A stretch of DNA of 64,000 nucleotides from Novakomyces olei (Eukaryota): assembly GCA_016906335.1 (NCBI GenBank), contig JADEYG010000002.1:248001-312000 (forward strand). The letters are read 5' to 3'. The position numbers were made by a program, and so were the translations under genes. The stretch's first letter is position 1; every line of letters starts with the position of its first letter. The notes below the pieces were generated by a model that did not search any database, was not told the origin of the DNA, and saw only the letters and a list, made by a program, of their open reading frames with translations. Shown here piece after piece: positions 1 through 64,000 of this stretch.

Positions 1-2215
1 AAGACCCGGCGAGGGTGCATTTCGTCATAAGGGAATGAAAAGTACGCAAGAAAAGTGGAAGCAGACACTGTCACAAGTAGGAAAAAGGAAATTGCCCGGG
101 CAAAAGAACGTCTAGATTGTGAGGCTGGTCCTGATTGGGAGCAGCTGTACACCAGTCTTACAGAATAAGCGGGTAAAAAGGGAAGAGTAAGGAAAACTGA
201 GCCGGCAACAAGGACAGCAATGATATTGTCCACCGGTGAATCCTCGCCGAGTCGGCCTGTAAGAGGAACAAAGATGTCCAGCACACCAACGACACTTTCT
301 ACACCCAAAACAAGTGGAACAAAGGCAGCAATAAAATAGGTAACGACGCTAATCGGCGCTGACTCGCCTTGCTTCGTCTTGGGGGCAAGCAGTATATCAT
401 TCAGGGCCAGAGCAATGAGCAAATTATAGCCCAGAATACACGTCCAATAGGAACTTGCAATGGGGGTGAGAGAAATGAGAGCGTAAAATAGAGTACTGGC
501 CAGGAAAACTGACCTTTCCAGGTCAAATTTTGTGGAAGCGCTGGCGGCTTTTCTAGACTGGCGGCTGTAAAAGAGGAGAGCAGTACCCACATAAGTGGTC
601 AGTACCAGGGGAACATAGATCAGCAAAGGCAGGGACTCGTTGCGGAACCAAATCATACTCTTGTCCAGGACAAAAGAGAACAGGGCCGCGTGGGCATTGC
701 ACACAAGCTGCATTGCAACAAAGGTGCCGACATAGAAGAGCAAGGAGTGTATAAAGATACTAACACCAGCGGCAGAATGAAAGTTTAGGGAAATGTAAAA
801 GACGACAAGGCTAATAAGGACGCGGCTAGCGACCTCGCTTGTCTGCAAACTGTACACAAAAATCAGCCGGTTGAGTACAGAGAAGAAGACTGTGTCATGC
901 GATTCGGTGATCGTGGCAATCTCGACGTCCTTTTGTACCAAGTGTTGCAGGATAGCCAGTACGTTCTCCCCAAAATGCTGAGTTGTACCCGGCTGCACAT
1001 ACTGCACACGATCATTGTCGGTATGGTAAAAATAGCTGTGCCCAACAACTGCCATGTCAAGGCCTGTAAGGTTCCCATAGTCGGCAAACATACGAAAATC
1101 TGTGTCGGACAAGATGAGCCCGGTAGCAAAGATATCAGAAGCCATTACAGTACCATAGGGTCTGGGCACTTTGGAGTAGGCATTGATCATTTCCTTGCTG
1201 GAGGCCTGGAAGAGAATCTCGCTGCCTGAAACACCACAGGCTTCCAGGTTGACTACTGCCCGAATCGTATCTTTCCAATGATGATTGACAATAAAGCCAT
1301 GGCTTGCGTCCTGTAGACTCTCCTCTGCGTCGTTGAACAAAAAGATTAGAGAATGGTGCAGCCGCTGAGGGCTATGCGTAAAGATACGGATTGCCTCGAG
1401 CATGATGGCAATGCCCATAGCATCGTCAGCGGCTCCAGGACTGGGCAGTGTGGAGTCAATATGCGCGTTTATAAGAATAGCATCGCGCTTGCTCTCTTCC
1501 GTCCCATCGCTCAGCCGTACAATAACGTTGCGCAAGCCGTGATAACGTTTAAAGACGGGCTCTGCCGGTTAGATCAAGGAACTTGCAAATAGATAACGAA
1601 AAAATAATAATAAATAAATAATAATAAATAAATAATAAATAATAAATAATGAACTCCGATGACAAACAATAGATAGTTGTATCGTTCGGTTCATGTTGAT
1701 GGATTAAAACAATCGTATAGCCGCACGCAGAGGGAAACCTTACTATTCATAAAATCAAGGCGGTGTGAGCCGTCACAGTCTTGCAACTCAATCTCAAAAC
1801 TGTGCAGTCCATTGTAAGGAGACTCCTCGTACTGCTCACGCAGCCGTTCGATTTCTTCGACTAAAAAATGCCGTGCGTTTATATGCTCCTTTGTGCCTAC
1901 GGTACGGTACCCGTATACTTCCGAGAGCACATGCATATAGTCGAAAGCCTTTGCTTCACTAAACTGAGCGGCTCCAGTGACCGCATCGTACAACTCCGTC
2001 TGTGGCGTCGGCAGATCGTAGTGTAAGCGTAACGAAATCTGTTACAAAGTTAATCAGCATTCGGCGATGAAAAGACGACTCGAAAAAAAAGATTGAAATA
2101 ATAATTAACTTACAGCAATTATAGCAACACAGTAGATGATAAAGGCGTATAATGCAGTTACACGCTGAGCGGATCCCTGCGGCTTCGATCCGGGCTTTTC
2201 CGCCTTTTGGCCCAT
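1..2215 (-). CDS. ERMP1/PFF1-type M28 family multi-pass membrane metallopeptidase (3' end runs off the window)
   Basis: Spliced reading MGQKAEK...IIA|ISLRLHY...FMNK|PVFKRY...ILINAHIDSTLPSPGAADDAMG...FLFNDAEE...NLEACG...SDTDF...YFYHT carries the M28 zinc-ligand motifs, followed by many hydrophobic segments. GT-AG introns at about 2039-2113 and 1562-1743. Confidence 0.9.
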
Positions 2216-2771
2216 TGTGCAAAGCCTCGATGATTCGATAGAAACCGCAATTCTTTGGGCGGATACAAAAGGTCCTCTTTCAACTTTGAGTTCGGGTATT
2301 TCGTAGTATCTGGTAATAGTGTGAACAAGACGAATATATATGAATATACAGATGAATATATACAATAGCAATAATATGGTGCTCACATTAATTTTCAGTT
2401 TGCCGGCGTTTAGTATCAATAATGGCAAAGTATAAATGAGTTCTAATGATTGAACAGTTCAATAATTCAATGTTTCAATATCCAGTTGGAGTCAATATTT
2501 GACGCTGGCGTTTCTTGTACAATATGGTGCGTTTTAACCTGCTAAAACATACGTTTTCCCGGGACAAGTTTGAGTCGGCTCGCGCACGTCGAAACTTACA
2601 TAGAATGTTTCACGTAATAAACGATATATATTCCTACAATACTATACTTTTTACGGGATTATAAGATGTGACACTTGCTACCCGTCCGAATTATCCGAGG
2701 TACCTTGGACAAAGTTGTAATATCTTTTAGACATTCCCATATATTACTCGTGCCGGTCGGCAGGCGCGGCA

Positions 2772-3837
2772 CTATATAGTGCTTGTACTGTAAAGGCGGT
2801 CCCCAATATCTCCAATGCTGTAGGGTTAGCTGGCAATACGTGTATGCACAAACAAGTCAATTACCCTGGACTTATGTAGCCACGATCGTTTAGACTGGGA
2901 TCCGTGTGTCCCACGATAAAGTGGACGTTACTGTAGTCGCGCTCAAGTTCATCAAGAGCTGGCTTGGCCGCCAAGATTGCAGCAAACACTATCTTGCGTA
3001 CACCTGCTTCCAGTAAAATATCAATCACTGCCCGCGCCGTATTGCCTGTTGCGATACAAGGATCTACGATAAAGGCAATGTCGCAACGAGTGCCTCGCAC
3101 AGAGTACGGGATCTTGTTATAATATTCGACTGCTTTTAGTATTCAAACTTTGCATAAATTGGGGGTTTGTTTAAACCGTGAAATTCGTGTTTAAAGATGA
3201 CAAGGGTCGCATGAGCAAAAGGTCAAACGAACAAAGGTCACATGAATAAAGGATCAAAGGAATAAAGGATCAAAGGATCAAAGGATCAAAGGAATAAAGG
3301 ATCAAAGGAATAAAAGCTCAGATGAATAAAAGCTCTCGACTAAAATTAAAGTGAAGAAAACAAATCTGTATGCCGAACACAGTGTCAGCATACTGGTAGG
3401 ACCATACCTGCAGCAAGTGTAGACTTTTCTCTAAAAATACCGAGGTGGTGCACACTGGTAGTTTCCGGTAGCGTTTCCAGGAAGGCTGATAGTTAGACAA
3501 AGCCAGAATTCAGTAAGCGTACCTTCAGTCATCGAAAGTCCGGACCGGAGGACCGGGATAAGTGCACAATTGGAGTCCTCTGGCTCTACAAACGCTTCGG
3601 CTTCTTTGGCGAGAACCGAGGCTGCCTGCTTTACTAGTGCCCTGTGTGTGTTAGACGGAGCCACAGGGAAACCCAAGACTAAACTGGCCTAGCACGAGCT
3701 TAAGCTACTCCCTTCCACTGACTTGCTATGATTTCCCAGCTCTTTGCACAATCCTACCTCACTTGCTTCGGGCTCAGACTCTGGTCCCGCAGTTTGCTAA
3801 CAAGCGGCTCCACAGCCCTGTCAGTTGAAGCCGTCAT
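2772..3837 (-). CDS. urg2: Uracil phosphoribosyltransferase (Urg2/Urc6/Fur1 family), multi-exon
   Basis: Exons give LVSKLRD, LIPVLRSGLSM, IVDPCIATGNTA (PRPP-binding loop) and GYISP...GDIGDRLY. ATG at 3837, TAG at 2772. Confidence 0.88.
3217..3316. repeat. Degenerate 8-9 bp tandem repeat (AAAGGATC/AAAGGAAT) in a UPRTase intron
   Basis: Visible run aaaggatcaaaggaataaaggatcaaaggatcaaaggatcaaaggaataaaggatc. Confidence 0.85.
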
Positions 3838-4395
3838 TTTTTTGTTCCGAGTTGCGTGCTATATGAACGAAAAGTTAGGCCTTGATAATGCCTTGATTTT
3901 GGCTCTTTATCGGCCCTATATACCCTAACTGCCTTATCGTCGCCGCCTTTTCAATACCGCAGTATCCCGTGTCGTCCTTTTTATACACCACGCCTTGTGT
4001 GGGCGGTCCCTGTCGAAACGGGAAAGCGGAGCTCGGAGAGTGCCGAGTATTAAAATTATACAATGTTTTTTAATAACCATAAAGGCAATAATAATGATAA
4101 AAGATAGGGCGGGAAGAGGGAAAGACCATCCAGACTTGTCCTCTCGACTTTTTCGTCTTGTTATCTCGTAGCTTTAAGGCACTTGCCGATCTATAGAACG
4201 TTGCTGACAAAAGAGTATATCAAGCACCCTCATACTCTCAATTGGCACCAGTTTGTTGTAGCCTGCACTTGGCTTGGAGTGAACTCTGTTTGATTAAGCT
4301 GAAAAGGCCGCACAGTCAAGATCTTTTGCGTTTTTCTGCCTCGATAAAGCAGTCAATTCAAAAGGTTGTCAGAGATTACAGCAGCGGCAGTGGCA

Positions 4396-6039
4396 ATGGC
4401 TTCAGTCGCGGAAGAAATTCAATACCTGCGCTCTCTCAAAGCAGTGAGAGAACGTGCAAACAAGGTGTTTGCTAAAGGTAAGTCAAATGCAATTTGGAAA
4501 CTGTTATTGGCGCTTGTGTCGTATTGGAGATACGTTTATCATTGCGTCTCCTCGTTACCGTCTGACGATTTTCTGCTAATTTTTAATTTATTATTTGTTC
4601 TAATGCTTGTGTCTATTACGTACGCAGTTCCACGACTAACAGCCAGCCGAGCAAAACGAGCTACAGGCATTTCATTATAATGCATCTGCAATCGATGCTG
4701 TCGTGAATTATGTCACTGACAACATTACAAGTAGTTATCCTGATACCAGTCTTATCCCACCACATGGACGAGCGGCACATTTAAACGCTGGAGGAGTCGG
4801 CCGTCTCCAACAAATGCAGTCGAAATGGGACTGCGACCCTGGCCAGGTTACAGTTCGGTTACTTGATCTCACTGTGGTCTCTGTACTTATTGACGCTGGC
4901 GCCGGAAACGAGTGGAAGTTTACTGAGGCCAATGGAGCGTACTTTAGCCGAAGCGAGGGCATTGCTGTGGCCAGTGTACACATGTTTGAAGCTGGCCTGT
5001 TTTCCAAAGACAAAAAGACCTGTCAAGTTGATGCAATAGGACTGCAAAATTTAACGCTTGAGCAATTCCAATCTGGCTTACAGCATGGACCGGGGAACGA
5101 AATGGTTGGCACGCAGGGCCGTTTTGAATTACTCCAAAAATTGGGTAAAATAATGACCAAAACCCCGGAATATTTTGGCCCTGACGGCCGTCCTGGCTGC
5201 ATACTTGATTACTTGACGGCGCAGTATGGGGATGAAATCCCGGCTAGTGCTTTATGGAAGGTCTTGACTGAAGGCTTAGGTGGAGTATGGCCCGTACGAA
5301 CTCTGTTTTATGGCCAGAATCTTGGTGACGCTTGGCCGTGCCGAGTACTCGATCAAAGCTCTGAGTTTTTGAGCATTCAACCGTTTCATAAATTAACACA
5401 ATGGATGGCTTACTCGCTAATTATTCCCATCGAAGAGTCTGGGCGGAAAATTGTGGGCAAGGAGGATTTTACAGTATGCCATGAAATTCATGTTTTCTTG
5501 TTTTTTTTTCTTCTTTTTTTTTGTTTTTTAATAATGTGTTGCCATCTGCTTTGTTTATGCTACGTATACTAATTCAAGGCATTGCCCGAGTACCGGAATG
5601 GAGGCCTTCTCGTGGACATGGGAGTATTACAATTAAAGCAGAATGTCTTGGAAAAGGCGGAATTTAGCACTGATACAGAACGTATTCCTCTCTTTGAGGG
5701 CTCATCGGAGGTTATAGTAGAATGGAGAGCCATGACTGTTGCTATTATTGATCGACTTCTTCCTCTTGTTAATAAAAGGCTTGGCGGGAAAGGCCTGATA
5801 TTGGCGCAACTTTTGGAAGCCGGGACCTGGACGGTATTGTTCATTCTTTATTTTTTTTGATTCTTCTTTATTTATTTATTTATTTATTTAATTTTTCGTT
5901 TTCCTCATTTTTTCATTTTATGAATTTTCCCTAAATTATTTACTAATCATAGTCCGGGCGCAAAATTGCTGCTTCCCTGAGACCTATCGGCAAAGGCCCT
6001 CCTATCAACCTCGTGAATAGTGACGGTGCCCTTTTCTAA
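4396..6039 (+). CDS. urg3: Urg3/Urc4 (DUF1688) uracil catabolism protein
   Basis: YLRSLKAVRERA, IPPHGR, VSVLIDAGAG, RSEGIAVAS, PFHKLTQWMAYSL, LPEYRNGGL, VIVEWRAMTV, LEAGTW and a C-terminal GPPI...SDGALF are family hallmarks. Three introns. Confidence 0.92.
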
Positions 6040-7095
6040 ATAGTGTGGCATTATAAGTTTAGAGCAATAATAAATTATATTATGGAAAGCATCAAAAGTA
6101 GATATCAAGTGACGACGATAATTGCGGGTTGACTGTATATTGCAAGTGCTACAGGTGATAAGTATCATTCGCTGTTCACTGTGTCCATTTGATACAAAAA
6201 ATATTTCCTCCTACAGCTTGGTCCTATATAGTCGAGAAACGTCAGCGACACTAAGTTCTAAGACATATCAGTATCAGGTCTACTGTAGAATACTGACTCG
6301 AGCAATAAGTGAATATTTAATATAATACATGACTCGAGATCTGCAATTCATTACTGCCAAACACCTGGGAGTTGCCGCAAATTATGGCTTGGCGAATTCC
6401 AAAACTCGCTCGGGTGTACCCGAATCCAAAAACACGCGAACTACCGATAAGTGGGCTGGCTCAATACACGGCAGTACCCGTGTTTGTACAGTTACATGAA
6501 AAGATCAGCATAATATAGTATAAAATGGGGACTAAGTAATATAGGAGATATTAAGCGCACGCGTACCCGTGTATTTGGAAGGAGCAGTATGATGAAATAT
6601 TGCCTTAGTATATATTGATATAATTAATGTGGCAATCACAAAATTGTGGCATAAAGTAAAAGGTACAGCGTATTTTTGTGATAGATAACATTATACAATG
6701 GAACGCCGTCCGAGCATTAAAATTAATTTTAGAGAGACATTGGGCATGTAAAATGCAGTATTTTTGAAAATCATGGCTCGCTGGCTGGGATATATTGACC
6801 ATTTTATGTTCAAAAGACTGATGGGTAGAGAATTATATACGATGCGTCCATTTTTGCAAAGGTGATGAAAAACATGTCTAACCATCGCGATTATACGCAA
6901 TTGACCGCCTTCCTACTGATATAAATCTGGCCAAACTCATATAAATTATTTTTTACTATTTTGTACCTGATTCTCCCCTTTTTAATGAATCCATTTTGGA
7001 TTATATCGCAAAAAGTCAACGAAACATTACGGCACTATTTGAGACACGTCTAAAGATATCCAATTCAATGCTTTATCTATCTATGTCTCCCCAAC

Positions 7096-9072
7096 TCAAA
7101 CAGTATTGTCCGTGATCCCCTTCTTTTTCCTCCATCGTCGCTTCGCCTTTTCAATAAGCTCACTATCCTCATTATCATCGAACGGCGACGTTTTCTTTTG
7201 CGCCGTACTTTTGCCCACTCCCAGATCGGAAGAGGCCAGAGTATCCTGCTGTACCATCTTTACGCCCTTTGCCAAAGGAGCGTAATCTTGCTCTTCTTCA
7301 CCCTCAGCAACCGCAGCTTCCTGACTCGTGGGAATCTTGTTGGATACCTTTTTAAATTTTGCCACAAAGAACCCATCCATATTATGAACATGGGGAAAGT
7401 ACCGCCGAGTGAGTTTCATTCGCGGATGGAACCTCTTTTCCCTAAACCTCACAAACCCCTCTCGGCCAAAAGGAATTTCTGTATCCACCAGCTTTACATT
7501 TGGCCGTTTTTTCAAAGCGTATTCAACAACAGCTTCATCCTCATCAACCAGGACCGAGCAAGTTGAATAAACAATAACTCCGCCGTGTTTTGAATGCGCG
7601 TCACACGAATCAATCGCACTCAGCAGTAACTGTCTCTGTAAATGTGATAATAAATCCAAATCATGAGCAGATTTCGTGGCCTTTACCGACTGATCTTTAG
7701 CAATGACGCCCGTACCTGAACATGGCGCATCCAACAAAACACGATCAAAGCCGCCCAGGACATGTTCTGGGAACTGACGGCCATCGTAATTGCACACAAT
7801 AGTATTACGTACACCCAGCCGGTGGATATTAGCAGCCAGAGCCTTGCACCGATCTTTGCTAGCATCATTCGCAAAGATAACACCCGTGTTCTTCTGCAGG
7901 GCAGCTACAAAAGTGACCTTGCCGCCAGGAGCAGAAGACATATCGAGAATCCTTTCATGGGGTTGAGGGCCCAGGGCCATTACAGGCAAAAAAGAACTGG
8001 CCGCCTGCAGGATATAGTGTCCCGAAAGGTACTCGGGAGTTGCACCCAGGGGAACCTGCGAGTCAAATACCTGTAATCCTACTTTACTCCATTTGCCCAG
8101 AGGCTCAAGCGACACTCCACGGTTAATCAGAGCCTGAGCCAATTCCCGACGCTGTGTTTTCAGTGTGTTTGTACGAATGGTCACGGGCCGGGCGACTTCA
8201 TTTGCCTCCATGAACTCGACGGCTTCAGCAGGTGTAAACATGCTGAGAAACTTTTCCGCCAGAAATTCGTTATACCCATAGTACTCACAGACATCCGACT
8301 GTAATTGCTGAGTGTACTCTGCGCGGCTCCGACCAGGTTCTGCCAAATCCTTAAATGAGGCGAGAACCCTAACAATTTCTTGGATTCGTAGTTGCAATGA
8401 CTGTACGCTCGTAGTCCCTGCGAGTTTGGTGCCAGAGCCGTCCTCAGTTTCCTCTTGGTCATCAAGTGCTGGAGCATCAGGTAAAATTTTAGGCCTCTCA
8501 GGTATATTACTAGTCATTAATTCCGCCTCTGCCTCTAATGCTTCACGCTCCGCTTTGTCTTCCAATTTTTGGGATAAGGCTTCCATGTTTGCTGCCGTCA
8601 ATTCTTCCTCGTCTGCAGAGTCATCGTCGCTACTGAAATCTGGAGCTTCCTGTTCATCAGAGTCAAAAACAGAATCCTGTTCATTTTCTTCAGAAAGCGA
8701 AATCTCTGAAACTGATCCTGCTTCGTCGCTGCCACTCGTGCCATCTAAATCCTCGAGATTTTCATATTCATCGACTTGCTCAACTTTTGCGTCTTCACTC
8801 TCCTCGTCACTGCCATCACTAAAAAGTGTCATACGCTGCGCTTCCACAGCTTTATGATTGTCAGCTTTCACGGTTTTCGCAGGTCGCTGCTCAGGCTCGC
8901 GCTCTACAGATTTCCGTTTCTTTTTATCTGGTAAGGCTGCCGATCGAGCGTTACTGCTCGCCTTTGGCTTTTGAGAGCCGTTTGACGCTTTCGATTTTTT
9001 TGCATTTTTTTCTGCGTAAAACTCGCCCAGCGATGGCGGCGCTTTTTGCTTTCGTTCGGCGTGGCGACCCAT
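7096..9072 (-). CDS. NOP2: 25S rRNA m5C methyltransferase Nop2
   Basis: 658 aa intronless ORF with an acidic N-terminus and ILDMSSAPGGK, FDRVLLDAPCSGTG, VYSTCS, MDGFFVAKF. Confidence 0.97.
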   Translation of the reverse strand: MGRHAERKQKAPPSLGEFYAEKNAKKSKASNGSQKPKASSNARSAALPDKKKRKSVEREPEQRPAKTVKADNHKAVEAQRMTLFSDGSDEESEDAKVEQVDEYENLEDLDGTSGSDEAGSVSEISLSEENEQDSVFDSDEQEAPDFSSDDDSADEEELTAANMEALSQKLEDKAEREALEAEAELMTSNIPERPKILPDAPALDDQEETEDGSGTKLAGTTSVQSLQLRIQEIVRVLASFKDLAEPGRSRAEYTQQLQSDVCEYYGYNEFLAEKFLSMFTPAEAVEFMEANEVARPVTIRTNTLKTQRRELAQALINRGVSLEPLGKWSKVGLQVFDSQVPLGATPEYLSGHYILQAASSFLPVMALGPQPHERILDMSSAPGGKVTFVAALQKNTGVIFANDASKDRCKALAANIHRLGVRNTIVCNYDGRQFPEHVLGGFDRVLLDAPCSGTGVIAKDQSVKATKSAHDLDLLSHLQRQLLLSAIDSCDAHSKHGGVIVYSTCSVLVDEDEAVVEYALKKRPNVKLVDTEIPFGREGFVRFREKRFHPRMKLTRRYFPHVHNMDGFFVAKFKKVSNKIPTSQEAAVAEGEEEQDYAPLAKGVKMVQQDTLASSDLGVGKSTAQKKTSPFDDNEDSELIEKAKRRWRKKKGITDNTV

Positions 9073-9248
9073 ACTGATCGAGTGGGCTCACTTCACGCTG
9101 GAATTGCCTATTACAATTCTTTTTTTTTCTTTAAACAAAAATTTACACTTTAATCAACCATTGATATTGGCCATACATTAAATGGAAAGCGTACTATCGT
9201 ATCGCAACGTATGCTTGATATTACCATATATTATATTCGTTATTGACT

Positions 9249-9405
9249 TTATACTGTCTTTTAATATACTGTCCTTAATATACTGTCCTTAATATACTGT
9301 CCTTTAATACTGTTTTTCAATATACTGGCTTTTAATGTACTGCCTTTTATTATACCGTTCTTTAATATACTGTCTTCTAACATATTATATTTTAATATGC
9401 CGTCT
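9249..9405. repeat. Degenerate ~14-16 bp minisatellite (TAATATACTGTCCT) in the NOP2/cofilin divergent promoter
   Basis: About 9-10 diverging copies visible, with a near-perfect core at 9262-9303. Confidence 0.85.
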
Positions 9406-9631
9406 CTTCATAAGTTGTCCGATTCATACCCTTCATATTATATACTGTACTAGCGCAACGTATACACTACGTAACGCAAAATAAGCGTACTATACAATAC
9501 CCACGCGAAAACACCCTGACGAAACGAGAAAACACGGAATCAAAATCACACACACTCACACGCACAACACACGGAGGCGATTTCAACTCTGTCAATTTCG
9601 ATATTGGAGAAATTTAAGAACCTGAAGCAAA

Positions 9632-10204
9632 ATGTCTTCCGGTGTCGCTTTGGATCCAGAGTGCCTTGAGTCCTTTGAGGAGCTTAAATTGGGCAAAAAA
9701 TTGGCCTATGTCATTTTTTGTTTGAGTGACGACCTCTGTAAGTTTGTTGATCTCTTGTGTTTGTAAAGTGCAAGTTTATTCCCTTCAATGGTCGAGCGCC
9801 TGTGATAAGATTGACTGGATTTGTGTCTTCTTTACCTCAATTTCGTGCAGGACTCGTTCCAATATGAAATTTGCTAGTTTAATGCTGACTTTGCACCAGC
9901 CAAGATTGTCGTCGAATCCAAGTCTGATGACAAGGATTACGAGAGCTTTATTGGAAAGCTACCAGAAAATGACTGCCGCTATGCTGTCTTTGATTTCGAA
10001 TACCAAGACGGAGACATTATGCGCAACAAGATTGTGTTTGTCTCGTGGAGCCCAGATACATCCAAGATTAAGCACAAGATGGTCTACGCTTCTAGCAAAG
10101 ATGTGCTGCGCCGTCCGCTGCAAGGCATTGGCTGTGATGTGCAGGGAACTGATCTTTCAGAAGTGTCTCGTGATGCCGTCACGGAAAGACTTACGCGCAA
10201 ATAG
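9632..10204 (+). CDS. COF1: Cofilin / actin depolymerizing factor
   Basis: MSSGVALDPECLESFEELKLGKK..., intron ~9738-9898, then DCRYAVFDFEY, RNKIVFVSWSPD, KMVYASSKD. Confidence 0.96.
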
Positions 10205-10368
10205 GATTAAATAATATTTCTATCTCGTTATTAGGCCTTACTAAATTCAGCAGCTTGCCTGAGTAAAATACATTTAAATTTCCGTCCTTTAAAGCTTTTA
10301 TTATTTACATAGACGCATAAGGAGTAGATTGAGTAAGGGCGTAAATGACATGAAGGCTGCTGCATAAA

Positions 10369-10917
10369 CTAGATGTCAAATTCGTCATCATCATCCTCTG
10401 GCCGACGATTATACTATCCGTGTCAAAAACGAATCCGGCAAGGCAGACTTACCACAATCTTGGGCCTTTGCTGTTCCTGACCCGCGGAGATTTGCTCAAG
10501 TAAGCCAATGAGCTCATCCTCCGAAACCTTTTGGCGAATTTGCCCCGATTTTGCCATTCTGACTAGCAATTCTTCAATGCCTGGATTATGATTAGCCTTA
10601 GCGCACACGCACCGGGCTTACTCTTTGCTCTATCTTGTCGGACCAAGGAGATACGATTTAAGCGGTCGCGTGCAGCCGGCTGCAGAATTTGGCTTAGGAT
10701 GTTGTACCGTGCATCTGCCTCTTTGTCCCTTGCCACGTTAGTCCAGACTCTGTTATAAGCTGCCTTGATCTCACGTTGCTGCTGCTCCTGCCGCTGGAGC
10801 ACCTTCTCCGCCCTAAATATTAGTGAATAATAAGCATTGGCACAAGCATACCCCCGCCGACTTGCGCAATTCAGCTAGTCGCTGCTGTCGAATGGCCGCT
10901 AACTCGTCCTCGTCCAT
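10369..10917 (-). CDS. PDCD5/Sdd2 family protein, multi-exon
   Basis: MDEDELAAIRQQRLAEL...ILSQILQPAARDRLNRISLV...GQIRQKVSEDELIGLLEQI...RRPEDDDDEFDI. Confidence 0.9.
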
Positions 10918-10947
10918 CTTGCACGTTCAAGATTTACGCAGAAAGCG

Positions 10948-11008
<61 letters not shown>

Positions 11009-11010
11009 AT
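10948..11010. repeat. (ATT)n microsatellite
   Basis: About 19 consecutive ATT units just upstream of the PDCD5 ATG. Confidence 0.95.
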
Positions 11011-11196
11011 TGAAGGCACGCGTTCTGCTCTATATAATTATATAATTATTATAGTATATTTATTATCCATCAAGAATACGACACGCTTTCACAATGTTAA
11101 AAAGATGCCCGGCTCATGACGAGGAACGCATGTGAATGGCGCTAGCTAAAAGCATTCACAGTTACGCCAATCCTATACTTACAAGCGGCCTTACTT

Positions 11197-12946
11197 ATGT
11201 CGACCCCGCCTCGTCAAACTGCGGCCTTGGCGACTTCACCCGTGTTCCGTGGGCTACCTCCAACGCCGCAAGAGTTACGGTTACTAGCACAATTAGATGT
11301 GCACTATGAAACAAAGGAAATTGTATGTTTTCACGATCCCTTATTACCACGCGTAATAATCTGTCAAAATGGTAAATTGGTCATCTCGTTCCTTTCTCTT
11401 GGATCTCTGTTTCCTTGGTATTTAATTTATTTTAATTTATATCTATTTGCGTATCTCTCTCTTCACTCACTAACGCCAAGACAACGGGCCGTGTCCGTTG
11501 CTAGCGCTTGCCAATGCAATAATTTTACGAGAAAGGCACTCGGCACTTTCTGAAATAACACGCAAGATAGATGGCAGTGTACGGCCTTCGGTATCGGCCA
11601 ATGATATTATCCAGGCTCTTATGGAGTACCTTTTAATCCATAACGTGGTGGGTGACAGGCTCGATGCTATTGCCCACTTGTTGCCCCATTTAATACACGG
11701 TCTGGATCTGAATATAGGGTTTTTTTCAGCCAAGGACATCTTTGGCGAGGACGCTTCGGGGATTGGGCCTGTCGACCTTTTCGCTGCCTTTGGACTGAAA
11801 CTTTTGCACGGCTGGACCGTGCCTAATACGCCGCTGGAAAAGGAAGACTGGACAGCAGTTGCTCTAATGGTAGATGAGCCAGGCTCAGCTCAGCGTCCTG
11901 AATCAGACTCTACGCCTCCAAATACCCAATCGTCCAGTGGCAAAGGCAAAGGCAAAGAGACAGTTTCTTCTATAGCGAACGGTTCAAATGCGACGGAACC
12001 AGATGCACTGCTTGTTCCCGATATTGAACAGGTTATTTCCGTGCTTCGAAAGTACCCTGACTATGATGCAGCCATGAGCTTTATGGTCACAGAGCAAAGT
12101 AACGAGGCTCAGTCTAGTGCCAATGACAGAAGGCAAGCAAAACTGATAAAGCAGTTTCTTCAGCATCCTCACTCCAAGAACCAACTGACTCCCTCTGGGC
12201 TCAGGGCAGTAGCAGAAGAGCTTTACAAGCCGAGGCTGGACAAGTCTAATGTTCCTGTTTCTGCTGCTGATTTTGGTGGAGATTTTGTCGTGCTTTTTAG
12301 AGCTTCACATTTCTTTGTTGTTACTATTCACCCTTCGTACGTGCACTGGCCTCCGGAGCAGAGGAACTCGACGTTTTCTTTTTCATTTACGCCTGGGAGT
12401 GTCGGCGGCGCTTCAGGCCGGATTGATAATGATACGGGTAATAACAACACGGATGAAGAGGCCGGCACTGGCTGCTCAAATGTAGGGAAAGTCGGGTCCA
12501 GGGACGATGATCTTGAACGCGAGTCGCCGCTCGTTCTTGCTCTTGTAACTGACCAGGGCTACGTGCCCTCTGGCAATAGGGTAGTATGGGAATCTGTGGA
12601 CATTCGCCCGGCCTCTATTGCCTATGGCGACAACCACGCAGCCCAAGGATTCTACAACTCTGATGGACTTCCTCATGATTTGGTTTATGGCGCCAGTGAA
12701 GACGGGTTTATCGATGACTCACTGACAGGCGCAGTTTCAGGCCTTCAAGTCGTCTCGCCTGAACTGCACGCTCGGCAAAACAGTGATGCGCAGTTGGCTA
12801 TGCGCCTGCAATTGGAAGAAGAGCAAAAACGTCGCAGCAAAGTATGGCCGGTCTCAAGAAAATCGAAAAATGAAAAGAACGTTGCTGGCAGTAATCCTAC
12901 CGAGGGGAAGAAGAAGCGGAAAAAGGGTAAATGCGTTTTACAATAA
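11197..12946 (+). CDS. MINDY-1/2 family K48 deubiquitinase
   Basis: IICQN|DNGPCPLLALAN (catalytic Cys rebuilt across intron ~11371-11480), LLHGW, FRASHF (catalytic His), LVTDQGY, VVWES, an MIU-like SDAQLAMRLQLEE and a polybasic CAAX end (KKKRKKGKCVLQ). Confidence 0.9.
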
Positions 12947-13172
12947 CAGACCGGTCGCGCACGGTCGGATAGCGTTTGATGTGAGATTATGTATGAATAT
13001 GACGTGTTGCAAGCGAAGAATGTCGTACAATTGTATTATAGTATTAGTAAAAGGAGCAGTAGTCGATTCACGATAATGTGTTTGCACAAATTTTATTGTT
13101 AATTAATTTATTTTTTTATTTATATTCATTATTATTTTTCATTATTATAAAACACTCCGTCGACATTAGCAA

Positions 13173-14198
13173 TTAATCATCCTTCCCGCGATTCCTTGTC
13201 CTTTTCATAGCAAGGCTTTGAGCAGCTGCACCTGGAGACGGTCGCGGTACATTTCCAGCAAGAACCCAATCTCGCAGCTGTCGCACTTTACGATCAAACG
13301 CCGGTCCGTGCTTATGCTCAACATCCTCCACGACGATTCGTGTGACTTTGCCCTCAACGTTTATGGAAAAGTAGAGCCAGCCTGAAAGAGCAGGCGAATT
13401 TTTATCGGCCTCCTCTTGAGCATCTAAATCATCAATCTGCCATTTAACGCTGTACTTCACACCCCCACCGCCATTTTTGACTTGTGGCAGGGCAGTAACG
13501 TGTTCACGCAAGACGTTCATCCGAACAGTGTCCCCAATATGACGTGCAAAGATAATTGGGGCTATAACGGAAAATAGTCCATGTAGTGCAAAGTAGCCAA
13601 TGTGGCCAGAGACTTGTGGAAGGTGGGGATGCTGTGAAGGGAAAAGAGAGACTATCACGTCAGTCGCCAGAACTTCTTTTGGAAGCGCTTTGTATAATAA
13701 CGCTGGGACTGACTCCCGTATCGTCTCGATTGCTGTACGTTAGATCTGAATTTAATAAAATAGAAACAAAATTAAATTAAACTAAATACACAAGAATAAG
13801 AATAATACGAGACAAATTGAATCAGACCCGCTCAAATCAAAACATCCGACTAGAGCGTTATAAATAATGACAACGGGCTCGTATCAGACACAGTCTTAAT
13901 ATGTGAAAGAGTGTGTATACATACTTTTCCCAATGTACGGATTCGGCCGTGGCAGATCGGGATCACCTCGACTTTCCATGTGCAAACTGTCCTCCCCAGT
14001 CGTGTTAGGCGCACGATTTTCCCGGAAGATTGCTGTTTGCGAGAATCGCGCAGTATGACGGCAGTTTACGAGTGTGACTGGCCCACAATGAGACTGCCGA
14101 TCGAGACTTTGCAGTGGCCTTCGAACAGGAAACTGCGGCCGCACGGGAACACGGCAAATTTGAGCAAAAGTGTTGAAAAATCGTGTTTTCCGTACCAT
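13173..14198 (-). CDS. Conserved uncharacterised fungal protein, probably mitochondrial
   Basis: Arg-rich, acid-poor N-terminus. One intron (GTATGT ~13924 to CAG ~13733) joins YIGK to TIETIRESVPALL...LFPSQHPHLPQVSG. Confidence 0.7.
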
Positions 14199-14383
14199 CT
14201 TGCGGCCTTGAAAAAGTGAGTATCAGCACATATTGCCTTCTATTCTGCCGTCAAAGTGCCATGGCGAATACAAAATAGAAAAGTCGATGTCTCCTTGCGT
14301 CCTTTTCGCCTGATAATAATACTCATTTATTAGTGTGTGATCGCTGCCCACGCATTTCTTGAACACTTGGCATTAAATATCAT

Positions 14384-14406
14384 GGTTAGGGTTAGGTTTA
14401 GGGTTA
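14384..14406. promoter_or_regulatory. TTAGGG-like tract (candidate Teb1/Tbf1-type Myb site)
   Basis: GGTTAGGGTTAGGTTTAGGGTTA about 190 bp upstream of the ATG at 14198. Confidence 0.5.
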
Positions 14407-14898
14407 ATAAATTATTTATAATATGAGAAAAGGCCTGTGATAGTAAAAACGTCGTCCAACGGTAGACTCCTCATGAGTGATGCTCTATCACGAGCCAGGC
14501 CAATTTACTCAACGGAGTTTCAGACGCGCAGTGTTTGGTTCTGATTACAACCTATTTTGTCGTTTTCAAATCTAAATTGTATGTCTTTTTGTAAACACTT
14601 TCCGGGCAATTGAGCCACTCGCTATTACACAATTTACAGTTTATTTCTTTGATTTTTATAATAAATTGTTCTTTAAAAGATCCTGTTAGTCTGCACTGGA
14701 ATAGTATATGTAAGTCAAAAAGTCAACGCACAATTAAACAAGACGTTAAAGCCATCAAATGCACAACGAGTCGATAATCCCTCTATCCAATTTATTCTAC
14801 TTCTATCTCTTGTCAATCTACGCTCAAACCTGAATCTTTTATTTACAGAGCATACATTGAAAACAAAACTTTTTAAAGCTATCCTGCAAATATGGAAA

Positions 14899-17800
14899 CT
14901 AAATTTTCTTTTCCAAAATGTCCAATAGATGAACGACAATGGGAATCTGTCGCACGTTCACATCACGAACATCTTCGGCAATTAGCCTTTCATATTCTTG
15001 TTCAAGATTTCGTTTGGCGAGTTGCGCCACTTCTGGAACAAGAGCTCGTACCTGCTCATTATTGACTGGATCAATACGCGACGCAAGTCTGCGAAGCCAT
15101 TGCACTTTTTCCGTAGTGCTTTTACTCAAGTCCAGTACCATACGATAAAGACAGCCGACAAGAGCAATTTGCCCGACATCAGATAAAATTTCGTCGCTAG
15201 TGCCGTGAGCAGCCAATTGGGGGAACAAGTCTACGTCTTCTTGTGAACAATACTGCAATTGTTAGCATTGTAAAGGAAATTAAAGAAAAGGATAAAATGA
15301 AAATGAATTTAATAATAAAAATAGCTTTAATATTTGCTGACGCGTAATGCTCTACCTTTATTACGGCCTTCTCATACTCATGAGCCGCAAGCAGACGCTC
15401 AATATCATTCTTAGGGGAGACTTGCTCAGCTTCCGGCGGTACTTGCGCTCGTACTTCTCGCTTGTTTTCCCCATTAACACCGTCCGGTCCATGTTTCTTA
15501 ATTAATTCTATAATTGTATAAAGCAGAGTAGTTATTTGAGCCAAGTCTGCCTGAAGCTTGGCAAATTCAGGCTTTAGTTTGGCGCTGACTGCATTAGCAA
15601 TATTGACTTCCGGAAAAACAGAGCCAAACGCGGACTTTAACGCCTTACTGTCAAGAGCATCCGCTACACCATTGCGCACATGTTCAGCAACAGCAGTCGA
15701 CAAAACATCCGTTGTGTTCCCTGCCAATTTCTCAGACACAGTTCGCCAGACTGCCAATTCTCGCTGTTCGTTGCTCTCTTGAAAAGAATTGAGGGCAGCA
15801 ACGAACTCTTCTCTTTGCCTCTGTAGCAATTTGCGCATTTGCCGGGTCAGTACTATACCATCAAACCCAGCAGACTCTCTGGAATCGTCACCAGGGTTTT
15901 CTCCAGCACTAGCCTGCTGCTTTTCCGGGTCAGATTGCACATTGCTCTCAAGCAGCAGTCCAGGTTTTCGCACTCTATCGACTTTTCTTTGTGATTCTTT
16001 CTTTTGCAGCTGATCTTTTGCAGCTCGTGTCTGGCCCAGTTTAGAAGGGGTGGCATTAATGCCGGCAGCATTCGCGTTGTTACTGCTAGCTTCATCGGCC
16101 AGCGTCTTTGGCTCGTCACCAGAACTGACAGCTGTGTAACCATCAAAGGAAACAGAGGTGCGTATGAGGTAGTCGTCCAGCACAAACGACCGGCTTGTAC
16201 TGTCTGTTTCTAAAGACTCGGCCGACTCTAAACCGGACTTTGTAACGGAAAGAATACTGTAACCTTTTGGCAGAGACATGTACAAATCAACTGCATCTGA
16301 TGACGCATCTAGCGGTGGACCTGCCGTAACATTGACCAGATCTTTACCTTCTCTTAGCTTTGCACAATACGCCGTCAAGACATCGGATCCTAGTTTAGGA
16401 TTATTGTCACCGTCAAATTTACCGTCGGCTAATTCCTTACTTTTACCATTTTCAAGACCCGTTTGCTGCTGCCCAATATCAACAAGCACGAGGAACGGTG
16501 AGCCAACCATGGCAATTACCATAAATCGTTCAGAATCAAAACCAACAACCATTTCACTCGATGCAGACGACGATTTGAAAACATAGGCAGCCTCTCTCTT
16601 GAGCAGATTCACAATAGCAAGTTCAGTACGATCCTTGTTCAATAGAGCCGCGTACTTTGGTAGACCGTTTGGTCCACTAAGAAACATGAAAAAATTGTAT
16701 GGTTTCAGCTTGTTTATACGCAAATGCCACTCTTTAACAAATAGCTTTGAATCCCAAAAAATGACTCTTCTCCCTGTACAAGTCACAAACTTGCTACCGT
16801 CTGCTGAAGCATTTAAATAATTAATTGCCCTGCCCAGCCGGGAAGTCTTTGCATTCAATTGTGCCAAAGCTGATGAAGCAGCTTCCTCATCTTCCAACTT
16901 GACGTACACCAAATGATCCGGGATTTGAGCCATGTATATGTCTTGACCCACACTAAACAAGAAATGGCCATCGGAATTTGGTATCCAGGCAATGTGAGGA
17001 CAGGTTTCGAGGTATCCCGTATCCTTGATAATCTCCACTAAAACCGTACACGATTTACAGTCCCAAACAACGATATTGCTCATACTGTCGATTGACAAAA
17101 GCAGGGAGTTATCATTGATGGCCAAATCAATTACTTTGTTACTCCCTCTAATCTCCAAGGCACTCGCTTTGCCTGTGTGCTGGTCAACCAGCTGAATAGT
17201 TCCGCCTTTTGAGGAAGCGTATACTATAAATTCCTGCGAAGCAACAATCAAGTTTCGGTGAGTGGCTTCCACCATCTTTGATAGCCGCGCCACGTCGTGA
17301 GTGTGAGGTGGGAGAATATGAGGCTTAAACTGGTCCACCATACTGGACAAGTCTGTTTCCTGGCCAGGACGAAGCTTGAAAGAATGGTAAAAGCGGCGAG
17401 ACGTGGGTTCTGGCTTAGCTGCCGAGTCTTTGATTTCTATATCAACCGCGGGGATATTCGCTTCTGTATCTGCCTCAAAATCAGATTCAGATTTATCCTC
17501 AGTCTCGCTGCTCTTTGCCGCCTGCGCTGCTGCTTCTGGTTTGGAGAGAATACCTTTTGGAAACTTGTTACCAGCAAATAGTATGCCCTCTGCTGGAGCT
17601 TCTTCTGTTGTCTGAGAAGAGTCATTAGACTGAGCAGCGGATGGGGCAAAAGCTTTGTCCATTTTCGTCGCATTTGGCTCTGGGGATTCAGCTTCCTGCT
17701 GCTTAAGCCTGTTGGTTGACAAAGATTCAGTGTCTGTGTCCCCGCTTTTTAAACCAGTTGGCTGCACTGCCGGAGAATTTGCTGATTTGGTAAACTCTGC

Positions 17801-18700
17801 GAGCTGATCAAAAGGACTCTTCGCTGTAAATAGAGACTTTACACTTTTCTCAGAATCAGGTTCGACTCGAGACCCGTTTGCACTCTTGTTCAAACCTGTA
17901 GCAGCAGCAGCAGCTTCAGCTTCCGGTTTAGACTCGACATTAGGTTTAGAAATGCTTCCAGCATTCAAAAGGTCCCTCAAAGCTTCAGTACCTGCTGCGG
18001 CAGAAACACTGCCCTTATCAGCCTGTGAAGGCAGATCTCCAGGACTCTGCTTGGGAAAAAGATCAGCTAAACTTGCTGTGCTCCCCGCACTAACAGGAAC
18101 TGGTGCGGCTATAGGGTCTGCGTGTTTGCTTTCTTGCTCTGCCTCTGTCGAAGAACGCGGGCTTCTGAAGAGACTTTCGACTTTCACTTTTTCGTCTGCA
18201 GTAGTAACATCTTGCTGCCCTTTCCCAAGCGCTGGAGACGGAGATCCACTCGCACTAGTACTAGCCTCCTTGCTAGTGCTCGGCGGCCTCGGGCCCAGCA
18301 GCTGAGCCATCAGACTCTGTGCATGAGCCGCCCCCGGTGAAACAAAATGCCGCTGAGTTCCAACTGCGGAGGGAGAAGAAATCGGGCCGGCGGACGGAGA
18401 TTGAACCGGTAAATTTCCCGTCTGCGTCGGTGCAGGAGCAGTGCCAATTGACTGAGAATCAAGAAAGGCACTCAACAGATCATTCCTATGCGATGTTCCT
18501 CCGTTAGCAGGAGAAGCAGCCACTGCCGGAGCGTTTCTTGCATTGGCAGAAACGGGGCCGTTCAGGTAAGAAGAAGGTGAAGCAATTGCGCTGGCTGGCC
18601 TTTCGTCACCAAAAGACTTGTCAGATTCAGTGGCGGACGGTTGGACTGGCGACGAGGATTTGCGCAGCAAATCCAAGAGGCCGCTTAGATCTTTGCTCAT
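14899..18700 (-). CDS. Pdc1/EDC4-like mRNA decapping scaffold
   Basis: Low-complexity N-terminus with short leucine-rich motifs, a central WD40-like region (VIDLAIND...IVVWD, VIFWD) and a helical/coiled C-terminus. Intron 15253-15355. Family assignment is from architecture only. Confidence 0.6.
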
Positions 18701-19384
18701 TGAATTTCTTCCGCAAGGATCGAGGACTGGTAACTAATTTTCAAAGGACAGAGCTCAAGTAAGCCAGTCGCCGCTTCACAGGAGGGTTAACTCGTCAGTA
18801 AGGAACTGTCAGCATACGCTCTCAAAGCTTCGAGGTACACTCGGACTTTGGATAGATGTGTCGTAATAGTTGTGTATTATATAATAGACAGAATAATTAA
18901 ATAAAAGTATGATTAAATAGGATAATGATTAAATAAGACAGTTTCAAAGTTTATATATTGAACTAAAAAATACAGTATTGTATAAAGCAATATTGGAAAA
19001 AGTAAAACCGAAAAAAGCAAAACTTTTAGAAACCAGTATTATAGGGTTTTTTATATGCACTGTCGTTGCAGTCAACTAAATATTATTAGCGCAGTATCCA
19101 ATTCGACTGAATAGTTTTAGATGCTGTTTTAAGTGTAAAACTTTTAATAAAAGGGGTTGCCCCCGTCATAAAATCTATACTAAAATTGCGATTAATAAAA
19201 CAAGTGTGAAACCCATACGTAAAAATATTGTGGTGACAGCGCAGCAAAATACTGACAAAGCCAGAATTTTGACTCTTGCTCGACATTTCAAAGCACGGGT
19301 CTAATGTAGCTCGCTTTACTCTATTGTTTCGATTATTTAAGGCCTTTAAATAATCGCATAAACCAACATATCCGCAAACTGTAC

Positions 19385-20296
19385 ATGATCGAAACGACCA
19401 CGACGTCGGCCACAAGTGCTCGTAAACGTCGACGATTAAGTCTGAACGAGACGAAAACTGACGAAAATGGCGTCATTGACGCCCTGAGATTGGACAAACT
19501 TCCATACGAAATATTGGAATCAATTCTTTGCTTCTCTGGCAACTCGGAGCTCGTGGTAACTAGTCGCAAGTTTTGGAGATATTTTCACTGTGCCAACTAC
19601 GCGCATCTCCCCTACCGTTGCTTGGCAAAATTGCAGTTTGTCAATAATGCAGAGCCTGAGGCGCAGTCTATGCCCGTCCTTAAGGCTTTAAGGCGGAGAT
19701 TTTGTACACCGGCTTTTCTGCAAAGACTCTGCTCCAGCCCGAAGCGGCATCTGCCTGTTGCACGAATTGTGCGGGAGAGCACTTGGCTCAAGAGGTACGG
19801 TCTCCCACATTCGAGGACCAATCGTTTATCCGCTCGCTGTGCGTACTCTCAAACTCGATTGGATGAGGACATTTGTTTTATATTTCAGTACTGCCAGTCA
19901 ATCCTAAGACTAAAAACTTGGGTTAAGAATGAACCGGCAATAATTGTACGCGACGCACCTCACCTCAGTACAACTTTGGTTCAGAGACGCAGGTTTCGGA
20001 CTTTTGAACAATTGTTCTGCTTTGGCAACAATACTTGTACTGCTGGAAACCCTGCACTCGTAGACGGAAAGCACTTTGCAGCTCGTGCAATAAATGACTG
20101 TGTGAATAGAGGCGATGCTCAAGGCATTGTTTTCTGTCTCGAGTTTTTGGCTCGTCAGTACAAGAGCACTATCGACCGAGCGTTCGGGGACTCTTTACTG
20201 CGTCAAGCGGCTGAAGGTAAACAGTCAGAGGTGGTGAAGGCACTTATGAGGTTTGGGTGTGTACCGTCAATGAAGACGCTGCAGCTGTTGCGGTGA
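19385..20296 (+). CDS. Hypothetical protein with F-box-like N-terminal motif and ankyrin-like C-terminus
   Basis: 303 aa ORF with LDKLPYEILESIL (F-box-like), RKRRRL (NLS-like) and LRQAAEGKQSEVVKALMRFG (ankyrin-like). Confidence 0.6.
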   Translation: MIETTTTSATSARKRRRLSLNETKTDENGVIDALRLDKLPYEILESILCFSGNSELVVTSRKFWRYFHCANYAHLPYRCLAKLQFVNNAEPEAQSMPVLKALRRRFCTPAFLQRLCSSPKRHLPVARIVRESTWLKRYGLPHSRTNRLSARCAYSQTRLDEDICFIFQYCQSILRLKTWVKNEPAIIVRDAPHLSTTLVQRRRFRTFEQLFCFGNNTCTAGNPALVDGKHFAARAINDCVNRGDAQGIVFCLEFLARQYKSTIDRAFGDSLLRQAAEGKQSEVVKALMRFGCVPSMKTLQLLR

Positions 20297-20575
20297 AAAC
20301 GAAGATTTGGCATTTAGAAAGGCGTACGATCCATAGATTTGCAGTCATGAATATGCAATGGTATACTTTTGAAATGATCTAAACTTTACTATGGCAAAAT
20401 TGGTCAGTGGTATTTGCAATACGCATTTATACATCTCTATACTTTCTATGTTGGTATTGCAGATGTAACATCAGCGTGCTGCGTACCATTCAATCGTGAT
20501 CCAATAAAAAGTATGTAAAACTGTGCTCTCTTCAACCCAACAAAAAATAAACATAAATCAAGCATCCGGGTATAA

Positions 20576-21205
20576 TTAAAATCCGTTTACAAATCTCAGC
20601 CAGCGACGTAGAGGCGCAGAATGCCGAGTGCCCATATCCGCCCGTTCTCCAAGGATGTGGTTATAGCAACGAACAAACAGGCTGGTGGCTAACCATACGG
20701 AAACTCCGATGCTGTAAGCTCCGCTCTGAGCATGCCGTAAAAGGTACGAGCAGTTCATTCGAGCACTTTTCCCAACTTTTTCATTCTCCTGCACTCCCCT
20801 GCAGCCGAGCCGACGCCGATGATTTTCGCCCGCATTTAATAGGAAAGCAAACGCTCCGCCACGCGGTTCGCACTTTGTGGCGGCAGAGATAAGTGCATAA
20901 AAAGGTATAAGCGACAGCGCCACAAACCCATTAAACAAACAAATTAATGGGTTTGCCAGCACCATAAAAGTGGTAATTGACAACGATTCTCCATGGCAGC
21001 CGCATTCAAGCTGTGAGCGATCTGACGGGCTTTCACTCTGAGCATCTGCTTCAACATCATTATCGATACTGCCATTGTCTTGGCAATTCGTGCCAATTGC
21101 TTCAACCACAGGAGGCCAAGGCCAGGCTGGCGCTCCTGTGTTGTGCAACGCTGAGGAGTCGGTAGACGTTTTCACAATGCTCTCAATAGACTCGCTCATA
21201 GACAT
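20576..21205 (-). CDS. Hypothetical protein, possibly membrane-associated
   Basis: 209 aa ATG ORF of coding-like composition between AT-rich spacers, with hydrophobic segments. No family recognised. Confidence 0.55.
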   Translation of the reverse strand: MSMSESIESIVKTSTDSSALHNTGAPAWPWPPVVEAIGTNCQDNGSIDNDVEADAQSESPSDRSQLECGCHGESLSITTFMVLANPLICLFNGFVALSLIPFYALISAATKCEPRGGAFAFLLNAGENHRRRLGCRGVQENEKVGKSARMNCSYLLRHAQSGAYSIGVSVWLATSLFVRCYNHILGERADMGTRHSAPLRRWLRFVNGF

Positions 21206-21727
21206 CTTTCTTGCGTTTTGCGTCCGGCAATTTGCTCATGATTATATACTTTGGCCTCTAGTCTTGGCAACGTTGACTTGGCATCTGATTAGCCTTTTTG
21301 GGATTTACGCCTTATGCTAGGAAAATTGGGTTATTTGTGCAGTAATACTAAATTTTATTTGTGTTTATCTTGCGCCTGTAATATAAGCTAATAAAATTGG
21401 TTACAAAAATATCGATAAAGACCAAGAATTTTATCATTTTGCGGAGGACAAAAGAGAAACATAAACACAGGATTAGGTTCATCATTCTCCTTGACAGTTG
21501 ACATGGGAATAACGCCTTCTCCTATTCACTACGGCCTCGGTCCATATGTCGGTCCACATCCCAGTTTGAGCTCCGAGGGCGATAGCTTAGTTTGTAAGAA
21601 TAGAATCTAAAAGATCCTGTAATACTGAAAAACTCTATATTGGCTGTTATGTGCGGTTAATTAAAATCCGCATCAAAATTGTCAACCAATAAAGATTTCG
21701 AGTAGTGTACACAATAATAATTACAGC

Positions 21728-21771
21728 GAAGAGCTGCTTGTGTGAAGAGCTGCTTGTGTGAACAGTTGCTT
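21728..21771. repeat. 16-bp tandem repeat (GAAGAGCTGCTTGTGT) x~2.7
   Basis: Two perfect copies and one degenerate copy upstream of sde2. Confidence 0.8.
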
Positions 21772-21851
21772 ATCATATATACTATGTAAAATAAAAGCAT
21801 AGTCAGATAAATATACAAAAGGTCTGATATCAGTACTCGTCAACATCAGCC

Positions 21852-22769
21852 ATGGCTCATATGGATCAAACGGCTTCCGTATCACTATTCAGCCCGTTTC
21901 CGCGCTCACTCAATATTATTGTGGGCGCAGGCGCAACAGTGCGGGATGTTTACACTTCTTTATCGCAGATTATACCGCCCAAAGCCTTTTCTAGCTCGAC
22001 AGCGAGACTTGTGCTACGTGGATCCAGATCCCCAATCCTGACGGCAGACACTCTGCTTTCCAGTCTTCCACACACAAACTTTGAGCTATGCCACACTTTA
22101 CTCGGCGGAAAAGGCGGGTTTGGTAGCCAGCTCAGAGCTGCCGGTGGACGCATGTCGAAAAGGAGAAACGGAGAACAGGAAAACACAGACTCTTGCCGTG
22201 ATCTAGAAGGCCGTCGGCTCGGGAGTGTAAAAAGGGCTCAAGAGCTCGCAGCGTGGCTCGAGGCTGCTCCGGGAATTGAGCGCCGTGAGCGTGAAGAGAA
22301 GAGAGCACGTTTAGAGCGTATTATTAATCAACAACGTGCTTCTGGACAGAATGATAAGTTTGACGATCAGGGATTCTTTGATGAGTGCGAAGAGCTGCGC
22401 GATCAGTTACGGGAGTCCGTAAAAGACGCAATGAGTGCGTCAATGAGAAGGGAAGAAGATAGCGGAAATGGAGAATCTTCTTCTAAAATGGCTGCCGCTG
22501 TTAGAGCCGCTGCTTCTGCTACTTCTTCTGCTTCTTCTTCTGCTTCTGCTTCAACAAGCTCGGGCAGCATTGCTTCTAAAACGTCCAGTGCAGCTCTAAA
22601 TAAAGCCGAAAGCCGGCCGGGAAAACGGAGGTTTGGATTTGAAGACGAGGATTATAGTGAGGATGATGAGGACGAAGACGAGGATGCAAATATGGAAGCG
22701 CTTAAATCAATAGCGAAGGGAAAGACAAAGGCTTTTCATTCTAAAGCGGCAGTTGGCATCAGCACCTAG
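21852..22769 (+). CDS. sde2: Sde2 ubiquitin-fold splicing/silencing factor
   Basis: Ubl N-terminal domain ending LLGG|KGGFGSQLRAAGGRMS, followed by SCRDLEGRRL. Confidence 0.95.
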   Translation: MAHMDQTASVSLFSPFPRSLNIIVGAGATVRDVYTSLSQIIPPKAFSSSTARLVLRGSRSPILTADTLLSSLPHTNFELCHTLLGGKGGFGSQLRAAGGRMSKRRNGEQENTDSCRDLEGRRLGSVKRAQELAAWLEAAPGIERREREEKRARLERIINQQRASGQNDKFDDQGFFDECEELRDQLRESVKDAMSASMRREEDSGNGESSSKMAAAVRAAASATSSASSSASASTSSGSIASKTSSAALNKAESRPGKRRFGFEDEDYSEDDEDEDEDANMEALKSIAKGKTKAFHSKAAVGIST

Positions 22770-23354
22770 GGTTGCGCTCGTTTTATTAGTTTGGTGGTAT
22801 AGGCGAAATGGGTAGAGCATTACTTCATGGGTAGAGCATTTATGAAGTAATAATGTTTATTTTAGTTTGTCTTTGTCAGATTTATTTGCTGTAGTGTAGG
22901 TAGCAGATTCAATAATGCCTTTTCCCTGCCAAGGTACATAGACAAACGCTTTTGACATGCATCGCTATGAGTCAGGCAAAGCAAAACACGGACAATTAAA
23001 AGATTTTGCGCCGTAAGAATTAGAGGTCTGAAGATTGTCGTTTTGGCAGTCTAATTAACGGATTATGCATAAAGCTGGCGCGTCTTTACATTCGATACAA
23101 TAATGCTTTCGAGCGTGAACAATCCATATGGCTTTGCCAAGATATATAGACAATGGCAGTGACGAAAGCTATTAGGTGCAAACAAACCTATTGAAAGGAT
23201 AATTACTGATAGACCAGTCAATAGATCCATATTACATTTCTATCCTTTGATCAAATTCACACAAGAGTGTAAAATACATGCACGCACAGACTTGGTTCCA
23301 CAAATGTTGATCAGACAGGAGTCAGCATTAATGCTAAGATATTCCATTTTGAAT

Positions 23355-23828
23355 TTATGCAGCAGTTGGCTGGCCACGACCGAACCCGCCACGGAATTGA
23401 GGCTGGAAACCACCAGGGGCGGCGTCTTGCTTGCCACCGGCGTCACGGCGGCGATAACCAGAATCATCACCTCCACGTGGGCCACCGCCGAATCCAGGAC
23501 GGCCGCCGGCAGAGCGAGTAGGGCCAGATGTTCGTGGCTGTACCTTGTGTGTGTTTGGTACAATTTCGACTGGCAAATGAAGCCATTCACGGAGATACTC
23601 CAGACCCGAGTCGGAGAGCGTATAGTAATACCAGCGCCAGTTGTACCGAGTCTTAACGTGGCCCATTGAAGTGAGAGACTGCATGGCCTTAATGACCTCG
23701 AGGTTCGTTACTCCCTTGATGTTTGGGTGCTGCGGCAGTTCATAGTCTTTTGGCGCAACAAGGCAGCCATCCGAGAAGAGTGCCTCGTAGATGGCCTTGC
23801 GATTCTGCTTCGGAATGACCAAGCCCAT
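23355..23828 (-). CDS. RPS10: 40S ribosomal protein eS10
   Basis: IPKQNRKAIYEALF...NLEVIKAMQSLTS...WYYYTL...YLREWLHLP. Probable 44-nt 5'UTR intron at 23842-23885 (GTATGT...GCTAAC...TAG). Confidence 0.97.
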   Translation of the reverse strand: MGLVIPKQNRKAIYEALFSDGCLVAPKDYELPQHPNIKGVTNLEVIKAMQSLTSMGHVKTRYNWRWYYYTLSDSGLEYLREWLHLPVEIVPNTHKVQPRTSGPTRSAGGRPGFGGGPRGGDDSGYRRRDAGGKQDAAPGGFQPQFRGGFGRGQPTAA

Positions 23829-23945
23829 ATTGAAAATGTGTCTAGAAGGGTTAGCAGGAACAAGTCTCGGGATTGATCCACATACGTTTTGGCTCGTTGC
23901 CGTACTCTGGAGCGAGCGTTTGTGTGTATGTTGCGTATAATTGGA

Positions 23946-23963
23946 AAGTCACAACCCTACCCT
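23946..23963 (-). promoter_or_regulatory. Homol E + Homol D-like ribosomal protein promoter element
   Basis: Minus strand AGGGTAGGGT-TGTGACTT. Fission yeast consensus is Homol E AGGGTAGGGT and Homol D TGTGACTG. Confidence 0.8.
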
Positions 23964-24428
23964 AGTCAGAGACAAGCTAATTACTGAGAATTCACTGGTG
24001 TACAATTTAAATTATTATTATTATTTATTATACTAGCGTATACTTTGTTGTGTTGAAAAGGCAAAGCGCATATTTATAGGACTAAACTATATTAACCATT
24101 CATGACAGATTTAATATGGAGAACGCTAGTTAAGTGTACATTCGGCACAGGCAGCCAGAAGGGAGATGCCGCACTATTGCCATATCTCCACGGCTCACAC
24201 GATTGTTTACACAAAGCAAAAAATAACACATTTAAGGCAGACTTGGAGTGCAGTACGCACAAATATTCATACAAATTTACGCTTGAATCTATATAGCTCT
24301 CTACACCAGCAAACACGGAGTATAAATCATTATTGTAATGCTTCAATTGTTGCATGTCAGCCCCATCCACGTACAAACATCGCGTACTATACGCGTATAT
24401 GAATATAGAGCATCCCCAGGTTGTATAT

Positions 24429-24947
24429 TTACTTCAGCGGAATGAAACGTGAAGAGTGTGTAGCACCGATACCAGGGCGACCGTGCTTCACGGGCTGGTA
24501 CGAGATGGAGAACTCACCGAGGTAATGGCCAACCATCTCAGCACGGACTTCGACCTGGTTGAAAACCTTTCCGTTGTAGATTGCAATCACACTGCCAATC
24601 ATCTCGGGCAGTACAATCATGTCACGCAAGTGGGTCTTGACAGGAGCAGGCTTCTCGTTAGGCTTAGCCTCAGCCTTGGCCTTGCGCAATTTCTTAATCA
24701 AACCCATCGGGCGGCGCTTAAGACCACGCTGGAACCGTCTGCGGGCACGCGCATGCACTGTCTGCGCCAACTCCTCCGGACTCAAATCCAAGAGCTGTTC
24801 AATCTCGATGCCCCGGTAAGAAAACTTACGGAAGCTGCGCTTCTTCTTCATCTCCTCCGCGCGCACGGCCTCTTCATACTCGTTGTTGTCCACGTCAGCT
24901 GCAATTCATTAGCGCTTTGTCTGTCACGCGAGTCTTGACTTACACAT
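24429..24947 (-). CDS. RPS15: 40S ribosomal protein uS19 (S15)
   Basis: ATG T|intron 24899-24943|CT GAC gives MSDVDNNEY...[12 protein letters not shown]...[10 protein letters not shown]...HSSRFIPLK. Confidence 0.97.
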
Positions 24948-25013
24948 AGTGCCGATTGTGCTATATTGCTAGTGTCCGGGTTGTTTGTGCTCATCCTTTT
25001 GTTGTTGGTGATG

Positions 25014-25043
25014 TATGACTGCCATAGGGTAGGGTTATGACTG
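25014..25043 (-). promoter_or_regulatory. Homol D-like / Homol E / Homol D-like promoter element
   Basis: Minus strand CAGTCATA-ACCCTACCCT-ATGG-CAGTCATA upstream of RPS15. Confidence 0.8.
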
Positions 25044-25299
25044 TCTAACATATTGTAATTATGCCTACAAGGGTATAATGGAAAAAGCGCCTTTGCATTT
25101 TATATATGTAATTTAAGCAGTATTACTGATCAGCCAGACGAGTAGTTTTGAGATATACTCTAATCATGAGCAAGTAAACTTGTGTGCAGCAGCAAAAGTA
25201 GTAGTAATAATTATTATTTATTATAATTATTGTAATAATTATAATATGTGGCCGATAAGGACGTTGTACCGAATTTGCCCATGCTGGTAGCTGTAAATC

Positions 25300-26479
25300 A
25301 TGGAGGAGGAGCTCAGTTTCTTGGCATATGTAGGCAACAATGCCTCAACATGTGGCTACTGCCACTCGGTTGAGGACACATCACACACTTTCGGCCTCTG
25401 GGCTTATTCAATCACACCAGCAGTATGCCTTTTTATTAATTTTTGACTATGACATAATATGCTAAACTGCACAAAGTTTTACAAACGGCTTATAGACCGA
25501 GGCTGGCGGAGGTCTGGCTGCTACTTGTATCAGCCCCAACTAACGCGTTCGTGCTGTCGGCAGTATGCTATCAGACTGGATGCTCCAGCTTTCAAGCCCG
25601 ACAGGCATTGTCGTAATGCTCTAAACAGGTTCAACGCGTCTCTTGTCGGTCCCGAGCACGTTTACAAGGCCGATAAAAAGGGCTACAGCCTGGAGCGCGC
25701 TGTTGAATGCGCTAAAACGCAACAAACACTTTTACAATTGTCTGTGACGTTGGTTCCGGCAGAAGCGACTGAGGAGAAATATATATTATTCAAAAGTTAC
25801 CAGACACGCGTCCATCACGAAACAGAAGACGAGGTTACGATGCGAAGCTTTAAGCGGTTTTTATGCAACTCGCCGTTGAGTACTGATAACAAGTATGGCT
25901 CTTTTCATCAGGAATACCGGGTAGACGGGCAGCTAATAGCTGTGGGTGTCCTGGATATTCTACCCAATGCCCTATCTTCTGTTTACTTTTTTTATGATTT
26001 TGAAAATTGGGGCAAGTTTTCCATGGGCCGGATCAGTGCGTGCTATGAGATTGTACTCGCAAAACAGCTTGGACTGCAATGGTATTATATGGGTAAGATT
26101 TGGTGGCAGTTTTGCCATTCAACGAAATGTACTGATCAATGCAGGATTATACATTTACTCTTGTCGAAAGATGAGGTACAAGGGTGAATACAGTCCGAGC
26201 CAGCTACTTGACCCGGAGAGCTATGTATGGCAACCAATCGAACGGTTTACCGACGTGTGGAAAAATCACGATTGTTATCTATCATTCGATGGTTCTGGAA
26301 GAGAAATCGACAAGAACGATTTGCAAAGTCGTGCGGAAATGGTACTGGTGGTGATTGGAAAGCAAGCTTTTCCGGCAAAGCTAGTCTTCTCGTTGGCTCC
26401 AGAGTTGGAAGGTAAAATAAGAGAGACCCTTGAGCATACTGGGCTGGATGCAGCACGGGAAATTGCGTTATGTATATAA
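25300..26479 (+). CDS. ATE1: Arginyl-tRNA--protein transferase
   Basis: CGYC, LIDRGWRRSG.YLY, CCRQYAIRL, GSFHQEYR, LSSVYFFYD, YYMG|LYIYSCRKMRYKGEY. Two introns. Confidence 0.95.
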
Positions 26480-26662
26480 GCATCTATGAGACAACATTTA
26501 TAGGTGTAAACAAACACTCACGGCGCTAGACTGCTATTCCAAAGTCCTGCAAGGTTTTTAATATGAAGATGGTTGCAAGTATGTAGTTTAAGCGTATTAT
26601 TATTTTAGTGCATGTCAAGGGCAGTATTTAAAGGCAGTATCCAGGCAAGACCGGGTATGGCT

Positions 26663-27160
26663 CTAGTCAACGCTGAGGTCGACGGGGAAAGTGCCATTGT
26701 CACGCTGTTCATCCCACTTGTCGATCCATGAGGCAGGGCACAGAGACTGTTTTCAAGGTTAGACGTATAGCAGGAAAGGTACTAATTTTACCCTAGCAGC
26801 ACGCCAAAACTGCTGGCACGGCTGGAACTCTTCTCCCTTGGCCAGAATGCACTTGTGGTAATCAATATAGTTTTGGAAGCAGTCTGCCGATATGTTAAAT
26901 ATTAAGGGAGCCGAAAAATAACAGAGTAATAGAAAAAGACAATTGTAGAATTTGAGCATACGCTTTGTCTGGTTGGTGTGCGGGAACCGGGCGTCAAATC
27001 CGGCTGGAAAAAGATTAGTACAATTGCTTCAATGGATCAATCGTTGGTGGCTCGCTGAGTTCTGCCTCGGAAACGGCATCTAACGGCACTTCGGAAGTAA
27101 CAGGAACGTACCCGTCGTAAATGTGATCGGACGCACTTGAACGTCTTCAGCTTCAGACAT
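26663..27160 (-). CDS. COX12: Cytochrome c oxidase subunit 6B
   Basis: Four exons give GFDARFPHTNQTK, CFQNYIDYHKCILAKGEEFQPC and SLCPASWIDKWDEQRDNGTFP. Confidence 0.95.
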
Positions 27161-27706
27161 TGCGGGACTCGGCGATTGGATTAAAAGGTGAGGATCACGC
27201 AATGGTTGGCAATGGGGCAAACAGGTAAAGGGCCTTTTGCGGCTAAAGGATCGTGGTGTGTTTTAGTCTCAGCGTAATTTAATTGGCCTGGCTTCTAGGT
27301 AGGGTTTTCATGGTCGAGCTGGATACCAATAGCGAGGATTGAGTATGTCTGTACCATACGAAAAAGCGAATAAATTAATTACTGTAGCGAAATAAGTGAT
27401 ACTCTCATATAAATATATTTATTGTATGCCACAAATTTGTATACTAAATTCGATCCTGATAATATAATCACCCATACATTAACAATATCCATACATTAAT
27501 GTTACTCCACAAATACGATTCATAATACTACTTGTATTAGGATAATATTTGTAACGTTATAGGCTCATTCGTACGTGCAAACTCATAAAAGATTGAGACC
27601 GATAGTTTGCAAGTTTCTTTGATTTTGCGAGTACCTTTGACTTTGAAAATACCTTTGACTTTGTCAATTTGGCGTTGTCAAGGCTTTGGATAACGGACAA
27701 TCAAGA

Positions 27707-29356
27707 ATGCAGGTAATTGGTATGAAATAGTCGCTAGTCTAACAGTATGAACAGATCACGATCCAGCCTAGTCTGGAGGATGTGACTGCCCTGATTGAGA
27801 ATGCGAACGACGACGCGTCTCCGGGACGGCCATCAATGGTGCCCGTCTATGCCACACTTTCATCAGACACGGTCACTGTAACTTCAGCTTACCTCAAACT
27901 GGCTGAAGGCAGCACGTATTCCTTTCTACTGGAGTCTGTTACTGGCGGCGAGCAACTCGGCCGTTTCAGTTATTTCGGAGCTAATCCTCTGCGAGTTGTG
28001 AAGACGGGCCCTGAACATGGCGATGAGGTTGATCCCCTAATTGATTTGGAAGCTGAACTGCAAGAAAGCCGAGCTTTCAGTGACCCTAATTTGCCTCCTT
28101 TTACGGGTGGCGCGGTGGGCTATATAGGCTACGATTGCATTCGGTATTTTGAACCAAAGTCACGGCAAACAGAGTTGAAAAATGTCGTTGGTCTACCAGA
28201 ATCGTGTCTTATGTACTTTGACAGTATTGTGGCCATGGACAATATCTATCAAACAACAAAAGTTATTAGCCATATGTATGTGCCAGAGAATTCGGCAGAT
28301 ACCACCACCGAAAAAGCCGGGCAAGAAGTAGACGGCGCTGAAGAAGATACCAGACACTGCCGAGAAGCAATTGTGGCTGCGTACCAGAAGGCTGTGGATA
28401 AAGTAAAAGGGATGTGTGAAAAGCTCCAACAACAAAATGTCCCCCTGCCTGTACAAAAACCGATCGACTTGAACCAAACTCACGAGTTTGAGAGCAATAT
28501 AGGTCGTGAAGGTTACAAATCTTTTGTTCGACAATTGAAGCAGCACATTCACGATGGTGATATTATTCAAGCAGTTCCATCGCAAAGAATAGCTCGGCCA
28601 TCTGCCTTACACCCCTTTAATCTATATAGACATCTCCGCTCGATCAACCCAAGTCCCTATATGTTTTATATCAACTGTGGGGACGAGTTCCAGGTCGTTG
28701 GTGCGAGTCCTGAGCTCCTTGTTAAATCCGACCCGGAGCCTGTAAGCAAACAGGTACGGATTGTTACTCACCCAATCGCCGGGACAATTCGGAGAGGCGA
28801 GACTCGAGCAGTGGACGATCAATTGGCCAATGAGCTTTTGAACTCAACAAAAGACCGAGCTGAGCATGTAATGCTGGTTGATTTGGCGCGTAACGACGTG
28901 AACCGCGTCTGCCAGCCACACACAACTACAGTTGACCGATTAATGGCCGTCGAACGGTTTTCTCACGTCATGCATCTTGTTTCTGAAGTGTCGGGGTATT
29001 TACGGGAGGGAAAAACCCGCTTTGATGCATTTCGTAGCATATTCCCTGCTGGAACTGTTAGTGGAGCTCCTAAAGTAAAAGCAATGGAGTTAATAGGGAG
29101 GTTGGAAAAAGAGATGCGGGGCATTTATGCCGGTGCTGTCGGCCGTTGGTCTTTTGCCAGTGAAAGCATGGACACGTGCATTGCTTTACGTACGATGGTT
29201 TGTAAAGACCAAGTTATTTATTTGCAAGCTGGTGGAGGGATCGTGTTTGACTCAGACGAGGATGAAGAGTACATTGAAACAATAAATAAGCTCAAAGGGA
29301 ACGTGACGGCTATTGGCGCGGCCGAAAAGTTTTATGCTAGTCATTCTAATGCTTGA
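27707..29356 (+). CDS. TRP2: Anthranilate synthase component I
   Basis: ATGCAG|intron 27713-27754|, then FLLESV, PFTGGAVG, NPSPYMFY, GASPELL, PIAGT, EHVMLVDLARND, QAGGGIV. Confidence 0.96.
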
Positions 29357-30140
29357 AAGTCGTGCTGTATCTTTCTCTTTTTTTAAAACAAAGGCTCGAA
29401 TTATAAGAGCTGAAGGAGAAAAGAGACTGGCAAGGGGGCGCAATGTCGTCATACTTGTTTGTTTGTCTGGTATAAAATCTGATGCTTCTAGAACGAATGT
29501 GATGCGTCTAGAACAATGATCTCATCTTTAAACAGTTTCAACGCTAACACGGAAGGTGTATTCTTGCTGAGAATGGCAAAATACCTATGAGAGAAGTCGA
29601 GCTTTAGACTACTGTGAAGGCTTTTATTTAAATATCCTCGAGACGATTCAGGCCTGCTTTCGTCTTTTGCAGGCTTATTTCCATCGTAATAACACGAACT
29701 GGTGCATAATTAAGCCAATGTTTATTATTACCAAGACTCTGATTTTTTGTTTCAATAAAAGTGTTTGTCTTACATTATACAAAATCTATTTTGCCTTCTA
29801 TCCTTTCCTGGTTTAGTTTATATTTATTCTCTCCGTTATCGCACGCGTGTGTTTTAGCGCCCAAAACATCAGACGTTTCGAGTAGCGCGATTCACCGCCC
29901 AAGGCTTGCGCAAAAAAAAACCCGGCGCTTTGTTTCTCGGATTTCCGGTCGATTAATCACATCACTTGTAGCCGTGTCGGATGTTTTTTTAGACCACTAG
30001 AAATCAACATTCCCACGCTAAAAATCGTGTTTTTGCAAAGACTGACTAGCATATTTGTATGGTACATATAAGCGGCGCAATGGCTTCCTGCAATGTACAG
30101 CTGCTAATCTTTCTTTGTTTGCATCAAACTTCTTTTCCAG

Positions 30141-32013
30141 ATGGCCGCCAAGGATGAAGGCCACGGATTAGAGCGAGTCAAGCATATCGACTCGCACGTT
30201 TTTCCCACCTGCCCGGAGCGTGAGCCAAAGGAGGTCAATTCGAATTCGACTGCTCTTCAAGATGAGTCTCAAGCAATTGGCCAGCCTGAGGGCAAGTCGC
30301 TTGGTGTCTTGAGGATTGAGGCTATTACTGCATGCTGGAGCCGAAATGAAAAAATTGGACTAATGCTGGTAATCTGGTTGTTTTCATGGGTCTTTTGTTT
30401 GGATAGGTACACGCGGAGTGCTTTGCAGGTAATTTGTATTATAGCAAATATGAAATTGGGAACCATACTTTTCTTTCCCTCTCTGTCTTTCTTTCGTATT
30501 CTAACATTAGGCGCACGCCACTGCAAACTTCAAGTCTATCTCGCTTACGTCTACGGTAAATGTTCTGAGGGCCGTTGTTGCAGTAGCAGCGCACCCAACG
30601 TTTGCCAGTATGACGAACGTCTTTGGCCGGGCAGAATTGATTATCGTCTCGATGATTCTGTTTGCGATTGGCACCGCCGTTCAGTCCCAATCTCGCAATA
30701 TCCCACAGTTCCTTGGCGGCACTGTCCTCTACCAGTTTGGAAGCAACGGTCTATGGCTCTTGCTCCAAGTTCTTGTAGCCGATGTGTCAACGTTACAGTA
30801 CCGGCTGCTGTGCAGTTTTGTCCCCGTAACTCCCTACGTCTTCCTGGCCTGGATCAGCAGTTACTATGTAAATGCCTGGGCCCAAAAATGGTGGTGGGGT
30901 ATCGGCCTTTTCGGTATTGTTATGCCAGTGGCAGCCATCCCAACGCTATCCTTTGTCTTTGTGGCTCAGCGTCGCGCTCGGCGCCGCGGCTTGCTTTCCC
31001 AATTCCAATCGCCGATGGGAGAGTTTGGCGGAAAAAGTCTGGCGGCCAAAATCTTTTGGCAGCTGGACGTTGTGGGCATAGTCTTACTTGTTGTTACATT
31101 AACCTTAACCCTAATGCCCTTGACCCTTGCTGGGGGTAGTGGACCGAAATGGCGGACTGCTCGTGTCATTGTGCCGCTGGCATTAGGCATCCTGTTCTGC
31201 CCTGTCTTTGTTGTGTGGGAGCTGAAAGCAGCCAAGAATCCTTTTATTCCCATCGGTTTAATGGCAAAGCGAACAGTCTGGGCAACCATGCTACTCGTTC
31301 TTTTTTTCGATTTTGCCTGGTACTTGCAGGGTGATTACTTGTACCCTGTCCTGGTAGTCGGGTTCCATCAGTCCATTGTCTCTGCTACCCGAATCGGCTT
31401 CATTTTCACCTGTGTTTCCACCCTGACCGGTTTCGCATTAGGGCTACTTGCCGTTGTTGTTCGACGCTTAAAATGGTTTGCCGTTACTGGAACAACTCTC
31501 TGGCTCGTGGCTTTTACGCTACTTGTACACTATCGCTCAGGCACAGGGTCTATTCCCGGGGTCATTGCCGGTGAATTTTTGCTCGGTTTCGGAGCGGGAC
31601 TGTTTACAATCCCCGCTCAGACTCTTTTACAGGCTGCTGTAAGCCATAATTACACGGCTATTGTGACCGCAGCTTACATGTGCTTTTTTAGCATTGGCTC
31701 CGCCCTGGGCTCTGCTGTTTCCGGTGCCATTTGGACACAGACACTGCACAAGAAGCTAGTGTGTCATTTGGAATCTGCTGATTTAGCTTCGAGAGTGTAT
31801 GGGGATCCATTCGCTTTTGTCCAGCAGTTTCCTTCTGCCACGTCTCCAGAGCGTATAGCAGTTGCCAATGCCTATGGAGAAGTACAAAAGATCCTATGCG
31901 TCACTGGCTTATGCTTGGTTTTGCCAGTGGTAGCAGCGGCTCTGCTGCTACATAACCCTTACTTGGAAGCCCGCCAGTCGCTGGCGACGGTAGAGGAACA
32001 GGAGGACCTGTAG
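30141..32013 (+). CDS. SIT/ARN family siderophore-iron MFS transporter
   Basis: GVLRIEAI, FGRAEL, FWQLDVVG, YLQGDYLY, GSALGSAVSGAIWTQ, YGDPFAF. One intron at about 30429-30510. Confidence 0.88.
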
Positions 32014-32137
32014 CGGTATACAATAGGATATAGCGTAATAGACTAGTAGAAATAATGTGAATTTGGCTTACGCGTCTTGTGCCAGTATTACCTGTATGTT
32101 TGCAGCTGCCAAACCGTGATTGTGAGCCAGTCTAATA

Positions 32138-32293
32138 TTTATTATCATTAATTATATTTATTTTTACTTTTATTGTTATTATTATTATTATTAATTATTA
32201 TTATTATTTTTATTATTATTATTTTTATTATTATTATTTTTATTATTATTATTTTATTTATTTATTATTATTATTTTTTGTTGTATATTTTTA
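32138..32293. repeat. Nearly pure A/T low-complexity (TTA/TTTTTA) tract
   Basis: Directly visible upstream of the helicase gene. Confidence 0.9.
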
Positions 32294-32332
32294 TTGTTTT
32301 CAAGTTTTAATTTTAATTATTCATGTCAATAT

Positions 32333-33595
32333 ATGAAACGTTCGCTGGGCAACGGGCTGAGTCTGGACCATAGCGCATGGTCGTTGCCGCCAGAACTCGT
32401 TGCCGCCATTTGCGGCACTGGCGTCCGCCAGTTTTATCCTTGGCAGGCGCAATGCTTAAAAATTGCAAAAGAAGCGGTACCAAGTTCGACGTGTACATCA
32501 ACGAGCGTAGCCAGCACTGGCAATTTGGTGTACACCGCGCCAACGTCGGGCGGAAAATCATTGGTGGCCGATGTCCTTGTGCTTCAGCATTTACTACAAA
32601 ACCCTAATAGAAAGGCAATTTACGTTATGCCCTACGTGTCGCTGGCCAACGAAAAAGCGCGTACACTTCGCGAACTGGCACGCGTGCTGCCACGGCAACC
32701 GCCCATTGTTGTGGCAGCGCATTATGGCGGCGCTCTGTTTACTCCGTCCTGGACGAATACTGCGATTGCCGTGTGCACTATTGAAAAGGCAAACACGCTG
32801 CTGAATACTTTAATTGCCGAGGGCAGTGCCGACAGCGTTGCTTACTTGGTAGTGGACGAACTGCACTTTGTAGCGGATCCGAACCGCGGCTTCCTGCTCG
32901 AATGTTTGCTGGCCAAGGCAATGGTCTTGACTAGTATTGGTACAAGTACTAGTATTGGTACTAGTGTTGGTACTAGAGCTAATCATAGTGCTAGTAATAG
33001 TGCTAGTAATAGTGCTAGTAATAGTGCTAGTAATAGTGCTAGTAATAGTGCTAGTAATAGTGCTAGTAATAGTGCTAGTAATAGTGTCCAGAGTGCTGGC
33101 ACAAACTCTGGCCCTACTATAATTGGCATGACGGCCACTGTGAACCGGTCATCTCTGCGGCAGATAGCTGATTGGCTACAAGCGCGCCTTTATATTAGTG
33201 ACGTAAGACCAGTTCCTCTGTTTCAGTTTATTGTGTGTAACAGCGTGGTCGAGTCACTTGACGCGCCCGCTGCGCGTCGGCAATTGCCATTGCCGCCGGT
33301 AGTTGAGCAGAAGAAACTGCCTTGGCCCGCTGACTGGCCCGCCGACTGGCCGCCTGTTTGCTTGGCTCTAGAAGCATCGGGGAAAGGTGATGCCTGTATC
33401 GTATTTGCTCCGACACGTAAAGCAGCTGAGCGATTGGCTCATACTATCGCTATGTTCTCTGCGAAAACTGGTCAGGGTGAGCTTGCAGTGCAACAGTTAC
33501 GGATAGAATGTTTTAATCAGCAGCAAAACTTGGAGAGCTCTGTGCGTGCGGGTGTTGCTTTTCATCACGCCGGTTTATCATTAGAAGAGTACGAT

Positions 33596-33650
<55 letters not shown>

Positions 33651-35390
33651 TTCTGTTTTTGTTAATCTAAATTGCAGGCGAAATGTATTAGAGCTCGCCT
33701 TTGACCAATCATGGCTCAAGGTACTGGTTGCTACACCAACTCTAGCAGTCGGCGTCAATTTACCAGCACGTCGAGTCATTTTCAGCCGCGAATTCATCAG
33801 CAATTCAATGATCGACACGGCACGTTATCGGCAAATGGCAGGGCGAGCTGGTCGGAAAGGCAGAGATGTAAAGGGAGAAAGCTTCATGTGCTGTGGCGAA
33901 AACAATTACGCTCAATTGAAAATGGTAATGGCAGCCGAGTGTCCGGCTGTGGGGAGTGTGATGCCGTCTCATACTGATTCTGTAGAGTGGAAGAGGTGTG
34001 TATTATGTTATCTATATATAAGGTTTACAATTTTCACAACTTTTACAATTTATAATTCCTCTTGTGCTAACCGCAGATTGCTTCTTGAAGCAGTAGCAAT
34101 AAATTTGCCCCCTGATCTGGTGTGCCGGCACACTCTGTATGCACACTCCAACGGGTAAGGTAAAGTCGTGAGTTTAAAATTTAATTAAATTAGGGACCAA
34201 ACCTTGTACGGAATACTGCAGAAAGGCTTAACGGCTCTCTGTGGAGCTGGCCTGCTTGAAACCCGGGACGGATACAATATTACACTTCTCGGCAAAGCGG
34301 TCGTAAAATCTGGGCTCAGCCAGGAAGAAGGCTGTTTTATTTACGACGAGATTTCGCGTAGTATTCGGCAATTCAATCTTGCTGATGATTTGGTAAGAAT
34401 TGCATTTGATTCTTTTGCTGATCACCGATTGAAGCACTTTTTGTATCATGTTACTCCTGTGTATGTTGTAGTGTCAATCAGCTGGAAACAGCTTATGAGT
34501 CAATTCGTCAGCCTCTCTGAGTCGGAGCAGATGACGGCTGTTTCCCTGGGGATTAATCCGGGGCACCTGGCTCAATGCACATTGGCAAAGGCGAGGATAG
34601 ATGTATGATAATATATCATGTTGTGGAACATAAGAACAAAATAGTTTGAATATTTTTAATTTTTGCTTTATTTCATTTGAAACGCTTTTCATAACTCTAA
34701 CATTAGCCCACGCGGATCTATCAACGATTCTACGTAGCTCTCATTTTACGAGCCTTGGTTGGAGGCGTGAATGCTCAGCAAATTTGTGCTGATTTCGAGA
34801 TAGAGCCAGGCCAATTGCAAGCCATACAGACACAAACGACCTCGTTCGCGGCAACAATAGTAAACTTTTCCCAGCAGTTACAATGGAAAGCGTTTGCTGT
34901 GGTAATTGAAAGCTTCAAGGAGCAAGTTTGTTTTGGTACGTAGTACGCATAATGCGCACATTAATTATCTATTTCCTTTTGAAATAGAAGGTTTTTTTCT
35001 GGGTTTTGGAGCCTTGCTGTGTTTCAAAATTTTTCAATCCACTCTTTTCATTATTTTTGAATTTGCATTGTCATCAATCACATTTGATAAATTTATATGA
35101 TGCTGACATGAAAAGGCGTGCGAGCGGAGCTGCTGAGTATAACTAAAATGTTCAATTTAAAAGGTGCAGAAGCTTCCGCGCTTTGGGAAAACGGTGTACG
35201 TAGTGCGGATGATGTAGTGGATGTGCCAGCGAGTAAAATTCGTGATATTTTGCTGTGCCTTTACCCTTCCAAAAGCCTCAATGAAAAGGAATTAAGTCTG
35301 AGAGCGCTAATTGCTGATAAAAAGACACAAAAACTGCGCCGAATTGCTCAAAGGTATAGGGAGGAACAGGAACTATTTCAGGACGAATAA
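32333..35390 (+). CDS. HELQ/Pol-theta-type Ski2-like DNA helicase (no polymerase domain)
   Basis: FYPWQAQCL, APTSGGKSLVA, VCTIEKAN, VVDELH, RGFLLE, GMTAT, GVAFHHAGL, TLAVGVNLPARRVI, QMAGRAGRKG, ITLLGKA, HFLYHVTP. About six introns. Confidence 0.88.
32987..33082 (+). repeat. Coding 12-bp minisatellite (AGTGCTAGTAAT) x8 encoding (SASN)8
   Basis: Perfect in-frame tandem copies between helicase motifs II and III. Confidence 0.95.
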
Positions 35391-35645
35391 TGTGTAATAT
35401 AGTGTATATAGGATTCACATGGATGGGACCTTTTTGTAGTTTGGTAGTTTTAAAAACTTTAAAGCTGTAAATTGGATGAAATTAGAAGCTAAAATATAAA
35501 CAGCATTGCAAAATAATATCACCACTTTTTTGATCCAACGTGTAATTGAACGGCTGATCCAGCTTTGACAAGTCTATATTTCAAAGACCATTCGCCATAT
35601 TTAAATATAGCCCAAACACATGATAAAAACCTTGTAATGCCGGGG

Positions 35646-36135
35646 TTATAAGTCTTGCTCTGGCGCCTCGTATTCTGCTTGCTCCCACACTATATAATTA
35701 GAAACTGGGCTCTGACGTATGTGTATTCTGCACTTACGAGGCTTGTTGGGATCTATGTCGCTCTGCAATTGACTCGGTTGAGCCTGTGTCGCCCGTATCA
35801 CTCTTCCAAAAAGCTCTGCTTGATCCATATTCTCAATGGCTTCCTTTGCATCACCAGCTTGCTCAAACTCAATAAAGGCATCAGAATTTTGACGTGACGT
35901 ATTGCTATCGCCTTCGCCCGAAGCTGACGGCATCCAGACGCGAATAATCTCTCCAAAAGTTACAAAGGCATCGACAATTGTATTTTCACGGACACGCGAC
36001 GCTAATCCCGCTGTCAATTAATACACTGAAACAAGTCTAATAAAAATGAATAAATAAGTGAATAAAAGGCGACAAAGGTTAGGTTCAGTCCCTACACACG
36101 TGCACTGTTCTACGTGCCGTACTATCGTCCATCAT
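35646..36135 (-). CDS. PPIE/Cyp33-like single-RRM protein without a cyclophilin domain
   Basis: RTVHVSGLAS...AFVTFGEI...AFIEFEQAGDAKEAIENMDQAELFGRVI...PLWEQ. Two introns. Confidence 0.8.
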
Positions 36136-36319
36136 TAATGGTGCAGATGGCCTATTATCGCATAGCGTATGAATTTATTCTCGATTTATATCATTTATTT
36201 GTTAATCAGTATTTCATATATTTTTTCAATTTATTCATTTTCTAATTTATATATCTTCTAATTTGTATATTTTTCAATTTGTATACTATATATTTTTTAT
36301 TTATCACTTTCATTTATTG

Positions 36320-37481
36320 CTACCGACTCTGCCATACGTGTACATACTCGTCCCATCCCACAGTAGCAATCCAGCTACCGTCGCCCCACAAACTCCAATC
36401 AAGGCCGGCGACAAATTCTGTATGCTTATCAAAAACACTGCGGGTCGTAGCCTGCAGTGTATTTGGTGAGGTCGGCAGTTGCCATACTCTGGCAGTCATA
36501 TCATAGCCTCCAGAGGCAATTATATCAGATTTATGATTGTTTGCTCGCACACAGCGCACTGCAAACTTGTGGCCATCACATTCAGCATGAGGCCTCTGTA
36601 ATTTTCGCAAATCCCACACCATTACCCGTGTATCAACACCCCCGCTGGCTACAAAATGCTCCCCGTACTTGAGCCAATCACAGCACAAGACCTCTTCGCC
36701 ATGATTCGCAGCGACAGCGGCAATCGCCGCTGTCGGTGTTCTCGTATCCCACACACGTAAAGATCCATCAGCCGAGGCGGTACATAATAAATTGGGATTG
36801 TGTGGAGACCATTCGGCTCCGTAAACACAGGCACTGCTTACAGGAATACGGAGGAGCCGGTGCTGTGCGTCAGGTTGTAGTATACACACTGACCCATCCC
36901 AAGACGCAGTGGCAATTGTAGTTTTGTCGACTAAATTGCTCGCAACCGAGAATACTTCCTTTTGGTGTTCGCGCCAGTTTTTAAGTGGGAATTTCTATAC
37001 TTAGTCTTGCAAAGGAGAACAAACTAAACCAAGAATATTTTGAACAAACGTTTGTAATGGAAATATTATTGAAATTTAAAAATCTCGGTCCGAGTCACAA
37101 TCACTTACGGGCCGAGCGGTATCAAACAGTTTGACGGTGCCGTCTCCACAGCCTACAAATACATGGTTCTCGTGGCTTTCGCTCCATGCGAGATCAAACT
37201 GGCCGTCCTGCGTATCGAACCTGAAACGAATTAGAGCGACTATGGAACACAGTAATGTCATATCAATTTTGACGACAAGGCAAAGAAAACAAAGGAAACG
37301 TTGCAATGACATACTCTATTTCGCGTTGTATTGTGCCTCGGTTCGTCAGAGTGAGAACGTGTAAACGGCCGTTTCCAACGAGTCCAAAATTTGCCGACGA
37401 CGCGACCGCTAACCGATTATCGTAAAACGGCGAAAATTTGACTGCGTAGCCATGAAAGCCCGCCGTTCGGTACGACAGCAT
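36320..37481 (-). CDS. PEX7: PTS2 peroxisomal import receptor Pex7
   Basis: MLSYRTAGFHGYAVKFSPFYDNRLAVASSANFGLVGNGRL, FDTQDG.FDLAWSE, WD repeats, HTEFVAGLDWS. Confidence 0.95.
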
Positions 37482-37733
37482 GTGTGGGGCATTAGTTGGG
37501 GACGCGGGCTATGATGTAGTAGGATTTTATTGTATGATATACCAATATATTTATGCTATTTATCATTTAATTTAATTGGTTTATTTAGTGATACAGAGGA
37601 ATAATAAGAATAATAATAATTATTATTATCATTTAATTTAATTTAATTTAATTAGTTTATTTAGTGGTACAGAGGAATAATAATAATAATACACTCGCAA
37701 CTTCTATACAATGCGCTAGGATATCCAATTCAA

Positions 37734-38861
37734 TCAAAGCATCTGCAGACCTTTACGCGTCGCGCGTAGACCGCGTCCGGCCGGTGTCATAAAAGCCTCC
37801 ACGCGCCCGCTAGCCACCATATCACACATTCGATAATCCCATCCAAAAACCACGCGATCCTCATTGGCCTTTAAAGCATGGGCCAATGCCGGCGAGTCTC
37901 CCGTCTCCGGGTTGGGTGTAAATTTGTATTTTGTCTTACGATCGCGAACCCTTTCCTCCAAACACTCCTTATACTTTTGACGAGCCAAAAACCGCATAAT
38001 GTCGGACCGCGAGGCCTTTAATACGCGTGAATAGTACCCCACACTCGGCATTGAAACGGCATAATATTCGTGCGAATAAACTGTCAGCAAACCTTTGCTC
38101 ACAAGCGTACGCAACTCGTCGACTCCAAATTGTTGCGTCATCACGAGCCGCGGCAGATAATACTCATTGTGAGGGGAAATGAAATCTTTAAACCGTGAAA
38201 TAAGCGGGTCCTCTGCACAGTTAGAGTCTATAATTCTGTTATAGTCCGCCACTGGCAAAAGCCCCACGTCATGAACGCCAACAAGCAGCCGCCTTAACCG
38301 CTGACTGTCTACCAAATGCTCAATCTCCCGTGCAATTCCTGTAGGATTGTGGTAGAAGAGCGCAATTAGTTGATGCTCCAGCACTATTGGTGGCACTCTT
38401 TGCTGCATGGAAACTACCGCATCTCTTGTGCTGTGAGAAAACGTCTGGCTTGCGGGTGGTAATGGATCAAAGATACGATCTTGCAGCCATTTTATTCCGG
38501 CCAACGAGTCCAGTCCGTAAAAGTCGACTGCAAAGGTTAATTATCGGCCTTTGCCACTGATTTTTTTCTTATTTTAAATTCATATTCGTACTTATTTTGC
38601 TTTTATTGTTTGTTTATTCTCCCTTGTATCACAAAGGCCATGCTTTTCCTTACCTGCCGCAGCCGGACCTACGTCATCGAGCTGAGCTCCATCAGCGGGG
38701 CCGCTAGTGCTCACGGCCGCCGGTGTGGCCGCCGGTGCGGCTGAGCGTCGGCTACGTCCGAACCTTAGCGAACGTTCATCGACGGCAATCTGTCGGCGTT
38801 TAGTCTGCTGATACCGATGCGACCGGCGAGTCGACGACGACGTGATATTAACGTTGTTCAT
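37734..38861 (-). CDS. STK19-family (winged-helix DNA repair) protein
   Basis: Intron 38528-38653 joins two ORFs. VPPIVLEHQL, LVSKGLL, SMPSVG, DMVASGRVEAFMTPAG.GLR resemble STK19. Confidence 0.7.
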
Positions 38862-39431
38862 TCACGTATCGTACTTTTACCGGCGCGCTGTATATATATA
38901 TTTATATATTTATATATTTATATTTACAACTATATATATTTACATTTTTATAATATATATAGATATTTTTATTTTATTATATTATTAATAATTAATATTC
39001 TCATTATACTTAATCACTAAGGATTTAGCCTATGCTCCGCAAGTGTAAAGTAACTATTTCAGACTGGTATAAGACGCAGTGCTGAGACAATATATGAGCA
39101 GGGTAAATTACTTGGTCACACATTCAATCTAACACAGTCAGGTGCTATAGTCAAGTAAAGGTGGAGCGCGCGATAAGGAAGCTGAAATAGGAAATAAAAC
39201 AAATAAAAAGACGAGAACTAAAAAGATAAAAGGGGGTAAAAAAAAAAAAAAGACCACGGCAGATCCCCAGGTAAACTGAAAAATTTAAAACTTACCAGTC
39301 CGTTGCCCGACCAGACTTACAGCACAAGCAAGCGGCGCATAGGGCAACCTAGGCTCTCTTCCAAGATCAATTGGGAGCAGTGATTTTCCCAGGAACAAGA
39401 ACTCAAGTTACTATCTCGCAACTCTGTCAGA

Positions 39432-40004
39432 ATGGGCAGGCCGCTTCCCACTTCGAGCGAGTTCCATGATCAAATGCTTTTGCGCAAAACCAAATATCTG
39501 CTTAAGCAAGTACTGGCAAGAGTAGAAGGCACAAGCATTGCCTCTGCAGAAGAGTTACCGAATAGGCGAGGCTGCACTTGCTATGCTATACACCCTGCTG
39601 AATGTTCGTGTCGTTTGAGCTACGAAACGTTTGTGGAAGCATTGGACCCAGAATCCAAAATCACAACTCGGGTCTTTGAAGCTCTTGTACGTGAGGCGTG
39701 TGGCCGGCATACTCGTCGCTACCAGAAATCTAGCCGTAGCAATACACACAGAAGCCAGGAGAATGAGGGCAATCAGGGCGAAACGGCCTCGAGCTACCTC
39801 TCTCGCCTTCGTCGGTCACGAGCCATTCAGGAGCCGGTTCCGGCAGAGATTATTCCTGGTATTGTGGAATCAATAACGCTTGACTCTCCGCAAAGCGCTT
39901 ATTTTCATGCTGCTGCTGATGACAATGTGGCGGAAGAGCAAAGTATGGAAGACACAAACGGGTATCATGAGTCGCATGCAGACGAAGGTATTATTCACAT
40001 GTGA
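39432..40004 (+). CDS. Hypothetical protein (upstream exons possible)
   Basis: 190 aa ATG ORF of coding-like composition with a CxC-x7-CxC cluster. Intron-like signals at 39103-39137 suggest further 5' exons. Confidence 0.55.
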   Translation: MGRPLPTSSEFHDQMLLRKTKYLLKQVLARVEGTSIASAEELPNRRGCTCYAIHPAECSCRLSYETFVEALDPESKITTRVFEALVREACGRHTRRYQKSSRSNTHRSQENEGNQGETASSYLSRLRRSRAIQEPVPAEIIPGIVESITLDSPQSAYFHAAADDNVAEEQSMEDTNGYHESHADEGIIHM

Positions 40005-40582
40005 AATAATTATTATATATATATTGTACAGTGCTTTTGAGCGCAATTTCGGTTTTTATACAGGTTTATGGCATCACTTTGGAGGCGTTTACTTTCTCGT
40101 AGAGTCCGGCGAGAGGAGATTGTGCAAACGGTGGAACAGGAGATGCAACGGGGCCAGTGCAAGGTGGGGCGATTCGAATCAAAAGTTTTTAAATTGCTGT
40201 TTGTATAATACATTATATATATTTGTTCAAGTTTATAATAGTGACTACTTCCATTGTTTTGTGTCTATGCGATGACCATTGATTCTCGTAACTTATGTAT
40301 TCTGTATGCGGCCTATATATGTCTGGAGACTCAAAGTTTTCGTGCAGCGTACAGTGTTATGGCCGTTCGTATTTACGGGGCTGATTCCTATGTAGTCATG
40401 CACGGCCGTGTCAATTCATATAAAAAGTATACTCGAATTACATTATATTTTAATAAATTATATTCTAATAAATTATATTTTAAAATATTATTTTAAATTA
40501 CGCATTGTTGTATGATCGACCTTGAAATATCTCTCACCTACATATATATTCGTCATCTAATATATGGACAGCTGAGCTCTTG

Positions 40583-43448
40583 ATGTGGTCAGTCCTCCAG
40601 TCGGCGCTGCCATTGGCGTCGGCGTTACGGCCATCAACGAGTGTGGCAATCAAAAACCTGCCGTTTTATTCGTCAAGACTCGGTCAGTTGTCTCCGATAC
40701 GTGCCCGCTTCTTTTCGCAGCAGCAATATTGGAGATTAGGGAGTTTGCAATTCAATTGTTTTAATCAGTCTATGAAGCAGCAGCAGCAGCAGCAGCAGCA
40801 GACTTTCAGTTCTGCTTCATTTAGTCGGACACTGCCCACGGCAGTAACGATCTGTCGCGGCAGCAGCAGAATACAAACGAGACTGACGGAAAAAAAGAGG
40901 CAAAACAGCCCTTTAGTATGGAAATCAACACGCAGATCCTATTCGTCGAGCAGCCCGCAACCAGGCACGTCTGCTCGATATATATGGCTGCGCCGTGCAA
41001 GACGGGCCTTAACAGTCCTCATTCTGCTCTTTCTGGGCTATGCATTGTACGCAAAAGTGTTCCAGATTCTTTCTATTCCGCTGTCTCTGTACGCCAGTTT
41101 ATTGCTGCAGATAATAAAAGCTTCACGGGTGGAGTCCAACACTGTCTTGCACCTTCCGATCAACCAGTTGAGCATCCAGGACGCGCCTATTGGAGTGGAC
41201 AATGAAGGGTTTGGCCAATTAGAACACATTGTCGATGGTCGAGAGAGGGTTGCACTGTTTGATTTGGTGACGAAAATCAGGTACGCTGGCCAGGATGATC
41301 GGGTGAAGAGCATTGTTCTTGATTTGAGTCCGTCACCAGCCACTGAAAATGCCGGAGGTGGACTTGGCTGGGCTGGAGCGGAAGAGATCCGATCGGCTCT
41401 TTTCGATTTTGCACGGCTGAAGCGTACAAAATTCGGAGAAAATCATGTGGCTATTACTGCTTACTCTGCTAATATAGATAATCAAAAAATGTACTATTTG
41501 TCGCAGGCCGCAGACCGTGTCCTCATGTCGCCGTCCGGTCTGTTTTTCCTGGCTGGATTATCGGCCTCTGGCCTGTTTTACCGAGATTTACTTGATTATG
41601 TTGGGGTAAAGATGTACGTCGAGGCCCGTGAAGACTGGAAGTCTGCTGTTGCACCCTACACAATGACCGGGTGGAATGACGCTACAAGGCAAAATTTAAA
41701 GGCATTGCTTGATGACTTACAGGGCCAGGTGGCACAGGGCGTTAAAGACTTTAGTAAAGCTGGCCGGCCGTACAATGAGATTGTAGCTGATTCGCCTTTC
41801 CAGGCAAGAGACGCTGTTGCTTTATCTGTCGTGGACGCGACAACCTATCTGCGAAAGCTATTTAGCGAGTACGTGGACGCGGGAGATCATTTACTAGCCT
41901 GGAGCAAATATTCACGTGCGCTTGAGCTTTCACGGCAATTTGTTGTTAAATCCACTGCCTCTGTACAGAATAATGAAGAAACTGCAAAGGACGGAAAAAC
42001 GGAGGCTAAAGAAACTGTAAACTTGGAACAGCTTCAAGAGAGTCTGCAGCAAATGGGGGGAGACAAGTCTTCCGCCAAAGACGGTGAAGACGTTCCGAGT
42101 CCGATGGAGGATCAGTCTATAGTCATGTGGATCGGAGACGATACCGATGCGCCCAAACCAGATGCTCGTGTTGGTGTTGTCTTTTGCGATTCGGCAATCG
42201 GAAACTCGGGGCGATTTGCAGCAGAAAAAGTTGCAAAGCAACTTTACCGCGCTGCTCGTGACGAGTCTATTAGTGTGATCTTGTTTCGCATGAACTCTCC
42301 TGGTGGCGATGCAGTTGCGAGCGATACGATTCGAAGTGCCGTTGAAGAAGCAAAGAAGCGGAAACCTATAGTCGCTAGCTATGGAGACGTTTCTGCGTCT
42401 GGGGTATGATTGGCTATTATTTAATACACCAAACTTGTATTTAAATTTTTTATTTCCAATTTCTGTTTTAATTTTTATTTTAATTCTAATTTATTTTTAC
42501 TGTTATTTTCAAATTTGTTTTAATTCCTTTTATTTTTTCTATTCTACGCTACTTGTCCCTGATCAACGATTAATATTTTAGGGCTATTTGGCCACGTGTA
42601 ATGCTTCGCGTATATTTGCAAACGCTACAACCGTCACCGGCAGTATTGGAGTCTTTGGAGTAAGACCGCAGGCGACTGAGGCTATAACAAAAGCCAAGAT
42701 AGCCAGCGATACAATCCGAACTGCAGACAATGCTACATTTTTCAACGTCTTTGAACGGATGACAGACGCGGATCGTTTGCAATTTCGAAACATTGTTTCT
42801 GAAACGTATAGTGAATTTAAACGCAAAGTCAGTGAGGGCCGTGGACTCGATAGTGAAGCAGTACAATCCGTGGCTGGAGGCAGGATTTTCTCCGGACAGA
42901 GAGCCAGTGCTAATGGGTTGGTGGACGATGTTGGAGGGTTCCATGATGCCGTTCGTTATTGTGTCTCTTTAGCTTTGGCTGGAAAGGCAAATTCCGCAGG
43001 AGACCAATTGCCGCTCACTGCAGAGGATATTTTGGAGCCTGGACGTGCGTCAGAAAACGGGGATCTTTTAGGCAAAGATTTGATAAAGGGTGATTTCCAA
43101 ATTGTCAAGCCCTCGAGTCATCGAGTCTCGTATACGCTCAAGACTCCCGAGGGCAAGACTGTTGATTTAGTATTGTTTCCTCGGCCGGATCGTCTTCCTA
43201 CGTTGATTCATGCAATCAATATACTGCGTGAAGGCGAAGAAGAGGAACGCGATGCAATTTCTAGCAGTGAGGATGGTAGTGATGGCAGTGGAGCTTCGCT
43301 TTTACGGAGATTTTCAGTTTACGCAGGTCCATTACTGTCGGCGCTTTTGCCTTATATCAAAGAAGCTTCTAATGATACAAAGGGCCAGAATGCGTCACTG
43401 GAGGGGATGTTGAGAATGGAAATGCCGCCAGTCAAGATATCTTCATAA
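40583..43448 (+). CDS. sppA: SppA (protease IV, peptidase S49) tandem-domain protease with organellar-type presequence
   Basis: DDRVKSIVLDL, YYLSQAADRV, WKSAVAPY, MNSPGGDAVAS, ASYGDVSASG|GY, TVTGSIGVFG, YSEFKRKVSEGRG, AGGRIFSGQRA..NGLVD. Intron 42404-42581. Confidence 0.9.
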
Positions 43449-44426
43449 AACAAAATTAGACTGAATAAATTAAAATTAAATTAATTAAAATCAAGTTCTT
43501 AAAAAAACAGGAACTTCTAGTTAAAGAGTTGCAGGATTTCTTGCGGTAGACTGGACTATTTGTCTACCCACTTTGCTTGAATGATATTCAGGTCAAATTT
43601 ATTCCAGAGTACTGCAGTATGTGCAGTTTTTGCCACTATATACGTCGTATCGACAGTAGTTTATAGTAGATAATCCAGAAACCAGACTCTTTGCTTTCCA
43701 GCCTTGCGCAAATATCGAATTACTTACTGCTCTTGATAGGTTATATAATAAATTAATTTGTGGTTTGAGACCGGCCGTTGCTCCATATTAATTAGTCTGG
43801 CAATAATATATCACAACAGTTGTGTAGCAAGAGCAATGCTTTCTTACAAATAAAACCACGAGACGGAATAAAATGATCGTTAGTATGAACAATCACAATT
43901 GGCTCTATACACAGCTGCTATACCCTTCGAATCCCAAAGAATTCCGAGTACTCCTTATTTTTCGTGTACTTTTGTGTATTGTCGAGGTTTACGATGGCGC
44001 GAGCTAATGCTTAGTCAGACTCGATTCTCTTAATATTCTTACCCGTTATTATCGGCCAAACTCCACATTTCAAATTAGTCTACTGCAAGATTACGTTATC
44101 TGCGCTGCTGACTCAGATTCACCAATAGAAAGTAGGATTATACCAGAAAGATTACCAATCTTTATATTCTTATACATGATTACTAGATTATTATTATTAA
44201 ATGGATCAGCATAGTCCAGAGTCATCCATCCATCGATGGGTGCCGGTGCGGTATAAAAGGACGCAGAGCCGCCAGTCTGGACATTCTATCAAAAAAGATT
44301 AATCAAAAAAGATTAATCCACAAAAAAAGAGCGCTACACATACTAAATCATCTTCAGCAGCAAACGTTTGAGAGCAAAAACCAGCAACTACTGTCCGCAC
44401 AACACTCTACTACTCACAAAAGCCAA

Positions 44427-45305
44427 ATGACAATGGCAGTGCGCAGTGTCAGCAAAGTAATCGCCGCTATCGAGCAGGCAGAAGGAGCCGGTGCACGGGT
44501 ACGCAGATCAATTGGTACGCCAGCGCTGAGAAACTTTTCTCCCTTTTTAATGTTGGACCACTTTTACGTGGCAGACGGAGCCGGGTTCACTCCCCACGCT
44601 CACCGAGGCTTTTCCACGTGTACGTATATGCTGGACGGCCAAATGCAGCACGAGGACTTTGCCGGCCATGCGGGTACAATCGGCCCGGGCGATCTGCAGT
44701 GGATGTTTGCCGGTAGAGGAATACTGCACGCTGAAATTCCAAAGCCGAGGAACGATGGTCAGCCGACACGCGGCCTTCAGCTATGGATTGACGCTCCACG
44801 AGAGCTCAAGATGGACGCGCCAACGTACCAGGAACTCGAAAAGTCGCAGGTGCCAACTTCAAAGCCGGCGGACGGTGTTGAAATTAAGGTTATCAGTGGA
44901 GAATCCTTTGGCGTAAAGAGTCCAGTGAGGACACTGGTGCCTGTATGGTACATGGACTTTACACTGCAACCGGGTGCGGCGGTACGGCACCCGATCCCCG
45001 AGCTGTGGAACTCTTTTATCTATATCTTTGAGGGCTCATTACGCGTCTCTGGCCGAGACGTAGAGCAGTACAACACTATCGTCCTCTCGCGACAGGGCGA
45101 TGGCGTCGCTCTTGAAAATACTGGCAGTACTCCAGCCCGGTTTGTGCTCGTTAGCGGGCAGCCGCTCGATGGGCAGCCCGTCGTGCAGTACGGGCCGTTT
45201 GTTATGACTACGCGAGACGAAATTATGAAGGCGTTTGAGGATTACTCGAGGGGCGAAAATGGGTTTGAGGGTGCTCATGATTGGAAATGTAAAATATCGC
45301 TCTAG
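44427..45305 (+). CDS. Pirin (bicupin)
   Basis: EGAGARVRRSIG, PFLMLDHF, HAHRGF, DLQWMFAGRGILHAE, GLQLW, YGPFVM. TATAAAA at about 44252. Confidence 0.95.
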   Translation: MTMAVRSVSKVIAAIEQAEGAGARVRRSIGTPALRNFSPFLMLDHFYVADGAGFTPHAHRGFSTCTYMLDGQMQHEDFAGHAGTIGPGDLQWMFAGRGILHAEIPKPRNDGQPTRGLQLWIDAPRELKMDAPTYQELEKSQVPTSKPADGVEIKVISGESFGVKSPVRTLVPVWYMDFTLQPGAAVRHPIPELWNSFIYIFEGSLRVSGRDVEQYNTIVLSRQGDGVALENTGSTPARFVLVSGQPLDGQPVVQYGPFVMTTRDEIMKAFEDYSRGENGFEGAHDWKCKISL

Positions 45306-45412
45306 ACCGCAAGTCTATGACCGCCAGTCTGAACGAAGCGTGATTGCACTTGGTCTAGGGTTGCCTTACCCCTCGATATGGGGTTGTAACTACACAGTCA
45401 GGGAAGGGTTAG

Positions 45413-45432
45413 TTAGGGTTATTTAACCCTAA
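45413..45432. repeat. Inverted telomere-like repeat TTAGGGTTA-TT-TAACCCTAA
   Basis: Perfect 9-bp arms with a 2-nt spacer. Confidence 0.8.
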
Positions 45433-45793
45433 ATGCACCCTGCACACGGCTATCGCAGTGTTCAAGCCGGTCTGGCTAATGAACCTTTTGGCGTCGGTCT
45501 GCTTGCGCTGTCTAACAGTTTCTGGCAATACCGTATATAGCTCAAGACAGAATTTGAAGTGTAAATAACGCTTAAATGTATAAACTTGTGTGCTTTTCTA
45601 AACTTGTATGCTTTTCACATCAACGGTATCATGAGTCTGGGCAAAAAGAGTAAATAACTAAATAAATAAATAAATAAATAATTAATTAATTAATCAACGA
45701 ATATAAAAGTAAAAACACAAGGGTATCTATTTATCCATCACACGCTCGGCGATAATGCACGAAATAAATAAACTGCAGAGAGCCAATCAATCA

Positions 45794-46384
45794 TCATGGC
45801 CGACGCTGCTGAATGTTACGTTTCAAAAACAAAGCACCCGGCCTCGGTCTCTTTGCTCGTGGCCGTCCACGTTTCTTTACGGCCTTTTGAGCCCACAATT
45901 TTTCCAATTGTATTCTTGCACGCCGTTCGTAAAACGCAGTAGAAGATTTCCGTGGATGAAATGTAAGCAGTTTCGTCCGGACCGTACTGCCGCTCTCCAG
46001 ACTCGTACGCGCCCTGAGCGTTACTATTCTGGAACCGGTTTGTTTACGCGTGCTGCCCCCACGACCACGACGCGACTCGGAGCGCTTGGCGACACGAGAT
46101 CCTTCGGCTGACTGCCGTTTCAAACTTTTCCGGCGGTTCGCATTACGCGACGGCTCAAGCTGGCCAACGCGTAACGCAGTGGGTCGGCGCCGGCCTTTGC
46201 TGGTTGCATGTATAATATCGTCAGCGATTTCCTTCTCATCAGAATCGCGGTACTCTGCACTAAGCGACGACAGGATATTAGCAAAGCGCGCTAGCAGCTT
46301 CGTATCTGCACCCAATTGCCCAGTGAGAGCATAATACGCACGGTTAAAATCACGCTGAACCGTGTCGGTCATCCAACCATCCAT
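45794..46384 (-). CDS. Hypothetical highly basic protein with AT-hook-like KKRGRPR
   Basis: About 196-codon ATG ORF, GC-richer than its flanks. Helical N-half and Arg/Lys-rich C-half. Start is uncertain. Confidence 0.55.
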   Translation of the reverse strand: MDGWMTDTVQRDFNRAYYALTGQLGADTKLLARFANILSSLSAEYRDSDEKEIADDIIHATSKGRRRPTALRVGQLEPSRNANRRKSLKRQSAEGSRVAKRSESRRGRGGSTRKQTGSRIVTLRARTSLESGSTVRTKLLTFHPRKSSTAFYERRARIQLEKLWAQKAVKKRGRPRAKRPRPGALFLKRNIQQRRP

Positions 46385-46501
46385 CCATGTGAGACTAAGA
46401 TAGTTTAAGGGACGATTATCTAATTGTCTCAACGATCGCGCGTTGTTTGCCGTCGCAATTGCGTCGGGTTTGTAGTGTTAAAGGTTAGACTGCAATTAGA
46501 G

Positions 46502-46573
46502 TATATTAACCCTAACCCTGTGTATTGGAAATACATTACCCTAACCCTGTAATTGGAAATATATTACCCTAAC
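46502..46573. repeat. ~29-bp tandem repeat x2.5 containing ACCCTAACCCT
   Basis: tatattaaccctaaccctgtgtattggaaa / tacattaccctaaccctgtaattggaaa / tatattaccctaac. Confidence 0.85.
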
Positions 46574-46719
46574 ATACATATTTATGTATATACGGATCAC
46601 CAGTACTACTGTTCTGTCTCCGCTTTCAGTCATAAAGCAGCTCTCGTAATAATATACTGCAATTATCAGGTGTAGTATTGGTGTCACTATCAACGGCATC
46701 ATAACCGGAGCGCGGCACT

Positions 46720-47466
46720 ATGTCCGAGTGGCCTAGCGGCGGTGGCCGCTTGTTCAAGTTTCAGCTGCCAACGCATATATTTGGCAGTGGTATAAAGACG
46801 TGGGGCGTTTATGTCTCTGGCGGACTGGTAAGCGTACCGCTCTGCCGTTGCTAACCTGAGAGTTTGCCATAGGTTTCTGGGTTTTCATGGACGTTGCCTT
46901 GTTCTCTCGAGTCGCCTATGGCGGAGAGGCGCACATGACTTTTGTCGACTGGATTCCGGGCATCTGCTCATTGCTCGGGACTATAGTGTAAGCCTTGATT
47001 TCGTCATTAAAGGTTAATGAGCGGCTGTCTTGGCAGAGCCAGCCTGTCGATAACTGTACTAGAGCCCTGCTGACTCGTTTTAGGGTTAACTCTATTGATA
47101 AAGGCCGTCTAACGGCCGATGCATTCTCTTTTTCGTCGCCCAGTGTCGCTTACAAGGCGCGTTTTGTGCTCTTTCTCGGGTTCGCTCTACTAGCCGGCGG
47201 ACTTGCGGGGGCCTTTGTAAGCTTTGGGGCTCATTTGTGGGTATTGTCTAACTCCGCAGACGGTCATGGTCATAAAGTATATCGTCCACGGGTACCCCTT
47301 ACAGACACAGTACTTTGGTATTGCGAACGTTGTTTCAAACGTGCTTATTATGCTCAGGTATGTTGAGGTGGTTTCAGTGGGCAATTTTAACGTGTTTAAT
47401 AGCGCTACGGTGTTGTGGGTCACGAGCAGCGTCGGCGATGATTACCAGTACAATCTCTCCTTGTAA
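46720..47466 (+). CDS. VPS68: Vacuolar protein sorting protein 68
   Basis: Five exons: GVYVSGGL|FAIGFWVFMD...FVDWIPGICS|NSIDKGRL...ARFVLFLGFALLAGGLAGA|...YQYNLSL. Confidence 0.93.
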
Positions 47467-48047
47467 TTAATGATTTTACACAGATGCTGTTTGGCGACTT
47501 GCAGTACACAGTGAATGCTTTGAGTCTGCCAGGGAGAATCATCGTAAAACTTTACAATAATAATAATAATATACCAAGCTTTATTATCGTCAAGGATCCG
47601 GGTTTAGTATTACTGTGTATGCTGTATATTTACCACCTACTCGCGGACTGAGCTGCTCAAGTTGCAGTGGTCGACTCGATATCCGTTGGCAAAAATACCT
47701 CAATCTGCCAGTCACATGTGCATCATAGAACCACAAAAGTCTAGGCCTCTACTTGTAGCTATTCGTTTGCCATTACGCCATTTATTGCACAATTTGCACT
47801 CCGAGTCGAAAAATTTTGGTCTTTTATTCGTTTGTTTACAATTCTAGTTAACCTCGCTGTTGCCAGCTATTTCAAAGGCGCACGGCAACCAAAAATAAAA
47901 ATAAAACAAGCCAATATATCAACTTTTTCAAATAATCACAAGTCATCTCAAATCATAAACCTTTATACTACTTTATCCTGGTACGCAGTCGAGTATCTCC
48001 CCTTTCCATTTGTCATTTTCCTGGGTACATGTAAAAGCGTGATCGGC

Positions 48048-51000
48048 TCATTGCAACCGCACCAGTTCAGCATAATGGCCGTTTGCACGGATCAGTTCTT
48101 CATGGGTCCCTTGCTCGATAACGCGTCCATCTGAGAAAACCATGATCTGGTCAACATTCTGGATACTACTGAGCCGATGGGCCACTTGAACGGAAATCCT
48201 TCGATTACCACTCGTCCAGTGACTCACCAACGACTCCTCAATCTGCTTTTCTGTGTGTACATCCAGGGCAGCGGTAGCCTCGTCCAGCAATAGTATCTGG
48301 GCATCGCGGTAAAAAGCTCGTGCTATAGCCAGCCGCTGCTTTTGACCACCACTCAATTGGATATTGTTATTCCCCCCCACCACAGTCCGATAGCCCTGGG
48401 GCAGGCTCTCTACGAAATCGTGAATCCTTGCTTGCTGGCAGCTGGAGACAACTCGTTCTTCGTCCACACAATCAACGCCCAGGGCGACATTGTACAGGAT
48501 AGAGCCCTGGAATAAATGTGATTCCTGTGTGACCAGAGTCATGCGTGAGCGTAGCACAGAGGGCTCAATGCTCCTTATATCTGTACCATTAATCTTTATA
48601 CTGCCCGAGCTCGGCTCATAAAAGCGTTCAAGCAGCGATAAGCATGTCGTCTTGCCACACCCACTCGGCCCAACAAAGGCGTACGATTTTCCAGCCTCCA
48701 ACTGGAAACTTGCTTCGTTGAGTATAAAGTTATCGCGTCCAGCGTAGCGGAAAGCCACATTGGCAAAGGCAATCTTGTTTACGTGCGTAAAAGCCGACAT
48801 TGAAAGGGCCGTTGATGAAGGAAAGAAAGTGCTATTATCACCGCGCTGCTGAATCATGGAGTAAACTTTTCTCGCTGCCGCTCTTGCCTTTGTAAACTCT
48901 GGGGCCATGGAGAACATTTGTCCACTAGACTGGGCAGAGTACATCAGAGCCGGCAGGACAATGAAGAACTGCCGGGGCGAGCACGCCCCGGCACGCATGA
49001 GCCTTGAGCCCCACCAGTAGGCGATCGAGTATACGAGAAAGGGCACAGTGTAGGCAAAAGAGAGCAGAGCATTACTTGTCACGCAAAACCTACGAGTTTC
49101 GGCAGTAGCCTTACTTAGCAGTTTTTCGTGTTTATTTAGAATGTATGGTTGCGCGTTCAAAGACGCAACTGTGCGAATATTGTGGATTGCGTCGGCGGCA
49201 AGAGCCGAACTGTGGGCAAAAGCGCGTTCATGACGGACTTGAAAACGAGACGTTATTTTGAGGCGGAAATAGCCGCTCACTACGATAACGGGTACGGCGG
49301 GAACGAGGACGAGGGTGAGTTGGTAAGCAACGATGCAGGAAAGAATAAAGCCGCCTACAATGCTCACAAAGACAGTGGCCACAGTGCCGAGAAACTGGCC
49401 GGATAACCCGGCCAGTGATCCTGTCTGTGTATTTATATCAGCCGCGACAGCCTGGGACGAGTGCTCTTCCTGATCAAAGTACGCGATTGGTCGGTTCAGG
49501 ATGGCACGCGTGTACTGTGCGCGTACGGAACGCGTCAAGTGCTGAGCCGCGTAGCCAAAACAGGCAGCACTGGCTGCGTGGCCGGCAAAGGCAATACAGG
49601 CAACAAGAGCAAAAAGCTGGGCTAAAAAGGAGGACTGTTTCGTGATTTGATTGGACGGCAATTGGCTGCCTAGCGTAGCCATCAGGCTGCCAAATAAGAC
49701 TGCGTCCATCTGCGTTACAGTGCCGATGACGATTGAGCCCAATAGGCCAACGGAAATGACTCCCGACCACGGAATGGACTCCCGGACGATAAAGACAAGG
49801 TCGGGAGCCATGCCAAACTTGTACCTTCGCCGCCAGGCAAAGAGTGAAAACCAGCTCGTTGATCTCGTGCTATCACTGCCCCACTCAAGAGGCCGCATAG
49901 GCGCAATCATGATTGAATCATGGCCGTGTGCTCGGTAAAGCGTGGCCGATGCACGATGAAGGCTGTCCGCATTGAGTCGGTTGACTACTCTATCATTGTC
50001 GCTGTCGGAATCGGAATCGGAATCGGAATCAGATTCTGATTCCGATTCATATCCGGCAGCAGAAGCAGAAGCCGCTTCTGCTTCTGCTTCGATATCGAAT
50101 CCACCTGCGCCCTGTGGCTCTTGTGCCTTATCGTTGCAATAGTCTTCAATCCCAAAATTTCCAACACCACTTTGCCCGTCTCTGGATCCGCGAAAACACC
50201 ATTTCTGCTGCACTGCACGGGCCTTTTTGTTGCGCTTTGAACGTCCATCTCTTGTCCCTTGATCGGCATCGCTAGGATTCTTATCGTAATCAATGATTGC
50301 CTTTGGATTCCTGAAATCTGTCTTTTCTGTAGCCTCATCTCCACTGATACTGCCTCCATTAGTTTGACCATCCACCTTGATCCGGTTCGACTGCATGTCC
50401 TGCAAATGGTACATGTCAGCATAACGGCCTCCCTTCGCCATTAGCTCGGAATGAGATCCCGACTCCACGAGTCTGCCATTCGCAATTACCAGGATGACAT
50501 CAGCTGCCCTTACCGTAGACAGTCGGTGAGCAATTGCTATTGTTGTTCGGTCGCGCGGTCGCTCACGGACAAGGGTCTCCGCGATCAAATGCTCTGAGGC
50601 TGTATCTACTGCTGATGTAGCTTCGTCGAGCAATAGCAGGTCCGGCTCAGCGACAAGAGCACGGGCGAGGGCTATTCTTTGCCTCTGACCCACACTGAGT
50701 CTAACTCCGCCATTACTGCCCACTGTCGTTTGATAACCCGTGCGAATATTGGCAATAAACCCGTGAGCATGTGCCTGATGAGCTGCTTTAAGCACCCGTG
50801 CCACAGTGTCGGGATTTTCTGGACTGAGAATAGAGGGTATTGCGTCGCTGTCATGGCTACCATTATTTAAATGAATTGTTCTCCTTGGCAATAGGCCGAG
50901 GGCAATATTCTCAAACACCGTTCCGGGGAACAACACGGGTTCCTGTGCCACAAGTGCCGACCGGCTCCGGACAAAATCTGCACTCATACCGTGCAGATCT

Positions 51001-52223
51001 TGGCCATTAATTCGAACTTGGCCGGCCGAGGGTTCATAGAATTTCTGTAGCAAAGCAATCAAAGTAGACTTGCCTGAACCCGACTCGCCCACTACTCCGA
51101 TATACGCACCACGCGGGATGTTTACAGATAAGTCGCGTAAAGCCAAAGTTTGGGATGAGGCGGCCGGGTAGGAGAATGAGACATTTTCAAACTCGATGGG
51201 AGCCAATTTAGTCGGGCAGGACGGCAAAGAAAAAGAAGAGGAGGAGCCCGATAATAAAGGTAAAGTCGGCTCCGTATGACTTCGTTTTATTTCCTTATCT
51301 AATTCAGCTGCGTGAGTAGCAGCGACGGAAAAAACCTGAAAAAAGGGTGCAAAAAGGCCAATGATCAAAGTACTATCAATCACGAGAGAAAGAACGACAT
51401 AGGTGCTACCGGCTCCACTGCCTACAGCATTGCTGGCCACCAGCCTTCCACCTTGCCAGAAAGCAAGAGCAGTGGCCAAGTAAATTACACAGTAAACACT
51501 GGCACTGATAAAGGCACCGGCCATATTCAACAGGATATTTGCTTGGACCAGTTCGGTAGCAATTGAACTACAATGCCGGACAAGGAACCCGATAGCATTA
51601 AAAGCATGAGCAATACGAATATTGCGAATGATCTGTTCCACTGACTGAGCCAATTGCTGTTGCAATGCTTTGGTTCGCTCACTGTACCGTCCGGAAAACT
51701 TGCTGCCTAGTGCAAATATTGTACAAAACACAGGGAGTATGGGTAAGAGTGTTATAGTTAATTGGGCATTTGCAGTATAGCCAACTGCAAAAGAGCACAA
51801 GAGATATGAGACCGATTGCAACAGTATCCCGACTTTCTCACTCGACGCAGTTTGGATCATGTTTATAGTAGTGGATAAATGATCCGCTACTTCAGGTCCA
51901 CGATGCTCTACTTGAGCAACCGGCTGCCCTAGCAGACTGGAAATGTAGCGGTAACGCAGCTGCCGAGCAATTCCGTGGCCAATTAATCCCCACAGAGTTA
52001 AATAAAGCCAACTGAGTACAAAGTAGATCGTTGCACAAATTATGAGACGCTCCACCCGTGCAAAAGTCTTATCACCACCGAAATCATCGATGATTTCTCC
52101 GTAATAAATAGCCATCATTGGCAGTGGCAGACCTGCGGCAATCGCCGCCGCCGAAGCTACTGCCACATGGGTTCGCGAGGCATACTCGTAGAGGCCAATA
52201 TACGTTTTGAATTTTTTGTTCAT
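48048..52223 (-). CDS. Full-size ABCB/MDR transporter (TMD-NBD-TMD-NBD), intronless
   Basis: GESGSGKST/LSVGQRQR/LLLDEATS and GPSGCGKTT/LSGGQKQR/LLLDEATA. First ATG at 52223. Confidence 0.95.
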   Translation of the reverse strand: MNKKFKTYIGLYEYASRTHVAVASAAAIAAGLPLPMMAIYYGEIIDDFGGDKTFARVERLIICATIYFVLSWLYLTLWGLIGHGIARQLRYRYISSLLGQPVAQVEHRGPEVADHLSTTINMIQTASSEKVGILLQSVSYLLCSFAVGYTANAQLTITLLPILPVFCTIFALGSKFSGRYSERTKALQQQLAQSVEQIIRNIRIAHAFNAIGFLVRHCSSIATELVQANILLNMAGAFISASVYCVIYLATALAFWQGGRLVASNAVGSGAGSTYVVLSLVIDSTLIIGLFAPFFQVFSVAATHAAELDKEIKRSHTEPTLPLLSGSSSSFSLPSCPTKLAPIEFENVSFSYPAASSQTLALRDLSVNIPRGAYIGVVGESGSGKSTLIALLQKFYEPSAGQVRINGQDLHGMSADFVRSRSALVAQEPVLFPGTVFENIALGLLPRRTIHLNNGSHDSDAIPSILSPENPDTVARVLKAAHQAHAHGFIANIRTGYQTTVGSNGGVRLSVGQRQRIALARALVAEPDLLLLDEATSAVDTASEHLIAETLVRERPRDRTTIAIAHRLSTVRAADVILVIANGRLVESGSHSELMAKGGRYADMYHLQDMQSNRIKVDGQTNGGSISGDEATEKTDFRNPKAIIDYDKNPSDADQGTRDGRSKRNKKARAVQQKWCFRGSRDGQSGVGNFGIEDYCNDKAQEPQGAGGFDIEAEAEAASASAAGYESESESDSDSDSDSDSDNDRVVNRLNADSLHRASATLYRAHGHDSIMIAPMRPLEWGSDSTRSTSWFSLFAWRRRYKFGMAPDLVFIVRESIPWSGVISVGLLGSIVIGTVTQMDAVLFGSLMATLGSQLPSNQITKQSSFLAQLFALVACIAFAGHAASAACFGYAAQHLTRSVRAQYTRAILNRPIAYFDQEEHSSQAVAADINTQTGSLAGLSGQFLGTVATVFVSIVGGFILSCIVAYQLTLVLVPAVPVIVVSGYFRLKITSRFQVRHERAFAHSSALAADAIHNIRTVASLNAQPYILNKHEKLLSKATAETRRFCVTSNALLSFAYTVPFLVYSIAYWWGSRLMRAGACSPRQFFIVLPALMYSAQSSGQMFSMAPEFTKARAAARKVYSMIQQRGDNSTFFPSSTALSMSAFTHVNKIAFANVAFRYAGRDNFILNEASFQLEAGKSYAFVGPSGCGKTTCLSLLERFYEPSSGSIKINGTDIRSIEPSVLRSRMTLVTQESHLFQGSILYNVALGVDCVDEERVVSSCQQARIHDFVESLPQGYRTVVGGNNNIQLSGGQKQRLAIARAFYRDAQILLLDEATAALDVHTEKQIEESLVSHWTSGNRRISVQVAHRLSSIQNVDQIMVFSDGRVIEQGTHEELIRANGHYAELVRLQ

Positions 52224-52868
52224 TGGCTCAATTAAGGCACAATTTGGCTCGAGGTTTGATCTTAAGAGTCCAATAATGTTTGGAAGATATTGCAACAATA
52301 TCCGTTAAACAAATCTTAGAGAGCCTGATTCATATACTCGGGGCAAGAGAGCTAAACGACGATAATCAGGAGTTAGCTATTGGTGCCTGGTCTGATGCGG
52401 TTAGCAAAACATGAGAATTTGAGAGATCATTTCAAAGAGAGTTGCCTTCTTGCTGGAAGGATAAAAAGGAAAGGCCAAATGAACAGCCATGTGAAGTTGC
52501 GCGTATAATTGCTCAGCTCTATCAAAATTCATACGCGAGAAATTGTAGGGGAAGTTTGTCAGTGCTTACCAATTTGTCCCCTCAGGTTTTTCGCTCCCTC
52601 AATTTTTCAGGTTCGTCTTGGCACAATATTGCTGCAAAATTGTACGTCTTGCCAAACCGACAGTTTCCAAATGGCGCCGTCTTTCATCAAAAGCCAATTT
52701 AGAGTCTCTTGCCGCGTTCAAGCGTCCATGATGAAAAATTTATACCTGTTTTGCGGCTCAGTCAGTAACGCCCCCCAGCAATTCGAATAAAATAATATAT
52801 AATATGTGTGCATGTGTCATTTTGTGCTACGGTAATACAATGGTGTGTCTCCGGCCGAAAATTCAAGG

Positions 52869-52939
52869 ATCAGATAAAATTTTCCGTCATTGCCGACCAA
52901 TCATTGACCGATTTTGACGCGGGGTTATAATTATCTGAT
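52869..52939. promoter_or_regulatory. Pair of inverted ATCAGATAA iron-responsive GATA elements
   Basis: ATCAGATAA at 52869-52877 and TTATCTGAT at 52931-52939, upstream of the ABCB gene. Confidence 0.6.
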
Positions 52940-53423
52940 GGCACGTAGTACAGAATGAACAAGACGTAATCCTTCCTACCGTATTAGGCTATAATCTGCA
53001 CGAAATATTTTCATTTTCATTTTTCCATTAAGCACTAACGTTCCTGTACACTAAGATTACTTGGGGTTTAGACCCGTTTGTCAAGTCTGCTGGAAGGTTA
53101 CTTTACATGTAGCTGCTTCTCTGCTTCCACTGTAATTCTCGCCGGGCCCTTACTAACCTAATTATTTGCAGTTTGCCAAGTGAAATTAATTAAAACTTTG
53201 TAAAATAAAGCAATAATCTAGACAACTTGCCCGATTGACCAGCTCTACCAAACCCGTTGCTTAAACGCAAAAACTTGTCCTGCGTAGCACGCTTTCCATT
53301 GTATGTACTAATTGATTTGCTTCTAAACTTACACTAAAAACTTGCTAGCTTTGTATCAAGTGAGACCCTACAGCATTCAGTCAAATGGCGATGGTTTCAC
53401 ATATTAAATAAGCATGCAACTCT

Positions 53424-55665
53424 CTAATCCAGTTTGGCATGCTCCATTATTTCCGGCACAAAATTGTCCAGATCGATTCCGCGTTCTAGCAATGCTGGTC
53501 TCATGTGCATAGGTACCAGCGTATTGTTCAGGTCCGGACGAATGCTCAATTCTGATATTATTAGTACAACACCAACAGCCCAAACTGGACTTGAGCCTAC
53601 CTTTTCGTGAAAAATCAAACAAGTTCGGTAATGGCTTTAGAGGATTCGAAGGATTCCGCGAATCAGCAAGCATGCATCCTTCCTGACGTAGTTCATCGAA
53701 AAACGGATGGCACATTGCTTCGATAGCAGTCAGTCTGTTTGACGGAGTATACTCCAAAAGCTTTGTAATTAAGTCCACTGCGTCTGTTGGTGCACGAGGC
53801 AAAACGCGCGAAAATGGATGGGGCCGTATTTGCGGAAATTTGTGTTCCATGTAATTAGGATTCATGGTCTTTATCTGCTCCCTACTCGGCGTACCAAGTA
53901 CCTTGATAATTTCAACAAGCTGATCAATTCCAGATTCGCCAGGGAAAAGCGGCTGGCCAAGAATAAGCTCTGCCATAACACAGCCTGTCGACCATACGTC
54001 TGTATTCGATGTTAGTTAAATTAAATAAATTTAACAAATTTAACAGATTAAACAAGTTAATTAAGTTATTAATTTTTTCCTTATTCTCTTATTCTTTTTT
54101 GAATTTTGCTCATATATAAAATTTTGAGATCCAAATTTTTCCTTCCTATTTTTCTTCAATTTCTGTCACAGCTTACCAATTTGGGTTGTATAATTTGTGG
54201 CCCCAAAAATTAGCTCAGGAGCTCTGTAGTACCGTGAACAGATATAACTAACGTTCGGCTCTCCAGCAACCAGGATTTTAGCGCTTCCAAAATCACAGAG
54301 CTTCAAGACACCGGTAGCAGGGTTGAGCAGCAAATTTTGAGGCTTGATGTCACGGTGGCAAATGCCCTGACTATGAATGTAAGCCAGTGACCGCAATAGC
54401 TGATAAATGTATATTTTGACATCGAATATCGGCATTGTTGTCTTCATGCGAATGAAAAAACGTGATGCTCTATGCACAGTTTCCGGCACATATTCTAGAA
54501 CTAAGTTCAAGTATATTTCGTCTTTGCGCTCGCCATTTGAGTAGAAAAAAGCCTTGAGTGCGACGACATTAGGATGTCTCACAATACGCATAATCTGTAA
54601 TTCACGATTCTGGAGAAGTGTCAGTTTGGCTTCACGTCAATAAAAAATTGTGTTTCTCACTTTAAATCGTTTATCCTGCAAAACACGCTTTATAGCCGCA
54701 TCCTCGCCCGTCTCGATCAGCCTTGTTTGAAAAACTACGCCAAAGGATCCAGATCCGACCACTTTAGATGATGTATAGGATAATTCACGCGTCTCTCCCG
54801 TGACGCAGTCAGTGACAACCTCTTTTACAACCTTGAACGGATCAACTGCGCATGATTAGCAAAAGAAAAATCAAAGAAGTGCAAAGAAAATAATAATGCA
54901 GAAGAAAGGGAAGTGATAGAAGTGTTAAGGACATAATGAAGCCATTTCAAAAAGCAGAGAAGCACGTAAAACATGTGAGATGTACAGAAAAGCCCGATCT
55001 ATCTAAGCTCTACAAATTAACAAACGACAATGTCGCGTCATTAAAAAGGAGCTTGAAATTGCAAAAGAACCACAATTCGAAAAAGATCCGGAGAAAACAC
55101 CTTAAAGGCTTCCTTTAAAGAAAAAAACACGCCAGTATCATGCATGTGACAGAATAATTGTTGCGAAAGCATCCACACTGTATCGCTAATCATTTCCGAC
55201 ACCAAAACAGCATAGGGTTAAAGGCATTTTTACTTTAAAAAAGACGGCATATAAGGTTGATAAAAATGAAAAAAAACAAGGCATATAAAACGGGCGGCTC
55301 AGGCATTATTCGCAGCCAATGGAAGCTGCAAGTGCAAGAGATAATGTCGCATTATATTCCAAGCACTTTTGAGCAATGATTAGCAGAGAGCAGCGCCCCG
55401 AAATGCTTGTCGCTGAAATCAGGGAGATCATTAATCCACGAATGGCGCAGATTAAAGCAAGCCAGTAGCACACCGTCTTACCCAGGTAGCCCCAACCGAA
55501 AAAAGCTTCGGTTAAGAGACAGTGGGGTTCGCATTCATACCAAAATATAAAGGAAAAACAGAGAATCCAACAGGTCAAAAGGGAGGGTAATAACTCAACT
55601 CCCGAAACAGCAGTTAAAAGAAACTGAAACTCGACAAACTTACGGCTTGCAGAGGCGGCGGCCAT
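53424..55665 (-). CDS. gsk3: Glycogen synthase kinase 3
   Basis: 22-nt exon 1 plus intron 54846-55643 gives MAAASASLDPFKVV...[45 protein letters not shown]. Confidence 0.96.
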
Positions 55666-56721
55666 GACGTTGAGTGTGCAGAACGGTGCGACAGTGCTTC
55701 ACTGAGCCGTGAGCGACGCGGGATTATTATAGATAAAAGCACAAGAAAGTCGAAAAAAGAGGGGAGAGCGGCAGATCGGTAATATTACTAAAATAAATTA
55801 GTATATGAAACGAAATATGTACTTGGAATACTATATGTACTAGTAAAAATATATGTATAAACTGTGATTTGAAGAAAACCGGATACGTCCACAGCATAAC
55901 GATACAGAGTGCGAGGCAGAAAATGCGTAGAACAAGTGCGAATTAAGTATAGAAGAAATACGTAGCAAGTACGAGTATAATACTAAATATTTGGAATACG
56001 TGTAATGTAATTCGTGTTCACGCGATCTGTGGACTGTGAATGACGGCAAAAAAATAATGTGAGAATTGCGGTCTAGCTATTTTAATGTCGGCAACTCAAC
56101 AATAACAATATTATTAACAAGTCTGTAAATTGTTTGCCTTTGATTTTAGTCTATAAACGTCTCTCAGAACCTTGATGATAGGATCTGAACGTGCCCTGTT
56201 TTATACCCTTGAAGCTTAATCTTTTGCGGGAAAAAGGGCTTTTTAACTATGGATAATATTTTCCTATCGCTCGCTTAACTGCGCGTGTACGAGGCGAAAA
56301 AATACGGAGTACAGTTTGCTGTAAAATTCACAAAATCCTACGCATCTAACATATCAATTTCAAATCGATTGCAAAGGCCCGCTATTCTCACGCGTTGTGT
56401 ATTCCCACACATCGCTAATGACCTAAACTCCGATTCTAGATCTCAAGGTCGAATACACCACTATTACGCCAGAAACGACCTCAATCATAATTATTCAAAA
56501 GAATTTCAAAAGAACACAGACGTCACTCGACGATAGTATTAAAAACTAAATTTACACAGAACATAATATGAAAAAAACGACAACATTATAGATTTGTTCA
56601 ACGTGGTTAAAAAATTTATTAACGTGGTTCTACATGCACATCTGGTAAATTTTCAAAACACCTCGGCAAACCCAAATGTTTTAAAAAAAGAACAGGTGTG
56701 GTAAACCAACCGTCTTTTCAG

Positions 56722-56908
56722 ATTCGGCGTCACAAACCAGTAGTGCAATAGCAAGGACACCTATGCCAAACGGTATAGCAAGCCAGGGACCGTCTAGCCA
56801 CCACTAAAAACTAGCATAATCGTGAAGACTCCAGTGGAGTCGTTCAAGCGATTAAGCTTGAAAGAACAGATACTACACTCGATTCAAGCCAAAAAGGCAG
56901 AGAAGTTA
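56722..56908 (-). ncRNA. snu2: U2 spliceosomal snRNA
   Basis: Minus strand CTTCTCTGCCTTTTTGGCTTGAATCGAGTGTAGTATCTGTTCTTTCAAGCTTAATCGCTTGAA: stem I, GUAGUA branch-pairing sequence and stem IIa. Then IIb GACTCC/GGAGTC, IIc CGATTA, Sm site AGTTTTTAG, stem III and stem-loop IV TATTGCACTAC. Ends approximate. Confidence 0.96.
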
Positions 56909-56936
56909 AAGGACTAAGAGGGGCGGGGCGGCAGCC

Positions 56937-56986
56937 TTTATATAGACTTTTGCATGGCACGTGACTGTATCGTGACCTAACCTAAC
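56937..56986 (-). promoter_or_regulatory. U2 promoter: TATA box, Homol D-like site and TTAGG repeats
   Basis: Minus strand GTTAGGTTAGG (56986-56976), CAGTCACG (56967-56960) and CTATATAAA (56945-56937), about 30 nt before U2. Confidence 0.6.
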
Positions 56987-57289
56987 ACCGCAGAGCCGAC
57001 TTCACGTAAAGAAAACCCTGACCAAGGGTATGGGGTCACCCCTTTCGCAAAAGGTGGGAATAAGAGTGCTGCTGATAAGGTGCGTCTACGGATAGGTCAA
57101 GTAAATGATTTCGCCAAATGCAATTGTGTCATTATAGATGTAGAATCTAAGATTGGATTAGTAGGCTTGAACAGCAATTGCTCCGCTTTTTTTTTCGTTC
57201 TCGGCCAGAGCCGTTATTCCGGCGGTTTGTCTATAATTAATTGTCAATTAAACGCAACTTGCAGCTCTGCAATTGCCCGACTCCACACA

Positions 57290-59272
57290 ATGGAGATTCC
57301 GAAACCAGCGCACCTCAGTGTGCAAGTGGACAAGTCAAATCCAAGTCCACGACGACGATCTCAGCGTGATTCATTTGGTTCGTCTCCGGGCTTCCGTGGC
57401 GCTGGCCAGCTATACCAGACAGAGAGCGGACGGTACGTTTTTGGATTGCCTTGCTTAGCATGGCAATAGTCATAGCCATCTAACACCGATTATAGACTCT
57501 TCCATGCCGGGAAAATTGCCGTCTGCACGGGTATGACAATCTATACACATTCAACTTTATTTGTTTGCTAATTATTTTGTACAGTGGGTTTACCGGCGCG
57601 CGGCAAAACGCACCTGTCCGTTTCGCTCAAACGTTATCTCGACTGGTAAATTGAATTAAACTGCCTTTAGAGCAGTATCTAATAATAACCAGGCTTGGCG
57701 TTCGCACTGAAGTATTCCATTTAGGCGACTACAGACGGGAAGCTCTTGAAGATAAACGTAATGGCCAAATACTGCCAATTCCGCATGACTACTACAAGAC
57801 AGAAGGTACGTTTAAAGACAGGGCGCGATCTTTTTTTTTTTCTTTTTTTTGGCAGACAATTTGACTGAATTTTAAGTGAGCCCCGAAACGGCAGCTCTAC
57901 GTGAACGGATATTCGACAATTGCTATCGAGATATCGTCGCTTTTTTCAAGCTTGGGGGTCAAGTGGCTATTTATGATGCTGTGAATCCAAGCTCAGCTCA
58001 GCGTCGGCGACTGGCTCGCTTATTTGCCGATGCGGGAGTGGCGACGTTTTTCATCGAGAGCATCTGCACGGACGAAAAAATAATAGATCGAAACATCCGA
58101 TCTGTTAAGCTCAATCATCCCGACGTAAGAGCAAATGGAAGGAAAACGAACATATATTGCACATAAAGAACAATAAAAATTACTCGTTTATAAATTTTTG
58201 ATATTAATTGTTGCAGTACGTAGGCTGGAATCCGGATGATGCCGTCAAGGACTACATAAAGCGACTTAATGATACGTTTGAAAATGTGGAGCCCATAAGC
58301 GAGCCGGAACTAGGTTGGGTCAAGGTATGTTTAATTAAGCATCAATAATGACATCTAACTTTATAGATCACCAATGTTTCGGAAAAGATCGAGACGCACA
58401 ATTTTAATACTGGTTATCTGCAATCGCGGATTGTATACCATTTGATGAATTTGCACACGGAGCCTCGCACCGTTTATTTCGCAAGGGTAATATTTTTTAA
58501 ATCTCTTCACTATTTGGCTTTCTTCATCTTGCGTATCTTTTCTATCTGAGTTTACAATATTGATCCTAATGCAAAGGCTGGAAATATGGCACACGAGTAT
58601 TCCTATAAACTTGATAACCCATTGGACGAGCTGGGCAAAACCTATGCAAAGGCACTGGCCGATCGTTTTGACAATTACGTGCGCTCCAGACCTCAGCAAA
58701 ACTCAAATGGCTGTGTTTTATGGTGCTCAACACGATTGCGCACTATAGAAACTGCAAGAGCCATCGAGGAAAAAGGATGGACGGTTCGCCAGCGTACCCA
58801 GCTTGCACAATTAAACCCCGGAATTGTTGAAGGTCTTACGCCTACCGAAATTGAGGAGCAATACCCGGACGAGTTTCGTCAGCATCAAGAAGATCCTTGG
58901 ACGTACCGCTACCCACGTGGTGAGAGCTATCATGATGTGGCTATTCGTTTGGAACCGGTTATTACAGAGCTGGAACGCGAGCGCAGTGATCTGTTAATCA
59001 TTGCGCACGAATCAGTGTTGCGAGTGTTATACGCCTACTTGCGTTCAACTTCGTCAGATGTAGGCCAGCGCTTGAATACATTATTACCATTATTCTATCA
59101 CATTTATTTATTTATTTATTTTTCAAGCTCAAGGCCAGAAACTAACAAATAGGATATTCCCAAGTTAAATTTCCCGCGCGATCGCATTATTGAGCTTAAC
59201 CCGCACGCTTACGGTTGGCAGGAAAAGTTGATTCCCATTCCGGGTGTGGAATTGACTGCGGATGAGGAGTAG
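57290..59272 (+). CDS. 6-phosphofructo-2-kinase/fructose-2,6-bisphosphatase-like protein (YLR345W type)
   Basis: GQLYQTESGR|LFHAG, VGLPARGKT, FHLGDYRR, AIYDAVN, YRYPRGESYHD, LIIAHESVLR. Many introns. Confidence 0.9.
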
Positions 59273-59538
59273 AAATTCGGGATGAGTATACGCTGTTCGC
59301 GAATAAAGGCTTCAGGTACGGAATGGGTTTAGTTTGTATTGAATAGTTGAATGAATGAGTGTAGGGAGGAGGGCGCAGACGTGAGGAGCTGTTTTATACG
59401 CGGTACTGATAAACTGTTCCATATACATTTCGTAATTTATGATATAATAATAAAAAGTATTTAAATTAATATATAGACAGCGCTCGCTATACCTTACCGC
59501 GATACGTTACTATACATTATTATAAGCCGGAGTAATCC

Positions 59539-60324
59539 ATGCTTCGCACAAAAGCCGCCCCAATCTTTCGCTTACAGTGGAGACGTATGGCGTCAAACGT
59601 TAAAGACGACTATATATTCGCACCTCCGCGGTACCAGTATACGCGTGGAAAACTGGAGGCGTCTGATCTGGACCAGCGTGATCCCTTTTACGCGTTTAGT
59701 CAATGGTTCGAGCATGCAAAAGACTGTGGAGAGATTCCCTCACCCGAAGCAGTAACCTTGTCAACCTGCTCGCTGCCCTCCGGCCGTGTTTCCGCTCGGA
59801 TGGTGCTGTTAAAGGAACTGGATCATCGAGGCTTTGTCATATACAGCAATTGGCAGACTTCAAAGAAAGGTCGGGATATTGCTAGTAACCCGCGAGCCTC
59901 TCTTACATTTTGGTGGGAAGCTTTACAGCAGCAGGTGCGTGTCGAAGGGTTTACAGAAAGGCTGCCGGAATCCGAGTCGCAAGTCTATTACGATACGCGT
60001 CCACGCGGCTCGCGTTTGGGTGCGTGGGCTTCACCTCAGAGTCAAGCAATTGCAGATCGCAGTGTGCTCGAAGAGCGTTTAAGTGCCGTGGAGGAGAGGT
60101 TTAAAGATGCTGGGGACAATATTCCAGTACCGGATTTTTGGGGTGGTCTTCGTATCGTACCCGACGAGATTGAGTTTTGGCAAGGCCGTGAAAATAGACT
60201 GCACGACCGATTCGTGTATCGGCGAACACTACCGGCTCCTCAACAGGAGGCGGAAAATGTCGTAGACTTGGACGCGTCAAGTGAGCAAGAGTGCCTCTGG
60301 AAGTTTGAAAGGCTGGCTCCTTGA
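59539..60324 (+). CDS. PDX3: Pyridoxine/pyridoxamine 5'-phosphate oxidase
   Basis: VSARMVLLKELD, QVRVEG, RPRGSRLGAWASPQS, EFWQGRENRLHDR, ERLAP. Confidence 0.97.
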   Translation: MLRTKAAPIFRLQWRRMASNVKDDYIFAPPRYQYTRGKLEASDLDQRDPFYAFSQWFEHAKDCGEIPSPEAVTLSTCSLPSGRVSARMVLLKELDHRGFVIYSNWQTSKKGRDIASNPRASLTFWWEALQQQVRVEGFTERLPESESQVYYDTRPRGSRLGAWASPQSQAIADRSVLEERLSAVEERFKDAGDNIPVPDFWGGLRIVPDEIEFWQGRENRLHDRFVYRRTLPAPQQEAENVVDLDASSEQECLWKFERLAP

Positions 60325-60717
60325 GATAGAAGGGCAAAAGAAATATGATTAGATGCGAATTGGAATGGAGATTAAAAGTGATGAAGTTTATGTGCACAAA
60401 AAAAAAGGGGGTAAAGTAGAGCGCAGGCTTATGGTCTGCACGGCGAGCTGTCCGTAACGGCGAATGGTGTCCAAACAAACCTGCAGTTTGAAATACATTA
60501 AATGTCCCATACGTCCCATACGTCCCATACTTTGGCTATATTATTATAGTTATTATTTTAATAATTATTATTTTGAATAAAGGGTGCTTATAATCGCTAT
60601 TACATAAAAGCCAAAAAGAGCAGTAGCGTAAATGGTTGATTATATTGAAACTATATATAGGGCCATCGCGGTGTATAGGCAAGACAACATTTGGGCCCGA
60701 GCAGCACAGACGACGAT

Positions 60718-61911
60718 ATGGAGGAGGAAAGTAGCGGTAAGCAAAATAAAAAGACGCGCACACTTACGATTGCTAGAGCTATCAATCTACCAGCGCATGT
60801 TTTACACTGGCAGCTTGACCGAATTGCTGGAAGAAGACACGTCACAAGTGTCCTCTGAACATCAGACGGCTGTTTCCTCACTCAAAGCGCGTGCTTGCTT
60901 GGCCAAAGGCGATTTGGAAGCTGCTCTTGCTCTTTTCTCAGGAAATGACGAATATACGTTTGCTCTACAAGTTTTGTCTTCCCGAGAACCGAAGCCGATG
61001 CCAGATACTGTCGCTGATCCGGGTTTAGCCATCCTTTATGCCATCAGCTTTATACGGCGGGAGGAGTATGATCAAGCAGCCAGCTTGCTCTCGCCATATG
61101 CAGCACGCAATGTAGAATGGTACGTCGCTTCATACTATTGGTTGTTTTTGCTATTTTTGTCTATTTTAATTTTGTGTTAGTTTTTCTTTTTATCCGTTCT
61201 CAATTAATCTGACATGAATCCAGTGTTCTACTTCTGGTTTTAATAAATTTGCTAAAATGGGATCTTCCCTCGGCACAAGCATTAGTAAATCAGGCAAAGG
61301 ATTGGTCACACGATCACATGCTCGTTCAGATTGCGGAAGCATGGACACTTTTGCGGACGGTAAGCACACAATCCTATTCAGCGGTTTAATTAATGGCCAG
61401 AACAAAAAGGAAAATGCCATGTCTGCTTACTATCTTTTCGATGAGCTGGCTTCCACCTCTTCGTCGACTTTAGCAAATACGGCGGCGTCTGTTTCGCAAT
61501 TGAAAGCAGGCTCTGTCACGACTGCCCTGGAAACTCTACAGGAGGACCAGAGTGATAAGGAACGTGATTCTGATCGCACTTTTGACAATATTGTGATTCT
61601 CGCGTTAGAGGGCCTGCCGTGGACAGAGAAGAAGGAGTAAGTTGTGAATGCCTTTGACTTTTATTACCGAATATTTTCATTTTTAATTTCTCGATATTCT
61701 TATTGCCATTTTATTTGCAATTTAAAAATCATTTTTAATCGTTCTTTTTTGAATCATCAAGTAGTTGAAAATAATGATTGATTATTTTATGGATTTGTCA
61801 CTAACAAGCAACAGGCAACTGCTCAAGGAGGAGCCTCAGTACCCGGCTCTTACTGCGATTGCCGCAAAATCGGAAGAGTTCGACGCTTTGGCAAAGCAGT
61901 TGGCAGCATAG
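60718..61911 (+). CDS. SEC28: Coatomer epsilon subunit
   Basis: MEEESS|ELSIYQRMFYTG...KARACLAKG...SAYYLFDEL...KSEEFDAL, TPR-like, multi-exon. Confidence 0.75.
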
Positions 61912-62480
61912 GAAGAGATTATATAATACTAAACGCCAAAATCATTAGCAGAGAAATATTTGGATTTTTGATCGACTTTTGGCCGAATTGCTGTCAGTCC
62001 TCATAGCCAGTCACAAATTAATAGTATGGAGTAATGCAATGTGCTAGATTTGGGGTATATCATGCTAATTATTTATTTATTTATTTAGAATAGAGGGAGA
62101 GCCAGCGACTAGCAAGTATGGAATTAAAGTTCAACTGCAAAGATTACCGTGCCGCATAGAGAGTCTTGTATGTAATACATACACAATATAATAGAGTAGA
62201 ATATAAATGACACATGCAGAAAAGTGGGGTTAGTGGGGGAAAGTGTCACCCTACACTTGCGTACTGCTACTATGGCAAAACTAAAACTGGTAATTATTCT
62301 CTTTCCCAATGTTATACACGTCCCCTCCATAACACGTAATATTAATCCATGGTAAAATCGCTGCTCCACGACTGACGTAAACTGCAGATAGCAACCGAAT
62401 GGTCTTTACTGTAGAAGACTCCGCTCTGAGAATAACATTACGAATTTGTAGTTGCAAGCTGCAAACTGACCCGTTCAATT

Positions 62481-63558
62481 ATGGCTCATGCAGTGCGCGA
62501 TAGCACTGCCATTGCTGCAGATGATGCAGCCGCACCAACAATAGCTGACGCTGTTGCGGCGCCCACACATTCGATCAAAGACGGCGACGGCCAGAGTGCG
62601 CCTTTGGGCGGCCGTAATCTATTGATTTTCTCAGATTTTGATGGCACTATCTTCAAGCAGGTATGCAGCGGATAAAGGGTATCGTCAATTTTAACAACAC
62701 AGGATACAGGACACTTGATTTTTGATGCGTACGGGTGCGGACCGGAAAGGCGTAAGGATCTGGCGGACGCCATCGAGTCTGGAACTGACACGTTTCGTGA
62801 TGCTTCTGATAAATTATGGGGTTCGGTGCAAGTTTCGTTCGATAAAGCGTACCAGCTGATGGTTGACAAACTGGAAATGGACCCTGATTTCCCAAAATTC
62901 AACCAGTTTTGTGTTAGCAATCACATACCTTTTGCCATTATCTCGGCGGGTGTACGTCCGCTGTTACGAGCTATACTGGATCACTTTTTGGGGCAGCAAG
63001 TGGTAATTTAGAAACATGGTTTTGACTATAGCTATTGGCTCATTTGGCAAACTCTTCGTTCCTTTATTCTACTGTTATTCTCTTGAACGTTTGCTTGTTT
63101 TATAATTTCGGAAACTTAATTGTCTTTTGCTGACACTGCAGTCGAGGCATATCGATATCATTTCTAATGATGTGAAAATCGACGCTCAGGGCCACTGGAC
63201 ACCCGTTTGGCGCCATGGTGATAGTCCATTGGGCCACGACAAATCGCTTAGTATCAAGGAGGTACGCAAGGCCCATGCAAACTGCAAAGTAGCACCGCTT
63301 ATCGTTATGATCGGAGACGGAGTCTCTGATTTAGCTGCAGCACGAGAGGCAGATGTGCTTTTCGCGAAACGTGGTCTTCGTTTAGAAAGCTATTGTCTTG
63401 AAAACAAGATCCCACATACTCCATTTGATCGATTCAGCGATGTGCAGCATGCGATTGTACGTCTAGTGCGTGAGGACTATGAACATCGCCAAACGCATGG
63501 TCGTCCTAAATTTTATAGAGCAATATCTCGCGCAGTAGCTGAAGCGGAAACATTATAG
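62481..63558 (+). CDS. HAD-superfamily phosphatase (MtnX/PYP1-like)
   Basis: FSDFDGTI, IISAG, GHDKS, IGDGVSDLAAA, LFAK. Two introns. Confidence 0.88.
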
Positions 63559-64000
63559 CCCTTGCTGTCATTCAGTCATATTAGCGTATCTACATCGATG
63601 TCTAGTGAGATAAGTTATTTATTAACTATTTTTTGTAAATGTTTCGATACACTGGAATCCAAGGTCGTAAAGTTAGAATACTACCTTTGATCCAATACGA
63701 GTTCGTGAAGCGCGGAGACAAGTGCCAGCATTCAAAATGTAATGAAATTCTCATTAGTGTTTCCTTTCACCAAAGCGGAGAACTACAAATTTGGGTTATA
63801 TAGGGAAACTCTCGCTTTCCGGGGTATACTAAAGCCGTTATCGTGATACATATGTATAGGATAAACAAGTTAGACTACACAGGTCTAGACAGCACAAGTA
63901 TAGACTACATAAATATAGGCTATATTTTTTATCCAGATAATCCATACTTGCCTGCAAAGGAGTGCAAAGCACGGCATTACACAATGGCACTTTCTTTACT

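Follow-up and report, generated by a model that had tools for sequence, protein, structure and literature searches.

Results

The SppA gene and its splicing

The window, that is, the whole 64,000-nucleotide stretch of Novakomyces olei DNA analyzed here, contains a gene for a bacterial-type tandem S49 protease, SppA, whose neighbours are fungal genes (Table 1). Its splicing and its start site were assigned by homology. Once the intron is removed, the frame runs for 895 codons with no internal stop; the unspliced frame reaches a stop two codons past the donor. The intron has the ends GTATGA...TTTTAG, branch-like sites at -23 and -12, and a GC content far below that of the exons (49% and 47%). 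Among the three in-frame donor/acceptor joins near this site, only 42404-42581 restores the sequence SASGGY. The relative P0002 reads SASGGYLAT with no break at this position. Another relative, P0171, is interrupted at the same place as SppA, and its read-through tail agrees with exon 2, read in a shifted frame, at 10 positions of 27, a score attained by 3 of 100,000 shuffles. From this comparison, the intron position is common to the two genes. No in-frame ATG that would lengthen the gene was found upstream, the second in-frame ATG lies at 40772 (Met64), and a candidate intron in the 5' UTR at 40510-40571 (two matches, reached by 34 of 100 shuffles) did not rise above chance. The GC3 of the gene (0.46) falls within that of the neighbouring genes (0.41-0.58). 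Altogether, these data uphold the preliminary description, which had read the locus as an intact eukaryotic gene, as opposed to contamination, with a spliceosomal intron inside the serine motif.

Table 1. Position of the SppA gene and of its features in the window (aa, residues of the spliced product).
Feature	Coordinates	Strand	Remark
Start codon ATG	40583	+	
Exon 1, aa 1-607	40583..42403	+	
Basic Ser/Arg/Gln-rich N-terminal extension, aa 1-141	40583..41005	+	candidate presequence and short matrix tail
(CAG)8 poly-Q, aa 66-73	40778..40801	+	
Membrane helix, aa 142-160, no proline	41006..41062	+	predicted from hydropathy
Second hydrophobic stretch, aa 160-178, with Pro166	41060..41116	+	weaker, more amphipathic
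N-terminal S49 domain, about aa 187-445	41141..41917	+	Pfam match aa 290-428
Lys353 (WKSA), general base	41639..41641	+	aligned to the lysine of the YKSA motif in 3bez (E. coli SppA)
Acidic inter-domain insertion, about aa 460-524	41960..42154	+	low confidence
C-terminal S49 domain, aa 529-732	42167..42956	+	interrupted by the intron
Ser606 (SASG/GY, the slash marking the intron), nucleophile	42398..42400	+	alignment to E. coli SppA
Phase-0 GT-AG intron, 178 nt, 20% GC	42404..42581	+	homology-based
Exon 2, aa 608-895 and stop	42582..43448	+	
Ser628 (TGSIG), second conserved serine	42642..42644	+	alignment
C-terminal extension, aa 733-895	42957..43448	+	

S49 domains and catalytic residues

Both S49 domains announced by the preliminary description exceed the curated cut-off of Pfam PF01343 (59.9 and 105.5 bits against 24.9). 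The same description had noted the lysine and serine motifs and had named misaligned catalytic residues as an argument against itself; we found Lys353, Ser606 and Ser628 all correctly placed, in line with the catalytic positions of 3bez (E. coli SppA) and 3rst. Lys353 is a lysine in 45/45 fungal-clade rows and in 24/24 outgroup rows, Ser606 is a serine in 44 of the 45 fungal-clade rows, the exception being the truncated P0001, and Ser628, which presumably orients the catalytic lysine, is conserved in 44 of 45. Domain 1 carries Lys353 and no serine at the nucleophile site, and domain 2 carries Ser606 and no lysine at the site matching that of domain 1. The protein thus has the tandem 67K-type layout of two S49 domains with the lysine in the first and the serine in the second. 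The S49 motifs SGGY and GSIG listed in the supplement of PMC5567314 are both present. Against the bacterial NCBIfam equivalog model TIGR00705 (SppA_67K), the exons scanned separately gave 120.1 and 94.6 bits, the sum of which (214.7) does not reach the cut-off of 311.45. A Foldseek search with the model of aa 1-607, the product of exon 1, returned E. coli SppA 3bez/3bf0 as best match (E 5.7e-20), and the modelled fold is that of SppA, of the ClpP/crotonase type. Judging from these alignments, SppA is very probably an active Ser-Lys peptidase.

The inter-domain linker is long, with 84 aa here and 94 in P0002, compared with 15-51 aa among other fungi and 10-15 aa among the named bacteria. The C-terminal tail is conserved with P0002 (EMPPVKISS and EMPEIKINS, respectively); the extension that holds it is mostly of low confidence in the structure model of P0002, and ESM Atlas returned nothing clear for the C-terminal extension. 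A regular expression for this tail matched 13/50 clade, 121/253 outside and 1/120 control proteins; as it was written after the tails had been viewed, it offers a lead only. The title of the B. subtilis SppA entry 4kwb, which mentions C-termini bound in the active sites, provides another lead for this conserved tail.

N-terminal extension and membrane segment

The Arg/Ser/Gln-rich and almost acid-free character of the first 140 or so residues, reported in the preliminary description together with the CAG poly-Q and a transmembrane segment, was confirmed, as were these two features. Residues 1-140 comprise 16 Arg, 5 Lys, 25 Ser, 18 Gln, no Asp and a single Glu (net charge +20), and the first acidic residue occurs at position 103. 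Given the acid frequency of 11.9% in 11 ORFs of the window, one acid at most in 140 residues has a probability of about 4e-7; the longest acid-free runs across these ORFs span 21-76 aa. The first 30 residues are weakly cationic (+2), less so than those of three presequences from the same genome (+3, +6 and +7). Two sites in the extension, R42 (RFFS) and R118 (RSYS), resemble the R-3 processing consensus. The extension is mostly modelled with pLDDT below 50. The relative P0167 has a similar one (2 acids and 9 Arg in aa 52-151), and the poly-Q is absent from its aligned part.

Residues 142-160, immediately preceded by the basic cluster RRARR, form the most hydrophobic 19-mer of SppA (mean Kyte-Doolittle, KD, 2.06) and lie in the structure model inside one confident helix, aa 130-180. 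The following stretch, aa 160-178 (KD 1.74), is common to P0001 and P0167 and could form a hairpin with the first one, which would invert the topology. Neither this stretch nor the weak charge of the first 30 residues figures in the preliminary description. No N-terminal signal peptide was found in SppA, the best early 19-mer having a KD of 0.84.

We then compared the members of the fungal clade described below with sequences outside it. At least 40 residues precede the membrane segment in 19/35 usable clade rows versus 9/192 outside, and the net charge before this segment is at least +5 in 18/35 versus 11/192. The segment itself is less hydrophobic in the clade (median KD 1.32 versus 2.87). 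A long basic extension combined with a less hydrophobic segment would be expected for imported inner-membrane proteins. Three phyla contain members with Arg-rich, presequence-like starts as well (P0162, P0195 and P0219). A crude presequence rule was passed by 18/47 clade sequences, 24/244 outside sequences and 12/113 Nop2 controls, a modest separation of the clade from the controls, and SppA itself fails it. Published predictions for fungal S49 proteins are mixed: 29% are mitochondrial by TargetP, WoLF PSORT ranks mitochondrial and cytosolic locations at the top, and the family was marked "not mitochondrial" (PMC5567314). Taken together, the sequence features make mitochondrial targeting of SppA likely.

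Relationship to fungal SppA and distribution

Since its Nop2 is sister to that of Schizosaccharomyces, the host is a Taphrinomycotina ascomycete. The phylogeny of S49 across fungi and bacteria called for by the preliminary description placed SppA with the fungal SppA of chytrids, blastoclads, zoopagomycetes, Mucoromycota and basidiomycetes, with strong support (FastTree 0.999 on 303 rows; SH-aLRT 100 on 69 rows). These proteins share a 9-aa insertion in the N-terminal S49 domain. The segment aa 268-304 has 37 residues here; its long form, defined within the present analysis as 35 aa or more, occurs in 45/49 clade rows and 3/250 outside. Within the grouping, SppA and its close relatives (54-55% identity) branch in the best trees as sister to all other fungal SppA, with and without outgroups, and not with basidiomycetes, on a long stem (0.6, and 0.98 without outgroups). 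Identity is 28-35% to other fungi and 27-35% to bacteria. In AU tests, the basidiomycete-sister position, which is that of the species tree, was rejected once (p 0.006) but not with two better searches (p 0.108, and 0.131 under LG+C10+F+G4), and a bacterial-sister position gave p 0.088 and 0.114 under LG+F+G4 and was rejected in one test out of three (p 0.040, LG+C10+F+G4). The fungal grouping and the shared insertion make a recent bacterial transfer unlikely. The preliminary description had left the choice between an ancestral relic and an old horizontal transfer: an old retained fungal gene on a long branch is the most likely, and transfer is less favoured.

Word-index protein searches had turned up bacterial proteins for the most part, without the named fungal family, and the only ESM Atlas clusters for aa 130-607 were bacterial S49 ones. 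A transfer from Bacteroidota, considered from these word-index matches, was supported neither by a full HMMER search nor by the trees, and was rejected by the AU test (p 0.033). To look for a bacterial donor of the eukaryotic group, four sequences of the closest bacterial subfamily were used as queries; this gave 588 loci, the best 80 of which bear titles mostly of Acidobacteria, Actinomycetes and Nannocystales and none of an alphaproteobacterium, in a set biased by the choice of queries. A scan based on P0002 for the genomic context of relatives yielded 131 pattern matches and no relative.

S49 was catalogued in 2017 in 31 of 627 fungal proteomes, none of them among the 10 Taphrinomycotina surveyed, with a function "unknown in fungi" (PMC5567314). 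The saprotrophic yeast Moesziomyces antarcticus is listed there with one S49. Absence from the model yeasts, as put forward in the preliminary description, holds for the fission yeasts, which have no S49. A study of fission-yeast gene loss (PMC13617670) mentions neither S49 nor SppA. The novelty here is therefore SppA in an ascomycete, in the lineage next to Schizosaccharomyces. The gene also occurs in early-branching fungi, whereas the rest of the sac fungi have apparently lost it; well-characterized orthologues throughout the ascomycetes, which the preliminary description would have counted against its own claim of novelty, were not what we found. Its term "little-studied" stands: in a search largely confined to the open literature, we found no study of what SppA does in fungi or in mitochondria. 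The novelty is lower than it implied. The family, as seen above, was already catalogued, and PMC7050145 already assigns SppA to mitochondria in Acanthamoeba castellanii (by mass spectrometry) and Andalucia godoyi (by prediction).

Discussion

We propose that the protein is the tandem S49 protease of fungi (SppA/protease IV), which a Taphrinomycotina lineage adjacent to the fission yeasts would have retained by vertical inheritance. Its basic N-terminus would direct mitochondrial import and then be trimmed by the matrix processing peptidase, a route to which we give good confidence on the basis of its composition. Helix 142-160 would stop transfer in the inner membrane, so that the short basic tail would stay in the matrix and the protease domains would point toward the intermembrane space (IMS). 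This orientation, which we judge probable if the protein is mitochondrial, would be that of bacterial SppA in the periplasm. There, SppA would probably assemble into a ring resembling that of the E. coli tetramer and, with no need of ATP, would cleave short hydrophobic peptides set free from the membrane. Prime candidates could be the sorting signals removed by IMP and the fragments left by Oma1 and AAA proteases; the chances that this is the right class of substrates appear even. Overall, an inherited, IMS-facing, ATP-independent Ser-Lys peptidase of the inner membrane that clears hydrophobic peptides is the best model, and one that we regard as somewhat probable from the sequence.

This model can be related to what is known of the partners. 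According to PMC9360617, released signal peptides are degraded by SppA in the bacterial periplasm, and PMC12344103 describes IMP as cutting hydrophobic sorting signals off IMS-directed proteins. The genome has an S26/IMP-like gene, a ClpP gene and a Cym1/PreP-type gene. Genome searches, whose counts are lower bounds, revealed at least one M3 peptidase gene, which we read as Oct1-like, and no Prd1-type IMS oligopeptidase, which they may have missed. In budding yeast and animals, the Prd1/neurolysin oligopeptidase is at work. A bolder and rather doubtful possibility would be that host mitochondria have retained the full bacterial signal-peptide disposal, with the signal peptidase I homologue IMP cutting and SppA destroying the products in the IMS in place of Prd1/neurolysin. 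The protease would then date from early eukaryotes, would have been kept to the ascomycete ancestor and would have been lost several times, a history that would explain how studies of model yeasts overlooked it. Fission yeasts live without S49, so the task of SppA must be dispensable or covered by others.

Other readings concern the location. One would wonder whether the helix is rather a signal anchor for the ER, the vacuole or the outer membrane, the basic N-terminus being a disordered cytosolic tail. The weak charge of the first 30 residues, a helix that ranks high in hydrophobicity within the clade and the low proportion of TargetP-positive fungal S49 go in this direction; yet the single acid in 140 residues, the net charge of +20, the two R-3-like motifs, the lack of an N-terminal signal peptide, the presequence-like starts in three phyla and the Acanthamoeba precedent make it improbable. 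It is also unlikely, if slightly less so, that SppA faces the matrix, either through a hairpin formed by aa 142-178 or after full import, and plays a ClpP-like part there, independently of ATP, in quality control or in the degradation of presequences. Such a role would fit the two consecutive hydrophobic 19-mers, shared with P0001 and P0167, and the Ustilaginomycotina, where 18/18 rows lack ClpP (S14) and 14/18 have S49 (PMC5567314). However, the model displays one continuous helix and no hairpin. The second stretch has a more polar and amphipathic character, and in other fungal members a single segment gives way to charged residues. The genome already possesses ClpP and a Cym1/PreP-type gene.

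Whatever the location of the protein, its origin could differ from descent if an early loss in ascomycetes had been followed by an old transfer from an early-branching fungus or a bacterium. The outlying position and long stem of the SppA clade, the lack of any other ascomycete among the 21 named fungal SppA clusters, the bacterial-like letters kept at some sites (KSAVAP, GSIGVFG) and the bacterial-sister position, which neither LG+F+G4 test rejects, would agree with this scenario. We give it a low probability, as the 9-aa insertion links SppA to fungi, LG+C10+F+G4 rejects the bacterial and not the basidiomycete position, Bacteroidota are rejected as donor, SppA is drawn to no fungal donor group and its GC3 is native. 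Finally, the long branch, the large insertions and the poly-Q could evoke bacterial contamination, or else a gene that is inactive or in decay. This is very improbable in view of the stop-free spliced frame, the three catalytic positions kept out of three, the identity to close relatives, the intron with its shared position and the fungal neighbours.

What would be the benefit of knowing this protein? Lists of mitochondrial proteases are drawn from yeast, plants and animals, and a 2025 review of them does not mention SppA (PMC12344103). The protease is also found in ascomycetes, in the lineage next to Schizosaccharomyces, and, if inherited, it implies several losses of SppA among ascomycetes. 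It provides a near-native gene for expression in S. pombe, a species that lacks S49, in order to follow the fate of hydrophobic peptides cut in the inner membrane. Because the family and its mitochondrial location in a protist are already on record, the finding extends a known range and offers a function that can be tested; it is not a new kind of system. Should the disposal of IMP products by SppA prove true, it would be an unrecognized member of the mitochondrial protease set.

Comparison with known systems

SppA resembles E. coli SppA/protease IV (67K, 3bez, 3bf0) by its N-terminal anchor and its tandem S49 domains with the lysine first and the serine second. It differs by the 141-aa basic extension, the fungal 9-aa insertion, the 84-aa linker, the C-terminal extension of about 160 aa and an intron-containing gene; structural identity is 20-22%, and the TIGR00705 score stays below the cut-off. 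In B. subtilis SppA (3rst, 4kwb), which each S49 domain of our protein matches, a single domain holds both Ser and Lys, whereas here they are split over two.

The named fungal S49 proteins, such as those of Spizellomyces (KND00550), Calcarisporiella, Actinomortierella, Coemansia, Malassezia (KOS15057) and Mixia (GAA97769), belong to the same clade and have the same insertion. Like these fungal proteins, a family surveyed in PMC5567314, SppA has a basic extension, a membrane segment and tandem S49 domains in the same layout; unlike the others, it comes from an ascomycete, is only 28-35% identical to them, adds a hydrophobic stretch behind the anchor and has an acidic linker of greater length.

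A parallel can be drawn, by description and outside our trees, with the SppA of Acanthamoeba and Andalucia, also nucleus-encoded, of bacterial type and assigned to mitochondria in PMC7050145. We found no report on their topology, substrate or phenotype. The Andalucia protein (639 aa) has, according to PMC7050145, a short N-terminal hydrophobic segment and no long presequence, unlike ours. Chloroplast SppA (Arabidopsis At1g73990), again compared by description, is likewise an organellar S49 protease on an internal membrane; unlike our protein, it is thylakoid-bound and tied to high-light acclimation, as indicated in PMC9860172.

SppA gene structure and catalytic residues

The spliced product of the SppA gene (895 aa) contains no internal stops, and both of its halves pass the Pfam S49 cut-off. 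SppA_67K was the top NCBIfam model, the exons scoring 120.1 and 94.6 bits for a cut-off of 311.45. Lys353 aligns with the YKSA lysine and Ser606 with the ASGGY serine of E. coli SppA (3bez), and Ser628 sits in GSIG. In a 69-row alignment, the lysine is found in 45/45 fungal-clade rows and each of the two serines in 44/45, the exception being a truncated protein, while all three positions are kept in the 24 outgroup rows. Domain 1 has no Ser at the nucleophile site and domain 2 no Lys at the base site, the same division of Ser and Lys over two domains as in tandem SppA. E. coli SppA was also the first structural match of an AlphaFold2 model of aa 1-607 (exon 1 only; mean pLDDT 73, pTM 0.64). 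The intact tandem SppA with Lys and Ser motifs reported in the preliminary description is thus borne out and, at the level of sequence, these data establish an intact gene for a predicted tandem Ser-Lys protease of the fungal SppA lineage.

Features of the window in and around the SppA gene
Feature	Position	Strand	Description
SppA exon 1	40583-42403	+	ATG at 40583, 607 codons
SppA intron	42404-42581	+	GT-AG, 178 nt
SppA exon 2	42582-43448	+	frame resumes after intron
Possible 5' UTR intron	40510-40571	+	62 nt; GTATGA donor like main SppA intron, CTAAT, CAG
WD40 gene	36320-37508	-	with introns
DEAD/DEAH helicase gene	32195-34158	+	NSAS tandem repeat within helicase domain; introns with TATT repeats
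EDC4-like Pdc1 beta-propeller protein	15197-18733	-	fission-yeast-type decapping scaffold by Pfam name
Open frame	39384-40004	+	206 aa
Open frame	19310-20296	+	328 aa
Open frame	45794-46477	-	227 aa

The spliceosomal intron described inside the Ser motif also withstood analysis. Left unspliced, the frame meets a stop two codons past the donor; GC is 20% in the intron versus 49% and 47% in the exons, and just one of three possible in-frame joins near the splice site regains SASGGY. The close relative P0002 is uninterrupted across this motif and another, P0171, is broken at the very position of the intron, its read-through tail corresponding to exon 2 shifted one base earlier (10/27 residues identical; 3/100,000 shuffles). 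Homology thus argues for the predicted splice. The pattern of the possible 5' UTR intron is not above chance; splicing there would eliminate two short ATGs lying upstream. In B. subtilis SppA, by the title of a structure entry, C-termini are bound in the active sites; the C-terminal tail that P0002 shares may do likewise, which we regard as no more than a lead. Two other S49 gene models, P0173 (1614 aa, Sorochytrium, with a C-terminal half read as nuclease-like) and P0439 (1057 aa, Tieghemiomyces, named uridylate kinase), are probably merged neighbouring genes.

Origin of the gene and placement of the host

Word-index protein searches returned two close relatives, then bacteria; a full HMMER search recovered the eukaryotic SppA family among the best 150 of 7046 matches. 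A 303-row tree was built from the 299 of 313 matches in which both domains are present, to which the window protein and three partial relatives were added. There the window protein lies inside a 50-member clade with a support of 0.999, and maximum likelihood gave this fungal clade an SH-aLRT of 100. Looking up 26 clade proteins yielded 21 named clusters, all fungal: nine chytrids or monoblepharids, two blastoclads, four zoopagomycetes, two Mucoromycota and four basidiomycetes. None of these 21 is an ascomycete; an ascomycete S49 could sit lower than the best 150 matches or in a cluster without a name. The segment at aa 268-304 reaches at least 35 aa in 45/49 clade rows versus 3/250 others, where 28 is usual. 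The larger maximum-likelihood group adds two red algal, three unnamed and four adjoining bacterial proteins. The red algal and unnamed tandem SppA beside the fungal clade (P0229, P0275, P0027, P0241 and P0214; SH-aLRT 99.3) may be mitochondrial and not plastid copies, and P0214 looks bacterial.

The preliminary description had hesitated between an ancestral relic and an old horizontal transfer. The clade supports and the shared long segment favour the former, and SppA is quite probably an old and fast-evolving fungal gene; transfer from another fungus or from a bacterium is possible. Descent would lead one to expect a place beside basidiomycetes. The clade of the window protein is sister to all other fungal members, on a long stem, and this holds without outgroups. 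A basidiomycete-sister position was rejected by a quick test (p 0.006) and not rejected when 37 rows were searched more fully (p 0.108; 0.131 under LG+C10), the same three tests giving p 0.088, 0.114 and 0.040 for a bacterial-sister position. Pairwise identity does not discriminate.

That the gene is eukaryotic and not contamination is supported by its intron, its neighbours, which are fungal housekeeping genes, and its GC3 (0.46, inside their 0.41-0.58). The top named matches of the window Nop2 are five Schizosaccharomyces species (78-79%, 647-662 bits), the next reaching 606 bits. In a tree built on 29 of 120 listed matches, the window Nop2 and one further sequence join Schizosaccharomyces (UFBoot 100), with Pneumocystis next; the sequence of this one gene places the host in Taphrinomycotina, beside fission yeasts. 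Elsewhere in the window, the WD40 gene resembles the peroxisomal receptor Pex7, the helicase is one that we take to be Hel308/POLQ-like, and the three open frames gave no Pfam match.

N-terminus and membrane anchor

The basic, nearly acid-free N-terminus and the transmembrane segment previously described are indeed present. Residues 1-140 comprise 21 basic, 1 acidic, 25 Ser and 18 Gln, so few acids having a chance of ~4e-7 (11.9% acid frequency, 11 window ORFs), and R42 and R118 lie in two motifs resembling R-3 processing sites. Directly after a basic cluster comes helix 142-160, devoid of proline, then a second hydrophobic stretch (aa 160-178), weaker and more amphipathic; the predicted structure has a single helix spanning 130 to 180. 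The first 30 residues carry a net +2, which speaks against a plain presequence; starts of host genes that we read as Oct1-like, complex I 51-kDa and Oma1-like carry +6, +3 and +7.

At least 40 residues precede the anchor in 19/35 usable fungal-clade rows versus 9/192 outside, and the median anchor hydrophobicity is much lower in the clade (1.32 versus 2.87), 15/50 clade rows being left out as truncated or unaligned. The predicted N-terminal pattern is plainer across the clade than in any single protein. Comparison of P0315 with P0170 points to internal-Met starts, with which many public S49 gene models seem to begin; this may be why TargetP assigned just 29% of fungal S49 to mitochondria in a survey from 2017 (PMC5567314).

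Proposed location and role

We propose that the basic N-terminus would import SppA into mitochondria and be processed in the matrix, and that helix 142-160 would be arrested in the inner membrane with the catalytic ring in the intermembrane space (IMS). There the enzyme would cut, independently of ATP, the hydrophobic peptides that IMP, Oma1 or AAA proteases set free. This location and this role, taken jointly, seem to us somewhat favoured. We consider a mitochondrial enzyme facing the matrix rather unlikely. A non-mitochondrial SppA, to which the modest charge of the first 30 residues would be better suited than the near lack of acids up to residue 140, appears less likely still.

The 14.34-Mb host genome, where no second S49 gene was found, has matches to an S26/IMP-type gene, ClpP, two M48 genes, Cym1/PreP, M41 AAA proteases and the complex I 51-kDa subunit. 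At least one M3 peptidase gene is present (L003, G000:C4:595080-599321), read as Oct1 because it has a presequence and only ~107 bits to neurolysin. No Prd1/thimet-type gene was seen in these searches, whose counts are lower bounds, and SppA could cover IMS peptide clearance in this host. Since the host has ClpP, SppA does not replace it there. ClpP and the complex I subunit are kept at L004 and L007 (G000:C2 and C3); Schizosaccharomyces is not known to have complex I.

Comparison with known systems

In the tabulated rows of a proteome survey, ClpP is absent from four Schizosaccharomyces, and S49 is 0 in all 10 Taphrinomycotina (PMC5567314). The survey counts 34 fungal S49 sequences in 31/627 proteomes, with function "unknown in fungi". 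Its rows give three S49 to Beauveria D1-5 and none to a second strain, which also lacks other families present in D1-5, so that we read these three as contamination. In sheet 1d of its supplement, 18/18 Ustilaginomycotina rows are without ClpP (S14) and 14/18 with S49, four Tilletia rows having neither. Our literature search turned up no work on the function of SppA from fungi or mitochondria, in keeping with a little-studied protease, as had been suggested; S49 in fungi and SppA in mitochondria are already on record. What is new is SppA in an ascomycete adjoining fission yeasts, with at least two close relatives. The preliminary observation was right, and its reading largely so.

IMP strips hydrophobic sorting signals and Prd1 is an IMS oligopeptidase, according to PMC12344103, which does not mention SppA. 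According to PMC7050145, a mitochondrial SppA is predicted in Andalucia, and Acanthamoeba, verified by mass spectrometry, was the one other case known to its authors. A thylakoid SppA enzyme is covered in PMC9860172, and PMC9360617 describes bacterial SppA as a Ser-Lys enzyme that forms tetramers, is anchored by its N-terminus and acts in the periplasm on signal peptides once they are released.
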